NCBI GenBank assembly: GCA_947478395.1
Contig: CANJVR010000001.1
Span: 832,001-896,000, forward strand
Length of the DNA stretch: 64,000 bases
From: Opitutia bacterium
GTDB taxonomy: Bacteria > Verrucomicrobiota > Verrucomicrobiia > Opitutales > Opitutaceae
Reading direction: 5' to 3'
Part shown: piece by piece, positions 1-64,000 of the stretch
Numbering within the stretch: position 1 is the first letter of the stretch
Layout: each line of letters begins with the position of its first letter
Translations under genes and position numbers: made by a program
The notes under the pieces: generated by a model
Told to the model about the DNA's origin: nothing
The model's database searches: none
The model's input: only the letters and a program-made list of their open reading frames with translations

Positions 1-603
1 AATGTAACGGGCGACCCACATTTGGTCGGCGGCGTTCTTGGAGCCTTTGCCGAAGATCTGGAATTCCCACTGGCCCTTGGCGACCTCGGCATTGATGCCC
101 TCGAGGTTGATGCCGGCATCGAGACAGATATCGATGTGCTTCTCGACAATCTCACGAGCAACCGCGCCGACATTCTTGTAGCCAACGCCGGTGTAGTAAG
201 GACCTTGGGGCGCCGGGAAACCGCCGCCCACTGGGAACCCGAGCGGAACGCCGTCCTGGTAAAAGAAATATTCCTGCTCGAAGCCAAACCACGTATCAGG
301 ATCATCCGGGATCGTGGCGCGGGAGTTTGACACGTGCGGGGTTTTCCCGTCCGGCATCATGACCTCGCACATCACCAGCACGCCATTCTTGCGCGTGCTG
401 TCAGGATATACCGCCACCGGCCTCAACACGCAGTCGGAGCTTCTGCCCTCGGCCTGCTGCGTCGAGCTGCCATCGAAGCCCCAGTTGGGGAGCTCTTCGA
501 GCTTTGGAAGGCTCTTAAACTCTTTGATCTGGGTCTTGCTGCGGAGACTGGCCAACGGCTTGTAGCCATCCAGCCAGATGTATTCTAATTTATATTTAGC
601 CAT
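1..603 (-). CDS. glnII: Glutamine synthetase type II (3' end runs off the window)
   Basis: Not in the ORF track. Manual translation from ATG 603: MAKYKLEYIWLDG...WGFDGSST...FGFEQEY...PQGPYYTGVG...EGINAEVAKGQWEFQ, all GSII hallmark motifs. Confidence 0.93.
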   Translation of the reverse strand, partial: MAKYKLEYIWLDGYKPLASLRSKTQIKEFKSLPKLEELPNWGFDGSSTQQAEGRSSDCVLRPVAVYPDSTRKNGVLVMCEVMMPDGKTPHVSNSRATIPDDPDTWFGFEQEYFFYQDGVPLGFPVGGGFPAPQGPYYTGVGYKNVGAVAREIVEKHIDICLDAGINLEGINAEVAKGQWEFQIFGKGSKNAADQMWVARYI

Positions 604-692
604 AGGAGTGCGGGTTTTGGAGGAGTCTCACATGAACCCGCCAACCACGATAGTTGGATGACGGAGCCCACGGGAAAACCCAGAACGTATTC

Positions 693-708
693 AGCACCTG
701 ACATGCCA
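693..708 (-). promoter_or_regulatory. Sigma-54 (-24/-12) promoter for glnII
   Basis: Minus strand reads TGGCATGTCAGGTGCT, GG-N10-GC with a near-consensus TGGCA, about 90 nt upstream of a nitrogen-assimilation gene. Confidence 0.7.
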
Positions 709-829
709 GCGGCAACTAGAAATTCGGCCTATGCGACAGGTTTTTTTCAAAAAAACCACCCAAGCCATCGTCACCCCTTGCTCCAGGACCCCAACCCCCC
801 ACAGTAGGGGTCTCCGACGTCGCCGCGCC

Positions 830-1249
830 ATGCATGAAGTCAAAGACACCCAGCGCGCCGTCGTTCGCATCGGCTACGATGGCCGGGTGCACAAGACCTT
901 CCGCGGACCCAAGGCCCAGGAACGCTTCGACAACGAGGTTCGCGTGCTTCGCCACTTGGAGCAACGGGCCTGCGACTTTGTGCCCCGGCTGATCGAAGTC
1001 GATCCGGCGGCACTGAAGATCATCACCACAAACTGCGGCTCCATCGTCCAGCAGCTCGATCCGCAAAGGATGCAGGAACTGTTTGCCGAACTCGCCCAGT
1101 ACGGCGTCCGCCACGACGACGCGTTCCTCCGCAACGTGACCTATCGCGCAACCGACGGTCGGTTTTGTCTCATCGATTTCGAGTTCGCCACCCTCCTTGA
1201 CGAAACCAAAATCGCCGACGCGAAGGCCAAGCCTCTTCCGAAAAATTGA
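830..1249 (+). CDS. Minimal protein-kinase-like protein (RIO/Kdo-kinase-like fold), ~139 aa
   Basis: Start MHEVKD at 830; Lys in VHKTF, helix-C Glu in FDNEVRVL, catalytic loop HDDAFLRN, metal-binding LIDFE. Confidence 0.7.
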   Translation: MHEVKDTQRAVVRIGYDGRVHKTFRGPKAQERFDNEVRVLRHLEQRACDFVPRLIEVDPAALKIITTNCGSIVQQLDPQRMQELFAELAQYGVRHDDAFLRNVTYRATDGRFCLIDFEFATLLDETKIADAKAKPLPKN

Positions 1250-2112
1250 TGCCCCCACCTCGTCGCCTCCCTTCGACCGACCATCCCCACCCCGATCTTC
1301 GCTGGTCCGGCCTCACGCATCGCGGTCACGTCCGGACCAACAACGAGGACAACTTTCTCGCGCTCGCGTTCGACAGCCGCGAAATCCGCTACCTCGGCAA
1401 AACCGGCGAGGCTTCGTCAGCGGAAAACGATTTCGTCTTTGCGGTCAGCGATGGCATGGGCGGCGCGAAATCGGGCGAGTTTGCCAGCCGCATCACTCTG
1501 GACCGCATCACCCGGTTGCTGCCGAAAAGCTTTCACCTCGGCGCGCAAGGCCTCGCCAGCGGGTTCGCCGATATCCTTCAAGAATTGTTCAGCGAAATTC
1601 ATGACGATCTCATGCACCTCGGCCGCAGCTACGAGGAATGCTCCGGCATGGGCACGACTCTAAGTCTCGCCTGGATCACCCCGGGATCGGTTTATTTTGG
1701 CCACATCGGCGACAGCCGGATCTATTTTCTGCCCCGACTCGGCGGTCTTATTCAACTGACGCATGATCATTCGCACGTCGGCTGGCTCCACCGTCAGGGT
1801 CAAATCAACGAGCGGGAGGCCCGCTCCCACCCTATGCGAAACGCGCTCCATCAGGCACTCGGCTCCGGCCACCAGCTGATCGATCCGCAGTTTGGCACCA
1901 TGGCGTGCTCCCCGGGCGATCGCTTTCTAATTTGCTCGGACGGCCTCGTGGACGGCCTCTGGGACCGGCAACTGGAGGAAATTATCCGCGAGCCGGGCGC
2001 CGGGCCGATCGCCCAGCGCCTCGTGCATGCGTCGCTAGAAAATTCGGGTAAAGACAACACCACCGCCGTCGTCGTCGAGATCCTCGGCGGAGCGGAGGCG
2101 AGCCCAGGTTAG
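1249..2112 (+). CDS. PP2C/PPM-family Ser/Thr protein phosphatase
   Basis: GHVRTNNED, VSDGMGG, GMGTT, HIGDSR, CSDGL and DNTT motifs; TGATG overlap with the upstream stop. Confidence 0.93.
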   Translation: MPPPRRLPSTDHPHPDLRWSGLTHRGHVRTNNEDNFLALAFDSREIRYLGKTGEASSAENDFVFAVSDGMGGAKSGEFASRITLDRITRLLPKSFHLGAQGLASGFADILQELFSEIHDDLMHLGRSYEECSGMGTTLSLAWITPGSVYFGHIGDSRIYFLPRLGGLIQLTHDHSHVGWLHRQGQINEREARSHPMRNALHQALGSGHQLIDPQFGTMACSPGDRFLICSDGLVDGLWDRQLEEIIREPGAGPIAQRLVHASLENSGKDNTTAVVVEILGGAEASPG

Positions 2113-2126
2113 ACCCCGATCGGCCC

Positions 2127-2498
2127 ATGCCATTGCTCTTTGTCTACGGCACGTTGAAACGCGACGGTCCTAATCACGCTCACCTCGCCCTTCAGAAACT
2201 GATCGGCGCGGCGCGCACGGCGCAGGGGTTTACGCTGTATTCCCTTGGGGATTATCCCGGAATGGTGCGAGCGCCGGACGATCACGACGGTGTCACCGGT
2301 GAAGTCTGGGCGGTCGATGAAGCCTGCTTGCAACGCCTCGATCACCTCGAAGGCGTCGCCGAAAATCTTTACCGACGCGGTCCGGTTCCGCTCCGGGATC
2401 CGTTCGAAGCGTCCACGGTTCAAACCTATTTCTATCTGAGGCCCATAGCGGCGCGACCGCACGTCGGCGCGACTTGGCGCGGGGACGCGAACACGTGA
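2127..2498 (+). CDS. Gamma-glutamylcyclotransferase (AIG2-like) family protein
   Basis: LFVYGTLK, YPG, VTGEVW, LDHLEG and YRR motifs. Confidence 0.9.
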   Translation: MPLLFVYGTLKRDGPNHAHLALQKLIGAARTAQGFTLYSLGDYPGMVRAPDDHDGVTGEVWAVDEACLQRLDHLEGVAENLYRRGPVPLRDPFEASTVQTYFYLRPIAARPHVGATWRGDANT

Positions 2499-2528
2499 CG
2501 GAAAGAGACCAGTGAGATTTGGTCGGCC

Positions 2529-2996
2529 TTAGGTCTTTTCCAGATCTCGGGCTGCCACCCGTCGCACCACGGTAAATTTCGCTCGAAAAAGATCTTCCAG
2601 CGTTTCACGCACCTCGGCCGGAATCCTACTCACCAGTGAATCGAGCGAAGGCAGGGGTGCCTTGGCCGCGTCGGTTTCCTCCGGCGGAGCGGCCGACCCG
2701 GATACGACCGGCGTGACAGGCCCGCTGGGCTCCACCGCTAAAATGGGCCAGGCCGCGGCGCTGAATTCTTCAGTGGGCCACGGGGCCTCGTCATCGCCTC
2801 CCACGGGTGGTGCAACGGCTCCGGCCGCCAGCGCGGGCGCCGAGGCGCGGGTAACGGATGGCGCGTTTACGGCCTCTGAAAAATTCGCCACGGCCACCGG
2901 GCGGCTGACCTCAGCTGCCGATGGCGTCGCGCCCTTGTTATCCGAGTTCCGTGCCAGCGCGGTCTCTAGCCGTTGCTCCAACCGATCAATCAGGCC
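2529..2996 (-). CDS. Open frame in the -1 phase of dnaX; probable C-terminal extension of tau (alternatively a stand-alone ORF from TTG 2981)
   Basis: Open from the A10 run to the stop at 2529; Ala/Pro-rich linker ending in an amphipathic segment [20 protein letters not shown]; only a weak TTG start of its own. Confidence 0.6.
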
Positions 2997-4180
2997 TTTT
3001 TTTTTTCGCCTTCGTTGTCCGCGCCCACGACGGCCGGCGCGGTTTCGTCGGCGAGAGCGGCCAGTTCCTTGATCAAGCTGTCGATGGCCCGTGAACGGCT
3101 CGCATCGATGGCTTTCAGGAGCGTCACTTCGAAATTAATTTTTTCCGCCAACCCGAGTTTCACACTGCCTTCGCCCTCGCGTAGTCCATCAAGGAGGCGG
3201 GTCAGCTGCTCGGTCGTCATCGACCCGGCGGCCGCGCCACGGCCGGCCGCACGACCCAGCATTTCGCTCTTTCCGCCGTGAGCGATGGCGTCGAGCAGAG
3301 CGTGGCGTACGACGGCCTGCAGATCGGACAGGAGCCGCACGAGATCGCGCCCGGCGCGGTCGCACTCATCGACGATCGCGACGAGGCGCGCGTGATCCCC
3401 GGTCGCGAGCGTGGCCGCGAGTTCGGCCACCTTCTCCGCCGACACCAGGCCGTAGACATCGAGCACATCCGGCTCGGCGATCTCGGCCCCGCAGAAAGAA
3501 ATCATCTGGTCGAAGACCGACTGCGCATCGCGCATCCCGCCGTCGGCCATGCGCGCGATGCAGGCGAGCGCCTCGTCCGTCACTTTGATTTTCTCCTCAA
3601 CCGCGATTTTCTTCAGGCGCTCGACAATCAAATCCGCGGGGATGGGCTTCAGATCGAAGCGCTGACAGCGCGAGAGTATCGTCGGCAGAACTTTCTGCAC
3701 CTCGGTCGTGGCGAAGACGAACTTCACGTGCGGCGGCGGCTCCTCGAGCGTCTTCAGCAAAGCGTTAAACGCCTGCGGCGAGAGCATGTGCACCTCGTCG
3801 ATGATGTAGACCTTGAACTTGCCTTGCGCCGGCGAGTACCGCGCGGTTTCCCGCAGGTCGCGCACTTGGTCGACGCCGTTGTTTGAGGCGCCGTCGATTT
3901 CGATGACATCGAGATGCGAACCTTCCGCAATGGCCACGCACGCGGGATCGTTGACGTCAAAGTCTGCCTTCGGTCCGTCCGTGCAATTCAGCGCCTTCGC
4001 GAAGATGCGCGCGGTTGACGTTTTTCCGGTGCCGCGCGGGCCGACGAAAAGATAGGCGTGGGCAATCCGGCCGCGAGTGATCGCATTCTTCAGCGTGCGA
4101 ACAACGTGATCCTGCCCCACCACGTCGTCGAACGTCTGGGGCCGCCACTTGCGCGCGATGACTTGATAGGAAGAGGACAT
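2990..4180 (-). CDS. dnaX: DNA polymerase III subunit gamma/tau (zero-frame product 396 aa)
   Basis: [13 protein letters not shown], Walker [28 protein letters not shown] and SRC motifs. Confidence 0.98.
2996..3006 (-). other. Slippery site: A10 run including in-frame A_AAA_AAG
   Basis: Minus strand GGC GAA AAA AAA AAG GCC TGA; ten consecutive A at 3006-2997. Confidence 0.75.
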
Positions 4181-4290
4181 CTCAGGATGGAGGGGCCGCC
4201 GGCCGGCTACGGGGAGAGCAACGGAACCATGGCATCGCTGGCAAGCAAGCTCCTACCGCCGCTCAGATCCGATTCGCTCGGCAAAAAAAG

Positions 4291-4387
4291 TGGCCAGGCA
4301 CTCCACGGCACTGGGAGGACGTCGTTACCGTTGCTGCCTTCCGGCCCTGGCGGGGTTCACGCGCCTGCCCATGCATGGCACCTGGCC
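4291..4387 (-). ncRNA. ffs: Small signal recognition particle RNA (4.5S)
   Basis: ~97-nt hairpin with paired ends (GGCCAGGTGC...GTGCCTGGCC), domain IV core GAACCCCGCCAGGGCCGGAAGGCAGCAACGGTA, then a U7 tract; sits upstream of dnaX as in many bacteria. Confidence 0.93.
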
Positions 4388-4470
4388 GGCGCGAACCATG
4401 CGACGGCACTTCCGTCGCGCAACATCTATTTCCCGATCACCTGCGGCCCGCATTTCAACGCGGGCAGCAA

Positions 4471-4905
4471 TCAAGGATTGGCCCGTTTCGGGCGGGGCGG
4501 CGGCGGCGGACCGCGATCCTCACGCAAAAGCTCGCCCTGCCGCTCCTGCAGTTTTTCCAGTTTCTTGCGCTGCACGGGGGTGAGCTCACTGGCAAAATCG
4601 CCCTGCACCCGGCGCAAAATCACACCGGTTTCGCGCAGCCCATTCTGTCGGACCCGCCGGATGTCTTCCTCGGCGCGTTCAACCATCGGGCGGAATTTTT
4701 CGCGTTGTTCAGGCGTGAGGTCGAGCCGGTCCGCTAAATGACGGAGGATGCCCGGCAAGGGATTTAACGGCCCAGCGCCTGGACCTTGCACCGGCCGTCG
4801 GACGGCCGCCCGCTGGTCGAAACGCAACGCCAACAGTCCGCCGAAGATGGACCCGAAGATAAAAACCCCGACGAACGCCGCGATGACTTTCCAAGGCTTT
4901 TCCAT
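4471..4905 (-). CDS. Membrane-anchored Spy/CpxP-like helical periplasmic protein
   Basis: N-terminal TM helix; LDLTPEQREK and ELTPVQRKK LTxxQ repeats; third gene of an ECF module. Confidence 0.7.
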   Translation of the reverse strand: MEKPWKVIAAFVGVFIFGSIFGGLLALRFDQRAAVRRPVQGPGAGPLNPLPGILRHLADRLDLTPEQREKFRPMVERAEEDIRRVRQNGLRETGVILRRVQGDFASELTPVQRKKLEKLQERQGELLREDRGPPPPPRPKRANP

Positions 4906-4908
4906 ACG

Positions 4909-5220
4909 TCAGGATTCGTCGAACAACACGGCCACCGGATCGTCGCCGCTCAGGGACGAATCATCATCGCCGACCCAATTCGTGAGAAAGGTATAATTGG
5001 CCGCCACGCTGACCAGTGCCAGCAAACTGGCGACGCCCAAGGCCCGCAGAGAGAAACGCTCAAAAAGCGAAGCGACCGGCCGCTCCGCGGCAAAAGCCAG
5101 AGCCACGACTCGCGTGGAAAAACCATAAGGAGCCGCGGTCTCGCGTCCATCGGAGGTGGCCGCACGGCGGGCCCCGGCGGCGAGGCGGGCCCAAGGGTGA
5201 TTTGGATCGGACGGTTTCAT
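4909..5220 (-). CDS. Putative anti-sigma factor (single TM)
   Basis: ATGA overlap with the ECF sigma gene; APYGFSTRV motif followed by one TM helix. Confidence 0.7.
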   Translation of the reverse strand: MKPSDPNHPWARLAAGARRAATSDGRETAAPYGFSTRVVALAFAAERPVASLFERFSLRALGVASLLALVSVAANYTFLTNWVGDDDSSLSGDDPVAVLFDES

Positions 5221-5807
5221 GAACGTTCGCTGTCTTTTAGTTGTTGAAAAAATTTCTGCAACTTCCGTCTGGCGCGAAAAGCCCGCACTTTGATGAGTGA
5301 CTCGTTCCAGCCCGTGAGCGCGCTGATTTCGGCAATCGTCTTTTGCTCAAGATCCAGCAGCTGGATCACCATGCGGTCAGCGGGCTTGAGCTGATCGAGC
5401 AGCTTGTGCACGAGCTCGCGGGACGCGAGGGCGTCGTTGGCGGGGACATCCTGGGCGTTGGTGATCACCGCGTCCAAGACGTTGGCCTCGCTCTCGGAGA
5501 GGTCGGCCCAACGGAATTCGGGGCGGCGTTTTTGCGCGCGCAAGTGATCGATACAGGTCGTCAACGCAATGCGCGAAACCCAGTGCGACAGCGGCACCGC
5601 CCCCTCGTACTGATCGAGCCGGGAAAACATTTTCATGAAGACTTCCTGGGTGAGATCTTGCTCGAGTACCCGGCGCGGGAGATGGGCGCGCACAATCCGA
5701 ATGACAAGAGGGTGGAGGTGATCGACCAATTCGCGCGCCGCGACTTGATCACGCCGACGCACGCGTTCCAGGCAGCCCGGCACATCGAACGGCTCGTCGT
5801 CAGGCAT
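5217..5807 (-). CDS. ECF RNA polymerase sigma factor
   Basis: Start MPDDEP; region 2 DLTQEVF...WVSRIA...DHLR; region 4 IAEISALTGW...KVRAFRAR. Confidence 0.93.
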   Translation of the reverse strand: MPDDEPFDVPGCLERVRRRDQVAARELVDHLHPLVIRIVRAHLPRRVLEQDLTQEVFMKMFSRLDQYEGAVPLSHWVSRIALTTCIDHLRAQKRRPEFRWADLSESEANVLDAVITNAQDVPANDALASRELVHKLLDQLKPADRMVIQLLDLEQKTIAEISALTGWNESLIKVRAFRARRKLQKFFQQLKDSERS

Positions 5808-5842
5808 AGAAAGATGGAAGCAGCAACAGACACAGCCGGGAA

Positions 5843-5868
5843 GACGAGGCCACCCTCGAACGGTTACA
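5843..5868 (-). promoter_or_regulatory. ECF-type promoter, probably autoregulatory
   Basis: Minus strand TGTAAC-N16-CGTC, about 35 nt upstream of the sigma ATG. Confidence 0.6.
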
Positions 5869-6176
5869 GACACGACCGGGATTGTCCCGGCCAAACTCCG
5901 CGCGCCTAAAAATTCGGACGCAGCGGCGCCGGAGGTGCGCCTTGACTTCGCTCTAAACGTGCCGGTAGCAACAACGCTGCGAGATGTTTATTTTCTGCCA
6001 GGCCCATCGACTTACTAACACGCACGATCGCTAAAGCCGCGTAGCGGTTGATCGTGCGTTGGCCTGTGCGTTTCCCGTCGCCGCTCGTCTGCGGCCAGAC
6101 GGTTCGTCGGCTCGCTTCGGGCCGACTCTTCCTCCAACCTCGTTCCCGTCGTCCATTTTTTGCCCGTCTCGTTCCC

Positions 6177-7847
6177 ATGCAATCCGCACCCGTTACGAAA
6201 TACCGTCCGTTCCCGCCCGTCGATTTGCCCAACCGCCAGTGGCCCAGCCGCACGCTCAATCGCGCCCCCATTTGGTGCAGCGTCGATCTCCGCGACGGCA
6301 ACCAAGCTCTCGCCCAACCGATGAGCGTCGAGGAGAAGCTCGAATATTTCGGGATGCTCGTGAAAATCGGCTTCAAGGAAATTGAGGTCGGCTTTCCCAG
6401 CGCCTCTCAGATCGAATTCGATTTCTGCCGGCGGCTGATCGAGGAAAATCGCATCCCCGACGACGTCGCGATCCAGATCCTCTGCCAGTGTCGCGAGGAA
6501 CTCATTGTGCGCAGCATCGCCGCGCTCAGCGGCGCGAAGAACGCAATTTTCCATCTCTACAACTCGACCTCGCCGGCACAGCGGAAGCATGTCTTCAACG
6601 CCTCACGCGCCGACATCGTGGCGATCGCGACGCGCGGCACCGCGTGGGTAAAACAGTATTCGCAGCCGCTCGTCGCGGCCGGCACCCGGATGCGTTTCGA
6701 ATATTCGCCAGAGAGTTTCTGCAGCACCGAACTCGATTTCGCCTTGGAGATTTGCGAGGCCGTCACCGCCGTCTGGCAGCCCACGGTCTCGGACAAAATC
6801 ATTCTCAATCTCCCCGCAACCGTTGAGTACGCGACGCCCAACGTCCACGCTGACCAGATCGAGTGGATGGCCACCCATCTCACCCGGCGCGACCGCACGA
6901 TCATCTCGCTCCACACCCACAACGACCGCGGCACCGGCATCGCCGCGACCGAGCTGGCCTTGCTCGCCGGCGCCGACCGCGTCGAAGGTACGCTCTTCGG
7001 CAACGGCGAACGTACGGGCAATCTCGATATCGTAACCGTGGCGCTGAATCTCTACACGCAAGGCATCCATCCGGCCCTCGATTTCAGCGACATCAACGGC
7101 ATCCGCGAAATCTACGAGCGGACCACGCGGCTGGAAGTTCCCGCCCGCCAGCCGTACGCCGGCGAGCTCACGTTCACGGCGTTCAGCGGTTCGCACCAGG
7201 ATGCCATCAAGAAATCCTGGGCGGTGCAGAAGCCGGACGAGCCGTGGGACGTGCTCTACATCCCCATTGATCCGGCCGACATCGGTCGCAGCTACAAGGC
7301 GATCATCCGCATCAATTCCCAATCGGGCAAAGGCGGCGTCGCGTACGTGCTCGAAAACGAGTTCGGCTTTCAGCTGCCGAAACTCATGCACAAGGAGATC
7401 GGCAAACTCATCAATGACCGCGCCGATGCCAAAGGCACCGAACTCACGTCGGTTGAGATCAATGATATCTTCCGTCGCGAATATCTCGAGCAGCCCGCGC
7501 CCCCGGTCACGTTGCAGCATTTCAAAACCACCGAGCGCGACCGCACGGTGAAGTGCGAAGCCAGCATCGCGTTCGCCGGCACCACGCACCCTCTCGCCGG
7601 CGCGGGTAACGGGCCGATCGACGCCTTCGTCCGCGCGCTCGGCACGACGGGTCTGCCAAAATTCGACGTGATGAGTTATAGCGAACACTCCCTCGGCCAA
7701 GGCGCTGAGGCGCGCGCGGTGAGTTATATCCAGATCAAGACTGACCGCGGACTCAGCCTCTTCGGGGCCGGAATCGACACCAACATCGAACTTGCGTCGA
7801 TCAAAGCGATCGTGAGCGCGATCAATCGCGCCCTCGCGAAACGCTAA
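6177..7847 (+). CDS. leuA: 2-isopropylmalate synthase (yeast/actinobacterial type)
   Basis: WCSVDLRDGNQAL, YSPESF, LHTHNDRG, GNGERTGN, SGSHQDAI, INSQSGKGG and regulatory-domain GNGPIDA. Confidence 0.97.
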   Translation: MQSAPVTKYRPFPPVDLPNRQWPSRTLNRAPIWCSVDLRDGNQALAQPMSVEEKLEYFGMLVKIGFKEIEVGFPSASQIEFDFCRRLIEENRIPDDVAIQILCQCREELIVRSIAALSGAKNAIFHLYNSTSPAQRKHVFNASRADIVAIATRGTAWVKQYSQPLVAAGTRMRFEYSPESFCSTELDFALEICEAVTAVWQPTVSDKIILNLPATVEYATPNVHADQIEWMATHLTRRDRTIISLHTHNDRGTGIAATELALLAGADRVEGTLFGNGERTGNLDIVTVALNLYTQGIHPALDFSDINGIREIYERTTRLEVPARQPYAGELTFTAFSGSHQDAIKKSWAVQKPDEPWDVLYIPIDPADIGRSYKAIIRINSQSGKGGVAYVLENEFGFQLPKLMHKEIGKLINDRADAKGTELTSVEINDIFRREYLEQPAPPVTLQHFKTTERDRTVKCEASIAFAGTTHPLAGAGNGPIDAFVRALGTTGLPKFDVMSYSEHSLGQGAEARAVSYIQIKTDRGLSLFGAGIDTNIELASIKAIVSAINRALAKR

Positions 7848-7905
7848 GGCTTGGATGCGGGTGGGAGGAGAGCAGCCCGCCCCCATTGACGAAAACGGGC
7901 CGCGG

Positions 7906-8334
7906 CTAGTTCGCCGCCGGCCGTGGGTCCGATGCGATCTCGAACTGGACGCCGCGCGTGGCGCTCAGTTCGAGCATCGCGGCCGAACGACCATTGGGGC
8001 CGCAATGCGGCTGCTTGTTGCGCACCGGTAGGCCCAAGCCCGGCAGCGTGACCATCGATTCCGCCACGTTGTCGACCTTGAAACAAAGATGCTGCAGGCC
8101 CTCGCCGTTTTTATCCAGCCAGGCGCTGAGCGGGTGCTCGGCGCTCAAGGGCTGGACGAGTTGCAGATGCACACCACCACCAGCATCGAGATGCGTCAGC
8201 CGCACGGGAGCGTCCGGCATCACCTGGCTGAAAAGCAGCGGCAGACCCAGCCGATCGCGATAAAACGTCAACGCTTCGTCGGTATCGCGGACGATGATGG
8301 CAATGTGATCAAGGCGTTGAAAAGGAGCGGACAT
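7906..8334 (-). CDS. VOC/glyoxalase family protein (methylmalonyl-CoA epimerase-like)
   Basis: LDHIAIIV, FYRDRLGL, GEGLQHLCFKV, GVQFE. Confidence 0.85.
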   Translation of the reverse strand: MSAPFQRLDHIAIIVRDTDEALTFYRDRLGLPLLFSQVMPDAPVRLTHLDAGGGVHLQLVQPLSAEHPLSAWLDKNGEGLQHLCFKVDNVAESMVTLPGLGLPVRNKQPHCGPNGRSAAMLELSATRGVQFEIASDPRPAAN

Positions 8335-8593
8335 GCGAGGGTGAACGGGGTTGCGCGTGCGACTCAAGGCCCGACGACCCCGGTGAACGAGTAAATTTTC
8401 GCCGGCGCTAACACCAGAAGGACGCGCGACCACGTCGGCTTCGAATATTGGTCACCGGCCCCGCGTTCATTTCTTGCGTCACTCCGCAACGCGCCACTAT
8501 TGAACAGGACGAAACCGAAATTCGATTTTAGTTTCCGGGCCTCACGCCCCGCTTCCCTCCACCCCGATACACGATCAGAGCACTGGCATTGTT

Positions 8594-9598
8594 ATGAACA
8601 ACACCAACCCCATGAACGACGCTACCCCCACGAACGAGACCAAAGCCGCGACCAGCGCGCCTTCCATCAACCGGCGCGATTTCCTCGCCGCGACGGCCGG
8701 CTTGGTCGCGCTGACTACTTCCGTCGCCAACGCGCAGCAACCCGCACCCGCGGCCGCAGCGGCGACCCCGGCTGCGCCCGCCGGCGGCGGCGGTCGAGGT
8801 GGTCCCGGCATTCCCGCCGGATCGCTCACCTTCAACACCGTCATCACGAAGCTGAAGGAAGGAAAACAGATTTTCAGCAACACGATCATCCAGCCGGACC
8901 TCGAGGCGGTGAAGAAAGCCTGCGTCGGTCAGGACTTCATCTGGATTGAGATGCAACACTCCCGACTCACCTGGCGCGAAACCGAGAACATCATCAAGGT
9001 GGTCGTGGATGCCGGTTGCATCCCGTTTGTCCGCGTGCCGGGCGCATTTGAAGGCGACATCCAGAAGGCCTGCGATGCCGGCGCGCTCGGCATCATCGTT
9101 CCCATGGTTGACGACGTCGAAGAAGCCCGGAACGCCGTCAAGTTTTCCAAATGGCCGATCGGTCATCGCGACAATCCCAACGTCAAGCCGTGGGGCCATC
9201 GTAGCTCGGGCGGCGGCCAGTTTACCGCCCTGTACGGCCCCGGGTACCAGACGAACGCCAACAACAATATCATGGTCATGATCCAAATCGAGAACCCGGA
9301 AGGTGTGGGCCTGATCGACACGATCCTTACCGAGGTTCCCGGCATCGATATCGTCATGGTCGCGAGCAACGATTTCGGCTGGCAGGCGGGCGACCGCGAT
9401 GGCGACGCGAGCTACAACGCGCGGGAAAAGCTGGTCCGCGAAGCCGTGCTCAAGCACGGCAAAATTCTGGCCGGCCCCTCGAGCTGGCAAAACCGCCCCG
9501 GCTACCGCCTCTTCCAAGGCACCCGTAGCGCCACCAACACGGGCTACGATGCTTCGGGCAACCGAATCGAGACGCCCCCAGCCCCCGCCGCCAAATAA
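8594..9598 (+). CDS. HpcH/HpaI class II aldolase family protein with twin-arginine signal
   Basis: NRRDFLA plus hydrophobic stretch plus ANA; WIEMQHS, VRVP, DAGALGIIVPMV, IQIE motifs. Confidence 0.85.
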   Translation: MNNTNPMNDATPTNETKAATSAPSINRRDFLAATAGLVALTTSVANAQQPAPAAAAATPAAPAGGGGRGGPGIPAGSLTFNTVITKLKEGKQIFSNTIIQPDLEAVKKACVGQDFIWIEMQHSRLTWRETENIIKVVVDAGCIPFVRVPGAFEGDIQKACDAGALGIIVPMVDDVEEARNAVKFSKWPIGHRDNPNVKPWGHRSSGGGQFTALYGPGYQTNANNNIMVMIQIENPEGVGLIDTILTEVPGIDIVMVASNDFGWQAGDRDGDASYNAREKLVREAVLKHGKILAGPSSWQNRPGYRLFQGTRSATNTGYDASGNRIETPPAPAAK

Positions 9599-9607
9599 TA
9601 ATTCCAC

Positions 9608-9656
9608 CGGGCCGGCCAGAAGGCGTGAGCCTTCCAGCCGGCCCGTTCGTCTTTTT
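9608..9656 (+). terminator. Intrinsic terminator
   Basis: GGGCCGGCCAGAAGGC-GTGA-GCCTTCCAGCCGGCCC hairpin followed by TTCGTCTTTTT. Confidence 0.7.
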
Positions 9657-9707
9657 CCCATGCAAAAATCCCTGCCACCCACCGCGAGGGATTCTGATCT
9701 CAAGTGA

Positions 9708-10205
9708 ATGAACTCCACCTCCGCTAAATTCGTCGCGTCTCGCGTTCAACGTCGTCTCCAGGCCGTCGCCGCGGCGACGCTGGCCACGGGGCTGACCCTT
9801 TCGATTGTAACCGCCGAGGAAACTCCCGCCGCGGCGCCAGCCGCTGACGGCGCCGCGGCGAACGTGTGGTCGGGAGTTTTTTCGCCTGAGCAAGTCGTCC
9901 GCGGGCGCCGCAGCTACAATTCGCTCTGTGCGCGCTGCCACGGCGAAGCGCTGGGCGGCGGCGAAGATTCGCCCACGCTCGTCGACAAAGATTTCCTCAA
10001 AAACTGGTACGGAAAAACCGTCGGCGAACTCGTCGAATACACCCGCACGGAAATGCCTTCCGATGGTCCCGGCAAAGTAACGCGCAAACAAAGTACCGAT
10101 ATCACGACCTACGTCCTCGCGACTAATGGCTTCCCGACGGGCGCCAGCGAGCTCGCGCCCGATCCGGACAAGATGAACCAGATTCAAATTACCCCAAAAA
10201 AATGA
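9708..10205 (+). CDS. Monoheme c-type cytochrome
   Basis: Signal peptide, CARCH, distal Met in TEMP; ATGA overlap with the next gene. Confidence 0.9.
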   Translation: MNSTSAKFVASRVQRRLQAVAAATLATGLTLSIVTAEETPAAAPAADGAAANVWSGVFSPEQVVRGRRSYNSLCARCHGEALGGGEDSPTLVDKDFLKNWYGKTVGELVEYTRTEMPSDGPGKVTRKQSTDITTYVLATNGFPTGASELAPDPDKMNQIQITPKK

Positions 10206-12220
10206 GACTATACCCTGCCTGTTTTTTATTAAGCCTGATTTTGCCGGCCACGTTTGTCCCCTGCGCTTTAGCGCAACAGGGCGCCAAAGGCGGCGAATGG
10301 CGTTTCTACGGCGGCGACGCCGGCAACACGAAGTATTCGCCGCTTGATCAAATCAACGCGTCGAACGCCAAGAACCTCACCATCGCCTGGCGCTGGAAGG
10401 CCGAGAACTTCGGCCCTCGCCCCGATTATAACTGGGAAGTCACACCCCTGATGGTTGGCGGCGTGCTGTATTTCACCGCCGGCTCCCGCCGTGACGTTGT
10501 CGCCGTGGACGGCGCCACCGGTGAAACACTGTGGATGTACCGGCTCCAAGAGGGCGAGCGCGGCGATCGCGCCGTGCGCACGCAAAATCGCGGACTCGCC
10601 TACTGGAGCGACGGCAAAAACGATCAGCGCATCATCCTTATTTCCCCCGGCTTTCAATTGGTCGCACTCGACGCGAAAACCGGCCGGCCTGTACCGACAT
10701 TCGGCAAAGAAGGGATCGTCGATCTCACCGAAGGTCTCGACCGCGATGTCGTGAAGCCCGGCCAGATCGGCTCCAGTTCACCCGCCATTGTCATCAAAGA
10801 CACCGTCGTCGTCGGCGCCGCGCTGCTCGCTGGCACCGCGCCGGCTTCGAAAACGAATGTCCCAGGCTACATCCGCGGCTTCGACGTTCGCACGGGTAAA
10901 CGTACCTGGACGTTCAAGACCGTTCCTCAGGCCGGCGAAGAAGGTAACGAAACGTGGGAAAAAGATTCCTGGAAGTACACCGGTAACACCGGTGCCTGGG
11001 CCCCGCTCGCGGGCGACGAAGAACTCGGCTACGTCTACATCCCTGTCGAGGCCCCAACCGGCGATTTCTACGGCGGTCATCGCCCCGGCGATAATCTGTT
11101 TTCCTCCAGCTTAGTCTGCCTTGACGCCAAGACCGGCAAGAAAGTCTGGCACTTCCAGGTCATTCACCACGACATCTGGGACTACGAGCCGTCGTCGCCG
11201 CCGATACTCGCCGATGTCACGGTCGCGGGGAAGAAAATCAAGATCGTCGCACTCGTGACGAAATTCGCCCACACGTTCGTGTTCGATCGCATCACCGGCA
11301 AACCCGTGTGGCCCATCGTGGAGACGCCCGTGCCGCAGTCCGACGTCCCCGGCGAAAAAACCTCCCCCACCCAGCCGATTCCCACCAAGCCGCTGCCCTT
11401 CGACCGGCAGAGCATTACGGTTGATGATCTCGTCGATTTCAGCCCTGCGATCAGGGCCGAGGCGGAAAAGATTCTCGCGAAATACCGGACCGGGCCGCTC
11501 TTCCTGCCGCCGATGGTCCGCGATACGGATGGAAAAATTGCGACGCTCATCCTCCCCCATCACACCGGCGGCGCCAATTGGCCCGGTGGCGCACTCGATC
11601 CCGAGACGGGTATCATGTACGTGTCTTCCCTCACCAATCCGGACGCCCTCGCGGTCGCAGCGGCCGACCCCAAGCGCACCGACATGGCTTACACCGGAGC
11701 TGTCGGCGGCCGTACCGCCGCCAATTCCGGCAGCGGACCGGGCGGACAACCCGTCCTGACCGGCGAAGGTCCGTCACGGCCTAATATCGGGCCGCAGGGC
11801 CTGCCCTTGATTCGTCCACCCTGGGGCCGCATCACCGCGATCGATCTGAACTCCGGCGACCACGTCTGGATGATCGCGAACGGTGAGGCGCCCGATATGG
11901 TAAAAAACAATCCGGCGCTCAAGGGTCTCAACATCGATCTCTCGCGCGCCGGCAAACCGGAGCGTTCGCCGTTGATGGTCACGAAGACCCTCCTCTTCGG
12001 CGCCGATGGCTCAGGCCTCTTCAACGCCGGACCAGGCGGCGGCGGGAAAATCTTCCGCGCGATCGACAAGAAAACCGGCGCCATCGTCCACGAGATGGCC
12101 CTCCCCTCCAGCACGACCGGCATTCCGATGACCTACATGGTCAACGACCGGCAGTATATCGTCGTGGCCGTCGGCGCGCGCGGCGTTCCGGCCGAATTGA
12201 TCGCCCTCGCTGTTCCCTAA
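10202..12220 (+). CDS. Periplasmic PQQ-dependent dehydrogenase (quinoprotein glucose dehydrogenase-like)
   Basis: YSPLDQIN, repeated A.D..TG...W propeller motifs, HHDIWDY, GGANW, PPWG, PMTY...QYIV. Confidence 0.92.
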   Translation: MRLYPACFLLSLILPATFVPCALAQQGAKGGEWRFYGGDAGNTKYSPLDQINASNAKNLTIAWRWKAENFGPRPDYNWEVTPLMVGGVLYFTAGSRRDVVAVDGATGETLWMYRLQEGERGDRAVRTQNRGLAYWSDGKNDQRIILISPGFQLVALDAKTGRPVPTFGKEGIVDLTEGLDRDVVKPGQIGSSSPAIVIKDTVVVGAALLAGTAPASKTNVPGYIRGFDVRTGKRTWTFKTVPQAGEEGNETWEKDSWKYTGNTGAWAPLAGDEELGYVYIPVEAPTGDFYGGHRPGDNLFSSSLVCLDAKTGKKVWHFQVIHHDIWDYEPSSPPILADVTVAGKKIKIVALVTKFAHTFVFDRITGKPVWPIVETPVPQSDVPGEKTSPTQPIPTKPLPFDRQSITVDDLVDFSPAIRAEAEKILAKYRTGPLFLPPMVRDTDGKIATLILPHHTGGANWPGGALDPETGIMYVSSLTNPDALAVAAADPKRTDMAYTGAVGGRTAANSGSGPGGQPVLTGEGPSRPNIGPQGLPLIRPPWGRITAIDLNSGDHVWMIANGEAPDMVKNNPALKGLNIDLSRAGKPERSPLMVTKTLLFGADGSGLFNAGPGGGGKIFRAIDKKTGAIVHEMALPSSTTGIPMTYMVNDRQYIVVAVGARGVPAELIALAVP

Positions 12221-12231
12221 ACAAAACGGGC

Positions 12232-12264
12232 CAACGGTCGCCGCGCGGGTCGGCGGCCGTTTTT
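12232..12264 (+). terminator. Intrinsic terminator
   Basis: AACGGTCGCCG-loop-CGGCGGCCGTT followed by TTT, just after the stop codon. Confidence 0.6.
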
Positions 12265-12353
12265 CCCGGACCGTGCAGATACGTTCCCGCCGCAGCTTCG
12301 GGTCCGCCGCGATCTAAAATGATTCGGCTATTCGCGTAGCCGTCACCCCGCTC

Positions 12354-13379
12354 ATGAAAAATAGCTTATCCCTCCTCGCCGGCCTAGCCCTCTGCTTGAT
12401 CGCACCGCACATCGCGGCCGCCGATACTCGCGCCGACTTCCTTAAACTCATCGACCGCCCGCGGGTCGCCCTTGCACCGGAAATCAAGGACACGCCGTCC
12501 ACCGATGGCCTCTCGCAAACCGCGTTCAGTTACGCCTCCGACGCCAACAACCGGGTCCCGGGAATTTTGCTCAAGGCTCCGCACGTCTCCGGCCGCCGGC
12601 CCGTGATCATCGTGCTGCACGGCACCGGCGGCACCAAGGAAGGCGAGCTGCCCTACATGGCTGACCTCGTGCAGGCCGGCTTTATCGCGGTTTCCATCGA
12701 CGGCCGTTATCACGGCGCGCGCACCAAATCCGGCAAAGGCTCCGTCGAGTATGTCGATGCGATCCTGCGCACCTTCCGCACCGGCAAGGAACTTCCGTTC
12801 TTCTACGACACCGCGTGGGACACCATGCGCCTCGTCGACTATCTCGTCACGCGCGATGACGTTGATCCGAAGCGCATCGGCATTTTCGGCACATCCAAAG
12901 GCGGCATCGAAGCCTATCTCACCGCAGCCGCTGATCCGCGCATCGCGGTTACCGTGCCGTGCATCGGATTGGAAAGTTTCCAATGGGCCACCGAAAACAA
13001 TTCGTGGCAGTCGCGCATCGGGACCGTGCAGGTGGCGTTCGACGCCGCGGCGAAAGATAGCGGCGTCGAAAACCCCAGCGGCGAATTTGTCCACACGTTT
13101 TACTCGCGTATCGCCCCGGGCCTTGATCGCGAATTCGACGGGCCCTCGATGGTGAAGATGATCGCGCCGCGGCCCCTGCTCTCGATCAACGGCGAAATCG
13201 ATCCCCGCACACCCCTGCCCGGTTTGAATCTCTGCGTCGACTCCGCCCGGGCCGCCTACGGTGCCGCCGGCGCCGCGGAAAAATTTGTCCTGCAGATTCA
13301 GCCCAATACCGGGCACAAAGTGAATCCCGAGTCCAAGGTGCTCGCCCGCGATTGGTTCGTGCGGTGGTTGAAGCCGTAA
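12354..13379 (+). CDS. Secreted alpha/beta hydrolase (dienelactone hydrolase/acetylxylan esterase-like)
   Basis: Signal peptide; LHGTGG, nucleophile GTSKGG, IAPRPLL, GEID, TGH. Confidence 0.85.
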   Translation: MKNSLSLLAGLALCLIAPHIAAADTRADFLKLIDRPRVALAPEIKDTPSTDGLSQTAFSYASDANNRVPGILLKAPHVSGRRPVIIVLHGTGGTKEGELPYMADLVQAGFIAVSIDGRYHGARTKSGKGSVEYVDAILRTFRTGKELPFFYDTAWDTMRLVDYLVTRDDVDPKRIGIFGTSKGGIEAYLTAAADPRIAVTVPCIGLESFQWATENNSWQSRIGTVQVAFDAAAKDSGVENPSGEFVHTFYSRIAPGLDREFDGPSMVKMIAPRPLLSINGEIDPRTPLPGLNLCVDSARAAYGAAGAAEKFVLQIQPNTGHKVNPESKVLARDWFVRWLKP

Positions 13380-13488
13380 GCGGGCAGAAAGTAGGGCACC
13401 TAGCCCTAACGCGCCGTGGCGGGATACTAAGCGTTTTCGAACCAGGCGAATCAGGGATAATCCGCCCCACCAAAGCCGCCCAAGAAAT

Positions 13489-14364
13489 CTATCCCTCCGC
13501 CAGCTTCTCGAGGAGCGCGACGACCATCTGATTACACGGCGTCGGTATGCCGTGCTTACGGCCGAACCGCACCACCGCGCCGTTCCGCGCGTCGATTTCC
13601 ATCCGCCGCCCGGCAAGCCGGTCGGCGTGCAGCGAATTCAAAATATCCGCCGGCCCTTTCCGAAAAATATCGAGCGTGCCCTCGATCATCGAATCATCGA
13701 GCGCCGCGCCTTCCGCCCGGGCAACGGCGATGCATTCACGCATCATGTCGCGCGACACGGCGGCGATACGCTCGTCGCGAAAAATGCCGTTCGGCTGGAG
13801 CAGGATCGCCGTCAACGCCCCCGGCGCATTGAGGCACAGCTTCCGCCAAAGTTCGGTCGTGAAATCGGGCGTCGTCTCCACCCCGATCTCGGTGCCGGCA
13901 AACAACGCCGCGAATTCGCGCCCCGGCCCGCCTTCCTCCACCACCAGGCGCGCCGCCCGCCGCTGGCGAATGCGACCGGGCTCAGAACGCTCCGCAGGAC
14001 AATAGACGAGCACCGGTAGAATTTTCTCCGGCGCGAGATACGGCGCGAAGCGGGCGCGGTGCTCGACGCCATTTTGCAAAATTGCCACGCGCGCGCCGTG
14101 GGCGGTGAGTTGGGAAAACCATGCCGCTGTGCTCTCGGCGTCGTAGGCCTTCGTCGCCACCAGCACCCAGTCGACGGCGGGCGCTTCGGCCGGCGCGGTC
14201 ACGACCCTTGGCTGCGTCGAGAACGTTTCGGTCGGCGTCTCAACGGTAAGGTTTTCCAGCGCACGACGCGCGCAGACGGTGACGTCGTGCGCGCCCGTAC
14301 GGCCGAGCCAGGCGGCCATCACGCCGCCGATGGCACCCGGACCGATGATCGCAACGCGAGCCAC
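13489..14364 (-). CDS. panE: 2-dehydropantoate 2-reductase
   Basis: GTG start at 14364; GPGAIG, ATKAY, LQNG, WRKLCLN, SLHAD, EIDARNG. Confidence 0.88.
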   Translation of the reverse strand: MARVAIIGPGAIGGVMAAWLGRTGAHDVTVCARRALENLTVETPTETFSTQPRVVTAPAEAPAVDWVLVATKAYDAESTAAWFSQLTAHGARVAILQNGVEHRARFAPYLAPEKILPVLVYCPAERSEPGRIRQRRAARLVVEEGGPGREFAALFAGTEIGVETTPDFTTELWRKLCLNAPGALTAILLQPNGIFRDERIAAVSRDMMRECIAVARAEGAALDDSMIEGTLDIFRKGPADILNSLHADRLAGRRMEIDARNGAVVRFGRKHGIPTPCNQMVVALLEKLAEG

Positions 14365-14374
14365 GCGCGGGCCG

Positions 14375-15373
14375 TTACCAGCCCGCGCCCTTGGTGAGCG
14401 TCGCCACGCGGACGACGAAATAGTCGGAAGTGATGTAAAGCACGGAGCCGTCATCGCCCCAGTTGCAGTTGCTCGACTGCTCGCCGGTGTGGATGCGGCC
14501 GATAAGCTTGGCGGCGGGCGAGATCACGAGGACGCCGCCGGCGCCGCTACTCCAGATATTGCCGGCGCGGTCAACTTTGAGGCCGTCGCAGCCGCCCTTG
14601 TTCTGGTCGTTCACCATCGGCTGGGCGTTGAAGAAAATCCGTTCATTGGCGAGCGTGCCGTCGGCCTTCACGTCGTAGGCGTAGATGCGCGCGGCGTCGG
14701 CCTCGGTGGAGCCAACGTAGAGAATTTTTTCGTCGGGCGAGAGAGCCAGGCCGTTGGGATAGGGCAAGCTCTTCGAAAGGAGCGTGACCTTGCCGTCGGT
14801 CGCGATGCGGTAGATGCCGGCAAAGTCCACTTCGCGCAGCTTCGACTTCGAGATGTCGGTCAGGCCGTAGGGCGGGTCGGTGAAGAGAACGTCGCCGCTC
14901 TTCTTCACGATGAGATCGTTCGGGCTATTAAAACGCTTACCTTCGTACCGGTCGGCCAGGACGGTAAAGGTGCCGTTTTCCCACCGGGCCACGCGGCGCT
15001 CGCCGTGCTGGCAGAGCAGGAGGCGGCCCTGCGCATCGCGAGTCATGCCGTTGCTGCCGGGCTCGCGGATCCCTGCGTTGGCAGTGAAGAGTCCACTGGG
15101 GCGCAAATAGGGGACGGCGTTCGGCATGCCGGACTTCCACTGGTAGGCGGTGTTGGCGAGCACGTCCGAGAACAGGATGCCGCCGTCATACCACACCGGC
15201 CCTTCAGACCAGCGGAGTCCCTCGGCGATTTTTTCGATCTTGGTGGTCGGAGCGACGAGCTGGTCAAAGGCCGGATCGAGGCGCTCAACGCTACCGACAA
15301 ACGGATGCGGTTTCTCGTCGAAGGCGAACAGCGCCAGCGGCGCAAGGAGGAGGAATAGGAGCGAGGATTTCAT
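14375..15373 (-). CDS. SMP-30/gluconolactonase family protein, secreted
   Basis: WSEGPVW, GSNG, FNSPND, FTDPPYG, PNGLALSPD, DGLKVD. Confidence 0.93.
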   Translation of the reverse strand: MKSSLLFLLLAPLALFAFDEKPHPFVGSVERLDPAFDQLVAPTTKIEKIAEGLRWSEGPVWYDGGILFSDVLANTAYQWKSGMPNAVPYLRPSGLFTANAGIREPGSNGMTRDAQGRLLLCQHGERRVARWENGTFTVLADRYEGKRFNSPNDLIVKKSGDVLFTDPPYGLTDISKSKLREVDFAGIYRIATDGKVTLLSKSLPYPNGLALSPDEKILYVGSTEADAARIYAYDVKADGTLANERIFFNAQPMVNDQNKGGCDGLKVDRAGNIWSSGAGGVLVISPAAKLIGRIHTGEQSSNCNWGDDGSVLYITSDYFVVRVATLTKGAGW

Positions 15374-15539
15374 GGCGTCGAGCGTGTTTAGCATCCGGCC
15401 ACGTCGGATCAACGTTCAACCTCACGCAGCGCCAGTTTTTATCGCCCAGCATTTGGCGCCTGATGGCATTCCATCGGCCTTTGGCTATCGGACCGCTGGA
15501 CACCCGCTGGGGATTGGGCACGGTGAGATTTCGACTATT

Positions 15540-16655
15540 ATGAAGTTCACTCCCGACAAACCGCCGCTGACCGGTGAAACGCTCGACACGCTCACCACGC
15601 GTCTGGCGGAACAGGGCCAACCGACATTTCGCGCGAAACAAATTCTCGACTGGGTTTATAAAAAACGCGCGCGCACCTGGGACGAGATGACGAATCTCCC
15701 CAAGCCGCTCCGCGCCTGGCTCGACACGACCTTCGATCTCGTTCCGACCTCGCTCGTGCTCCACAAGGAATCGCACGACGTCACCGACAAACTTCTCCTC
15801 GAGATGCGCGATGGTTCGCTCATCGAAACCGTCATCATCCGCGCCCCGCAGGACGACGTTGGGGAAGAGCACTCGCGCAAGACCATCTGCATCTCCACTC
15901 AGGTCGGCTGCGCCATGGCCTGCGTGTTTTGCGCGAGCGGCCTCGCCGGCTTGAAACGTGATCTCTCCGCCGGCGAGATTGTCGCCCAGCTCCTGCAGGT
16001 GTGTTACCGCGAAGACGCCCGCACGCCGCGGGCCCGCCCCGAGTTGGCGTCGTTCGACAACATCGTCGTCATGGGCATGGGCGAACCGCTCGCCAATTAC
16101 GACGCGCTCATCCGCGCGCTCACCATCCTTAACGCCGAGTGGGGCCTCGGCTTTGGCGCGCGCCGTATCACCGTTTCAACCAGCGGCCTCGTCCCGAAAA
16201 TCCTGAAACTCGCCGAGGAGCCGCTCGGGTTTCGCCTCGCGGTTTCCCTCCATGGCGCGACCGACGAAGTGCGCGAGAAAATCATGCCGATTAACAAGGC
16301 GTACCCGCTGGCGAAACTGATTCCCGCCGTCCGCGAGTTTTCAGAAAAGCACGGCCGCATGATCACACTGGAGTTTATCCTCATCGAGGACGTGAACGAC
16401 TCGATCGACCAGGCCGGCGAACTACGTGACATCGCTCGGGACCTCCACGCCCACGTGAACATCATTCCTTACAACACGGTGGAAGGCCTGCCTTGGAAAC
16501 GTCCGAGCGTAGAACGCCAGGAAAGTTTCGCCGATGTGCTGCGAGCGGCGCGCGTGCCCGTGACGCTGCGCCGGGAAAAAGGCCACGACATCGCCGCCGC
16601 CTGTGGGCAACTTCGCCTCAAAACCGAAAAAGACCGCGAGCTGGCGGCGATGTAG
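15540..16655 (+). CDS. rlmN: Dual-specificity 23S rRNA/tRNA methyltransferase (radical SAM)
   Basis: CISTQVGCAMACVFCAS, MGMGEP, ITVSTSG, DIAAACGQL. Confidence 0.97.
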   Translation: MKFTPDKPPLTGETLDTLTTRLAEQGQPTFRAKQILDWVYKKRARTWDEMTNLPKPLRAWLDTTFDLVPTSLVLHKESHDVTDKLLLEMRDGSLIETVIIRAPQDDVGEEHSRKTICISTQVGCAMACVFCASGLAGLKRDLSAGEIVAQLLQVCYREDARTPRARPELASFDNIVVMGMGEPLANYDALIRALTILNAEWGLGFGARRITVSTSGLVPKILKLAEEPLGFRLAVSLHGATDEVREKIMPINKAYPLAKLIPAVREFSEKHGRMITLEFILIEDVNDSIDQAGELRDIARDLHAHVNIIPYNTVEGLPWKRPSVERQESFADVLRAARVPVTLRREKGHDIAAACGQLRLKTEKDRELAAM

Positions 16656-17340
16656 CGCTGCGACCGCGCCGAAGAACCGGCGCAGCGACACCCCGCCAGT
16701 GAGCACCCCTATCAGAGAGGAGATTTTCGGCGCTGGATTGATTTCCCTCTTGAGCCGGCCTCGACCCTGAGCGCCGTCGATCGGGGCGCCCGCAGGGTGC
16801 GGTTCTTTTCCGCCGCGCGCTGGTGGCGCGAATCCGGATTGCGCGTCGTGTTCCACTCAAAATTCGCGCCTGCGATCGACTTCGTGAACCGCCACGCACC
16901 TTGGTGCCAGCCGCCGTTTCGCGCTCAACGCGTCGACGAAACCGCCGCCTTCCTGGTTTTGGCCGTCGCTGCGCTGCCGTAACCGACCGAGTAAAACTCC
17001 GCTCGTAGGCCAGCGCGCTTGCGCGCACCATGCGACCCGAAGCGCGCGCCATCGCGCTGATCTACACCGAAGATCGGCCGAGGTGATTCAAATCAGCTCT
17101 ACGCCAAAAATGTGCGTTCACGAAAATTCCCGTCACGGCCCGAAATATCTGGTGTCCTGAGCCAGCGGCCCATCCGCTGACGGCCGCCCCACCGCCGTCG
17201 GCGCGCTTAAAAATTTTCTCTTGCCCGGCCCCAGCCATTTTTTTTACGCACCTCTTTCGTCGGCAACCCAACGCGGAACTTTTCGCAGCCGGCGCCGTCC
17301 CAGCGGCTAGCTCTCTTTTCTCGTTTACCCCCCTTCTCTC

Positions 17341-18063
17341 ATGATCGAAGTCAACGGCCTCGTTAAAACCTACGGCGCCAAGCGCGCGGTGGACGGCGTC
17401 ACGTTCAAGGTCAACCGCGGTGACATCCTCGGTTTCCTCGGCCCCAACGGCGCCGGAAAATCCACTACGATGAAGATGATCACTGGCTTCATCCGTCCCG
17501 ATGCCGGCACCGCAACCGTCGGCGGGATCGACGTCACGGCCGATCCCGTGGGCGTGAAACGGCAGCTCGGTTACCTGCCAGAAAGCGCGCCGGCCTACCC
17601 GGAGATGACAGTGAACGAATTCCTCGGTTTCATCGCGGAGATCCGCGGCTTTCGCGCGACCGTCGAAAAACGCGCGCGGGTCGAACACGTCCTCGGCCTC
17701 ACTCACCTGCTCTCCGTGCGCCACCAGACGATCGAAACGCTCTCGAAGGGCTACAAGCAACGCGTCGGTTTCGCCCAAGCCCTGCTCCACAATCCGCCCG
17801 CGCTCATCCTCGATGAACCGACCGACGGTCTCGACCCGAATCAGAAAAACGAAGTCCGCACGCTCATTAAAAACATGGCCGCCGAAAAGGCGGTGATTCT
17901 CTCGACCCACATTCTCGAGGAGGTCGATGCGATCTGTACCCGTGTGATCGTCATTTCGCGCGGCCGCGTCGTCGCCGACGAAACACCCGCCCAACTCCAC
18001 GCGCGCGCGCCGGGCGCCCGGCTCGACGAAATCTTCCGCACGCTCACGAGCTCAGACACCTAA
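17341..18063 (+). CDS. ABC transporter ATP-binding protein (GldA-like)
   Basis: GPNGAGKST, LSKGYKQRVG, LDEPTDGLDP, STH. Confidence 0.95.
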   Translation: MIEVNGLVKTYGAKRAVDGVTFKVNRGDILGFLGPNGAGKSTTMKMITGFIRPDAGTATVGGIDVTADPVGVKRQLGYLPESAPAYPEMTVNEFLGFIAEIRGFRATVEKRARVEHVLGLTHLLSVRHQTIETLSKGYKQRVGFAQALLHNPPALILDEPTDGLDPNQKNEVRTLIKNMAAEKAVILSTHILEEVDAICTRVIVISRGRVVADETPAQLHARAPGARLDEIFRTLTSSDT

Positions 18064-18065
18064 AC

Positions 18066-18122
18066 GGAAGCGCGGCCGCCCCGACCGCATTGCATCCCGC
18101 AGCCGGGGGCGGCCGCGCTCCC
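18066..18122. repeat. Intra-operon GC-rich palindrome (REP-like)
   Basis: Arms GGAAGCGCGGCCGCCCC / GGGGCGGCCGCGCTCCC, no U tract. Confidence 0.6.
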
Positions 18123-18139
18123 ACTTAAAACTTTTCCCC

Positions 18140-18865
18140 ATGTCCCAGATTCGTCCCCTCTTCAAACGCGAGTTCCTCGGCTATTTTCGTTCGCCGGTCG
18201 CCTACGTTTTCCTCGTCTCTTTTCTCGTGATCTCGGTGTCGCTGGCGTTTTCCCGCTACGGCAATTTTTTCAAAGCCGGCGTCGCCAGCCTGGAAACCTA
18301 CTTCGTGTTTTTTCCCTGGCTCTTCATGTTCATCGTGCCGGCCGTCGGCATGCGGCTGTGGTCCGAGGAGAAACGCGCGGGCACCGTCGAGCTCCTCTTC
18401 ACGCTGCCCGTCACCACGCTCGAAGCCGTGCTCGGGAAATTTCTCGCCGGCTGGGCGTTCCTCACGCTGGCCATTGCGTTGAGTTTTCCCATGGCACTGA
18501 CGATCGCCTACCTGGGCCACCCCGATTGGGGCGTAATGGCGGCCACGTATTTCGGCGCCGTCCTGATGGCGGGCGCTTACCTCGGGGTGTGCGCGCTCAC
18601 GTCGGCCCTCACCAAGAACCAGGTGATCAGCTTCGTCCTCAGTCTCGCCGCGTGTGCCGCGCTCGTTTTTCTCGGCCTCAGCAGCTTCACGACCACGCTG
18701 GAAAGCGTCCTGCCGGTCAGTATGGCCGACACGATTTCCAATTTCAGCTTCGTTACTCATTTCGACGCGTTCACCAAGGGAATCGTCGATCCCAAAGACG
18801 TGATCTTCTTCCTCTCGTTCACCGGCTTCACGCTTTTCCTCAACGTCGTCGCCCTCGAACGCTAA
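18140..18865 (+). CDS. ABC-2 permease (GldF-like)
   Basis: KREFLGYFRSPVAY, MRLWSEEKRAGTVELL, VLGKF, TKNQVIS; multiple TM helices. Confidence 0.92.
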   Translation: MSQIRPLFKREFLGYFRSPVAYVFLVSFLVISVSLAFSRYGNFFKAGVASLETYFVFFPWLFMFIVPAVGMRLWSEEKRAGTVELLFTLPVTTLEAVLGKFLAGWAFLTLAIALSFPMALTIAYLGHPDWGVMAATYFGAVLMAGAYLGVCALTSALTKNQVISFVLSLAACAALVFLGLSSFTTTLESVLPVSMADTISNFSFVTHFDAFTKGIVDPKDVIFFLSFTGFTLFLNVVALER

Positions 18866-18880
18866 GCGGATCTCAAATCT

Positions 18881-18968
18881 TAAGCGCCAAGACGCGAAGC
18901 CCGAGAAGTATTCAAACCAAGTTTCTGATCCTTCCTCCGCACTTACGGCCTATGCGCCTTCGCGCTTA
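18881..18968 (+). repeat. ~90-bp palindromic element family B, copy 1
   Basis: Inverted termini TAAGCGCCAAGACGC / GCGCCTTCGCGCTTA; aligns with the reverse complement of 32547-32639. Confidence 0.7.
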
Positions 18969-18997
18969 ACCCTGATTCGCCTCCCCTTTTTCGACCC

Positions 18998-20881
18998 ATG
19001 AAACCCAGCGGCAAAGTCATCGCCCTCGTCCTTCTTTTCGTCGGCCTCGTGCTCATTAACTACCTCGCCTCGTCGCTGCCCGTGCGCGTCGACGCCACCG
19101 CGGAGCGGATCTACACGCTCTCGTCCGGCACCCGGGCCCTGCTCGGGAAAGTCGAGGAGCCGATCATACTCGATTTTTATTTCTCCAAATCTGCCAGTGG
19201 CCTGCCCATCGCGTACAAGAACTACGCCGCCCGCGTGGAAGAAATGCTTCGGCAATACGCCCGCGGATCGCGGGGCAAGATCACGCTCAACGTCATCGAC
19301 CCGCGCCCCGACACGCCCGAGGAGGAACGCGCCACGGCGGCCGGCATCCAGCCCCAGCTCATTCCTGCGACGGGCGAGCAAATCCAGTTCGGCCTCATCG
19401 CGACTCAGGCCGACCAGCAAAAGCTCCTTTCGACGCTCACGCCACAGCGCGAACAATTTCTCGAATACGATCTCTCGCAGCTCATCTACAGCGTGCAGCA
19501 GATCGACAAAAAGAAGCTCGGCCTCCTGACCAGCCTGCCGCTGCAAGGCACCAGCCCGCAGGAAATGCAAATGATGATGATGATGCGCCAGCAGCCGCAG
19601 CCCGGGCAGTTCGTCGTCAGCGAATGGGAAAAAACTTTTCAGATCGTCCGCGTCGAAGCCTCCGCCACCGAGCTCCCCGCCGGCCTCGACGCGCTCGCCG
19701 TGATCCATCCCCAAAATCTCCCGCCCAAACTTCAGTTTGCCATCGATCAATTCCTGCTCGCGGGCAAGCCCGTGTTCCTCGCGGTCGATCCTTCCTCCCA
19801 ATATTTCAAACGTCAGGGTGGTCAGCAGGCCATGATGGGCGGACCTCAGCCCAACGTTTCATCGGATCTGCCGGCGCTCCTTCACGCTTACGGGGTGAAT
19901 TACGATTCGCAAAAAGTTTCCGGCGACCTCGATCACGCCGCCCAAGTCCAAACGCAGAGCGGCCAGGCGGCGCGTTTTCCCCTGTGGATGAATCTCCGTC
20001 ACGAAAATTTCAACGCGACGTCGCTCGCCACGGCCCAGCTTAATTCCGCGCTGTTTATCGAAGCCGGATCGCTCTCTTTCACGCCAGCCCCCGGTCTAAC
20101 GTTCACGCCCCTCGTCGAAACGTCGGCGCAAGCGGGCGACGTCGCCGCCGCTTCCCTTCAATTTATCCAGCCCGAGGAAGCGGCCCGCCAGATCGTGCCC
20201 TCGGGTAAGCGGACGATTGCCGCGCTCATCACCGGAAAATTCAAAACCGCCTTCCCTGAGGGCCCGCCCAAAGATGAGAAAACCGCCGACCCCGCAGCCG
20301 GACCGAAACCCGAAACCCCGACTGCCGCACTCGCCGAGTCGAAGACGAGTTCCGCGTTGTTCCTGATCGCAGACACCGACTGGCTTTTCGACAACTACAT
20401 GTTCGATATGCGCTATCGGAATGCGGGCATGCTTGTGCCGATGAACGACAATCTCGCCCTCGCTTCGAACTCGCTCGATTTCATCTCGGGATCATCCGAC
20501 TTGATCTCGATCCGCGGCAAAGGCACGTCGGTCCGTGATTTCGAAGTCGTCCGCACGATGGAAATTTCCGCCCAGAAAAAATATCAGGAAAAACTCACCG
20601 CCCTGGAAGCGCGCCTGCAACAAGTGCAGGCCAAGCTCACCGAACTGCAGGGTAAGAAAGGCGAAGCCAACCGTCTCGTCGTCTCACCGGAAGTGATGAA
20701 GGCCATCGAGGATTTTCAAAAGCAGCAGTCGGCCATCCAGAGCGAGCGCCGCCAAATCCGCCGCGCGCTGCGCGAAGACACCGACGCCCTCGAGAACCGG
20801 CTGCTCCTCGTCAACCTGCTGAGCGGTCCGCTCCTCATCGGGGCCTTCGGCCTCTGGTTCGCGCGCAGTCGGAAGAAATAA
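18998..20881 (+). CDS. GldG-family ABC auxiliary protein
   Basis: N- and C-terminal TM helices; DATAERIYTLS, IDPRPD, LEYDLS, IDQFLL, LISIRGK, coiled coil. Confidence 0.9.
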   Translation: MKPSGKVIALVLLFVGLVLINYLASSLPVRVDATAERIYTLSSGTRALLGKVEEPIILDFYFSKSASGLPIAYKNYAARVEEMLRQYARGSRGKITLNVIDPRPDTPEEERATAAGIQPQLIPATGEQIQFGLIATQADQQKLLSTLTPQREQFLEYDLSQLIYSVQQIDKKKLGLLTSLPLQGTSPQEMQMMMMMRQQPQPGQFVVSEWEKTFQIVRVEASATELPAGLDALAVIHPQNLPPKLQFAIDQFLLAGKPVFLAVDPSSQYFKRQGGQQAMMGGPQPNVSSDLPALLHAYGVNYDSQKVSGDLDHAAQVQTQSGQAARFPLWMNLRHENFNATSLATAQLNSALFIEAGSLSFTPAPGLTFTPLVETSAQAGDVAAASLQFIQPEEAARQIVPSGKRTIAALITGKFKTAFPEGPPKDEKTADPAAGPKPETPTAALAESKTSSALFLIADTDWLFDNYMFDMRYRNAGMLVPMNDNLALASNSLDFISGSSDLISIRGKGTSVRDFEVVRTMEISAQKKYQEKLTALEARLQQVQAKLTELQGKKGEANRLVVSPEVMKAIEDFQKQQSAIQSERRQIRRALREDTDALENRLLLVNLLSGPLLIGAFGLWFARSRKK

Positions 20882-20963
20882 TCACGACGTTTCGGCCGAC
20901 ACTCGCGCGCTTGGGGCAGCCCCAAGTTCATTTTCACCCGCTTTCCTATTTTTCTGTTTCCCG

Positions 20964-22106
20964 ATGAAACTTCGCACGCTCCTTATCGCTGTCGCCGTTC
21001 TGGCGGCTCTCTCTCTCGCGGTCTTTTTCGCGAGCCATCCGTCCGCGGCGGTCAGCAACGATGCCCGTCTCGGCCACGCGTTGCTCGATCAAGCGGTCAT
21101 CGAGCAAGCCACCCAGCTCCGATTCTCCGACGAGGGTAAGACCATCTCGCTCGTCAAACAATCCGATGGGTCCTGGCGCGTGCCGGCTTACTACGATTTT
21201 CCGGCCGATGTGGCGAAGATCGCCCGTTCGGTCAGCGAATTGTCCGAGGCCAAACTCACCCGCCTCGTGACCACGAACCCGGAGCGAATTGCCCGGCTCG
21301 AGTTCAAGGACAGCCAGATTTCGCTCCTTGGCGCGGGCGACAAGCCACTGTGGACGGTCACGCTCGGAAAAACCAACGAGAGCGGAGGCCGCTTCGTTCG
21401 TTTCGGCGCCGAGCCGAAAGCGTATCTCGCCTCGCTCAACAGCAACCTCGACCTCGAGCCGAAAAACTGGGCGCGGACCGACTTACTCAGCCTGAAATCC
21501 GAGGACATCGCGCAACTCGAGATCCCATTCGACCAGGCCGCCCCCATTGTGGTCACCCGCGAAAAAAAGGACACACCGTTCACCTCCGCCAATCTTCCCA
21601 CCGGGCAAAAATTGAAAGCAGATCGGATCACTTCGACCCTGAACAGTCTAACGGCCCTCGCGTTCACCGAGACCAGTGATCCGAGCGACGCCAATGCGGT
21701 GGCGGCAAAAGCAAATCAACGTGTTTTCAAGCTCAAGACCTTCGACGGAAAAAACTACACCGTGGCGCTCGGCCGCAAACCCGAGGAGAAAAAAATCAAG
21801 GCGCCGGTGGCGGACGAAAAGGGCGGCCTCGCGGCTTTAGGAAAATCCACCGACTTGCTACCGCAGGGCGGTGACGCGAAACCGGGCGAGCCGAAGTCCG
21901 CGACGGACGCACTGACGAAGATTCAACCCGAATTTGAAACGATCCCGGCCGGACCGGTTTACGTGTCCGCGACGAGCAGCGATGAGAAAGCTTCGGTCAA
22001 CGCGCTCATGCAAAAGCGCGCCTTTCAAATCAGCGATTACGTGCTCACGAGCCTGCCGCAAAAGCCCGACGAGCTTTTCGAACCCGCGCCCGCCGCGGCC
22101 AAGTAG
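20964..22106 (+). CDS. DUF4340 domain protein
   Basis: N-terminal anchor, W.V...PAD motif, internal repeat; usual fourth gene of GldAFG-like operons. Confidence 0.8.
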   Translation: MKLRTLLIAVAVLAALSLAVFFASHPSAAVSNDARLGHALLDQAVIEQATQLRFSDEGKTISLVKQSDGSWRVPAYYDFPADVAKIARSVSELSEAKLTRLVTTNPERIARLEFKDSQISLLGAGDKPLWTVTLGKTNESGGRFVRFGAEPKAYLASLNSNLDLEPKNWARTDLLSLKSEDIAQLEIPFDQAAPIVVTREKKDTPFTSANLPTGQKLKADRITSTLNSLTALAFTETSDPSDANAVAAKANQRVFKLKTFDGKNYTVALGRKPEEKKIKAPVADEKGGLAALGKSTDLLPQGGDAKPGEPKSATDALTKIQPEFETIPAGPVYVSATSSDEKASVNALMQKRAFQISDYVLTSLPQKPDELFEPAPAAAK

Positions 22107-22147
22107 TTTGCGCGACTGATTGGGCCTGCCCCCAACTCTCCCCTTTA

Positions 22148-22181
22148 CACGTATCAACGCTTTCATATGCGTTGATATGTG
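22148..22181. promoter_or_regulatory. AT-rich inverted repeat overlapping the metF start; candidate operator or translational hairpin
   Basis: CACGTATCAACGC-N8-GCGTTGATATGTG, 12/13 complementary. Confidence 0.55.
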
Positions 22182-23060
22182 ATTTCGCCCGACCGAGCCA
22201 TCGCCGATCTTTTCGCGCTGCAACGCCCCCTGCGTTCGCTGGAGTTTTTCCCGCCCAAGGATGAAGCCGGCGTCGATGCGCTGCGGGCTACGGCCACCGC
22301 GCTCAAGCGGATGAATCCGGATTTTGTCTCGGTCACGTACGGAGCTGGCGGCACCACTCGCGATCGCACGGCGCAAATCTGCGATTTTCTGAAACGCGAT
22401 TTTGGGTTCACGGTGATGCCGCATCTTACGTGCGTGGGTCACACCCAGGCCGAGCTTTCCGAGGTGGCCGACCGCATTTACGCCGGCGGTTTCCGCAACA
22501 TCATGACGCTGCGCGGCGATCCGCCGAAGGGCGAGACGACCTTCACGCCCTACAAAGATGGACTGCGCTACGCGAGCGATCTGGCCGCGTTGCTCAAGGA
22601 GCGCCACCCCGATTTCTGTCTCGGCGTGGGCGGGTATCCGGAAAAGCACCCGGAAGCGCCGAGCGCCGAAGCGGACCTCGCCAATCTGAAAACCAAAGTC
22701 GATGCGGGGGCCGCGTTCATCACCACGCAGCTCTTTTTCGACAACGCCGTCTATTATCGCTTTGTCGACAAATGCCGCGCGGCCGGGATTACCGTGCCGA
22801 TTGTCCCGGGCATCATGCCCGTGCTTTCGCTGAAACAAATCCAGCGCTTCACCACGATGTGCGGCGCCACCTTGCCGCCAAAACTCATCACGCGATTGGA
22901 AGCCGGGGCGGAAAACACCGAGGTGGTTGAAACCATCGGGATCGATTGGGCGCTGACTCAGATCCGGGATCTCATCGCCCACGGCGCACCCGGCTATCAC
23001 CTCTACATTTTGAATCGCGCCAAAGGCGCCCTCGCGTTGGCCGCGGGACTGGCGGCGTAG
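22179..23060 (+). CDS. metF: 5,10-methylenetetrahydrofolate reductase
   Basis: SLEFFPPK, SVTYGAGG, PHLTC, LRGDPP, GYPEKHPE, TQLFF, PGIMP, HLYILN. Confidence 0.97.
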   Translation: MISPDRAIADLFALQRPLRSLEFFPPKDEAGVDALRATATALKRMNPDFVSVTYGAGGTTRDRTAQICDFLKRDFGFTVMPHLTCVGHTQAELSEVADRIYAGGFRNIMTLRGDPPKGETTFTPYKDGLRYASDLAALLKERHPDFCLGVGGYPEKHPEAPSAEADLANLKTKVDAGAAFITTQLFFDNAVYYRFVDKCRAAGITVPIVPGIMPVLSLKQIQRFTTMCGATLPPKLITRLEAGAENTEVVETIGIDWALTQIRDLIAHGAPGYHLYILNRAKGALALAAGLAA

Positions 23061-23470
23061 GAGCAGGGTCCTTCGGCCCGGCCGGCACCGCTACCTCCCA
23101 GCCAATTTTTTTCCCAACCTCACAAATGCCCGCGGCCTTCAAAGGCGTGAGCATCGCCGACTGCGGCCAGACCGCGGGAGTGAAAGCCAGCGCCGTCAGA
23201 GCTAACAGAAAGCGACTGACGGAAAGCGTGTAGGGAGTAATCAGGGGGAGCGGGGCGGGGTTGAACTACGACCGACGAGACAAAGCAGAGAGGGTGACGA
23301 GACCGGATCAGCGGTAGAGTCTAAGGCTAAATCAAGCGGCATCGCCTCCGTATTTTAAAACGGTGCACGATTCGGTCTTGGCTTGGAAAAAAGAACGGCC
23401 GCATTTCTCTTTCGGGAGCACTCCAACCCGCCGTATCGCCAAATCGCCCGAACCTTGCCCCCCCATCACG

Positions 23471-24436
23471 ATGAAAACTCTCCCCACCCGCTCCGCTCAA
23501 CGGCTTGGTCTTGCTGTGATACTGGCGCTCGCAACCCCGGCATTCCTGCCGGCTCAGGCCGGCCGGGGGCAGGAACCGTCCGCGAATCTGCGCGAAGCCA
23601 CTGCCTTCATGAAGGCCGACAAAACGGCCGACGCCATCGCGGCGGTCAAACGCGAGCTCGCCACCAATCCAAACTCGGCGGCGGCGGCGAACCTACTCGA
23701 CACCTTAGGTGCGACGGCGGAGGCGCGAGTCGTCTTCCAACGGCGCATCGAGGCCGCGGCCGATCCGGCGGCGAAGGCCGTGGCGCAGCGCGCGATGGCG
23801 ATGTCATTTGCTTTCGATGGCGACGCGAAGAATACGGTGAAATACGAGGAAATGGTCATCGCCTATTGGGTGACGCGGGAAGCGGCCGAGCCGCAAAATG
23901 CGTTTTATCAACAAGGGGAAATGGCCAATGAAGCGGCGCGCGTTTGCATCGACGCCGGCGATTTCGCTGCCGCCGAAAAATGGTACCGTAAAGGCACGGA
24001 GCTGGGTCTCAAGGAGCCCGATCCGAAAACACATCCGAAAAGTTTGTGGGACTTTCGCCTCGCGCATGCCCTCGCCCGCCTCGCCGCGCGCCACGGAGAC
24101 AAAGCCGAGGCTCAACGGCAAATCGCGGTGGGGCGGAAGATTCTAGATAGTGATCCGAAGATGGCGGAAGCGCAGGAGCGCTATTTCCCGTACCTCGTCG
24201 GCTACGTGGCCCTCTACACCAATGATCTGAAAACGGCGGAGGCGGAACTCACCAAAGCCGTCGCCGGTTTGGGGAACGACCCGTTCATGACGTCACTGCT
24301 CGCGATGACCTTGGAGAAATCGGGACCGGCCGATAAAGCGAAGGAGCTTTATCGCAAAGCCTACGATCTCGCGACGGCGCACAATCCGCCGGCCGCGTTT
24401 GTCCGGCCCTTCGCGCGGAAAAAATTGGGGCTGTGA
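23471..24436 (+). CDS. Secreted TPR-repeat protein
   Basis: Signal peptide from MKTLPT; Ala-rich helical repeats such as AEKWYRKG and AKELYRKA. Confidence 0.75.
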   Translation: MKTLPTRSAQRLGLAVILALATPAFLPAQAGRGQEPSANLREATAFMKADKTADAIAAVKRELATNPNSAAAANLLDTLGATAEARVVFQRRIEAAADPAAKAVAQRAMAMSFAFDGDAKNTVKYEEMVIAYWVTREAAEPQNAFYQQGEMANEAARVCIDAGDFAAAEKWYRKGTELGLKEPDPKTHPKSLWDFRLAHALARLAARHGDKAEAQRQIAVGRKILDSDPKMAEAQERYFPYLVGYVALYTNDLKTAEAELTKAVAGLGNDPFMTSLLAMTLEKSGPADKAKELYRKAYDLATAHNPPAAFVRPFARKKLGL

Positions 24437-24467
24437 GCCGGAGGGCCGCGCCCCCGGCTCCCGGCCG

Positions 24468-25463
24468 TCAGCGGGCCTTGAAGCCGGCGACCGCGTTCAC
24501 CGGCACATACCCGCCGACCTTTAGCCACTTCACCATCAACTCCGGCCATTGGCCAAGCTGAGGATCACCCGGGGACATGCTCGTGCCGTGGGGTCCGACT
24601 TGATAGAAATGGGCTTCGACCGGGACGCCCGCCGTGCGGAGCGCGTTCATCACCTGAATTTCCGGCGTGAGATGTCCACCGTCCTCGATGGTGTTAAACA
24701 TGAATGTTGGCGGCGCATCCGCCGGCTTCTGAGGATTCCGGCCGCCGTAAATGAGCGCCGCAAAATTCGCGCGCGCCGAGGGACGGTCGAGTGGATCAGC
24801 CGCGGTTGGATCGGCATCGGCGATGTTGTTGAAGAAGGCGTCGCCCTCGAGTTCGGAGCCCGCGGAAAAACCGATCACGCCGAGGCGATCCGGCACAAGG
24901 CCGTATTCCGCAGCGTGAGCGCGGATGTAGCGCATCGCCCGGTGCGCGTCCAACTGCGACGCGGTGCGCTGATAATTCGGCCCAATGCGATACCGCAGAA
25001 CGAAGCCCGCCATGCCGTTTCGATTGAGAAATTTCGCGATCTGCACGCCTTCGTTGTCCATACAGCGGTTGGTGAAACCGCCGCCGGCGAGCACCAGAAA
25101 GGCCGCGCCCGTGTTGTTGCCTTTGGCCGCTGGAAAAATGTAGAGGGCCGGCTTGTCTTCGTCGCCAAACGCACCGTTCGCATCCGCCACCGCGCCGGGC
25201 GCGCCGTTGGGCCAGAGCAGAATTGGCTCGGGAATACCGGAGACCGGGCCGGGGCCCATCAGCTTGGCCTGCTCCACGTAGGCCACCTGCCCCGGGTTTT
25301 TCGGTCCACCCAAGATACCACCGATGGCGGGCTCGTCCGCGGCGCGAGCTGTGATAGCGGTGAGATCGAAAGCGCCCAGCAAGGTGACGGCGACCAAGGA
25401 CGCGCGAGAGAAAGGAAAAAAAGTTTTCATGACAAAGAAGGAGGTCGGATGCGAAAGGTTCAC
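24468..25463 (-). CDS. Secreted alpha/beta hydrolase (acetyl/feruloyl esterase-like)
   Basis: LWPNGAPG, GGGF, LRYR, nucleophile GFSAG, HFYQVGPHG; start could be ATG 25430. Confidence 0.85.
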   Translation of the reverse strand: MNLSHPTSFFVMKTFFPFSRASLVAVTLLGAFDLTAITARAADEPAIGGILGGPKNPGQVAYVEQAKLMGPGPVSGIPEPILLWPNGAPGAVADANGAFGDEDKPALYIFPAAKGNNTGAAFLVLAGGGFTNRCMDNEGVQIAKFLNRNGMAGFVLRYRIGPNYQRTASQLDAHRAMRYIRAHAAEYGLVPDRLGVIGFSAGSELEGDAFFNNIADADPTAADPLDRPSARANFAALIYGGRNPQKPADAPPTFMFNTIEDGGHLTPEIQVMNALRTAGVPVEAHFYQVGPHGTSMSPGDPQLGQWPELMVKWLKVGGYVPVNAVAGFKAR

Positions 25464-26635
25464 TTGCTGAAGACTTCGATTTTCAAATCCAGGTTGGCGT
25501 CAGCGCCGGATTTGAACTCGACGAAGAGATCGCTGCGGTCTGAAGGCCGGGCCTTAGAAAAAACGTGATAGTCGTCGATCGTCGGGGACAGCAGCCGGTA
25601 GTGCCCGAAATAGGTTTTCTCCGGCGACGCGCCGCCGCGGCCACCGACGAGGTCGCTGCTAAAGCTATTACTGAGCCAGCGGTTCATCGTCTGGTAGACT
25701 TCGACTTTGTACCGACCCGCGATCGGCCCTTGATCGGCCGGGATCTTAAACAAGCCGAGCGCTTCGCCCGCGGTGGAGTTTAACACCCGGCCAATGATCG
25801 GACCGGCGCCGACAAAATCGACCGGCGTGAAAATGACGTACCCGTGCGGCAGCGTGTGGCCGTTGAGATAGACCATGCCCTTCACCGGGAGTCGCTTCTC
25901 CTCCGTCATCAGGCCACAGAAACGCGTCCACGCATAAAATATTTCAGGCCACGACCCGACCGAGGCATTGTCGGCGGCGAGCACCGTCTTGAGGTCGGCC
26001 TTGGCGAAAAAATGGGCGTCCACCGAAGCGCGAGCAGCCCGCAATTTATTCCAGAGCTCGATCGAGCCCGACAAATTGTCGCCGGTGCTCGTGGACCCCA
26101 CGATAAACGTGGGCGGGAGCGTCCCAGCCGGAGGCAATACCGACGTCGGGCCCCAAATCACCGCGAGCAAATCGGGGCGGCTGGAGAATTTCCCTGCGGC
26201 ATCGGTCGCGGCGACATTGGCCTCGACGACCTGATTATAAGCCGCTTCGGCCGCGATGTCGGCGCCGCCGCCAAAACCGAGCAACGCGACGCGCTTCGCC
26301 GAAATTTTGTATTCGGCCGCGTGCGCCCGCAACTGCTGCACCGCTCGGGCGACGCTGGCCGCTGCTGCCGTTTTGTCCGCGGCCGGGCCGGAGGCCCGAA
26401 AGACGAACGCGGCGAGTCCGCGGTCATTCAGCCACTTTGCCAGCGTGGTGGGGTCGGCCGATTTGGCGGCCGGATCCGGCACGATCAGCACCGCTCCTCC
26501 CGTGTTATCCTTCGCGGTGGGCAGCGAAACCGAATAAGGGGCCGATTCGGCGGCGTTCGAGACGGCCGCAGAAAAGCCCAGCGTGGCCAGACCGAGGATC
26601 AGGCAAAATTTATTTTTCAGGAAACGAGGTAGCAT
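25460..26635 (-). CDS. Esterase-fold protein lacking the catalytic Ser, fused to a C-terminal beta-sandwich
   Basis: Paralog of the downstream gene, with GFGGG in place of GFSAG; C-terminal VKGMVYLNG..LPHGYVIFTP...GRYKVE. Confidence 0.7.
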   Translation of the reverse strand: MLPRFLKNKFCLILGLATLGFSAAVSNAAESAPYSVSLPTAKDNTGGAVLIVPDPAAKSADPTTLAKWLNDRGLAAFVFRASGPAADKTAAAASVARAVQQLRAHAAEYKISAKRVALLGFGGGADIAAEAAYNQVVEANVAATDAAGKFSSRPDLLAVIWGPTSVLPPAGTLPPTFIVGSTSTGDNLSGSIELWNKLRAARASVDAHFFAKADLKTVLAADNASVGSWPEIFYAWTRFCGLMTEEKRLPVKGMVYLNGHTLPHGYVIFTPVDFVGAGPIIGRVLNSTAGEALGLFKIPADQGPIAGRYKVEVYQTMNRWLSNSFSSDLVGGRGGASPEKTYFGHYRLLSPTIDDYHVFSKARPSDRSDLFVEFKSGADANLDLKIEVFSK

Positions 26636-26771
26636 GGTGAGACCGATACAGCGGGGTTGCGAACAGAGCTGGGCTCCGGTCGAGAGGATGAGTGAAGTAA
26701 CAGACGAGCCAAAGAGGGGAAGGATTTAGTCCGCGGCAGAAAATTCTGCTGAGGAATGCGGGACCTTAACC

Positions 26772-26795
26772 CGCGGGCTGGAAGCCTCGCGCTAC
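26772..26795 (-). repeat. GTAG-type REP unit supplying the TAG stop of the adjacent gene
   Basis: GTAGCGCGAGGCTTCCAGCCCGCG; near-identical to 31360-31382. Confidence 0.65.
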
Positions 26796-27946
26796 CTCGG
26801 ATCGAAAAAGGTCAGATCAACTGGATGCCGGTGCTTCACGCCCGAGTGAGCAATCAGGATGATTTCATCGCCCTCGAATTGAATGGAACGCACGCGATCG
26901 AATTTCGGACCCGGCGTGGCGATGCCCATAATGTAGTTCACCCGGGTCGTCTCGGTCGGTCGCAAGCGCAACGCCGTCGGCACGCCCCGCGCGTTGAGCG
27001 AATTCGGGCGCGCCGATTCGTCGAGGCCGTAGTGGAAATAGCTTGTGACATCCTCAACCCCCAGGACCCGACGGTGCCGCCCCAACCACGGCGCGTAATG
27101 ACGTCCGCCGTTGGAATGCCAGAGGATCGTCGAGGCCAGCACGCGTGGTTCCTTGAGCGCAAACCAGACGTAGCCCGGGTTGCCGCTGACGGTGACCGCC
27201 GACCACGCCAGCCCCGCGCTCTTGCGCGATGACACCATCACCAGATCTTCGAAGCCCTCGCGCGCGGGATAGTTGGCGAGATCAGCCCAGCCGCCTTGCG
27301 CCAGTGGAACGTGGCCGAGGCGGGTGAAGGGAGCCCCCGGCTTGAGCGTAAAGTATCCGCCCTGAGCCGGATCCTCGAAGGGCAAGGGGCACACCCGTCC
27401 CTCGCGCCACGGACTCAACGACACTGCTGCCGAACTTCCCTCGGGAAATTGGAGCGTCGCGTGATGGCCGATGGGCATGGGTCCGGTGAAACCGGAGAGT
27501 TCATGCCGGCAATAAAGATTCGTCTCCCCCGCGCGCAGCTGAAGGCGCTTGACCACGCGGCCGGGGCGAATGGTGGGATGCAGTTCGGCCGCGAATTCGA
27601 CCCGCTCGCCGCTGGCCTGCAGCCGCGCCCCTTTCCACCGCGCGCCCGCCGTTTCGCCATGCACCGAATGCGATTCCCCCCGCCATGGCGTCACATTGGC
27701 GCCAAACGGCAGGCAGAAGAAATCTCCGCGCAATGCTCGCAATACCGGCGGCGTTTCGCGCGCGAGCGACTCGCCGCTCCATGGCGCAACGGCAAACGGC
27801 TGCACCGGTCCGCGTGCCGTCTGAAAAGTCACCGGCGCCAGATGCCCGCCGTCCCGCGTGACAAAAGCCTCCACGCAGTCACTGGCAATCCGCCACGAAG
27901 GCGCACCTCGCACCGTCTGGAGCGTCGGCGAAATCCCGCGGCTCAT
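26792..27946 (-). CDS. Hypothetical protein, galactose mutarotase/aldose-1-epimerase-like fold
   Basis: LRGDFFCLPFG, HGE, GHHATL, LGVED; last gene of a sugar operon. Confidence 0.6.
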   Translation of the reverse strand: MSRGISPTLQTVRGAPSWRIASDCVEAFVTRDGGHLAPVTFQTARGPVQPFAVAPWSGESLARETPPVLRALRGDFFCLPFGANVTPWRGESHSVHGETAGARWKGARLQASGERVEFAAELHPTIRPGRVVKRLQLRAGETNLYCRHELSGFTGPMPIGHHATLQFPEGSSAAVSLSPWREGRVCPLPFEDPAQGGYFTLKPGAPFTRLGHVPLAQGGWADLANYPAREGFEDLVMVSSRKSAGLAWSAVTVSGNPGYVWFALKEPRVLASTILWHSNGGRHYAPWLGRHRRVLGVEDVTSYFHYGLDESARPNSLNARGVPTALRLRPTETTRVNYIMGIATPGPKFDRVRSIQFEGDEIILIAHSGVKHRHPVDLTFFDPR

Positions 27947-30561
27947 GGCGCCGGACGAAACAGCTTATCCGAGGAATTTCCGCCGGATAATATGTAAGCG
28001 ACGAGATCGGAAACTTCCGACTCGTTCAGTGAATTGATCAGCCCCGGCGGCATCATCGACACCGGATAAACGGAGCGCGACTTTACCAAGGCTGTTTTAA
28101 CGCGGACCTTTTCTTCGGGCATGAAGGGGTTGCTCAACACGATCAGCTCGCCGTTTTCTTCCCCCGCCACGCGGCCGACAATCGTTGCTCCGTCCGTGCT
28201 TAGAATTTGCTCGGTGCCGTATTGGTCGCTGATCACGCGCGAAGGCTCGATGATATTCTCGAGCAGATCACGCACGCTATATCGGCTGCCCGCGACACTC
28301 AGATCCGGACCAATACCCCCGCCCTCGCCGTTGAAGCGGTGGCAAACAATACAACCTCCGGCGGAGAACATGGCCCGGCCTTGCGCAAAGTCGCGACCCT
28401 GCATCTTCGCCGATACAATCGTGGCCGTTTCGCTGGTGGCGTATGAACGCCCCGGGCCTTTCGCCGGAATCGCCGCCGCCATGAAGGCCGGAGACGGTGG
28501 CTTCGAAAGACCGTCGAGCGCCGCTCGCTCTGCGGAATCAGCCACGTGCGTGAGTGCATCGGTGCGGATGTTACGCAAAAATCCCTCGAAGCTCGCGCCC
28601 CCTTTCCAAGCGCGCGTCCGAGCGAACCAAGAGAAATAATCGGCGTGTAATTTCGGCGTCCAACCCGCTGTCGCATTGCGAAGATTGTAAGCGAAATGGA
28701 TCTGCTGGCGGTCCGGCCGGCTGGCGCCGACGCTGTCCACGACTTTGCCGTAGGAATCGTTGCGCGTAGTGAGCTCCGGTCCGCCAAACGCTTCAGCGGT
28801 GCGAACCAGCGGTTCGGAGACGCTGAGCAACGGGATCGTTTTTGCCACCACGGTAGGCGAATCGAGATAGATCAGCAGGGAGACGAGCTCACGATTTACG
28901 AACCGGTCCGCGTGCGGAAACTGGACGTCCCATTTGGCGGCGAGTCGCGCGCAAACGTCGGGGGCCGGTTTGCCCATCCGCGTGAACGCGAGCTGCCACG
29001 CCCGCAAAACCGGCAAGCGCAAATCCGCCGGCAGTGCCGCGAACTCCAAACGCTCGAGGGCTGCGATGAGACGTGGCTGCAATGCGCGGTCTCCCCGGCG
29101 CGCCAGCGCGATCAGGGCCTCGACTGCGGCCTGGGGATTTTTTTCCGCGAGCGCGCGCTCCGCCCATTTTTCCGCGGGCTGACGTTCGATCGCGACGCGA
29201 GCGGCGAAGCGGATGAAACGGTCTGCATTGGCGAGGTGAGGCCAGGCTTGGTCGATCGCCTCCGGCCCGACCCCATCGGCGTGCAAGGCTTCAATCGACC
29301 GGCGCAGTAGTGCCGCGGCGTTCGGCGGAGCGATCGTGGCGGGCGCGGTGCTTTCGGAGCCGACGTAGGTCACGCGATAAAGCGCGGCCTGCGTGCGGCG
29401 GCCACCGACCGCAAAGTACATCGCACCGTCGTGCGGATTGATCACGAGATCGGTCAACGGCAGCGGCTTGCCCGTAATAAATTCTTCCCGTTCCGCGCGG
29501 TAGCTCGCGCCATCGGGTTGGAGGTGGATCGCGTAGAGCGTGCCAAACGTCCAATCGCAGGCAAACAGTGCACGCTGGTACTTCGCGGAAAATTTCGCGT
29601 TCGTGCCGAAAGTCAGGCCGGTGGGACAACCCGGTCCCAAGTCGATGGCGCCGGGCAGGCTGTCGGCGTAGTACGCCGGCCAGCGACCTGCGCCACTCCG
29701 CCAGCCGAAGTCGGCTCCGCTCACCGCGTGATTGATCCGGGTCGGAAGGTACCAAGGTGAACCTTGGTCCCACTCCATGTCGGAATCGTAGGTGAAGAGT
29801 TCGCCGTTTTGATCGAACGCGACATCGAACGCATTGCGAAAGCCCATGCTAAAAAGATCGATCGTTTTCCCGTCGCGATCCATGCGCGCGATATAGCCGC
29901 CCGGGGCATATTTGTCGCGGGCGTGGCCGCGAGCATCCCACATCCGCGGCAGGAGATGATCTTCGCCCCAACCGACCGGGCGTGATTTTTCCATGTCCTT
30001 CGGTAAATCGGTGTGGTTCCCGTTGGTGAAATAAATCGACTGACCATCGGGGCTGAGCACCAACGCATGCGGGCCATGCTCGCCGCTGCCATTCATCGTA
30101 CGCAGAAGTTCCGGCGCCGCGAAATCGTCATCGCCCGTCGTGTCGCGCAGACGCCACAGCCCGGACTTCGCTTTGTCTTCGTTCACCATCACGTAGAGGC
30201 TATTGAATGCATACAGCAAACCGTGCGCACCGGTGAGACCGGTCTTGAGTGGCTCAACCTTGGTGCCCGTCGTGGAATTCGGGGAAGGCAACGTCACCCG
30301 ATATACGCCGCCGTATTGGTCGCTGACAATCAGCCGGCCCTTGGGATCGACGGTCATCGCGACCCACGAGCCCTGCTCGACGCGCGGCACCGTGTAGAGC
30401 AGATCGACCTTGAAGCCGGGAGCAACGTGCAAGACCGCCGGGTCGGTCGCAGGCGGCAGTTGGATCGCCGGAGGAGGTGGCGCCGGAGCGGGAGCCGGAG
30501 CTTGGGCGAACGCCGAGGCGATCGCGCCGAAAAACAAAACCGCGGAAAGGTTGGAGGCCAT
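27943..30561 (-). CDS. PVC-type heme-binding protein (sugar-dehydrogenase-like propeller, HEAT repeats, cytochrome c)
   Basis: GEHGPH, GFRNAFD, DSDMEWD; C-terminal CIVCH..GPDLS...IIEPS...SMMPPGL. Confidence 0.88.
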   Translation of the reverse strand: MASNLSAVLFFGAIASAFAQAPAPAPAPPPPAIQLPPATDPAVLHVAPGFKVDLLYTVPRVEQGSWVAMTVDPKGRLIVSDQYGGVYRVTLPSPNSTTGTKVEPLKTGLTGAHGLLYAFNSLYVMVNEDKAKSGLWRLRDTTGDDDFAAPELLRTMNGSGEHGPHALVLSPDGQSIYFTNGNHTDLPKDMEKSRPVGWGEDHLLPRMWDARGHARDKYAPGGYIARMDRDGKTIDLFSMGFRNAFDVAFDQNGELFTYDSDMEWDQGSPWYLPTRINHAVSGADFGWRSGAGRWPAYYADSLPGAIDLGPGCPTGLTFGTNAKFSAKYQRALFACDWTFGTLYAIHLQPDGASYRAEREEFITGKPLPLTDLVINPHDGAMYFAVGGRRTQAALYRVTYVGSESTAPATIAPPNAAALLRRSIEALHADGVGPEAIDQAWPHLANADRFIRFAARVAIERQPAEKWAERALAEKNPQAAVEALIALARRGDRALQPRLIAALERLEFAALPADLRLPVLRAWQLAFTRMGKPAPDVCARLAAKWDVQFPHADRFVNRELVSLLIYLDSPTVVAKTIPLLSVSEPLVRTAEAFGGPELTTRNDSYGKVVDSVGASRPDRQQIHFAYNLRNATAGWTPKLHADYFSWFARTRAWKGGASFEGFLRNIRTDALTHVADSAERAALDGLSKPPSPAFMAAAIPAKGPGRSYATSETATIVSAKMQGRDFAQGRAMFSAGGCIVCHRFNGEGGGIGPDLSVAGSRYSVRDLLENIIEPSRVISDQYGTEQILSTDGATIVGRVAGEENGELIVLSNPFMPEEKVRVKTALVKSRSVYPVSMMPPGLINSLNESEVSDLVAYILSGGNSSDKLFRPAP

Positions 30562-30577
30562 GGAGGTAATCCTTAGC

Positions 30578-31312
30578 TCAGGGCAGCGTTTTGAGTTGAA
30601 TATCCTTATACTGAATCGTCATCGGCGGACCGACGTGCAGCTGGAACGCGAGCACGCCTGCTTTTGAAGCACGCACCGCATCGAGGTCCAAGACATCGGC
30701 GGTAAGCGTGCCGTTGAGATACTGGCGGACGTGCTCGCCTTCCGCGATAATCACGAACTCGTTCCATTCGCTTTTCTTGTAGGCGGCCGTAGCGACGGCC
30801 GGCGCGGTCGGAGTGCCGAGAATTTCCACCGCGTGCTTGCCGTCGGCTCCGGTGACGATGCGAATTTTTTCGCCCGGCTTCATCATGATGCCGCGGCCTT
30901 TTTCCTCGTAGAGCATGCCGACGTAAGGCCGCGTGAAATCGATGTCGGCCTGATAGCCGCCGACCACGAACGTGGCGGCGTCGAGTACTTTGCTGCGGAA
31001 CTGAATCCCGGAATTGGCCTTCGCCTCGTTGTTATCGGCCAACAGGCGAAACGAAAGTCGCAGCTCAAAGTTAGCGACCTCGCCGCCCTGCCAGACGAGA
31101 AACGTGTTCGCCTTGAGCATATTCTCCGCGGTCGTCTGACCCGTGATCATGCCATCGCGCACGGACCAAAATCCGGGCAGTCCGGCCCAACCATTCAGAT
31201 CGCGGCCGTTGAAGATCGATTTGAAACCAGGGTCCGCGGCAAACGCGGACACCGAAAGCGCGGCCACAAGCCCGAGCAGGCTAAGCAGGCGATAGGAACG
31301 AGGGGTATTCAT
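30578..31312 (-). CDS. DUF1080 (3-keto-disaccharide hydrolase family) protein
   Basis: SIFNGRDLNGW, NSGIQFR, GYQADI, EWN, FQLH. Confidence 0.92.
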   Translation of the reverse strand: MNTPRSYRLLSLLGLVAALSVSAFAADPGFKSIFNGRDLNGWAGLPGFWSVRDGMITGQTTAENMLKANTFLVWQGGEVANFELRLSFRLLADNNEAKANSGIQFRSKVLDAATFVVGGYQADIDFTRPYVGMLYEEKGRGIMMKPGEKIRIVTGADGKHAVEILGTPTAPAVATAAYKKSEWNEFVIIAEGEHVRQYLNGTLTADVLDLDAVRASKAGVLAFQLHVGPPMTIQYKDIQLKTLP

Positions 31313-31359
31313 GGGGTAAAGGGAGCGCGCGACTGCAGCGCGCGGCGGGGGTTTCAAAA

Positions 31360-31382
31360 CGCGGGCTGAAACCTCGCGCTAC
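31360..31382 (-). repeat. GTAG-type REP unit supplying the TAG stop of the adjacent gene
   Basis: GTAGCGCGAGGTTTCAGCCCGCG. Confidence 0.65.
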
Positions 31383-32527
31383 TTGCTACGCGCCGATTTC
31401 ACATTTTGCCAGCGCCGCGATTTGGCGGATTTCAAAACCGCGTCGGTGACGTAATCCGTGGCTAGACCATCGCGGAACGTCGGCGCCGCCGGCTGGCCGT
31501 TCGACAGACCCGCCACGAAATCTGCCACTTGGTGCACGAAGCTATGCTCGTAGCCGATCTGCAGTCCCGGCACCCACCAATGTTTCATGTACGGTTGGTC
31601 GCCGTCGCTCACGTGAATCGAGCGCCAGCCGCGCACGTTGCCGGCATCGCGATGATCGAAGAACTGCAGGCGATGCAGGTCATGGAGATCCCAGCAGAGC
31701 GAGCCGTGTTCGCCGTTGATCTCAAAAGTGTAGAGCGCTTTGTGTCCACGCGCGTAACGCGTCGCCTCGAAAGTGGCGAGCGAGCCATTGCTGAAACGCG
31801 CGAGAAACGCCGACGCGTCGTCGATCAGCACTTTCTGCTTTTTGCCGCTGAGCGCGTGCTTGCGCTCCTTCACGAAGGTCTCGGTCATCGCCGTCACCGA
31901 GTCGATCCCGCCATTGAGCCAGAGCGCCGTATCGATGCAGTGCGCGAGCAAATCGCCCGTGACGCCGCTGCCGGCGACCGATGCGTCGAGCCGCCACGTG
32001 CCCGCGCCGCCTTGGGGAACGTCCGCGTTAATTGTCCAGTCCTGCAAAAACTTTGCGCGGTAATGAAAAATTTTTCCGAGCCGGCCGGCGTCGATCAGTT
32101 CCTTCGCGAGCGTGACGGCGGGAATGCGGCGGTAGTTGTACCAGACCATGTTGGCCACCTTCGCCTTTTCGACGGCCGCGACCATCTTCACGGCCTCGGC
32201 GGGATTCATCGCAAGCGGCTTCTCGCAGAGAATCATTTTCCCCGCTTTCGCCGCCGCGATGGCGATTTCAGCGTGGACGTTGTTCGGCGCCGCGATGTCG
32301 ATGAGATCGATATCGTCGCGGGCGATCAGTTCCTTCCAGTCGGACGTTGTGGATTCGTAGCCCCACGTGTCGGCAAACGCCTTGGTCTTCGCCGCGTCGC
32401 GCCCACAGGCGGCCTTGAGCACAAGCTTTCGATCGAGCGGAAAAAAATTCCCGACCTTGCGAAACGCATTGGAGTGCGCCCGGCCCATAAAGCCGTAACC
32501 TATGACGCCGATGTTGAGGGGTTTCAT
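31379..32527 (-). CDS. Gfo/Idh/MocA family oxidoreductase
   Basis: [26 protein letters not shown]. Confidence 0.95.
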
Positions 32528-32546
32528 TTAGGGGAAAAACGGAATG

Positions 32547-32639
32547 AAGCGCGAAGACGCAAAGGCCTGAAGTTCGGAAGGAAGGTAAGAGAGGTTTGAA
32601 CTTTGCTCAGGCCTTCGCGCCTTTGCGTCTTTGCGCTTA
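32547..32639 (-). repeat. ~90-bp palindromic element family B, copy 2
   Basis: AAGCGCGAAGACGCAAAGG ... CCTTTGCGTCTTTGCGCTT inverted termini; core shared with 18881-18968. Confidence 0.7.
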
Positions 32640-32650
32640 GGTTTGAAAAC

Positions 32651-33688
32651 TCAGCCGACCCAGCCGTGGAGGTTGCGGACCTCGATCATCGCCGCGAGGA
32701 CGTCGTTCCAAGTTTGCTGCCGAAGCATCGTTGCATTTGTGAACATGCAACCGTCCCAGCAAATGTGCTTCATCTTTTTCGTCACGGTGCCACGCGCATC
32801 GCGCAGCCAGTAAGCGGAGTCGCGCGGAATATTCAGTTTCCCGCGGGGATCGGTGACGACGCAATGCCGGCCGGTTTTCTCGTGCGAGCCGGAGCCGAAG
32901 ACCGTGCCGTCGTTCTGGGCGACGTGAAAATCGATCGTCCACGGGCGGAGCGCATCCGTCAGTTTCTTCATCGCGGCATGAAATGCCGCGGGCTCGTAAT
33001 GATATTTTTTCGGGACCAGCCGGTGCTCGGGCGCGTTTTCTCCGAGCGTGTAAAGATGCGTGTGCGACATGTCGGCCTGGAAGCCAACCACCCGCGGCAT
33101 CCCGACTTCTTCGAGGAGATTCAGCATGTTTTTCCACGACTGCATCCCGCCCCAGCAAATTTCGCCCTCGGCCGCGAGACGCTCGCCATGGCCCTTCGCG
33201 ATGCGACCGGCCTCACGGAAGGTCTGCGCGATCAGTTTGGTGTTCGCTTTTGGGTTTTTATCCCAGTCGACCACGCTGGCCGCGGAGTCGATGCGGACAA
33301 TCCCGTAGGGTCGCACACCGAGCTTGCGCAGTTGCTGCGCGATCCGGCACGCCTTGCGCACGTGGGTCAGCCAGTTGGCGCGCTTGGTCTCGTCGCCCAT
33401 CGCCGACGCGTCGAACCACACGGGCGCGACGACCGAGCCAACAGTGAGACCGCGGCCCGCAATCTTCGCGGCGAGGGCTTTGATGCCGTCATCGGAAATA
33501 TCGATGTCCGTGTGCGGTTTGTAGAGGAAGAGATCGACCCCGTCGAATTTCACCCCACCGACCTCGGCGCGCGTGGTGAGATCGAGCATCGTGTCGAGCT
33601 CGATGCAGGGTTCGGCTCCCGGACTTCCTTTGCCGACGAGTCCGGGCCACATGGCGTTGTGCAGTTTGGGGAAGTTGTTCGCAGGCAT
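32651..33688 (-). CDS. Xylose-isomerase-like TIM-barrel sugar isomerase/epimerase
   Basis: LAAEGE, FQADMSH, FHVAQND, metal-ligand pattern of the AP-endonuclease-2 TIM-barrel family. Confidence 0.8.
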
Positions 33689-33791
33689 ATGGGGGAAAGA
33701 AATCAGGGCTTAACCAGCGAGGCACAGAGAGGACGGCGAAGGCATCGTTGAAGAACGATCTGCGGGCCGTCTGTACTTTGGCATTTACGAC

Positions 33792-35063
33792 TCAAAATTT
33801 GTTTTTGCGATAAGCGCCCATCGCCGGCGCATCGGGGTGAACTTCGGGGCCAAAGTACCGCAGGACGACGAGCGGCTCGACCGCGCTCGTGTTTTCAAAC
33901 GTGACGCCCGCCTTGGCGGCATCCTCGGTGCAGAACACTTCGTCCTCGGTGATTTCGTGGAAGCGAATGAGCTTCGGGCAATCCAGCGCGAGCCGGTTCA
34001 TGCGGCCCTTGCCTTGGACCGTGATGAGGCCGTAGGCCCCGCCATCGCGGATCGTACATTTCGCGCCGGGCTCGACCGTCAGCTCCTTCGCCGTGAACAA
34101 CTGTTCGCCTTTCACTTTGCCGTAAACGATCCAGCGATCGACGTAGCCCTCGCTGCGGGTGTCGGCGACGGGGACCGGCTCGAGGTAGTGGTTGTCCTTG
34201 AAATTCGGATCGGTGTTTTCGTCCCAGTCGAGCTGGTCGACGATGAAGTCCAGATCCTGGTGTTTCTTCTTCGGCATGTCTTTTACGAGGAGCGCCCATG
34301 GCACTTCGCGGCCCTCGACGAGGGATTGGTACATGCCGAAGACATCGGAGCCCCACTGCGGCTCGTACGTGCAGAGCGAGCCCGGCGCGTGCAATACGCA
34401 GGGCGGGATGAGCCAGCCCGTGCCAGGCTTGAGCCGATAGGCGCGCGACAGATCGAGAATGCCGTTGTCGCCCTGATTCCAGCGCTCGAGGCAGCGGCGC
34501 ACCTGGGCTTTGGTCGTGCCGGGCTCGAGGCCCATGAACGTGTAGGGGAAATTATTCCCGACGTTATTATGCTGCGGCGGGAAATAGTACGACTCGGGTT
34601 TTCCTTCCTGGCCCACGAGCTTCGCCTGCGCGGCGGACTGGTGCATGTGATGCGGGATCGGGCCCATGTTATCAAAGAACTTCGAGTAAACGGGCCACTT
34701 CCGATATTTTTTCCAGATCGACGCACCGATCAGACCCGCGCCGCATTCGGCGACAGCCTGCGCGAGCGTGAAGCGTTTTCCGCCGACGATTACATAACTG
34801 AGGCCCTCGTCGGGCGTGCGGTTGTCATTGGCCGCGGGCGTAGTGGAGGCGAACCAACGTTCATCGATCCCGCCGCGATTGAGCCCGAAGGCGTACAGGT
34901 CGTCGGGATGAAGTTTCAGCCGCTTGCCCGGCTGGAGAAAGGAGCGCGGCACCCAGCAGGGCGCGAGGCGCAGCAGGCCGCCGTTATCGGCGAGCGCGCC
35001 TTCGACGAGGCTGCGCACGTTGGAGCGAATGGTTTTGAGATCGACGACAGAAGACGAAGGCAT
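33792..35063 (-). CDS. Cupin protein, phosphomannose-isomerase-like
   Basis: Start MPSSSV; ERW, KFFD, PHHMH, KPESYY, LHAPG, YEPQ..SD match type I PMI-like ligands. Confidence 0.7.
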   Translation of the reverse strand: MPSSSVVDLKTIRSNVRSLVEGALADNGGLLRLAPCWVPRSFLQPGKRLKLHPDDLYAFGLNRGGIDERWFASTTPAANDNRTPDEGLSYVIVGGKRFTLAQAVAECGAGLIGASIWKKYRKWPVYSKFFDNMGPIPHHMHQSAAQAKLVGQEGKPESYYFPPQHNNVGNNFPYTFMGLEPGTTKAQVRRCLERWNQGDNGILDLSRAYRLKPGTGWLIPPCVLHAPGSLCTYEPQWGSDVFGMYQSLVEGREVPWALLVKDMPKKKHQDLDFIVDQLDWDENTDPNFKDNHYLEPVPVADTRSEGYVDRWIVYGKVKGEQLFTAKELTVEPGAKCTIRDGGAYGLITVQGKGRMNRLALDCPKLIRFHEITEDEVFCTEDAAKAGVTFENTSAVEPLVVLRYFGPEVHPDAPAMGAYRKNKF

Positions 35064-35310
35064 GGGGAACGAAAAAATTGCGGCCGACCGCACCTCGCCG
35101 AGAAGCCGGGGTATGCGAGGGACGGGGAAATAAAGCCCCACTGAAATCGATGAGGGCAAGGGCCAAAATTCACTAATTTCCAGGCCAGTCTAGGAATGAC
35201 TTGGCGTGACCAAGCAGCCAACCAACCGCGCAGGGCCCAGCGGTAATTCACTTTCCGCGTCGACGTACGCGAAACCGCGGATTCTGCTTCCGGACCCGTT
35301 CCCCTGCCCC

Positions 35311-36381
35311 ATGAAAATTGTCTGCCGATATCTGCTCCCGCTGCTGGTCGTTTCCCTTTCGGTCTTCGCTCAAGCCCCTGCCCCATCGGTTCCGCCGACT
35401 CCGGCCGGCGCACCAGCTGCTCCCGCTGCCGCCGGGGCGCGTCGAGGTCAGCGGACACCGTCCAATCCCAAGAATGACGCGCTCTACAAACTCGGGCCCG
35501 ACTCGAAGCCGATGGACGGCGTGCCGAAGGGCAAATTCAGCGAAGCCAAGCACATTGAGTCGCAGGTTTTTCCCGGCACGCAGCACACGTATTACGTCTA
35601 CGTCCCGGCGCAGTACGATCCATCGAAGCCCGCGGCGTTGATGATCTTCAACGACGGTCAGGCTATGATGAAGGAGCCCGGCAGCGTCATGGGGCACAAC
35701 GTCCTAGATAACCTGATTTATCGCCGCGAAATTCCCGTGATGATCGGCGTGTTCATCAATCCCGGCCGGCGGCCCGATCAGCCCGAACCGCCTGAGCCCG
35801 GCGGCGGCTGGGGCGATGCCACCACCAATCGTCCGACGGAATACAACACGCCCGACGACAAGTACGCGCGCGTCATGGTCGAGGAACTGATGCCCGCGCT
35901 AAAAAAGGAATATAACCTTTCACCCGATCCGGAACTGCACGGCATCATGGGCGCGAGTTCCGGCGGCATCGCGGCGTTCAGCACCGCGTGGTTTCGTCCG
36001 AACGATTTCCGCAAGGTCATCACGATCGTCGGCAGCTTCGTCGATCTTCGCGGCGGCTACGTTTTCCCCGAGTTCGTGGCGGAAAGCGAAAAGAAGCCGA
36101 TCCGGATTTTCATGCAGGACGGGCGCAACGATAACCGGAATCTCACCGACCCGAAGCGCGACTGGTTTTTTCAAAATGTCCGCCTAATGCGGGCGCTCAC
36201 CGCGAAAGGTTACGAGGTGAACTACACGTGGGGATTGAACAACCACGGCCAGAGCCAGGGCGGCGTGATTTTTCCGGAAATGATGCGCTGGCTGTGGCGC
36301 GATCTGCCGGTGTCGACGGATCCCAACGATATGGTCGAGCGGGCGTTGTTGGAGCCAGCCCCCGCGGCGGCCAAGCCGTAG
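35311..36381 (+). CDS. Secreted esterase (enterochelin esterase-like)
   Basis: Signal peptide; YVPAQY, FNDG, NRPTEY, nucleophile GASSGG, DGRND. Confidence 0.88.
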
Positions 36382-36413
36382 ACTTGCGGATCGTGGTCTG
36401 CAGCCCCGCCCTA

Positions 36414-36520
36414 GAGCGGTTTAAGTTTTTCCGCGGCCGTTTTGGGTAGCGCAGGCGTCTCTGCCTGCCGGGTTCGCGTCCTCGTTTCGGCAGGCAGGGA
36501 CGCCTGCCGCTACGTCGTTA
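36414..36520 (+). repeat. ~107-bp REP-doublet (REPIN/MITE-like) element family A, copy 1
   Basis: Unique leader plus inverted GTAGCGCAGGCGTC.CTGCCTGCCG / CGGCAGGCAGGGACGCCTGCCGCTAC; closely matches the reverse complement of 51904-52011. Confidence 0.85.
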
Positions 36521-36562
36521 GCAGCTGTGCATCTTAGACCGCGCTGATCGCGGCGCCGCCGC

Positions 36563-38008
36563 TCAAGCCAGGATTTCGCTGAGGCCTTCGGTCGTGCCGC
36601 TGAAGTTTTCCTGCCGGACACCCATCGAATCCATCATCGTCATGAACAGACGATTCATCGGCGTACCGGTCGGATACGCGAGGTGACGCCCGGTCTTGAG
36701 ACGCCCACCGCCGTGGCCAAACACCACCGTCGGCAGATTCGAGTGCGCGTGCGTGTTACCTTCGCTGATACCACTGCCATAGATCACCATTGAGTGATCA
36801 AGCAGCGAGCCGTCGCCATCGGGCGTGTTTTTCAACTTGTCGATGAAGTAGGTAAACAGCTTCGCGTGGTAGCAGTTGATCTGCGTCACCTTTTCGATGA
36901 ACACCGGATTGTTGCGGTGATGCGTCAGCGGGTGATGTGAATCCGGCACGCCGATTTCCGGATAGGTGCGCAAGCTGCCCTCGCGACCGATCATCAGCGT
37001 CATCACGCGCGTGAGATCGCCCTGCCAGGCCATAACCTGCAAATCGAACATCAGTTTAAGGTGATCGGCGAACTGCACGGGAATGCCCGCGGGCTTGTCG
37101 ATGTCAGGCGCCGCCTGCGACTGCTCGCGCTCGGCGGCCTGGATGCGCTTCTCGATTTCGCGCACGCCGTAGAGATACTCGTCGACCTTGCGTTTGTCCG
37201 CCGCGCCCAGCGTGCCCATGAGCCCACGCGCGCGTTCGCCGACGACGTCGAGGATGCTGTTGCGATACTGCGCACGGCGCAGACGAACCTGCGGGTCCAT
37301 CGCGAAATCTTCCGTACCGAAGAGGCGTTCGAAGACCATGCGCGGATTCGTCTCGGGCGGGAGCGGCGAACTCGGGTTCCGCCAGCAGATCGTGTTGTTG
37401 TAAACGCAGCTGTAACCGCCATCGCAGTTGCCCACCGAGCGCGTGTCGTCGCAGCTCAACTCCAAGGACGGCAAGCGGGTCTTGCCACTCATGGCCGCGG
37501 CGACGATCTGATCGACCGACGTCCCCGACTGCACATCCATGCCGATCGTTTTCTTCGGCTTAACGCCCGTAAGATAAAGCGAGCCGGCCGTCGCGTGTCC
37601 GCCCGGATTGCCGGGGATCAACGGCGCATCTTCCCCGGCTTTCCCGGCCGCGGGTTTCGCGGGAGGCGGCACTGCGATGACCGCATCCGGGTCGGCATCG
37701 CGCGGCGGGCGGGGGATTTCATGACCGAGGCCCGAGAGCACCATCAGGTCTTTGCGGTACGCTTCAAACGGTTTGAGAATGCGGGTAAACTCAAACGACT
37801 CGCCCTGGGTCGCGGGGAGCCACGAATCCATCGTCACGCCGTTCGGAATATACGCGAAGGCCAGGCGGTTCGGCGCCTTGACCGCCGCGACCTGCGCGCC
37901 CCGGGCCATCGCGGGCAACATCGCATCGAGCATCGGCAGGGCCAAGGCGGCGCCGACTCCCTTCAAAAAGGTGCGACGCTCCAGGTGTTTTTTGGTGATG
38001 ACGTTCAT
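36563..38008 (-). CDS. DUF1552 protein with Tat-like signal (pair 1)
   Basis: LERRTFLKG, LPMLDAM, YIPNG, SVDQ, PRMVFERLF, HHPLTHH, LLDHS, H.HSNLP. Confidence 0.92.
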   Translation of the reverse strand: MNVITKKHLERRTFLKGVGAALALPMLDAMLPAMARGAQVAAVKAPNRLAFAYIPNGVTMDSWLPATQGESFEFTRILKPFEAYRKDLMVLSGLGHEIPRPPRDADPDAVIAVPPPAKPAAGKAGEDAPLIPGNPGGHATAGSLYLTGVKPKKTIGMDVQSGTSVDQIVAAAMSGKTRLPSLELSCDDTRSVGNCDGGYSCVYNNTICWRNPSSPLPPETNPRMVFERLFGTEDFAMDPQVRLRRAQYRNSILDVVGERARGLMGTLGAADKRKVDEYLYGVREIEKRIQAAEREQSQAAPDIDKPAGIPVQFADHLKLMFDLQVMAWQGDLTRVMTLMIGREGSLRTYPEIGVPDSHHPLTHHRNNPVFIEKVTQINCYHAKLFTYFIDKLKNTPDGDGSLLDHSMVIYGSGISEGNTHAHSNLPTVVFGHGGGRLKTGRHLAYPTGTPMNRLFMTMMDSMGVRQENFSGTTEGLSEILA

Positions 38009-40698
38009 GATTTTTCCTTCGTGCGATTTTGAAACGGCAGACTGTTGACGATCTCGATGACCAGCGCCGAAAAGCGGTAGTCGTTTTTTTCCACCCGGTT
38101 CGTGACTTCCTTCAACGTCGGCCGGTCATACGACTCGAGTCCGCGGCCCAGGGCGTAGGTGAGCATTTTATCGGCGAGACACGTGGCGAAATCCCGGCGG
38201 TCCGCTTTCAGAATATCCCGCAACTCAGCCGGCCCGCTGAATGAGCGTCCATCGGGCAACTTCCCGGAAGCGTCGATCGCCAGCTTGCCGTCCTGCGTAC
38301 GCCACGCGCCGATCGCGTTGAAATTTTCCAAACCGACACCGAGCGGATCCATGCGCACGTGGCAGCTCGCGCACACCGGATTCTTGCGGTGCATCGAGAG
38401 CTGGTCGCGCAGCGAGGCCTCGGGGTTATTCTTCATCGTGGCCTCGAGCGCCGGGACGTTGTCCGGCGGGGCCGGCGGCGGCGCGTTGAGGATGTTTTCG
38501 AGAATCCATTTGCCACGCAGCACCGGAGACGTGCGCGTCGCGTAAGAGGAAACGGTCAGCACGCTCGCTTGCGTGATCACACCACCGCGCGGGGTGCCGG
38601 TGAGATCAACCTTGCGAAACTCGGTCCCCTTCACGCCCGGGATACCGTAGAAACCGGCGAGCCGCTCGTTGAGGAAGGAATAGTTCGCATCGATAAATTC
38701 CAAAATGCTCCGGTCGTCGCGTACGATATGATCGAAGAACATTTCCGTTTCCTGCAGCATCGACATCCGCAGATACGCATCGAAGTCGGGAAACTGGTTA
38801 AAGTCCGGCGTCACCGATTCCATCTTTCGAATTTGCAGCCACTGGCCGGCAAAGTTTTGGGCCAGCGCCATCGACTTCGGATCCTGCAGCATCCGCCGAA
38901 CCTGCTTTTCGAGGAGCTCCGGCTTCCCGAGTTGCCGGCCATCGGCGGCGGCCAGCAGCTCGTCATCGGGCATCGAGCTCCAGAGGAAATACGAGAGCCG
39001 CGTTGCCAGCTCATGCTGATTGATCGGAGTTTCCGCGCGACCGGCGGGTGGATCGCGCTCGATCCGATAAAGAAAATCCGGCGAGACGAGCACCGCCTGC
39101 AGCGCCACAACCAGGCCCTCCTCGAAGGAGTCGCCGGCTTTGCGCACCATGTCGTACAGGCCGACATATTTTTGAATTTCCTCGGGCAAGACCGCCCGGC
39201 GGAAAGCGCGGTGCACAAAACGCGTAATGACCTCGTTCGCCGCGCCCGGAGAGGTGCGATTGAAATTCTTAGCCCCAAAGATTTTCGCCACGCTCTCGGC
39301 GCTCGCGCCCTGCGTCTGTTTGTACGGTCCGACGATATCGACGTAATCGATGCCGATCTGCGCATCGATCGGGGCGAGGCCGTTACCCCGGCCACCGCCA
39401 CCGCGTCCTCCCCGTCCGCCGCGTCGGCCCGCGCCGGCAGCATTCGGTTGACCGGCCGCCGCGGGGTCGGCTGCGGCCACGGCGTCACCGGCGAGCGCGG
39501 GGGCCGGAGCAGCAGGCGCGGGCGCGGGCGTGGCCGGAGCCGCCGGGAGCTCAACTACCGCCACCGGAGCGGCCGCGGCCCCAGCCGGAGCTTGCTGCGC
39601 GACGGCGGGCACAGGAACGACGCCGGGGCCTTCCACGGGTTGAGGGGGCGGATTACGTTTAGAGGGATTCAGGCCTTTGTAGATCGGCGGCAGACCTTCA
39701 AACATCCGCAGCACCGTAGCCGCGACCCAGTGATCGCCCGCGGGAACAAACATCCGGTATTCCTGCGGCTTGCCGAACAAATCCTGGCGGCCGCCAAGCA
39801 AAGAAGGGCCGTCTTCCTTGGGATCGACCTGAAGCTCGGTCACGAGTTTGCCGTCGAGCCACAAGCCCAGCTCCAGCGGATTGGAGCCAAGCGGACGAAA
39901 GCCGCGCGACGTAACGCGGAAAAGATATTCGCCATCGACCGGGAAACGATGAACCGCATGCAACGAGCGATCGTTGTTGAGGCCAGTCACATCATAATCC
40001 TTGGGGATCTCGGTGCGGTTGAGAACATCGCGCTCGACCTGTTCGAGTTTCTTCGTCGCCGGATGCAAAACCTCCGGGCCATAAATCGCGGTGCGCGCGG
40101 CCCGCTCGGCCGCGATCATGTATTTCTCCATCAGCACGGGCGACATCGTGAGCGAGTCCGCGATGTTATCGAAGCCGTGCGACGCGTCATCCTGCGGAAA
40201 ATCGTCGGCCGGCCACAGCTTGATGCCGAGCAAATCCTGAATGGTGTTGTTATACTCAACGCGGTTCAGCCGGCGGGCCGTCACGCGCCCGGCGAGCGGT
40301 TGAATGGCGTCGTCCGCGCGGACGAACTCACCGCGAATCCACGCGACGGCCGCGCGACGCTCCTCGGTCGTCGGCATGGGGACTCCTCCTGGCGGAATGG
40401 ATTTTGCCGGCAGATCGGTCGGGGGCATTTCCCCGGTCTCGATCATCTCCATGAAATGTTTCCAGTCCTCCCGGTGTTCGCTGAGCGAGGCCAGGCTGCT
40501 GTACGACGCGAGATTTACATCCCCCAATTGCCGGTCGGGGCCGTGACAGACGTAGCAGTTTTTGCTCAGGAAAGGTTTGAGCTGGTTGTTGAAGGCCGCC
40601 TCGGCCGCAGCGTTGGCCTGCGCGGGCATGGCGGGGACAAACACAACACTGAAAACCGCAGCGGCAATCGCCGCGAGCCTGGGGTCTAGGCTATGCAT
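38005..40698 (-). CDS. DUF1587/1595/1592/1588/1585 multi-domain diheme protein (pair 1)
   Basis: N-terminal CYVCH, RRLNRVEYNNT, LATRLSYFLWSSMPD, TSPVLRGKW, C-terminal CASCH, TYALGR. Confidence 0.92.
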   Translation of the reverse strand: MHSLDPRLAAIAAAVFSVVFVPAMPAQANAAAEAAFNNQLKPFLSKNCYVCHGPDRQLGDVNLASYSSLASLSEHREDWKHFMEMIETGEMPPTDLPAKSIPPGGVPMPTTEERRAAVAWIRGEFVRADDAIQPLAGRVTARRLNRVEYNNTIQDLLGIKLWPADDFPQDDASHGFDNIADSLTMSPVLMEKYMIAAERAARTAIYGPEVLHPATKKLEQVERDVLNRTEIPKDYDVTGLNNDRSLHAVHRFPVDGEYLFRVTSRGFRPLGSNPLELGLWLDGKLVTELQVDPKEDGPSLLGGRQDLFGKPQEYRMFVPAGDHWVAATVLRMFEGLPPIYKGLNPSKRNPPPQPVEGPGVVPVPAVAQQAPAGAAAAPVAVVELPAAPATPAPAPAAPAPALAGDAVAAADPAAAGQPNAAGAGRRGGRGGRGGGGRGNGLAPIDAQIGIDYVDIVGPYKQTQGASAESVAKIFGAKNFNRTSPGAANEVITRFVHRAFRRAVLPEEIQKYVGLYDMVRKAGDSFEEGLVVALQAVLVSPDFLYRIERDPPAGRAETPINQHELATRLSYFLWSSMPDDELLAAADGRQLGKPELLEKQVRRMLQDPKSMALAQNFAGQWLQIRKMESVTPDFNQFPDFDAYLRMSMLQETEMFFDHIVRDDRSILEFIDANYSFLNERLAGFYGIPGVKGTEFRKVDLTGTPRGGVITQASVLTVSSYATRTSPVLRGKWILENILNAPPPAPPDNVPALEATMKNNPEASLRDQLSMHRKNPVCASCHVRMDPLGVGLENFNAIGAWRTQDGKLAIDASGKLPDGRSFSGPAELRDILKADRRDFATCLADKMLTYALGRGLESYDRPTLKEVTNRVEKNDYRFSALVIEIVNSLPFQNRTKEKS

Positions 40699-40886
40699 AT
40701 AAGAGTAAGAGAATCGATTTCGAGCGGGGCGGCGAACGAGAACCTAACCTATTTTTCCGACCGTCCGGGATTCAAGGATCAAGACGGACGGACCGTAAGA
40801 ACGGCGGGCGTCGGCCTGAGTGGGTTTCGGGCGTGAGACGCAGCCAAGACGACGCGTCGGGCTTGTTCACGCTCCGCAATCGGTGC

Positions 40887-42389
40887 CTACGGGGACGCCT
40901 CGGCCGGACGCAACTGCAGGACTTCGTCCGTCCGCCCGGAATGCAGAAGGTGCTCCGCCGCCGCGGAAGGTTGCCCGAGATCAAGGTCGAACCCGGGGAG
41001 CATTGCTTTCATTCGGGCATATCCTTCGGGCTCACGAAGTTTTTGCGGAAAACAGGTCTGAATAATCTGCAGCGCGATATGGGCCGAGACCGACGCGCCG
41101 GGCGACGCGCCGAGCAACGCCGCCAGCGTGCCATCAGGTGCGCTCACCACTTCGGTGCCGAAATACAGTCGGCCGGCGTCGGCTGACTTCAGCGCCTGCA
41201 CGCGAATGCCGGCCTCGACGAGACGCCAGTCCGCCGCGCGCGCCTCGGGGTAAAATTCCCGGAGGGCACGCACGCGGGAATCCATGCCTTGCAACGCCTG
41301 TTGCACGAGGAAGCGCACCAGCACGCGGTTGCGTGCGCCCGTGCGAATCAGCGTGGCAAGATTGTCGGGGCGAAACGACAAAGGCAGATCGGTGAAGTGC
41401 CCGGTGCCGTGGAGGAATTTTGTCGTCCAGGTGGCGAAGGGGCCGAAGAGCAGGACGCGTTTCCCGTGGAGGTGGCGAACGTCGAGGTGCGGCCCACCGA
41501 GCGCTCCGGAATCGCGCGGCGGCGGACCGTAGGCTTTCGCGAAGTGACGCGCCACGACGTCCGGATTTTCGCAGACGAGCCACTGCCCTGCGATTGGAAA
41601 GGCCGCGAGCCCGCGGGCGACCGATAGTCCCGTGGATTGCAGCAACGGAATCGTGCCGCCACCACCGCCAATGAAAACGAAACGCGCGCGGACCGGCCGC
41701 GAATCGCCCGACTCGGTGTGACGCACCGTGAGTTCCCACCCTTCGCCCGCGCGGTGCAGGCGGGTGACGCGGTGACCGGTGAAAACGCTACAGTCGTCCT
41801 GCGCGCCGAGCCACCCGATCAGCTGGCGCGACAGTTCACCGAAGTTCACGTCGGTGCCGGCGTCGACCTTTGTGGCCGCGATGGGTTCGGCGTCGCGACC
41901 TTCAACGAGCAGCGGAGCCCAGCGACGAAGCACGTCACGCTCCGCGGTGAACTCCATCGAGCGAAAAAACGGATGCGCGGCCAGAGCCGCCTGGCGCGCA
42001 CGCAGAAAAGCGATGCGGTCGCCCCCACGGACAAAGCTCAAATGCGGAACCGCGCGGATCCAATCGGCGGGACGCGCGACGAGTCCATGCGCCACTGCGT
42101 AGCTCCAAAACTGGCGCGACTGCTCGAAGCGGGCGAAGATATCGACGGCTTTGGTGACATCGACCGGCGCCCCGGCGACGGCGGGCGGCGGCGTGTAGTT
42201 GAGTTCGCAGAGGCCCGCGTGGCCGGTGCCCGCGTTGTTCCAGCCATCGGAGCTTTCGCGAGCGAGATCGGGCGCCGCTTCATAGACGTGGATCGCCAGA
42301 CGGGGATCGAGCCGCTTGAGCATCGCACCGAGATGCGCGGACATAACCCCGCCGCCGATGAGAACGACGTCGGGAGCGGGAGAAGCCAT
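40887..42389 (-). CDS. mqo: Malate:quinone oxidoreductase
   Basis: DVVLIGGGVMSA, ESSDGWNNAGTGHAGLCELNYT, GTDVNFG, PHLD, AGIRVQ, LLGASPGAS. Confidence 0.95.
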   Translation of the reverse strand: MASPAPDVVLIGGGVMSAHLGAMLKRLDPRLAIHVYEAAPDLARESSDGWNNAGTGHAGLCELNYTPPPAVAGAPVDVTKAVDIFARFEQSRQFWSYAVAHGLVARPADWIRAVPHLSFVRGGDRIAFLRARQAALAAHPFFRSMEFTAERDVLRRWAPLLVEGRDAEPIAATKVDAGTDVNFGELSRQLIGWLGAQDDCSVFTGHRVTRLHRAGEGWELTVRHTESGDSRPVRARFVFIGGGGGTIPLLQSTGLSVARGLAAFPIAGQWLVCENPDVVARHFAKAYGPPPRDSGALGGPHLDVRHLHGKRVLLFGPFATWTTKFLHGTGHFTDLPLSFRPDNLATLIRTGARNRVLVRFLVQQALQGMDSRVRALREFYPEARAADWRLVEAGIRVQALKSADAGRLYFGTEVVSAPDGTLAALLGASPGASVSAHIALQIIQTCFPQKLREPEGYARMKAMLPGFDLDLGQPSAAAEHLLHSGRTDEVLQLRPAEASP

Positions 42390-42666
42390 AGCGAGCGCGG
42401 AAGCGATGCCCGCAGCGCGCAGGCGATCAAGACCCGATTTAGGGCGGAGATTCGAAAGCGCGACGAACGCGAAAGGGTGACAACGACCACCGCCTACACC
42501 TGCCCCGGCAGGGAGTGGCGGGGCGCCACTGCAATCCGGGCCGGACCATCCGGATTGCAGCCGCTCGCGCGCGGCCGGAAAAGCATACCCCCTCCACCGT
42601 CGACTGATCTGTTGGGCCGTCTGCCGCGCTGGCGGCGCCGGCAATTTTCACCCCGCTGTTACTCCC

Positions 42667-45126
42667 ATGAAAAAAATATTCGTCCCCGCGTTTCTCGCCA
42701 CCCTGCCGATCGTTCTGAGCGCGGCGCAACCGTGGCAGGAGATCGCCATGCCGACGGTGGCTGAAGCCGCCGCCGCGTTTCCCACCCCGCCGAAGGAGTA
42801 CGGCGCCATCCACTGGGCCACCGGATTTCCGCAGGCCAAGGAGCGGATCGTGGCGGACATCGAGAACACCGCGGCCAACGGCGGCACCGTTTACATGATT
42901 AACGCCGGTGGTCGCACCGTTAAATTTCTCTCTCCCGAGTATTTCGATTCGCTGAAGGTCGCAATCGACGAACTGAAAAAGCGCGGAATGAAAATGTGGA
43001 TCGATGGCGACCACGGTTATCCCGACGGCTTCGCGGGCGGCCTCGTCAGCAAACTCCATCCCGAGCTCGGCATGCAGGCCATCGTGGCGGATGCGCACTA
43101 CTCCGTTGCCGGCGGCCAGACACTCACCCTCTCCGTCCCGGCCGATACGCTCGGTATCGTCGCGAATATTCAACCGCCGCAAGTTCCACCCGTGCCTCGC
43201 GCCGCAGCGGCCGCACCCGCGCCCGGCCTTGCGCCCAATGGCCAGCGCCGGCCCGGCCAGCCGATGTTCGCCATGATTCCCGCCGATCACGAGTTGCCGC
43301 TGCCGACCGACGGACAATTCACCTGGATCGGCGCCGCCGGCGGAAACTGGGAGGTCTATTTTGAAGGCAGTATCGGCAACGCGCGCTATAGCGTGACCTC
43401 CGGCCAGACGCTGAAGATTCCCCTGCCCGCTGAAACCAAGCACATCCAAGCCCGCCTCCGCGTCGGCGGCGGCGCGGGCGGCGGCGGACGCCGCGGCGGG
43501 GCCAGTGCACCGACGCCGGCGACCACCGTGATTCCGGTGCCAAGCGATGGAAAATTCACATGGACCGCGCCGGCCGGCAGCGAGACATGGGAGATTTCTT
43601 TCGTCCGCCACATCTATCGCAGCTCACCGACCCGCTTCGGCCAGCGCGAAGACGGCACCCGCGACAAGGACAGCCTCTACTCGATCATCGACTACCTGGA
43701 TCCCAAGGCCACGGCGCTGTACCTCCAACTCGTGATGGAAGAATACAGGAAAAATGCCGGCGCGGAATTCGGCAAAACCATCCTCGGTTTCCGCGGGGAC
43801 GAGACCGATTTTACGGGCTTCATTCCATGGACGCCCAAGCTGCTGACGACCTTTCAGCAGCAGAAAGGGTACGACCTTCAGCCCTACATTGCGCACTTCT
43901 TCGGCCCAGCCCTGTCGCCTGAGGCGGCGCGCGCCAAGGCCGACTACTTCGATGTGTGGAGCGGCATGTTTCGCGACAATTTCTACAAGCCGATGCAAGA
44001 CTGGTGCCGCGCGCACGGCATGGACTACATGATGCACCTCAACCACGAGGAACTCATGGTGAACCGCAGCGGTGGCGCAGACATGACGAAGAACGAAGGG
44101 TCCTTCTTCCGCGGCATGCGCTACATGGGCGTCCCCGGCGTCGATAATCTCAACCAGATCGGGCCCGGTATCGTGGCGGATTTCCCCAAACTCGCGGCGT
44201 CGGCGGCGCACCTCTTCGGTCATCCGCAGGCTTGGACCGAGTCCGGCGGCACCGTGGCCGCCGGCGGCAAGTTCGTCGTCGATTACCAATTCGTGCGCGG
44301 CATTAATTTCGTGAACTACCGCGGACTTAACGTCGCCGCTCCGCCGACCACCGCGAACGAGCCGACCGCGGCCACCGGTTGGTACGTAACGCGCGCGAGT
44401 TACCTGCTGGCCATGGGCCGGCCAGCCGCGCAGGTCGCGCTCTATCATCCGTCAGACAGCTTTTGGTTGAACGACGCCGATGCGGACGACGCCACCGTGA
44501 AGCTGGCCACGCAGTTGATGGAGCACCAAATCGATTTCGATCACATCGATCACGACTCGCTCGCCTCGGTGTGCGCGCTCGAAGGCGGCACCTTCAAAAA
44601 TCTAAGCGGCCAGGTTTATCGCGCCGTGATCATTCCGAGTTCGACCGTGATTCAGAAAAATGTCCTCGATCGCCTGCGCACGTTTGCCGCGGCGGGCGGC
44701 AAGGTTATATTCGTCGGTCGCACGCCCACGATGGTGGTCGATCGCACGTTCCTCAACGCCGGCGGCGCGCCCGATCTTCGTTTCGCCACGCTCGAAGCGA
44801 CCCCCGACATCACGCCGCGAGTCGTGGCCGCGCTGCCCAAACCCGACGTGAAACTCGACGCCGCGTGCGCGCCGCTGAAATACATTCACCGCAGCCTGAA
44901 AGACGGAGACGTTTATTTCTTCTTCAACGAGTCGAAGGAAACGCAAACGCGCACCGCCACCGTGGACGGCAAAGGTGCCGTCCAAATCTGGGACGCGGCC
45001 AGCGGCAAGATAGTGCGCGCGCCTAGCACGACCGCCGCCAACGGCAGTGTTGCGCTGCCGCTGACGCTCGGCCCGCAAGAGTCGCGCTTCATCGTCATCG
45101 GCCCGCTGCCCGGGCCAACGAGCTGA
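42667..45126 (+). CDS. Secreted glycoside hydrolase, GH106 (alpha-L-rhamnosidase)-like
   Basis: FLSPEYF, MKMWIDGDHGYPDGFAGG, DYLDP, GFRGDE, PGVD, PKLAASAAH, YFFFN. Confidence 0.78.
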   Translation: MKKIFVPAFLATLPIVLSAAQPWQEIAMPTVAEAAAAFPTPPKEYGAIHWATGFPQAKERIVADIENTAANGGTVYMINAGGRTVKFLSPEYFDSLKVAIDELKKRGMKMWIDGDHGYPDGFAGGLVSKLHPELGMQAIVADAHYSVAGGQTLTLSVPADTLGIVANIQPPQVPPVPRAAAAAPAPGLAPNGQRRPGQPMFAMIPADHELPLPTDGQFTWIGAAGGNWEVYFEGSIGNARYSVTSGQTLKIPLPAETKHIQARLRVGGGAGGGGRRGGASAPTPATTVIPVPSDGKFTWTAPAGSETWEISFVRHIYRSSPTRFGQREDGTRDKDSLYSIIDYLDPKATALYLQLVMEEYRKNAGAEFGKTILGFRGDETDFTGFIPWTPKLLTTFQQQKGYDLQPYIAHFFGPALSPEAARAKADYFDVWSGMFRDNFYKPMQDWCRAHGMDYMMHLNHEELMVNRSGGADMTKNEGSFFRGMRYMGVPGVDNLNQIGPGIVADFPKLAASAAHLFGHPQAWTESGGTVAAGGKFVVDYQFVRGINFVNYRGLNVAAPPTTANEPTAATGWYVTRASYLLAMGRPAAQVALYHPSDSFWLNDADADDATVKLATQLMEHQIDFDHIDHDSLASVCALEGGTFKNLSGQVYRAVIIPSSTVIQKNVLDRLRTFAAAGGKVIFVGRTPTMVVDRTFLNAGGAPDLRFATLEATPDITPRVVAALPKPDVKLDAACAPLKYIHRSLKDGDVYFFFNESKETQTRTATVDGKGAVQIWDAASGKIVRAPSTTAANGSVALPLTLGPQESRFIVIGPLPGPTS

Positions 45127-45186
45127 GCCGCTCGATCCGTTCAGGCTTTTTGGGCCGCCAAGAAGCGCGAAAATTCCGGAGCCCTC

Positions 45187-45954
45187 TCAGTTTTTATTCG
45201 GCTCCTTCGGAAAAGTAGCGACCAGGTATTCGACGAGCGATTCGACCTGTGAATCGTCCAGCGGGCCGCCGCGCTTTTTTGCGAAGCCCGGCATCAGGGT
45301 GCCCTCGCGGCCCTCTTCCACCCAGCGCGTCCACCACGCGGCGTCGCGTTGCTCTTTCGCCACGTTGAGATCGGGCACCATGGAAGCCTGGTGCTTCGCT
45401 TGGTGGCAGACGCCGCACACGGCCTCGAACAAGTCGGGGCCGAAACGACTCTCCGCTGGCACCGCGTGACACACCGCGCACTCACCCTGAAAAACCGCCT
45501 GACGATTCGCCGCGGCGAGTACTTGGTTCTGCGCGCGCATCGCCGGATCCATCAGCGGCACTTGAATCACCATCATGAGCGTTTGGTAGCCTTCGACCGT
45601 ACTGATGAGTAAATCCTTCGCGATCTCGCCTTCCTTGCCGCGGAAATCGACGATCCCCGTTACCGTGCCTTTCTCCCCGGGCGCGAGCGTCCACGGCATG
45701 CGCGGCGCCTCCCAGGTGGTGCAGCCACACGAAGCGCGGATCTGCCAAATTTTCACCGGGTACTTCGACGTGTTCGTCACGTGAAATTCGAAACGCGCCA
45801 TCCCGTCCTCGAATTTCGGCGACGCCGATTTTTTCATCGCATCCCAAACGAGCGGATGCGCCGGCGCCGGCTCCACCGCCTGACGCGCGCAGCCCGCCGC
45901 CACGCACACCGCCGCCAGCCAGATTGCCCGCCACGCGGTTTGAATGAAATTCAT
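45187..45954 (-). CDS. Lipoprotein: DUF1573 Ig-like domain plus diheme cytochrome c
   Basis: Lipobox AAGC; ASCGCT...LAPGE (DUF1573); CAVCH and CGVCH; LMPGF. Confidence 0.8.
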   Translation of the reverse strand: MNFIQTAWRAIWLAAVCVAAGCARQAVEPAPAHPLVWDAMKKSASPKFEDGMARFEFHVTNTSKYPVKIWQIRASCGCTTWEAPRMPWTLAPGEKGTVTGIVDFRGKEGEIAKDLLISTVEGYQTLMMVIQVPLMDPAMRAQNQVLAAANRQAVFQGECAVCHAVPAESRFGPDLFEAVCGVCHQAKHQASMVPDLNVAKEQRDAAWWTRWVEEGREGTLMPGFAKKRGGPLDDSQVESLVEYLVATFPKEPNKN

Positions 45955-46457
45955 GGGCGGTAGAAGACGCCAAATTCAGACCCTGTGCAAACCACGGCAT
46001 CCCCCGCCGCGGGAGTAAGACTGCGCGCCGCGGTGATAGACGAAACATTCGGCCGAGCGAGGATCGCCCAAAAAGCCGCCGCCCCATCCATCACACCGGT
46101 TTTCGGTTTAGGTTCTTTCCGCGCATCCAACGCGGCGTAGTCGTAACCTGCGCCAGTGTTCCCTTCGCGGCTTTGCGTCGGGCCATCGGCAAGAATAAAT
46201 TCGACGGCCTTTTTTTCCCGAGCCACCTCGTCCGGTCCACCTCCGTTTTTCTCCATTTCCTGAAGGGACCACAACTTTACCGGACTCGCTTCCAGCTTTG
46301 CTGTTACCGTCGTCCGCTCGACCCCCGGGCGACAGCGCAGGTTTTTCTCAACGTAGGCGTTCAAAGGGCCGAGCCGCTTTTCCCGTTGGGCGGGGGCCTG
46401 AGTTTTTTTTGCCTCAACGCCTTTTATGAAGATTCCCATTTTGCGGTTTGTGCCCAT
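45951..46457 (-). pseudogene. Degenerate DUF4256-family gene
   Basis: KLEASPVKLWSLQEMEKNGGGPD and YD..ALDARKEPKP are recognisable, but neighbouring motifs are eroded and the C-terminal part appears deleted. Confidence 0.6.
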
Positions 46458-46631
46458 TTCGCTGCAGCGGATGTGAGCAAGGAGTCCGCCTGGGTCAACC
46501 GATGGCGATCGCGCATTGACTTAAATTTTGGCCCCGTGACTCGCGGGCCACGGTCTCGACCAAAAGTCCGGCGGCGTCTCTTTGTCGAAGGGGGTGTTGC
46601 GTGCGTTGCGAAACCCTTCTCCCCTTCCGAC

Positions 46632-47624
46632 ATGCGCCCCGCTTGTCACACGATTCCGGCGGCGTGGGCCGCAGCGCGGACGGGAAGCTTCCTCGGCCTA
46701 TTTTTGTTTTGGCATGGGGCCTTACTCTTAAGTTTAGCCGGCACAGCTACGGCAGCGCCGCTGGTTTTTGCGCGTTCCACGGTGAGCAAGGAATATGAAG
46801 AAAGTCGGTTGGAGCGGGGACTAAAACCGGAGACCTATGTTTTCTATCAAGGAAATTATTTCGAAGGCCAGGTGGTGGACCGGACCTTAGAACGGATGAA
46901 ATTTGTCGAGATCGCGCGGACACTGGCGCCCTATCTGCGCGAGCAGCGCTATCTTCCCGCCCCGAAAATGAACGAGGCCGACCTTATTCTCGTGGTGCAT
47001 TGGGGCGTAACGATGGGCCGAAATCCCTCGGACGCGCTGGCTTCAATCAATCTGGATAATCAAACCAAGATGGTCGGCGCGAACACCGACTACGATACCG
47101 CCCACGAAGCGGCGACCTCCGGGGGCGCCGACTTGGCCAGCATGACGAAGCTGATGGAGGCCGAGCGACGGGTCCAGGATTTGAATCAGCAGCGAACCGC
47201 CGAGGCGGACTTCGCGAATCTTTCGAACGACCTTTCGTCGACGTCGAACGCCGCGTTGATGGGATTTTCTGATGTCCTACGCGAAGAAAGTCAGTCGCTG
47301 CTGGGGTCGACCACGATGGCCACAATCAATGCCATGCTCGATGAAGACCGGTATTTCATCATCGTGCTGGCGTATGACCGTCGCGCCCTGATCGAGGACA
47401 AAGCGATCAGGCGGGTGTGGAGCGCGCGGATCAGCCTGCGTTCGGCCGGGGTGAATTTCCGCGAGGCGTTAAGTTATCTCGGCGGCGTTGGCGGCGAACT
47501 CTTCGGGACCAAGAGCGAGAAGATGCTCATCCGGAAAGCCCGTCCGAAGGGCGAAGCTACCAAAGCGGGAGATGTTTCAATCGGCGAATTGAAGGTGATA
47601 GAAACCGCCGCACCGCCACGGTGA
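46632..47624 (+). CDS. Hypothetical exported protein
   Basis: Long ORF with signal-like segment ending ATA; DLILVVHWG.T and DRYFIIVLAYD blocks; start uncertain. Confidence 0.65.
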   Translation: MRPACHTIPAAWAAARTGSFLGLFLFWHGALLLSLAGTATAAPLVFARSTVSKEYEESRLERGLKPETYVFYQGNYFEGQVVDRTLERMKFVEIARTLAPYLREQRYLPAPKMNEADLILVVHWGVTMGRNPSDALASINLDNQTKMVGANTDYDTAHEAATSGGADLASMTKLMEAERRVQDLNQQRTAEADFANLSNDLSSTSNAALMGFSDVLREESQSLLGSTTMATINAMLDEDRYFIIVLAYDRRALIEDKAIRRVWSARISLRSAGVNFREALSYLGGVGGELFGTKSEKMLIRKARPKGEATKAGDVSIGELKVIETAAPPR

Positions 47625-47772
47625 AAAACGTTCTGCGGCGGCGGACTTAGTGCGCTAATTTACCGGTAAAACGAGCCGCTGAGCGCGTCTTCCCTACCGC
47701 GATCATCGTCGGGTTTTCGAAGCGCAATGCACCGCCGTTGGCGCGAGCGGTTTTTAGCCAAAGGACAGCCGC

Positions 47773-48065
47773 TGGCGACGTGGTGAAGAGAACGACGTGA
47801 GCGCCAAACGCCTTCGCGAATTTCACCCCCATGTGACCGAGACCGCCCGCCCGACGATGCCGACTTTATGACCCGGACCAACTTTCCAGTGACGCAGCGG
47901 GGAATACGTGGTGATACCCGCGCAGAGCAGCGGTGCGGCCGCGGCAAGATCGAGATTAGCCGGCATGCGGAGCACGAAGTCCTCCGTCACGACAATGCCC
48001 TGAGAATAACCGCCGAGCGTCGGCGTACCGAGATGCTTTTCCGTGGCGCCGTAAGTTCCGACCAT
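47773..48065 (-). pseudogene. Fragment of Zn-dependent NADP alcohol dehydrogenase (YahK/AdhC-like)
   Basis: TLGGYS...[14 protein letters not shown]...VGIVG, a 1-nt deletion near 47849, then [18 protein letters not shown]; both termini are missing. Confidence 0.88.
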
Positions 48066-48345
48066 GGAACGCCGTAAAACCTTTCGCCTTCCGGACGGCG
48101 TGATTCGCGGATCCCCATGGAAAAATGACGCGCCCCGGATCGCATGGGTCGTCTCTCCGTCCGACACGTGGTAATTTTCACGCTTTCAATCCGCGCCCTT
48201 TCGCGCTTTTCGCGGGCAAACGAATTGTCCGGATTTTAAGGGCGGATGAGTTTCGGCTTTCGGCTCGTCTCCTCCAACCTCGCCAGTGTTGCATCGGGCA
48301 TTCGGTCGAACGCCCACCGGTCGTGACCCGTTAAACCCCTACCCC

Positions 48346-49476
48346 ATGAAAGCTCCGTTCTCCCTTGCTGCTGCGATCATCCTTATCAGCGCGAGCCTAG
48401 CGTCGGCTCAGCCTGCCGCCGCTCCCGCCGCGCCTGCAGCGCCCGCCGCCGCCGGACGCGCTGCACGTCCACCCGCGCCCCAGCGCGATCCACTCGCCGC
48501 GGGCTACGTGAAAGCCACGGAATTGCCCGATGGCCAGGTGCCGCCGATGGAGGCCGACGGCAATTTCATCATCGGCCCGACCCACACGCCCGCGCCGGAA
48601 ATGAGCCCCGTCAAAGAGGGCCCCAAGGGCACGGTCCACAAATTCACCCTCGATTCGGCCGACAGTAAATTTTACCCCGGCGTCGAGCGGGATGAGCCCG
48701 CCGCGGGAGCCGCGCCGGCCGGACCCAACGGCACGGTAGGCAACCATCCCAAGCCGTATAAGCGCACCGTTTCCGTTTACGTCCCCGCGCAATATGTCCC
48801 CGGGACCGTGGCGCCGGTTTTGATCACCACCGACGGCGATGGCCGCGCCTACAACGTGCTCGACCATCTTATCCCGCAAAAAAAATTGCCCGTGATGATC
48901 GTCGTCTCAATTCCGCCCGGCGGTCCCGATGGACGCGGCGGCCAGCGCAATCTCGAGTACGACACGGTGTCCGGCAAATACAGCGACTTCGTCGAGACCG
49001 AGGTCCTGCCGATGGCCGAAAAAATCGCCAACGTGAAAATCACGAAGGATCCGAACGGCCGCGCCGTGATGGGCACGAGTTCGGGCGCCGCTGCGAGCAT
49101 GACCATGGCTTGGCTTCACCCCGAGCGCTATAGCCGGGTCCTGACATTCTCCGGCACGTTCACCAACAATCAATGGCCGGTGGATCCGGCCTATCCGCAT
49201 GGCGCTTGGGGACTCCACGAGACTCTGATTCCCAACAGCCCGGTCAAAAAGCTCCGCATCTACATGGAGGTCGGCGATCGCGACAACTTCGGTGGGGACA
49301 TGCGGGACTGGGTCTTGGCCAACGAAAACATGGCAAAGGTGCTCACGGAAAAAGGCTATCACTACAAATTTGTGTTCGCGCGCAACGCCGGGCACACCGA
49401 TCGCCCGACCATTTCGCAGCTCTACCCCACCGCCCTGCAATGGATCTGGCAGGGCTATCCGATCGAGGGGAAGTGA
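48346..49476 (+). CDS. Secreted esterase (enterochelin esterase-like), paralog of 35311-36381
   Basis: YVPAQY, QRNLEYD, nucleophile GTSSG, GDRD, AGH. Confidence 0.88.
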   Translation: MKAPFSLAAAIILISASLASAQPAAAPAAPAAPAAAGRAARPPAPQRDPLAAGYVKATELPDGQVPPMEADGNFIIGPTHTPAPEMSPVKEGPKGTVHKFTLDSADSKFYPGVERDEPAAGAAPAGPNGTVGNHPKPYKRTVSVYVPAQYVPGTVAPVLITTDGDGRAYNVLDHLIPQKKLPVMIVVSIPPGGPDGRGGQRNLEYDTVSGKYSDFVETEVLPMAEKIANVKITKDPNGRAVMGTSSGAAASMTMAWLHPERYSRVLTFSGTFTNNQWPVDPAYPHGAWGLHETLIPNSPVKKLRIYMEVGDRDNFGGDMRDWVLANENMAKVLTEKGYHYKFVFARNAGHTDRPTISQLYPTALQWIWQGYPIEGK

Positions 49477-49576
49477 GCGTCCCGCCCCCGCTCCACGATG
49501 GAGCGGGGTATCGTTAGAGCCGACCCAAGAGCCCGCCGCGCCGTGGGCCGGAGACCACGGCGCCAAACTGGGCCGC

Positions 49577-50212
49577 TCAGTTTCCCCGTCGCTCCTCTGC
49601 TTTAGGCGCGGTCGTTGGCGAAACATCCGGGCCGGGCACAAAAAAATAGATGACCGCCATCGTCGCGGCGGTGCCGACGACCAAAAAGGCGATGCCGAGC
49701 TGCCGGCGCCGCGGCAACGCGAGCCAGAGAATGAAGCCGGTGAGGCACGCAAGGACGATCAAGGCCGCGCTGAAATCGATGACCCACCGCCAGGCCGGAC
49801 CGGTGTAGCGACCGCGATGGAGATTATTGATGATCGCGATCAATCCGTACTGCTCGTTATGCGCGGCGACCCGCCCCGTGGATTTAGTCACGGTGATGTC
49901 CCAGATTTGTCCCGGCTCCTTGAACGCGATCGCGTACTCGTCGTCGATGTCCGCGAAATTGGCCATGGCGCCGTGGATGCCCAGCGTCTGCCGCAGGTGC
50001 TCGACGATCCGCAGATTGTCGTGACTCGCGATCAAGGCCGGCGGGACTTGTCCGGTGTGTTCGGTCACGCGCGGCGGCGCGGAGTCGAGCAGGCCTTCAT
50101 GATTGATCGTGAAGCCCGTGACGCTGAACAGCAGCATCACCAGCAGGCCAAGCATCGTCAGATAAATATGCACGGCGCGACAGGCCGCGAGGAGGGTCTT
50201 GTTAATGTTCAC
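49577..50212 (-). CDS. PepSY-associated TM helix protein
   Basis: HIYLTM...SVTGFTINH, NLHRGR, W.WVID, TGFILW; conserved His near the TM helices. Confidence 0.88.
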   Translation of the reverse strand: MNINKTLLAACRAVHIYLTMLGLLVMLLFSVTGFTINHEGLLDSAPPRVTEHTGQVPPALIASHDNLRIVEHLRQTLGIHGAMANFADIDDEYAIAFKEPGQIWDITVTKSTGRVAAHNEQYGLIAIINNLHRGRYTGPAWRWVIDFSAALIVLACLTGFILWLALPRRRQLGIAFLVVGTAATMAVIYFFVPGPDVSPTTAPKAEERRGN

Positions 50213-50215
50213 GGA

Positions 50216-51754
50216 TCAAGTCGGGGGTAGGCCGTAAGCGACGGTCGAAGCATCCGACTCGGCGGTTTCAGTCATGGAGGCGGTCACGGGTTCAGTGGTG
50301 CAGTGCACCGTCGCCTCGCCGAACACGTGGTGTCCCTCCTCGCGGCAAAGTTCGAGCGAGATTTTGTAAGTGCCCATCGGCAGGCGACGGCCCACATCGT
50401 CTTTTCCATCCCACACTACGGTATACGAACCCGGCGGACGCGTGGCGCGGGCCGTGACGAGCGCGCTCTCATTGCTCCGGCCCAGCTCATTGGTCCACGT
50501 CGTCAATTTGCGCTGATAGCGTTCGTCGGTGCCCCAAACCGTGATCGTACGCACGACCTTCCCTTTGGCGTCCTCGACCCAAACCACCACGTAAGGCCGA
50601 TAAATCTCCTTCGGGCGGGGGCCTCCGCCAGGGCTGGGCCCGGCCGCATGTTTTTTCAAAATCACGGGCAGCGTGAGTTGAAAACCGGCGGGCCAATGAG
50701 CGGCGGCCACCGGCGCTTCCTGCGGCGCAACCGGCGCGGCCGACGGCGCCGGGGCCAATCCGTTCGCCGCGGCGGGCGCGATCAACCCGCCGCCCACGTT
50801 GTTGCCCGCGGCATCGCCGAAAAGATAACCCGTTGCGCCGTGCGCGGCCGCGAGCGTGGCCCCCGCCGCCGGGCCGCCGATGCTCGCGGCCGTCGAGAGC
50901 GCGTTGGCCGTGACGCAATCGCGCGCGACCACCGTGGCGCTGCCGCCTGCTTCGCAAGGCCACAACGTGCGCGGATCGATGAGATGGGAAAAACGTCGCC
51001 CGCCCACGTCGAAAAACCGCGCGTAGCCTCCGCTCGTGGCGACCGCCGCATCGCGCAGGGTGAAGCGCGTGAGCGGCGCCGCGTTGTCCGCTGGGTTACG
51101 CGGATCGGCCACGCCGATGGTCCACGCCGAGTCGCCCCAAGCCCGGATATCGCCGCCCAGATTGATGAGTCCGCCGGAAGCGAAACGACGCGCCACCGCC
51201 ACCGCGCGGTCGATGATGAAACTCTTGCCCAGCGCATCGACATTGAACGCCCGCGCGCGGCGCGCGGCCTGCGTCAGCGCGGCGGCCTCAGGCAACTGAC
51301 CAGTGCGAGCCGCTTCGCGCCACGCCACGATCACGCCGCCAAGACGCGGGGTGATGAGACCCTGCGTGCGCGTGGACCACGTCTCATACACGGCCAGCAA
51401 TTCCGCGAGTTCCACCGAGGCTACCGGTGCTCCAGCGAGCACCCGGCTGATTTCACTCGCGGGATCATAGGTGCTGAGGATGCCGCGCAACCGTTCAATT
51501 TCGCCGAGAATCCGCGCCTCGCATTCGGCGGCGTCGCGCGGTCTTGCCGCCTCGACGAACAGATCGAGCGAAGTCCCGAGCACGTAATCGTAGCCCGCCG
51601 AAAAAAGTTTCAGGTCCGCCGCGCGCCGCAAGGGCAGATCGCCGCTTAGAACCTGAACGGCTGCACTTAATTTAGCGCCCGGAGTGAACGCCACCAATCC
51701 CGCCGCGGCTCCAGTGAGCCAGCGCCTCGAAGGTTGCGGGAAGATTTTTTTCAT
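50216..51754 (-). CDS. apbE: FAD:protein FMN transferase (ApbE) fused to DUF2271
   Basis: SRRWL signal; LGT, DALGK, NLGGD, VATSG.Y, HLIDPRT, ANALST; C-terminal RPYVVVWVED...ATRPPG.Y...WDGKDD...REEG. Confidence 0.88.
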   Translation of the reverse strand: MKKIFPQPSRRWLTGAAAGLVAFTPGAKLSAAVQVLSGDLPLRRAADLKLFSAGYDYVLGTSLDLFVEAARPRDAAECEARILGEIERLRGILSTYDPASEISRVLAGAPVASVELAELLAVYETWSTRTQGLITPRLGGVIVAWREAARTGQLPEAAALTQAARRARAFNVDALGKSFIIDRAVAVARRFASGGLINLGGDIRAWGDSAWTIGVADPRNPADNAAPLTRFTLRDAAVATSGGYARFFDVGGRRFSHLIDPRTLWPCEAGGSATVVARDCVTANALSTAASIGGPAAGATLAAAHGATGYLFGDAAGNNVGGGLIAPAAANGLAPAPSAAPVAPQEAPVAAAHWPAGFQLTLPVILKKHAAGPSPGGGPRPKEIYRPYVVVWVEDAKGKVVRTITVWGTDERYQRKLTTWTNELGRSNESALVTARATRPPGSYTVVWDGKDDVGRRLPMGTYKISLELCREEGHHVFGEATVHCTTEPVTASMTETAESDASTVAYGLPPT

Positions 51755-51903
51755 CAAAACAGGCGGTGAATTTCAGGGCGTTCGGCGGATGACGGACGGC
51801 GTTCTCGAAAGTTCCGACGCAAGTCGCAAGCCAAGCAAGCGGCGAGGTCCGGTAGCGGCGATGAACCGGCGCGTTCGGGCGGTTTAACCAAAAGCGTAGC
51901 GCG

Positions 51904-52011
51904 TAACGACGCAGCGGCAGGCGTCCCTGCCTGCCGAAACGAGAACGCCGAACCCGGCAGGCAGGACGCCTGCTGCTACCCAAAACAGCCACGGAAAAAC
52001 TTAAACCGCTC
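51904..52011 (-). repeat. ~107-bp REP-doublet element family A, copy 2
   Basis: Reverse complement aligns end to end with 36414-36520 with a few substitutions and indels. Confidence 0.85.
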
Positions 52012-52034
52012 GAGCGATAACGCGGCCTGCCTTT

Positions 52035-53471
52035 TCAAAGCCCCGCGAGCCGGGTGTCGGCGTCGCCGAAGCGCGGGAGCTGAACGCCCACGCGATCCAT
52101 CAGCGAGAGATACAGACTGCAGAGTTTGCGGTTGTCGTCGCCCTTGGCCGTGTAGTCGAGCGTGCGGCCCGTTTCCAATGTGCCGCCAAAACCGCCGAGC
52201 GTGAGGATCGGCAGTTTGGTGTTGTCGTGGCGCGAACCCGAAAACATCGACGAAAGATAAAGCAGGCAGGTGTTGTCGAGGACCGTGCCCTGGCCTTCGG
52301 GCATCGAGTCGAGCCGCGAAGCGAGATAGGCGAGATTGCTGACGTAGTACCGGGAAATCTTCTCGTAGCCCTCGGAGAGATCGTCGTGCGAAGCCCCGTG
52401 GTGCGCGTTGCGGACGCCGAGGAACGGATAATAAAGCCCCGAGAAATCGCGACAGAGCACGAGCGACGCGATGCGCGTCTTGTCGGTTTGGAAACCGAGC
52501 GCGACGATGTCGCACATCAGGCGCATGTGTTCGCGGATATCTTCGGGCAGACCGTTGTCGGGCCGTTTCATCGTGATGAGCGGCTGGCTGGCGCCCTGCG
52601 CGTTTTCCTGCGCCTTGTTCGCCTCGACGCGCATGCGGTCGACGCGTTTCTCTACTTCGCGCACGCTGGTCAGGTACTCTTCGAGCTTCTGGTTGTCCTC
52701 GGCGCTGATCTTTCGGCTCAGGCTCGAGGCGTCGTCCTTCACACGATCGATGACGCTCTGCATGCGCTTGCTGCCGCGATTTTCGAACAGGCTGTCGAAC
52801 GCGAGCGAGGGATAAACTTCCATCGGCACCGGTGAATCCGCGCTCTGCCACGAAATATGCGAGCTGTATGCCATCGAGAAATTTGTCTCGTGATATCCGG
52901 ACATCGGTTGCTCGCACCCGAGCACCAAGCTGGGCTGCATCGTTTCCTGGCCCAAGCGATTCGCGAGCACTTGATCGACGCTGATACCGCTGCGCAGCAC
53001 CGCACCGCGCATGAGCGGCATGCCGGTGAGAATATTGCCGGTCTGGCCCGGATGGATACCCACGCCGACGGCCGGCCGGTTGAACACGCCATCGATCACG
53101 TTGAGTTTTTTCTTCAGCGGCGCGAGCGGCTCAAGCGATTTGCTCAGCTCCATGTCCGCGCCGTTGCCCTTGGCCCACCAGTGCTCCGGGTTGATGCCGC
53201 AGCCCATGAAAACAGCGGCGAAACGTTGAGGATACGGCCGGGCCGGTGGCGTCGCTCCATCCGGATTTGCCGGCGCAGCAGACGGCGTCGAGGCAGCCAA
53301 CGCAGGGAGTGAGTCCAGGAACGGCAGCGCCATCACCACGCCCGTGCCGCGGAGGAACCGGCGGCGGCTGAGCGCGCCGATGTTCGTCGGCTGGACGTAC
53401 GGCCGCATGGGCCGGTTGGAATCGAGGCCGAGCTCCTCGGGTGAATGATCGTCGTCGAAATCGTGGGACAT
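52035..53471 (-). CDS. DUF1552 protein with Tat-like signal (pair 2)
   Basis: Start MSHDFD; LSRRRFLRG, SVDQ, YSSHISW, HHGASH, VLDN. Confidence 0.92.
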   Translation of the reverse strand: MSHDFDDDHSPEELGLDSNRPMRPYVQPTNIGALSRRRFLRGTGVVMALPFLDSLPALAASTPSAAPANPDGATPPARPYPQRFAAVFMGCGINPEHWWAKGNGADMELSKSLEPLAPLKKKLNVIDGVFNRPAVGVGIHPGQTGNILTGMPLMRGAVLRSGISVDQVLANRLGQETMQPSLVLGCEQPMSGYHETNFSMAYSSHISWQSADSPVPMEVYPSLAFDSLFENRGSKRMQSVIDRVKDDASSLSRKISAEDNQKLEEYLTSVREVEKRVDRMRVEANKAQENAQGASQPLITMKRPDNGLPEDIREHMRLMCDIVALGFQTDKTRIASLVLCRDFSGLYYPFLGVRNAHHGASHDDLSEGYEKISRYYVSNLAYLASRLDSMPEGQGTVLDNTCLLYLSSMFSGSRHDNTKLPILTLGGFGGTLETGRTLDYTAKGDDNRKLCSLYLSLMDRVGVQLPRFGDADTRLAGL

Positions 53472-53517
53472 GGCGAAAGGGGGTTGGAAATTAGGCGGGG
53501 GCGAACGGAGGCGGCGT

Positions 53518-56500
53518 TCAGTTATTCGAGGCCGTTTTGATCGGACTCGGGACCGGCGCACGCTTGTTGAGAAATTGCGGGCTGGTCACGAGGGTTTCGA
53601 TGAGCGCACCGAAGCGGTTATTTTCGGCGGCCAGCTTGGACTTCATCTGGTCGAGCAACGGACCGTCGGACATGATCAACGTGCGACCGAGTCCGTAGGT
53701 GAGAAGTTTGTTCGTGAGATTATCGACAAAATCGCGTTCGCGGTGGCCGCGGATGAAATCGCGCAGACCGGCGAGGCCCGTGCCGTTGACCCCGCCCGGA
53801 AATTCGGCCCGCGCATCAATCGCGTGACCGGCAAAATCTTTTTCCCGCCGCTCGCCGATGGCGCCGAAGCCCTCAAACACCAAGCCGTAGGAATCGAACC
53901 GCGCGTGACAGCTCGCGCACACGGGATTTTCGCGATGTTTGGACAATGTCTCGCGCAGCGTGAGCTCGCCGAGACTTTTTTCGTCGGCCGGCAAAACGGG
54001 CACGTTCGGCGGTGGCGGCGGAATGCGTTCGCCCAGGACCCGGCGCACGACCCAATAGCCGCGCTTGACGGGACTCGTCCGCAACCCCGGCGAATTCGCA
54101 GTCAGAAAAACCGCCATCGGCAACAGCCCGCCGCGCTCGAAGCGACCGGCTTGCTCCACCCGCACCCAGGCATCGTTCGTGAAGTCGCCCGGCATGGCGT
54201 AGTGTTTCGCGAGCGACGCGTTCACGAAGGTGTAGTCGCCGTAGAGAAAATTCTGCACCGGACGATCCTGCTGCACGAGGTCGACGATGAAACGGATCGG
54301 CTCCTCGAACATTGCCTGGCGAAGATCGTTGTCGAAGCTCGGAAAACGCTCGCGATCCACCGCGTTGTGCTCCTCAAAGCGGCGGAAATCGAGCCAGTGG
54401 CCGGCGAATTCTGTGGCGAGATTCCGGATACGAGCATCCTTCAGCATGCGGCGCGTCTGGGCTACGAGCACGGCGGGAAGATGGAGATCGCCCGCGGCGG
54501 CGTGCGCGAGCAGTTCCTGATCGGGCATACTCGACCAGAGAAAATAACTCAGCCGGCTCGCCAACGCGTAGTCGGACAACGGCTGCACGGCCATTTTGCC
54601 TGGAGCGGTGGCTGGTTTTGCGGCCGCGGGCGCAGCGCTGGCAAATTGCGCCGAAGCCATCACGACGTTGGCGCGAGGCGAGCCTGCGTTTGACGTCATG
54701 TTCCGTCCGCCTGCCCCGCCGGCCGCTTCGACAAGATCGATGCGATAACAGAAATTCGGCGACATCAGCACGCGGACAATGCAATCGCGCATCGCATCCT
54801 CATGACCGAGGCTGTTCGCCTCGCGGGCGTCGCGGTAGAAGGCGAGCAGATCGTCTCGTTCCTTCGCGGTGAGCGGCCGGCGCCAGGCACGCTCCGCGAA
54901 ATCCTGCAACGATTTGAGGTGGCTGGGCACCGCGGCCTGGCGGGTCTCCTCCAGCCAATGAATGTCGGCGAGCGTCCGGGCAAAATGCTCCTTGCTGGCC
55001 TCGAGCGCGACGCCCTTCAGGTTTGCCTGCCGCGCCAGCGTGAGCTCGGCGAGTTTCTTGATCATTTCCTCCGACGCAGCCTCGTGATTCTCGGGCCGGA
55101 ATTGATCGAAGCCCTCGCCGCGCAACGAGCCGCCTTCGCCGCTGAGAAACGCCAGGTGCATGCGCGGTGCGACCGCCGCGTTGAAATAAAAAACGTCCCA
55201 CAGCTTATCGAGTTCGCGGCGTGAAGCGTCGTCCAACACGAGCTCCGCCAGCGGACCATCGTCGCGGAAATAGCCAGTCTGCGCGTGCAAGCCGGCGCTG
55301 AGGAGGCGGCCTTCGAGCGTCGCCTCGGTTTCAGCATCCTGAAAAACCCGCGCGCGTTCGCTGATGAAAAATGCGTCGGGAAAAATGCTGGCGAAGCGAG
55401 CGAATCCGGCCTCGTGACGGCCGCGCTCCGCCTGGTCTTCGGGCACAATGAGATCCGGGTCCGCCGAGGTACCGCGCTTTTTCGCGCGGGCCAGTTGAGC
55501 CGTGACGGACGAGGTGGCGGTAACGACGGGTGCGTTAAGAAACACGCCGCCATATTTCACGATGTCCGGAGTCTTTGGGAGCGGTCCACCCGCTTTGCGC
55601 GCGGGCTGGGCCGCGAGCGCGAGATCGGCGATTTCCAACGCGGAAAGCGCTCGGCCATCGGCCGCGGTTTTCGCCACGGGCGCGGCCGGAGTGCCCAAAC
55701 CGGCGGCGAGCTTTTCACCGACTTTCGGCGTCGCCAAAATTCCGGTGGTCGGCGCCTTGTCGAGCGCAGCCAATGCGCCGCCGGCCGCAGCGGCTGGAAC
55801 CAATGCCCCGGAGCCAAGCTCGGGCAAATTGGCCGCAAGCGTGGGCACACCCGCACGCAGACGTGAAGCATCGAGCACGCGACGATTAGCCGCCATTTGT
55901 CGATCCTTCCAAAGCACGGCCGGCTGCGAGCCGCCACCGAATCCACCGCCGCCCAAATTTGGCACGTTCGGCACGAGTTGATCGCGCAAATTCAGGACCC
56001 AGTCGCGCAATTGCCCGGCGCGGGCGCGCATCGCCGCGGGATCGGTCGCAGCCGGCACCGGCCACGCGCGCCACGCGGCCTGCAATTTGGCGATGGGGCC
56101 GACTTGCTCGGCGGGGTCGTTTAGGGCCGACCAGATCGTGTTGAGATATTTGGCGCTGACGTTCGTTTCCTTCGCGATATCCGTGAGCGTGACCTGCGGA
56201 CGCCCCATTTCGGCACGGTGCTGGAAGCGCCAGGCAGCGAGGAAATATTCGCCGAAATCCGTGGGCTGCCGCAGGTAGAAATCGACGATGCGCAGGACAG
56301 AATACTTGTCGCGGTCGTTATCATCGAGCATCGGATGCGGCGCAAAAGTGAAACCCTCCGGCTGCAGCACCAGATTGTCCGCAACCAGTTTGGCGGCGGC
56401 GAAATATTTTTTAACCAGCGCCGGCGACATCGTGAGCGACTCACCGGTGTTGTCGAAGCCGGCCTGATTCGCGGGATCGACGGGAAATTCCTTCGTAGGG

Positions 56501-57003
56501 CGAAGATCGACGCCGGTGAGATCGCGGATGGTGTAGTCGTACTCGGCGTTGTTCAGGCGCCGGGCCAAGACGGGGCCGGGATCGCCCAGGTGTTTGTCCG
56601 TCTCGTTTTTGCGGAGCGCCTGAATCCACGCCACGATTTCAGCTGATTGCCTGGCGGCGGGATGTTTTTTCGCTTTTTCCGGCGGCATTTCGCCCGCTTC
56701 GAGTCGCTCCTGAATCAACTCCCAATAACTGAATCCAGACACGACATTTGGTAACGTCGCAAACGCGCTCAGGTCGAGATCGGCCTCGGGCTTGTCTTTG
56801 CCGTGACAGGAAACGCAGTACGTCGCGACGAACGGGTGAACCGTTTTGTTGAAGCCCTGCTCGAGGGCGGCGTCGGTGAGCGCGGGAGCGGATGCAGCCG
56901 CGCCGAAGGCGAAGGGCGCGAGGCCAACAAATAGAGCAACGCCGAGCACCGTTGGCACAGGAAAAACATTCATTCGTGACAGCTTCATTAAATATTTAAT
57001 CAA
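53518..57003 (-). CDS. DUF1587/1595/1592/1588/1585 multi-domain diheme protein (pair 2)
   Basis: CVSCH, RRLNNAEY, LASRLSYFLWSSMPD, TSPVKRG, CASCH; start may be ATG 56988 or 56973. Confidence 0.92.
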   Translation of the reverse strand: MIKYLMKLSRMNVFPVPTVLGVALFVGLAPFAFGAAASAPALTDAALEQGFNKTVHPFVATYCVSCHGKDKPEADLDLSAFATLPNVVSGFSYWELIQERLEAGEMPPEKAKKHPAARQSAEIVAWIQALRKNETDKHLGDPGPVLARRLNNAEYDYTIRDLTGVDLRPTKEFPVDPANQAGFDNTGESLTMSPALVKKYFAAAKLVADNLVLQPEGFTFAPHPMLDDNDRDKYSVLRIVDFYLRQPTDFGEYFLAAWRFQHRAEMGRPQVTLTDIAKETNVSAKYLNTIWSALNDPAEQVGPIAKLQAAWRAWPVPAATDPAAMRARAGQLRDWVLNLRDQLVPNVPNLGGGGFGGGSQPAVLWKDRQMAANRRVLDASRLRAGVPTLAANLPELGSGALVPAAAAGGALAALDKAPTTGILATPKVGEKLAAGLGTPAAPVAKTAADGRALSALEIADLALAAQPARKAGGPLPKTPDIVKYGGVFLNAPVVTATSSVTAQLARAKKRGTSADPDLIVPEDQAERGRHEAGFARFASIFPDAFFISERARVFQDAETEATLEGRLLSAGLHAQTGYFRDDGPLAELVLDDASRRELDKLWDVFYFNAAVAPRMHLAFLSGEGGSLRGEGFDQFRPENHEAASEEMIKKLAELTLARQANLKGVALEASKEHFARTLADIHWLEETRQAAVPSHLKSLQDFAERAWRRPLTAKERDDLLAFYRDAREANSLGHEDAMRDCIVRVLMSPNFCYRIDLVEAAGGAGGRNMTSNAGSPRANVVMASAQFASAAPAAAKPATAPGKMAVQPLSDYALASRLSYFLWSSMPDQELLAHAAAGDLHLPAVLVAQTRRMLKDARIRNLATEFAGHWLDFRRFEEHNAVDRERFPSFDNDLRQAMFEEPIRFIVDLVQQDRPVQNFLYGDYTFVNASLAKHYAMPGDFTNDAWVRVEQAGRFERGGLLPMAVFLTANSPGLRTSPVKRGYWVVRRVLGERIPPPPPNVPVLPADEKSLGELTLRETLSKHRENPVCASCHARFDSYGLVFEGFGAIGERREKDFAGHAIDARAEFPGGVNGTGLAGLRDFIRGHRERDFVDNLTNKLLTYGLGRTLIMSDGPLLDQMKSKLAAENNRFGALIETLVTSPQFLNKRAPVPSPIKTASNN

Positions 57004-57021
57004 AATTCCCGGCGCTAACCG

Positions 57022-58386
57022 TTACAGCCCAGCCAAGCGGTTATCGGCATCGCCAAAGCGATCGAGCTTCACGCCCATGCGGTCCATGATACCCAAATAA
57101 AGACTGCTTACTTTGCGGTTTTCATCCCCCGCTTCCAAGTAGTCCAACGCCCGTCCGGTCTTGAGCGTGCCGCCCAGTCCACCTGCGGTCACAATCGGCA
57201 ACTTCTTGTTATCATGCCGCGTGCCGGAAAACATGTTCGACATGAACATGAGGCAGGAGTTGTCGAGGACCGTGCCCTCGCCTTCCGGCATGGCGTCGAG
57301 TTTCTTGGCGAGGTAGGCCATCTGGCTCAGATGGAAACGTGCGATGCGCTCGTAGCCCTCGGACGTATCGGTGTGCGAGGCGCCATGGTGCGCGCCGTTC
57401 ACGTTGAGAAACGGATAAGTGAGCGACGACAAATCGCGGGCGAGAATCAGGGAAGCCACGCGGGTCTTGTCGGTTTGGAATGCCAGGGCGACGATGTCGC
57501 ACATCAGGCGCGTGTGTTCGCGGAAATCTTCCGGCAGTCCGTTCTCGGGCCGTTTCATGGTGAACAGTGCCTTGCCGGACACACTGGCGCGCTCCTCGGC
57601 CTTTGACTTGTCGGCGCGCATCCGATCGATGCTGCGTTCGACGTCGCGGACACTCGTTAGGTATTCGTCGAGCTTGGCGTTGTCGGACGCGCTGATCTGC
57701 CGGCTCAATTTCGCGGCCCGGTCCTTGACGCGGTCGAGGACGCTGATGTTGCGCGCCTGACCGCGGTTCTCGAAGAGACTGTCGAAGGCCAGCGAGGGGT
57801 ACATTTCGTTCGGCACCGGCGAATCGGCGGTCTGCCAGGAAATGTGCGAGCTGTAGGCGTTCGAAAAATTCGACTCGTGGTAGCCGGTCATCGGCTGCTC
57901 GCAGGCGAGCACCATGCTGGATTGAATCGTGTTTTGTCCCACGGTGTTCGCGATGACCTGATCCATGCTGATGCCGCTGTGGATGATCGCGCCTTTGCGG
58001 AACGGTACGCCGGTGAGCAGATTGCCGGTTTGCGCCGGATGAATGCCCTGGCCCGTGGCCGACTTCGTGTAGAGACCGTGGATGACGTTGATCTTGGTCT
58101 TGATCGAATCGAGCGGTTCGAGCGTTTTGCCGAGCTCCATGTCGGCCCCGGAGCCCTTGGCCCACCAATGATCGGGATTAACGCCGCAGCCCATGAACAT
58201 CACGGCAAAGCGCTGGGGCAGCGCCGGGCTTTGGCCGTCCAAAGCCTTGGCCGCGGGCACCGCGGCCCCGAACACCGGCAGCGACTCGAGCCACGGCAAC
58301 GCCATCGTCACGCCGACACCTTGTAAAAATGTGCGCCGGGTAAAATCGGGTGCCTGACCAGTGAACGAGCTGAGTTTTTTGTTCAT
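57022..58386 (-). CDS. DUF1552 protein with Tat-like signal (pair 3)
   Basis: Start MNKKLS; FTRRTFLQG; highly similar to the pair 2 protein. Confidence 0.92.
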   Translation of the reverse strand: MNKKLSSFTGQAPDFTRRTFLQGVGVTMALPWLESLPVFGAAVPAAKALDGQSPALPQRFAVMFMGCGVNPDHWWAKGSGADMELGKTLEPLDSIKTKINVIHGLYTKSATGQGIHPAQTGNLLTGVPFRKGAIIHSGISMDQVIANTVGQNTIQSSMVLACEQPMTGYHESNFSNAYSSHISWQTADSPVPNEMYPSLAFDSLFENRGQARNISVLDRVKDRAAKLSRQISASDNAKLDEYLTSVRDVERSIDRMRADKSKAEERASVSGKALFTMKRPENGLPEDFREHTRLMCDIVALAFQTDKTRVASLILARDLSSLTYPFLNVNGAHHGASHTDTSEGYERIARFHLSQMAYLAKKLDAMPEGEGTVLDNSCLMFMSNMFSGTRHDNKKLPIVTAGGLGGTLKTGRALDYLEAGDENRKVSSLYLGIMDRMGVKLDRFGDADNRLAGL

Positions 58387-58391
58387 GGGGA

Positions 58392-61300
58392 TTACTGGGC
58401 GGCGAGGTCGGCCCGCGCTCGCTTGTTGAGAAACTGGGGACTGGTCACGATGCCTTCGATCACACTCTCGAAATGGTAGCCATTGGCAATGAGCTTGGCG
58501 CTCAGATCCTGGATCAGCAGATCGTCTGAGGGGATCAAACTGCGGCCGAGCGCGAACGCGACGAGTTTGCCGCACAGGTTGTCGACGAAATCGTTCTGCC
58601 GGCGATCTTGGATATATTTCTTCAAACCGACCATGCCCGCGCCGGTGGCGCCGCCCGGGAACGTCGCACTCGCGTCGATCGGCCGGCCCGCGAGATCTTT
58701 TTCCCGTCGTTCGCCAATCGGGCCAAATCCTTCGAAGACCAGCCCGAGCGCATCGAAGCGGTCATGGCAGCTGGCGCAGGCGGGATTATCCCGGTGGCGC
58801 GCAAGCATGTCACGCAAGGGCAAATCCAAGTGCGCTTCATCGCGCGCCAGCTCGGGCACATTGGGCGGCGGGGGCGGGATGCGTTCGCCGAGGACATTTT
58901 TTACGACCCAATTGCCGCGCTTGACCGGACTCGTGCGCAGGCCGGGCGCGTTCTTCGTGAGGAACGCCGCCATGGGCAACACGCCACCGCGGTCGTAGCG
59001 GTTGGCCTCTTCGACCCGCACCCAGTCGGCTGGATTTTTCCCGGTGACAGGCATGCCATAGTGTTTCGCGAGCGCGGGATTAACGAACGTGTCGTTGGCG
59101 TAGAGGAAATCGAGGACGGAGCGGTTGTGCTGAAAAACATCCTGCAGAAAACGCACGGGCTCCTCGTACATCGCCTTGCGCAAATCGTCGTTGAAGGACG
59201 CAAACCGCTCACGATCGACCGTCGCCAGACCTTCGAAGCGGCGGAAATCGAGCCAATTGCCGCCGAACTCGACGGCGAGTCCGCGCACCTTTTGATCTTT
59301 AAGCATCCGCTTCGCTTGAGCGGCGACGACCTTAGGCTGGTGCAAATCGCCCGCGGCGGCATGCGCCAATAATTCAGCATCGGGCACGCTCGACCACAGG
59401 AAGTAGCTGAGCCGGCTGGCTAGATCGAAGTCAGACAACGCGTGCACGCCCTTGTCGGATTCCAAGCGGTCGAGCCGGTAGCAAAAATCCGGGGCCATCA
59501 ACACACTCACGATGCCGTCGCGCATCGCCGCCTCGTGATCGAGGCCTTCTTTGCGGGCGGTCAGGTAAAAAGCTTTTAGTTCGTCGCGCTCCTCTTTGGC
59601 CAACGGCCGCCGATACGCGCGCGCCGCGAACTGTTGCAACGCCTCGAGATGGCTGGGCTCGGCCGCGAGCCGGTCTTTCTCTGTCCGACGCAAAGTGGAA
59701 TTAATCCCCGTGAAATAATCATCGATGGCTTTGAGTCCCCGCTCATCGCCCCCGGCCGCTTGCGCCAGAAAATTCGCCCTTTGGCGCTCAATCGCACTCT
59801 CGGTGGTGATGTCCTTGGTCCCCGGAATGGTGGGCGGCTCGATCGCATCTTCCTTCGGGGCCTTCGGGTCCTTCGTGGCCGCGGCGACGTCGCGATTACG
59901 CTGCTGGCCCGGGTTGAATTGAATGTACATGCGCTCGGTCGTCGAGGCGATGAAGTCCATGTTCACCCACATCGCATCCAGTTCCTTGCGCTGTTTGTCG
60001 TCGAGGATCAGCTCGGCGAGCGGCTGGTCGTCGCGGAAATAGCCCATGTTGCTGTGAAACCCGGCGCTCAAATAGCGCCCGCGGTCCTTGCTCGTATCGA
60101 AATAATTCCGCCCGCGTTCCTCCATGTAGAACTTATCCGGGAAAACCCGGCAGAATTTCGCAAACGCGGCTTCATAGCGTTCGCGCTGACCCGCCGGCAC
60201 CACGAGGTCGGGATCGCCCACCTCGTTCTTGATCGGTCGCGTGCGGCCGGGCCCGAATTCGCCGGCGGCGCCGAGTTCATTGGCGACGTCCAGCAGCGGA
60301 GTGAGCGGTTCGCCTTCGACCTGCAGCTGCCCCGGATCGAAGGTCATGCGGTGCGTCGCGTACTGGACGTTTTTCCAAATCATCATCGTCTGGGAGCCGG
60401 AGTTAATGCCACCCGCCGCAATGTTCAGGAACCGAGGCTCAACCTTTGCGCGCAGCTTTACGACGTAGTCGCGCATCCGTCCGCAGGCATCGCGCACCGC
60501 TTGTTCGCCATCAGCCAAGGTCGGCGCGGGCAGGCCGCGCCACAGCGTTTGTAATGTCGCGAGCGGCCCCACTTCCTCTTGCGAGCCTTCGAGCGCGGCC
60601 CAGACCGTGGCCAAATACTTCGGGCTGACTTTGCGCTCGGCGGCGATGTCCTCCAGCTTCACCGCGGACCGGCCGAGGGCTGCACGATTTTTATAGGTCC
60701 ACGCGGCCTGAAAATAATCGGAGAGATTGATGTTCTGCCGATGATAAAAATCGATGATCTGCATCACGCAGTACTGATCTCGATCGGTCTCGACCAGCAT
60801 CGGAGTCGGCGCAAACGCAAAGCCCTGGGGCTTCAGAAACAGGTGGCTCGCCACGTCGCGGGCCGCGGCCAGATATTTTTTAACCAGCGCGGGCGACATC
60901 GTCAGCGATTCACCCGAGTTGTCGAAGCCGGCCGTGTTGGACGGATCGACGGGAAATTCACGCGTCGGTTGGATATCCACGCCCGTGATATCGCGGATGC
61001 TGTAATCGTACTCCGAATTACTCAGCCGGCGCGCCAGTACCAGGCCTGGATCGCCCGCATGTTTCTTCGCGTCGTTTTTCCGGAAATCCTGGATCCAAGT
61101 GACAATCTCCGCCCGCTGCTGCGCCGTCGGATGTTTCTTGGCGTCGTCTGGCGGCATATCGCCCGCCTCGAGCTTCTCCAAAACCAGTTTCCATTGCTCA
61201 TGATTCCTGGCCACCGCTCCAACGGATGCATAAGCGGTGATATCGAAATCACCTTTGGGTTTATCTCCCTTGTGGCAGGAAACACAGTAGGTCTCGACGA

Positions 61301-61418
61301 ACGGATGGACCGTGCGACCAAAGCTGCGTGCGAGCGCCGCGTCGGAAGGCGCACTCGCCGCGGCGGCAAAAGCGAGCGGGGTCAAAGCCAGGAAAGCGGC
61401 GTAAAAAATTTGGCGCAT
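58392..61418 (-). CDS. DUF1587/1595/1592/1588/1585 multi-domain diheme protein (pair 3)
   Basis: Start MRQIFY; CVSCH, RRLSNSEY, LASRLSYFLWSS, TSPVKRG, CASCH. Confidence 0.92.
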   Translation of the reverse strand: MRQIFYAAFLALTPLAFAAAASAPSDAALARSFGRTVHPFVETYCVSCHKGDKPKGDFDITAYASVGAVARNHEQWKLVLEKLEAGDMPPDDAKKHPTAQQRAEIVTWIQDFRKNDAKKHAGDPGLVLARRLSNSEYDYSIRDITGVDIQPTREFPVDPSNTAGFDNSGESLTMSPALVKKYLAAARDVASHLFLKPQGFAFAPTPMLVETDRDQYCVMQIIDFYHRQNINLSDYFQAAWTYKNRAALGRSAVKLEDIAAERKVSPKYLATVWAALEGSQEEVGPLATLQTLWRGLPAPTLADGEQAVRDACGRMRDYVVKLRAKVEPRFLNIAAGGINSGSQTMMIWKNVQYATHRMTFDPGQLQVEGEPLTPLLDVANELGAAGEFGPGRTRPIKNEVGDPDLVVPAGQRERYEAAFAKFCRVFPDKFYMEERGRNYFDTSKDRGRYLSAGFHSNMGYFRDDQPLAELILDDKQRKELDAMWVNMDFIASTTERMYIQFNPGQQRNRDVAAATKDPKAPKEDAIEPPTIPGTKDITTESAIERQRANFLAQAAGGDERGLKAIDDYFTGINSTLRRTEKDRLAAEPSHLEALQQFAARAYRRPLAKEERDELKAFYLTARKEGLDHEAAMRDGIVSVLMAPDFCYRLDRLESDKGVHALSDFDLASRLSYFLWSSVPDAELLAHAAAGDLHQPKVVAAQAKRMLKDQKVRGLAVEFGGNWLDFRRFEGLATVDRERFASFNDDLRKAMYEEPVRFLQDVFQHNRSVLDFLYANDTFVNPALAKHYGMPVTGKNPADWVRVEEANRYDRGGVLPMAAFLTKNAPGLRTSPVKRGNWVVKNVLGERIPPPPPNVPELARDEAHLDLPLRDMLARHRDNPACASCHDRFDALGLVFEGFGPIGERREKDLAGRPIDASATFPGGATGAGMVGLKKYIQDRRQNDFVDNLCGKLVAFALGRSLIPSDDLLIQDLSAKLIANGYHFESVIEGIVTSPQFLNKRARADLAAQ

Positions 61419-61553
61419 AGGGGAAACGTAGCCCAAAACTAAAAAGTCCGGGCGGGGCGTGAGGAAGGCGGGGCGTGATCCGTTGCGGCCGAAGTGATTT
61501 CGATTGGGGCGATTTTCGGCCGTTTTTTAGTCCCGGTCATATTGGCTAACGCC

Positions 61554-62693
61554 TCATTTGCCATCGGCGCGAAACAAGAGCGGGAGGATTTCGAGCAGCT
61601 GCCCGCGAACAAACGCATGGTTATGCACGCCTTCAACCGGATGCCACTGGTGCTGGATGTGCGTGGCAACGAGCGCGTCGACCAGCTGTTGCGATCCGCT
61701 GAAGTGCCCGGGATCTTGGCGTCCGCAACCGATCCAGAGAAGGTCGATCTTGGCGTTGGTCGCTTTCGGATCGGCGACCAAGTCCGCGTGCTGCGTTTGG
61801 AATCCACGATAACCGGACGGGGCCATCGCGCCGATGGAGCTGAACAAATCGAGATGACGGAAAAAGATGGAGAGCGATTGTTCGGCTCCCATCGAGAACC
61901 CACCCACCGCGCGATGCTGCCGGTCGGCGACCACCCGATACTTCGCCTCGACCAACGGCATCACATCTTTGAGCAGATAATCTTCGAAGACGGTCGTGTT
62001 GTTGCGCGCTCCCGCTCCCTGACCGCCACGTGCACCATAAGGCAGCGCGTGGCCGTACGGCATCACGACCACCATCGGCACCGCCTTTTTGTCAGCGATG
62101 AGATTATCGAGGATCAGGTTCACATTCCCGACATCGATCCAGCCCGCCGGGCGGTCGTTCGTGCCGTGAAACAGGTAGAACACCGGATAACGCCGCGCGT
62201 TTTCCTCACTGTAGCCAGGCGGCGTATAAACCCAGAAGGAGCGCGTCTCGCCCCCGATTACGGTAGACTTCTGCCAGTTCATCTCGACGGAGCCGTGCGG
62301 CACGTCGCGTAGTTCATCGAGGGCCGGCTTATCGGCCAGGACTTCAAAGACGCTGGCCGAGGTGCGGGCGCGCAGCTTCATCTTCGGATTGATCGGGTCG
62401 GCCATCGCGATCCCGTCCACCGTGAACGAATAAATATAGCTGCTCGGGGCCAGCGGACCCACGGTGACGCTCCACGTGCCGTCGGCGCCTTTTTCCATTT
62501 TCTGCGTCGGCAGCCAGTCGGTCGTCAGAGTGACCTCGCTCGCTTTCGGCGCCGCGATGCGAAACGTCACGCGTCGGTCCGGCAGAACCTCGGGAAACGC
62601 CGAGGCTGGAGCCGCAGCCGGTGGCGCTGGCGGAGTCTGGGCCGGGGCAACAACGGCCAAGGCAAGCAACAACGTGGGCAGGGCAAGCTTCAT
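61554..62693 (-). CDS. Secreted carbohydrate esterase (CE1-like) with N-terminal CBM48-like Ig domain
   Basis: VTFRIAAPKA...W.VT..PL...Y.Y.F.VDG; VYTPPGY, YLFHG, nucleophile GFSMG, CGRQD, GVH. Confidence 0.9.
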   Translation of the reverse strand: MKLALPTLLLALAVVAPAQTPPAPPAAAPASAFPEVLPDRRVTFRIAAPKASEVTLTTDWLPTQKMEKGADGTWSVTVGPLAPSSYIYSFTVDGIAMADPINPKMKLRARTSASVFEVLADKPALDELRDVPHGSVEMNWQKSTVIGGETRSFWVYTPPGYSEENARRYPVFYLFHGTNDRPAGWIDVGNVNLILDNLIADKKAVPMVVVMPYGHALPYGARGGQGAGARNNTTVFEDYLLKDVMPLVEAKYRVVADRQHRAVGGFSMGAEQSLSIFFRHLDLFSSIGAMAPSGYRGFQTQHADLVADPKATNAKIDLLWIGCGRQDPGHFSGSQQLVDALVATHIQHQWHPVEGVHNHAFVRGQLLEILPLLFRADGK

Positions 62694-63103
62694 AGTGGGG
62701 TAATCCGATGAACGCGGGAACAGGACGCGAAGACACCCGAAAAGAAGCGGAGGGCAAAAGCTTTCTAGGAAACGGGCGCTGAATTTCGAAGGGGTACCCC
62801 AATCGTTTTGAACAGGGCGACCCCTACCGCGTATTCACGTAAAATCATCTGCCGCGGCGCTGCGGGGTTAGGGCCACGCCCACCTTTAGCAATCGCTTGA
62901 TTTTGCGGCGCAAAAAACCCCGTCGCCACTGTTACAGTTAACGAAGACTTCAGATTTTCGCTCGCTCCAATTCCTGCAATCGCTGCAAATCGCGCGGAAC
63001 GTCATCTACCTCACCCCCGTCAGAGCGTGTTCCGCCGCCCCTTGAAGCTTCTTCCATCGAGTGACTCCGCTCGTCCGACGGATTCGCCGTCAAATTTTCC
63101 CCT

Positions 63104-64000
63104 ATGAAATTACGCCCCGTGTTTTGTGCGCCGCTTGCAGTTCTCGCGTTGGCCCAACCTTTGAGTCGCGCCGCTGACGTCGCCCCCGCGCCGGCCGCTG
63201 GCCCCGCGGCTTCGACGCCGTATCACCTCCTCATTAATCCCGCCCCCGGCCTACGCAAAGCGACTCCGGTGATCAACGCGGCGTCCGACGAAGCCGTCAA
63301 CGCCCTCCAACGGATCAAACCTGCCGCCGGCCTCGAAGTGAAACTTTGGGCGGCCGAGCCCATGCTCGCCAATCCTGTGGCGTTCAACATCGACGAACGC
63401 GGCCGCGTCTTTGTCGCTGAGACCTATCGCTACCGCTCCAGCACGCTCGATATCCGCCACTATCTTTGGATGGATCAGGAGGACCTCGCGTCCCGCACGA
63501 TCGAAGATCGGCTGGACATGTTGCAGCGCAACTTCGGGCCTGAAGGCGTGAAGGAGCTCTCGGTCGAAAGTGAAATTATCCGCCTCGTCGAGGACACCAA
63601 GGGTGCCGGTGTCGCTGATCGCAGCAGCGTTTATGCCGACGGGTTCAACTCTCCGCTCGATGGCATCGCGTCCGGCATCATGGTGCGGCGCGGCGAAGTC
63701 TGGTTTACCGATATTCCCAGCATCTGGAAAATGACCGGAGAACAAAAAGCCGAGACGCGCACTGAAATCAGCCGCGGCTACGGCGTGCATTTCAGCCTGA
63801 CCGGCCACGATCTGCACGGGCCAACATGGGGCCCCGATGGCAAAATCTATTTTAGCTTCGGCGACCGCGGCGCGAGCGTAAAAACTAAGGAAGGCATCAC
63901 GCTCAACACCCCGGACAACGGGGCCGTTTACCGCATGAATCCCGACGGCACCCAGCTCGAGATTTTCGCGGACGGCCTACGCAACCCGCAATCGCTGCTC
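63104..64000 (+). CDS. PVC-type membrane-bound dehydrogenase-like propeller protein (3' end runs off the window)
   Basis: Not in the ORF track. Manual translation from ATG 63104: MKLRPV signal, LWAAEPMLANPVAF..DERGR.FVAET, GHDLHG..WGPDGKIYFSFGD, GLRNPQ. Confidence 0.88.
   Translation, partial: MKLRPVFCAPLAVLALAQPLSRAADVAPAPAAGPAASTPYHLLINPAPGLRKATPVINAASDEAVNALQRIKPAAGLEVKLWAAEPMLANPVAFNIDERGRVFVAETYRYRSSTLDIRHYLWMDQEDLASRTIEDRLDMLQRNFGPEGVKELSVESEIIRLVEDTKGAGVADRSSVYADGFNSPLDGIASGIMVRRGEVWFTDIPSIWKMTGEQKAETRTEISRGYGVHFSLTGHDLHGPTWGPDGKIYFSFGDRGASVKTKEGITLNTPDNGAVYRMNPDGTQLEIFADGLRNPQSLL

Follow-up and report, generated by a model that had tools for sequence, protein, structure and literature searches.

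The dnaX gene in the window, by which we mean the whole stretch of 64,000 nucleotides analysed here, is split at a run of ten A's, and this split is real and conserved. Programmed recoding almost certainly takes place at the junction, and the sequence comparisons suggest that Thermus-type transcriptional slippage at the run is probably the source of tau from this gene. The reversed two-ORF dnaX layout with A10 itself is already published (Antonov et al. 2013, PMC3711429); our modest addition is comparative evidence pointing to repeated frame change of the tau tail within one order.

Anatomy of the split dnaX gene

ORF1 of dnaX lies on the reverse strand at 2990..4180 and encodes 396 aa comprising the clamp-loader AAA+ ATPase, the lid, and domain III. 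Domains I-III of DnaX were recognised in it (PF13177, PF22608, and PF12169), it scored 435.6 bits against TIGR02397 (cut-off 250), and the closest named dnaX records were from Opitutaceae (77-82% identity) and Puniceicoccaceae (62%). The frame closes at gamma length, after these three domains, and the default product would be gamma-like. In the zero frame ORF1 ends GAA AAA AAA AAG GCC TGA, so that the A10 run (2997..3006, reverse strand), the putative slippage site, is followed two codons later by the zero-frame stop TGA (2990..2992), and the heptamer A_AAA_AAG sits in zero-frame phase within the run. From the run onward no stop interrupts the -1 frame for 155 codons (2529..2996, reverse strand), until it ends in ...DLEKT and a TAA at 2531-2529; this frame would supply the tau extension. 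This anatomy, including a long product of about 550 aa, is what the original prediction had described, and the sequence confirms it. Polarity is likewise reversed relative to E. coli, as had been proposed, with gamma templated and tau one A away. With regard to the stops, the prediction had noted the zero-frame TGA but missed a third-frame TGA on the same strand (2986..2988), which begins four bases past the start of the zero-frame TGA and would terminate A9 and A12 transcripts at 397-398 aa. When the products were computed by run length, A10 gave 396 aa, A9 397 aa, and A12 398 aa, with A13 falling in the same 396-398 range, and the tail was read from A8 (549 aa), A11 (550 aa), and A14 (551 aa).

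The A10 run is not a product of chance, since it is the sole A/T run of at least 10 in the 3.31 Mb genome, where there are 124 such runs of 8, five of 9, and this single one of 10. The five A9/T9 runs are located at C2:858429, C3:283001, C3:423461, C4:205365, and C2:887474; four of them are in-frame Lys-Lys-Lys, either inside long open frames or where these begin, and one is apparently intergenic, and no split-gene pattern was seen at any of the five.

Directly 5′ of dnaX is the gene for the small SRP RNA (ffs; 4289..4387, reverse strand), identified by Rfam RF00169 at 66.1 bits against a gathering threshold of 40. Further 5′, at 4471-5894 of the same strand, are genes for an ECF sigma factor, a small membrane protein, and an LTXXQ-like protein, and 3′ of dnaX an APH-like phosphotransferase, a PP2C phosphatase, and a gamma-glutamyl cyclotransferase are encoded convergently on the forward strand (731-2498). 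No link between these neighbouring genes and the recoding site was seen, and a promoter and terminator scan of positions 2300-4600 found nothing.

Run, stops, and tail frame in relatives

For the family, 190 of 201 genomes matched and 131 loci were taken, the window's own included; six ran off contig ends, leaving 125 with the full junction. All 125 had between nine and twelve A's in a row (A9-A12) where domain III ends, and 122 were split as in the window, 107 with A10 and 15 with A9, each one extra A from the long frame; in three the tail was in frame. The run, the stop, and the -1 ORF are therefore conserved among relatives, as the original prediction would have it, and the reversed polarity is shared by the same 122 loci, in all of which annotation would show a short DnaX and a separate 'hypothetical protein'. 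A_AAA_AAG was in frame in 105 of the 122. In a first set from other families of the order, 17 of 18 loci were split in the same way and one requires the opposite shift; in the outgroup sample, 2 of 20 loci ran off contig ends.

The stops were then counted over the split-locus sets, which held 139 loci, one with an incomplete tail, so that 138 entered the tail counts. The zero frame was closed within 7 codons in 99.3% of these 138 loci, which had been selected for an early zero-frame stop. The third frame was closed within 7 codons in 132 of the 138, as against 21% of the 15,527 positions used as control. ATT was present in 62 of the 71 loci whose third frame stops immediately, and Ile in ORF1 is 75% ATC, a comparison that is partly circular because the loci were picked for the stop. 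In one Opitutaceae MAG (L172), an in-frame TAG lies two codons 5′ of an intact A10 cassette, at the end of dnaX ORF1; were it genuine, translation would reach neither the usual gamma end nor tau, and a point mutation or sequencing error is the probable cause.

Outside the family the run mostly persisted and the frame of the tail did not. From other families of Opitutales, 100 of 127 matched loci were sampled, and 74 of the 100 carried at least nine A's (A9-A11) at the same place. The tail was in frame in 33 of these 74, one A away (+1 A) in 24, and two added or one removed A away (+2 A/-1 A) in 17; 65 registers were assigned by a tail HMM (at least 6 bits) and 9 by the longest frame. Both off-frames closed within 7 codons in 56 of the 74 run-bearing loci and within 12 codons in 68. 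Run length was kept at 9-11 while phase and following base varied (T in 31, C in 23, and G in 20), and A_AAA_AAG was in frame in just 6 of the 24 loci of the +1 A register. At a constant A10, different clades held the tail in different frames, namely in frame in families f59 (×4) and f67 (×3) and in the +2 register in f41 (×6) and f65 (×4). Since whole clades differ at constant run length, the register pattern does not stem from homopolymer errors, although some of the single in-frame A11/A12 cases (L044, L056, L334, L335, and L348) could be assembly errors. Parsimony gave 19 register changes on a FastTree tree of 168 sequences (138 labelled) whose deep nodes are poorly supported, and because the loci are related, the locus counts overstate their independence.

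Several families with reduced genomes (f42, f46, f47, f56, and f69; 0.8-1.4 Mb) had no run of at least nine A's in any of the 17 sampled loci (L355-L360, L364, and L366-L375), several of which have a very short tail or none. In f71/f72, with similarly small genomes, A9 and the split were kept in four of four. Taking the order together, we consider it rather likely that Opitutales dnaX carries a frame-agnostic cassette, consisting of A9-A11 plus stops in both non-tau frames, whose register has changed repeatedly through all three frames and which is absent in several reduced-genome families; its natural alleles would fix the tau:gamma ratio through register alone, and the tail of the family would be a minimal one of linker and motif.

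Most dnaX open frames from other orders and classes were longer than 520 aa. Eighteen such loci, picked partly for short frames, included 13 without the run, 4 split at A10, and 1 with A9 and tau in frame. Because the five with a run (L150, L151, L155, L156, and L162), the last type having stops in both other frames, belong to other classes of the phylum, the recoding cassette reaches beyond Opitutales; given the partial selection for short ORFs, the counts yield no cassette frequency for those classes. Furthermore, eight single-ORF dnaX genes (L185, L187, L196, L211, L212, L218, L231, and L235), labelled as Bacteroidota, Ignavibacteria, Fibrobacteria, Desulfobacteraceae, and Leptospira, have A9-A11 about 331-360 codons past Walker A with off-frame stops nearby, and these runs are candidate Thermus-type sites, uncontrolled for background run frequency. 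Three further loci had unusual layouts. In L293 (G457:C3:1506189-1509068), dnaX matched with equal scores at two places 1,770 bases apart, either a tandem duplication or an assembly artefact, and the copy analysed has no A run. L198 and L238 have a short dnaX ORF1 followed by a long continuation in the +1 frame with no A run; an N gap lies near L238, and both layouts are possibly assembly errors.

Source and nature of the long form

We propose that RNA polymerase would realign on the T10 template and thereby produce a mixed mRNA pool, as for the A9 of T. thermophilus dnaX. Faithful A10 transcripts would give the 396-aa gamma-like subunit, and A9, A12, and A13 messages would also end at 396-398 aa, while transcripts with one extra A (A11), or with A8 or A14, would read the tail and give a tau-like subunit of about 550 aa, whose terminal motif would do the work of tau by binding the Pol III alpha subunit. 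Because slippage would reach all frames, the register of the tail in the DNA would be nearly free to drift. Two features of Thermus-type slippage were found here, a conserved homopolymer of at least nine A's and near stops in both non-tau frames. Among the pieces listed from contigs of three RNA runs (X18-X20, shares 0.05-0.10), none bridges the junction, and none of the indels listed for them lies at the run. Slippage is favoured since one and the same run is followed by the tail in three different registers and since run length, but not A_AAA_AAG, is conserved across the order; it is favoured over a ribosomal shift also by the lack of a conserved SD-like element or hairpin. Conservation of the third-frame stop argues in the same direction, as only a mechanism that enters that frame needs a stop in it and a pure -1 shift never does. 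The original prediction had held slippage to be at least as likely as ribosomal shifting, and the order-wide conservation of run length and the three frames of the tail now tilt the balance toward slippage. According to PMC4756838, tau has polymerase- and helicase-binding domains and gamma does not, so the long clamp-loader subunit would depend on transcription error.

Programmed -1 ribosomal frameshifting at A_AAA_AAG, of the E. coli type but reversed, is an unlikely principal source of tau for this genome. The heptamer, described as the most shift-prone in E. coli (PMC5009743), is in phase in the window and in the 105 split family loci mentioned above, and tandem Lys codons and the adjacent stop could help a shift; moreover, Atkins et al. 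2016 (PMC5009743) state that reversed dnaX genes apparently use ribosomal frameshifting and name Chlorobium phaeobacteroides among them as having stimulators. However, six A's and a G would suffice for such frameshifting, and the runs nonetheless hold 9-10 A's; it leaves the third-frame stop unexplained; for the 17 loci in the +2 register, a -1 ribosomal shift could not give tau; and 18 of the 24 other-family loci of the +1 A register lack the heptamer. Nor were conserved stimulators found. SD-like 4-mers upstream of the run were not enriched (35 of 139 split loci versus 646 of 2174 control windows, or 30%), and no downstream hairpin signal appeared in the 70 of 139 loci tested, with a mean z of -0.61 and z below -2 in 7% of the 70 versus 13% in the control. 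The window's own junction had a z of +0.18, which agrees with the earlier remark that no strong hairpin was seen there. Nevertheless, given the in-phase heptamer in those 105 loci, ribosomal -1 shifting may add to the tau output of slippage in the family.

Slipped-strand mispairing of the DNA, by which phase variation would toggle cells between gamma-only and tau-making states, is a much weaker explanation and very improbable. Homopolymers are mutable, and the few relatives with A11 or A12 and in-frame tau listed above would fit such toggling; the exact A10 split state, however, is held by 107 of the 125 family loci. The junction was covered with 0 gaps by contigs of all five DNA runs (X2, X5, X8, X13, and X14; studies P1-P5), and these showed no length variant, the evidence being assembled contigs, which drop rare variants, with X2 and X5 possibly from the same DNA as the assembly. 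Furthermore, gamma-only cells would be expected to replicate poorly, as gamma is without the polymerase- and helicase-binding domains (PMC4756838).

Whichever way it is reached, the tail (2529..2996) has a short conserved N-terminal segment, a Pro/Ala-rich linker, and a conserved C-terminal motif. Family tails run to 97-230 codons with a variable Pro/Ala/Glu linker, and the terminal motif, LPxLxxLVxRIPxxVRExLDELFRAKF..VRRV in the family alignment (2532..2672, reverse strand), is present in 119 of 121. By analogy with the role of tau in E. coli as described in PMC4756838, the motif is predicted to be the terminal segment of tau that binds the polymerase (Pol III alpha, DnaE). The same motif is found in one ORF with the ATPase in 45 of 100 other-family Opitutales loci (30 with the run and 15 without), in the three in-frame family loci, and in L173. 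These natural in-frame fusions are strong evidence, and they support the reading, made originally for the downstream ORF, that the -1-frame tail is the tau C terminus.

Profile and database comparisons returned less. The motif resembles the helix-plus-strand end of single-ORF Verrucomicrobiota DnaX, a weak likeness by hhalign (E 0.0011, probability 20%), and in the reverse profile search just 1 of 121 HMM hits exceeded 5 bits; outside the order, the family-motif HMM matched no single-ORF DnaX significantly, the best E for a full sequence being 0.03. No hit to the tail was obtained in Pfam or NCBIfam, Pfam searches of 52 tail members gave sub-threshold hits only, and no PDB sequence matched at E <0.5. 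Atlas matches to PF12362 (0.84) and PF12170 (0.83) are below 0.9 and serve as leads only. By eye, family tails are without an approximately 80-residue middle domain of several single-ORF Verrucomicrobiota DnaX (e.g., L161-L166).

Gene callers annotate the tail as a protein of its own (a 150-aa Atlas record), and a TTG at the codon of the 2981 TTG is more often the first start than any other, in about 26 of the 138 split loci. A separate small protein made from that TTG by translational coupling, with no recoding, is nonetheless highly improbable. The position of the first ATG, GTG, or TTG varies between codons 1 and 111, and 33 of the 138 tails lack an ATG altogether, so an independent start is unlikely; in addition, such a protein would leave the A run unexplained and sits badly with the 45 in-frame fusions.

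Finally, although homopolymers are prone to error, it is scarcely conceivable that the split is a sequencing or assembly error for a true A11, which the gap-free contigs of five DNA runs, reading A10 as the original prediction had it, and the identical split in 122 of 125 family loci rule out as far as contigs and relatives can show.

Comparison with known systems

Antonov et al. 2013 (NAR 41:6514, PMC3711429) described two-ORF dnaX genes in 12 genera, 17 in total, each of them -1 and nine having ten A's, so the novelty implied by the original prediction does not stand. They proposed slippage for the A10 genes, with the occurrence of both shift directions as the sign of slippage, and the corresponding GeneTack cluster is COF_239165634 (PMC4066793). 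The window dnaX matches that description in having a gamma-length ORF1, a -1 ORF at the poly-A, a conserved frame relation, and a tau tail. Adjacent ORFs, the -1 transition, recoding for tau, A10, and proposed slippage are all shared, and the layout does not differ; unlike their 17 genes, Opitutales dnaX also occurs here in +1 and in-frame forms. We found no literature on recoding in Opitutales dnaX or on three registers in one order, in a search mostly outside subscription papers, and the 17 genes may include Opitutales.

The locus family thus bears on a mechanism that has been read differently, as slippage by Antonov et al. 2013 and as ribosomal frameshifting by Atkins et al. 2016. The latter also use dnaX to illustrate how a change of one nucleotide can exchange the roles of the two products (PMC5009743), and Opitutales supply real cases of the polarity reversal there ascribed to a possible single nucleotide change. 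If the slippage reading holds, the registers would form a natural allelic series for asking what gamma is for and which tau:gamma ratio a replisome tolerates.

Compared with E. coli dnaX, in which a -1 frameshift is aided by an upstream SD and a downstream stem-loop, the window dnaX shares A_AAA_AAG in phase and gamma plus tau from one gene; it differs in its reversed polarity, in the lack of a conserved SD or hairpin among those sought, in a run longer than needed, and in a heptamer that the order as a whole does not conserve. Shigella flexneri mxiE (PMC1088944) is alike in that a non-templated extra base yields the long product of a two-ORF gene, and unlike in its U run and in being a transcription activator gene for an unrelated protein. 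T. thermophilus dnaX, whose A9 run is a site of transcriptional slippage (Larsen et al. 2000, cited here through PMC1088944 and PMC5009743), has in common with the window dnaX a run of 9-10 past domain III, near stops in both non-tau frames, and two DnaX forms. Tau is the templated frame there, whereas gamma is templated here; the Opitutales with in-frame tau, 33 of the 74 run-bearing loci, have exactly the Thermus layout.
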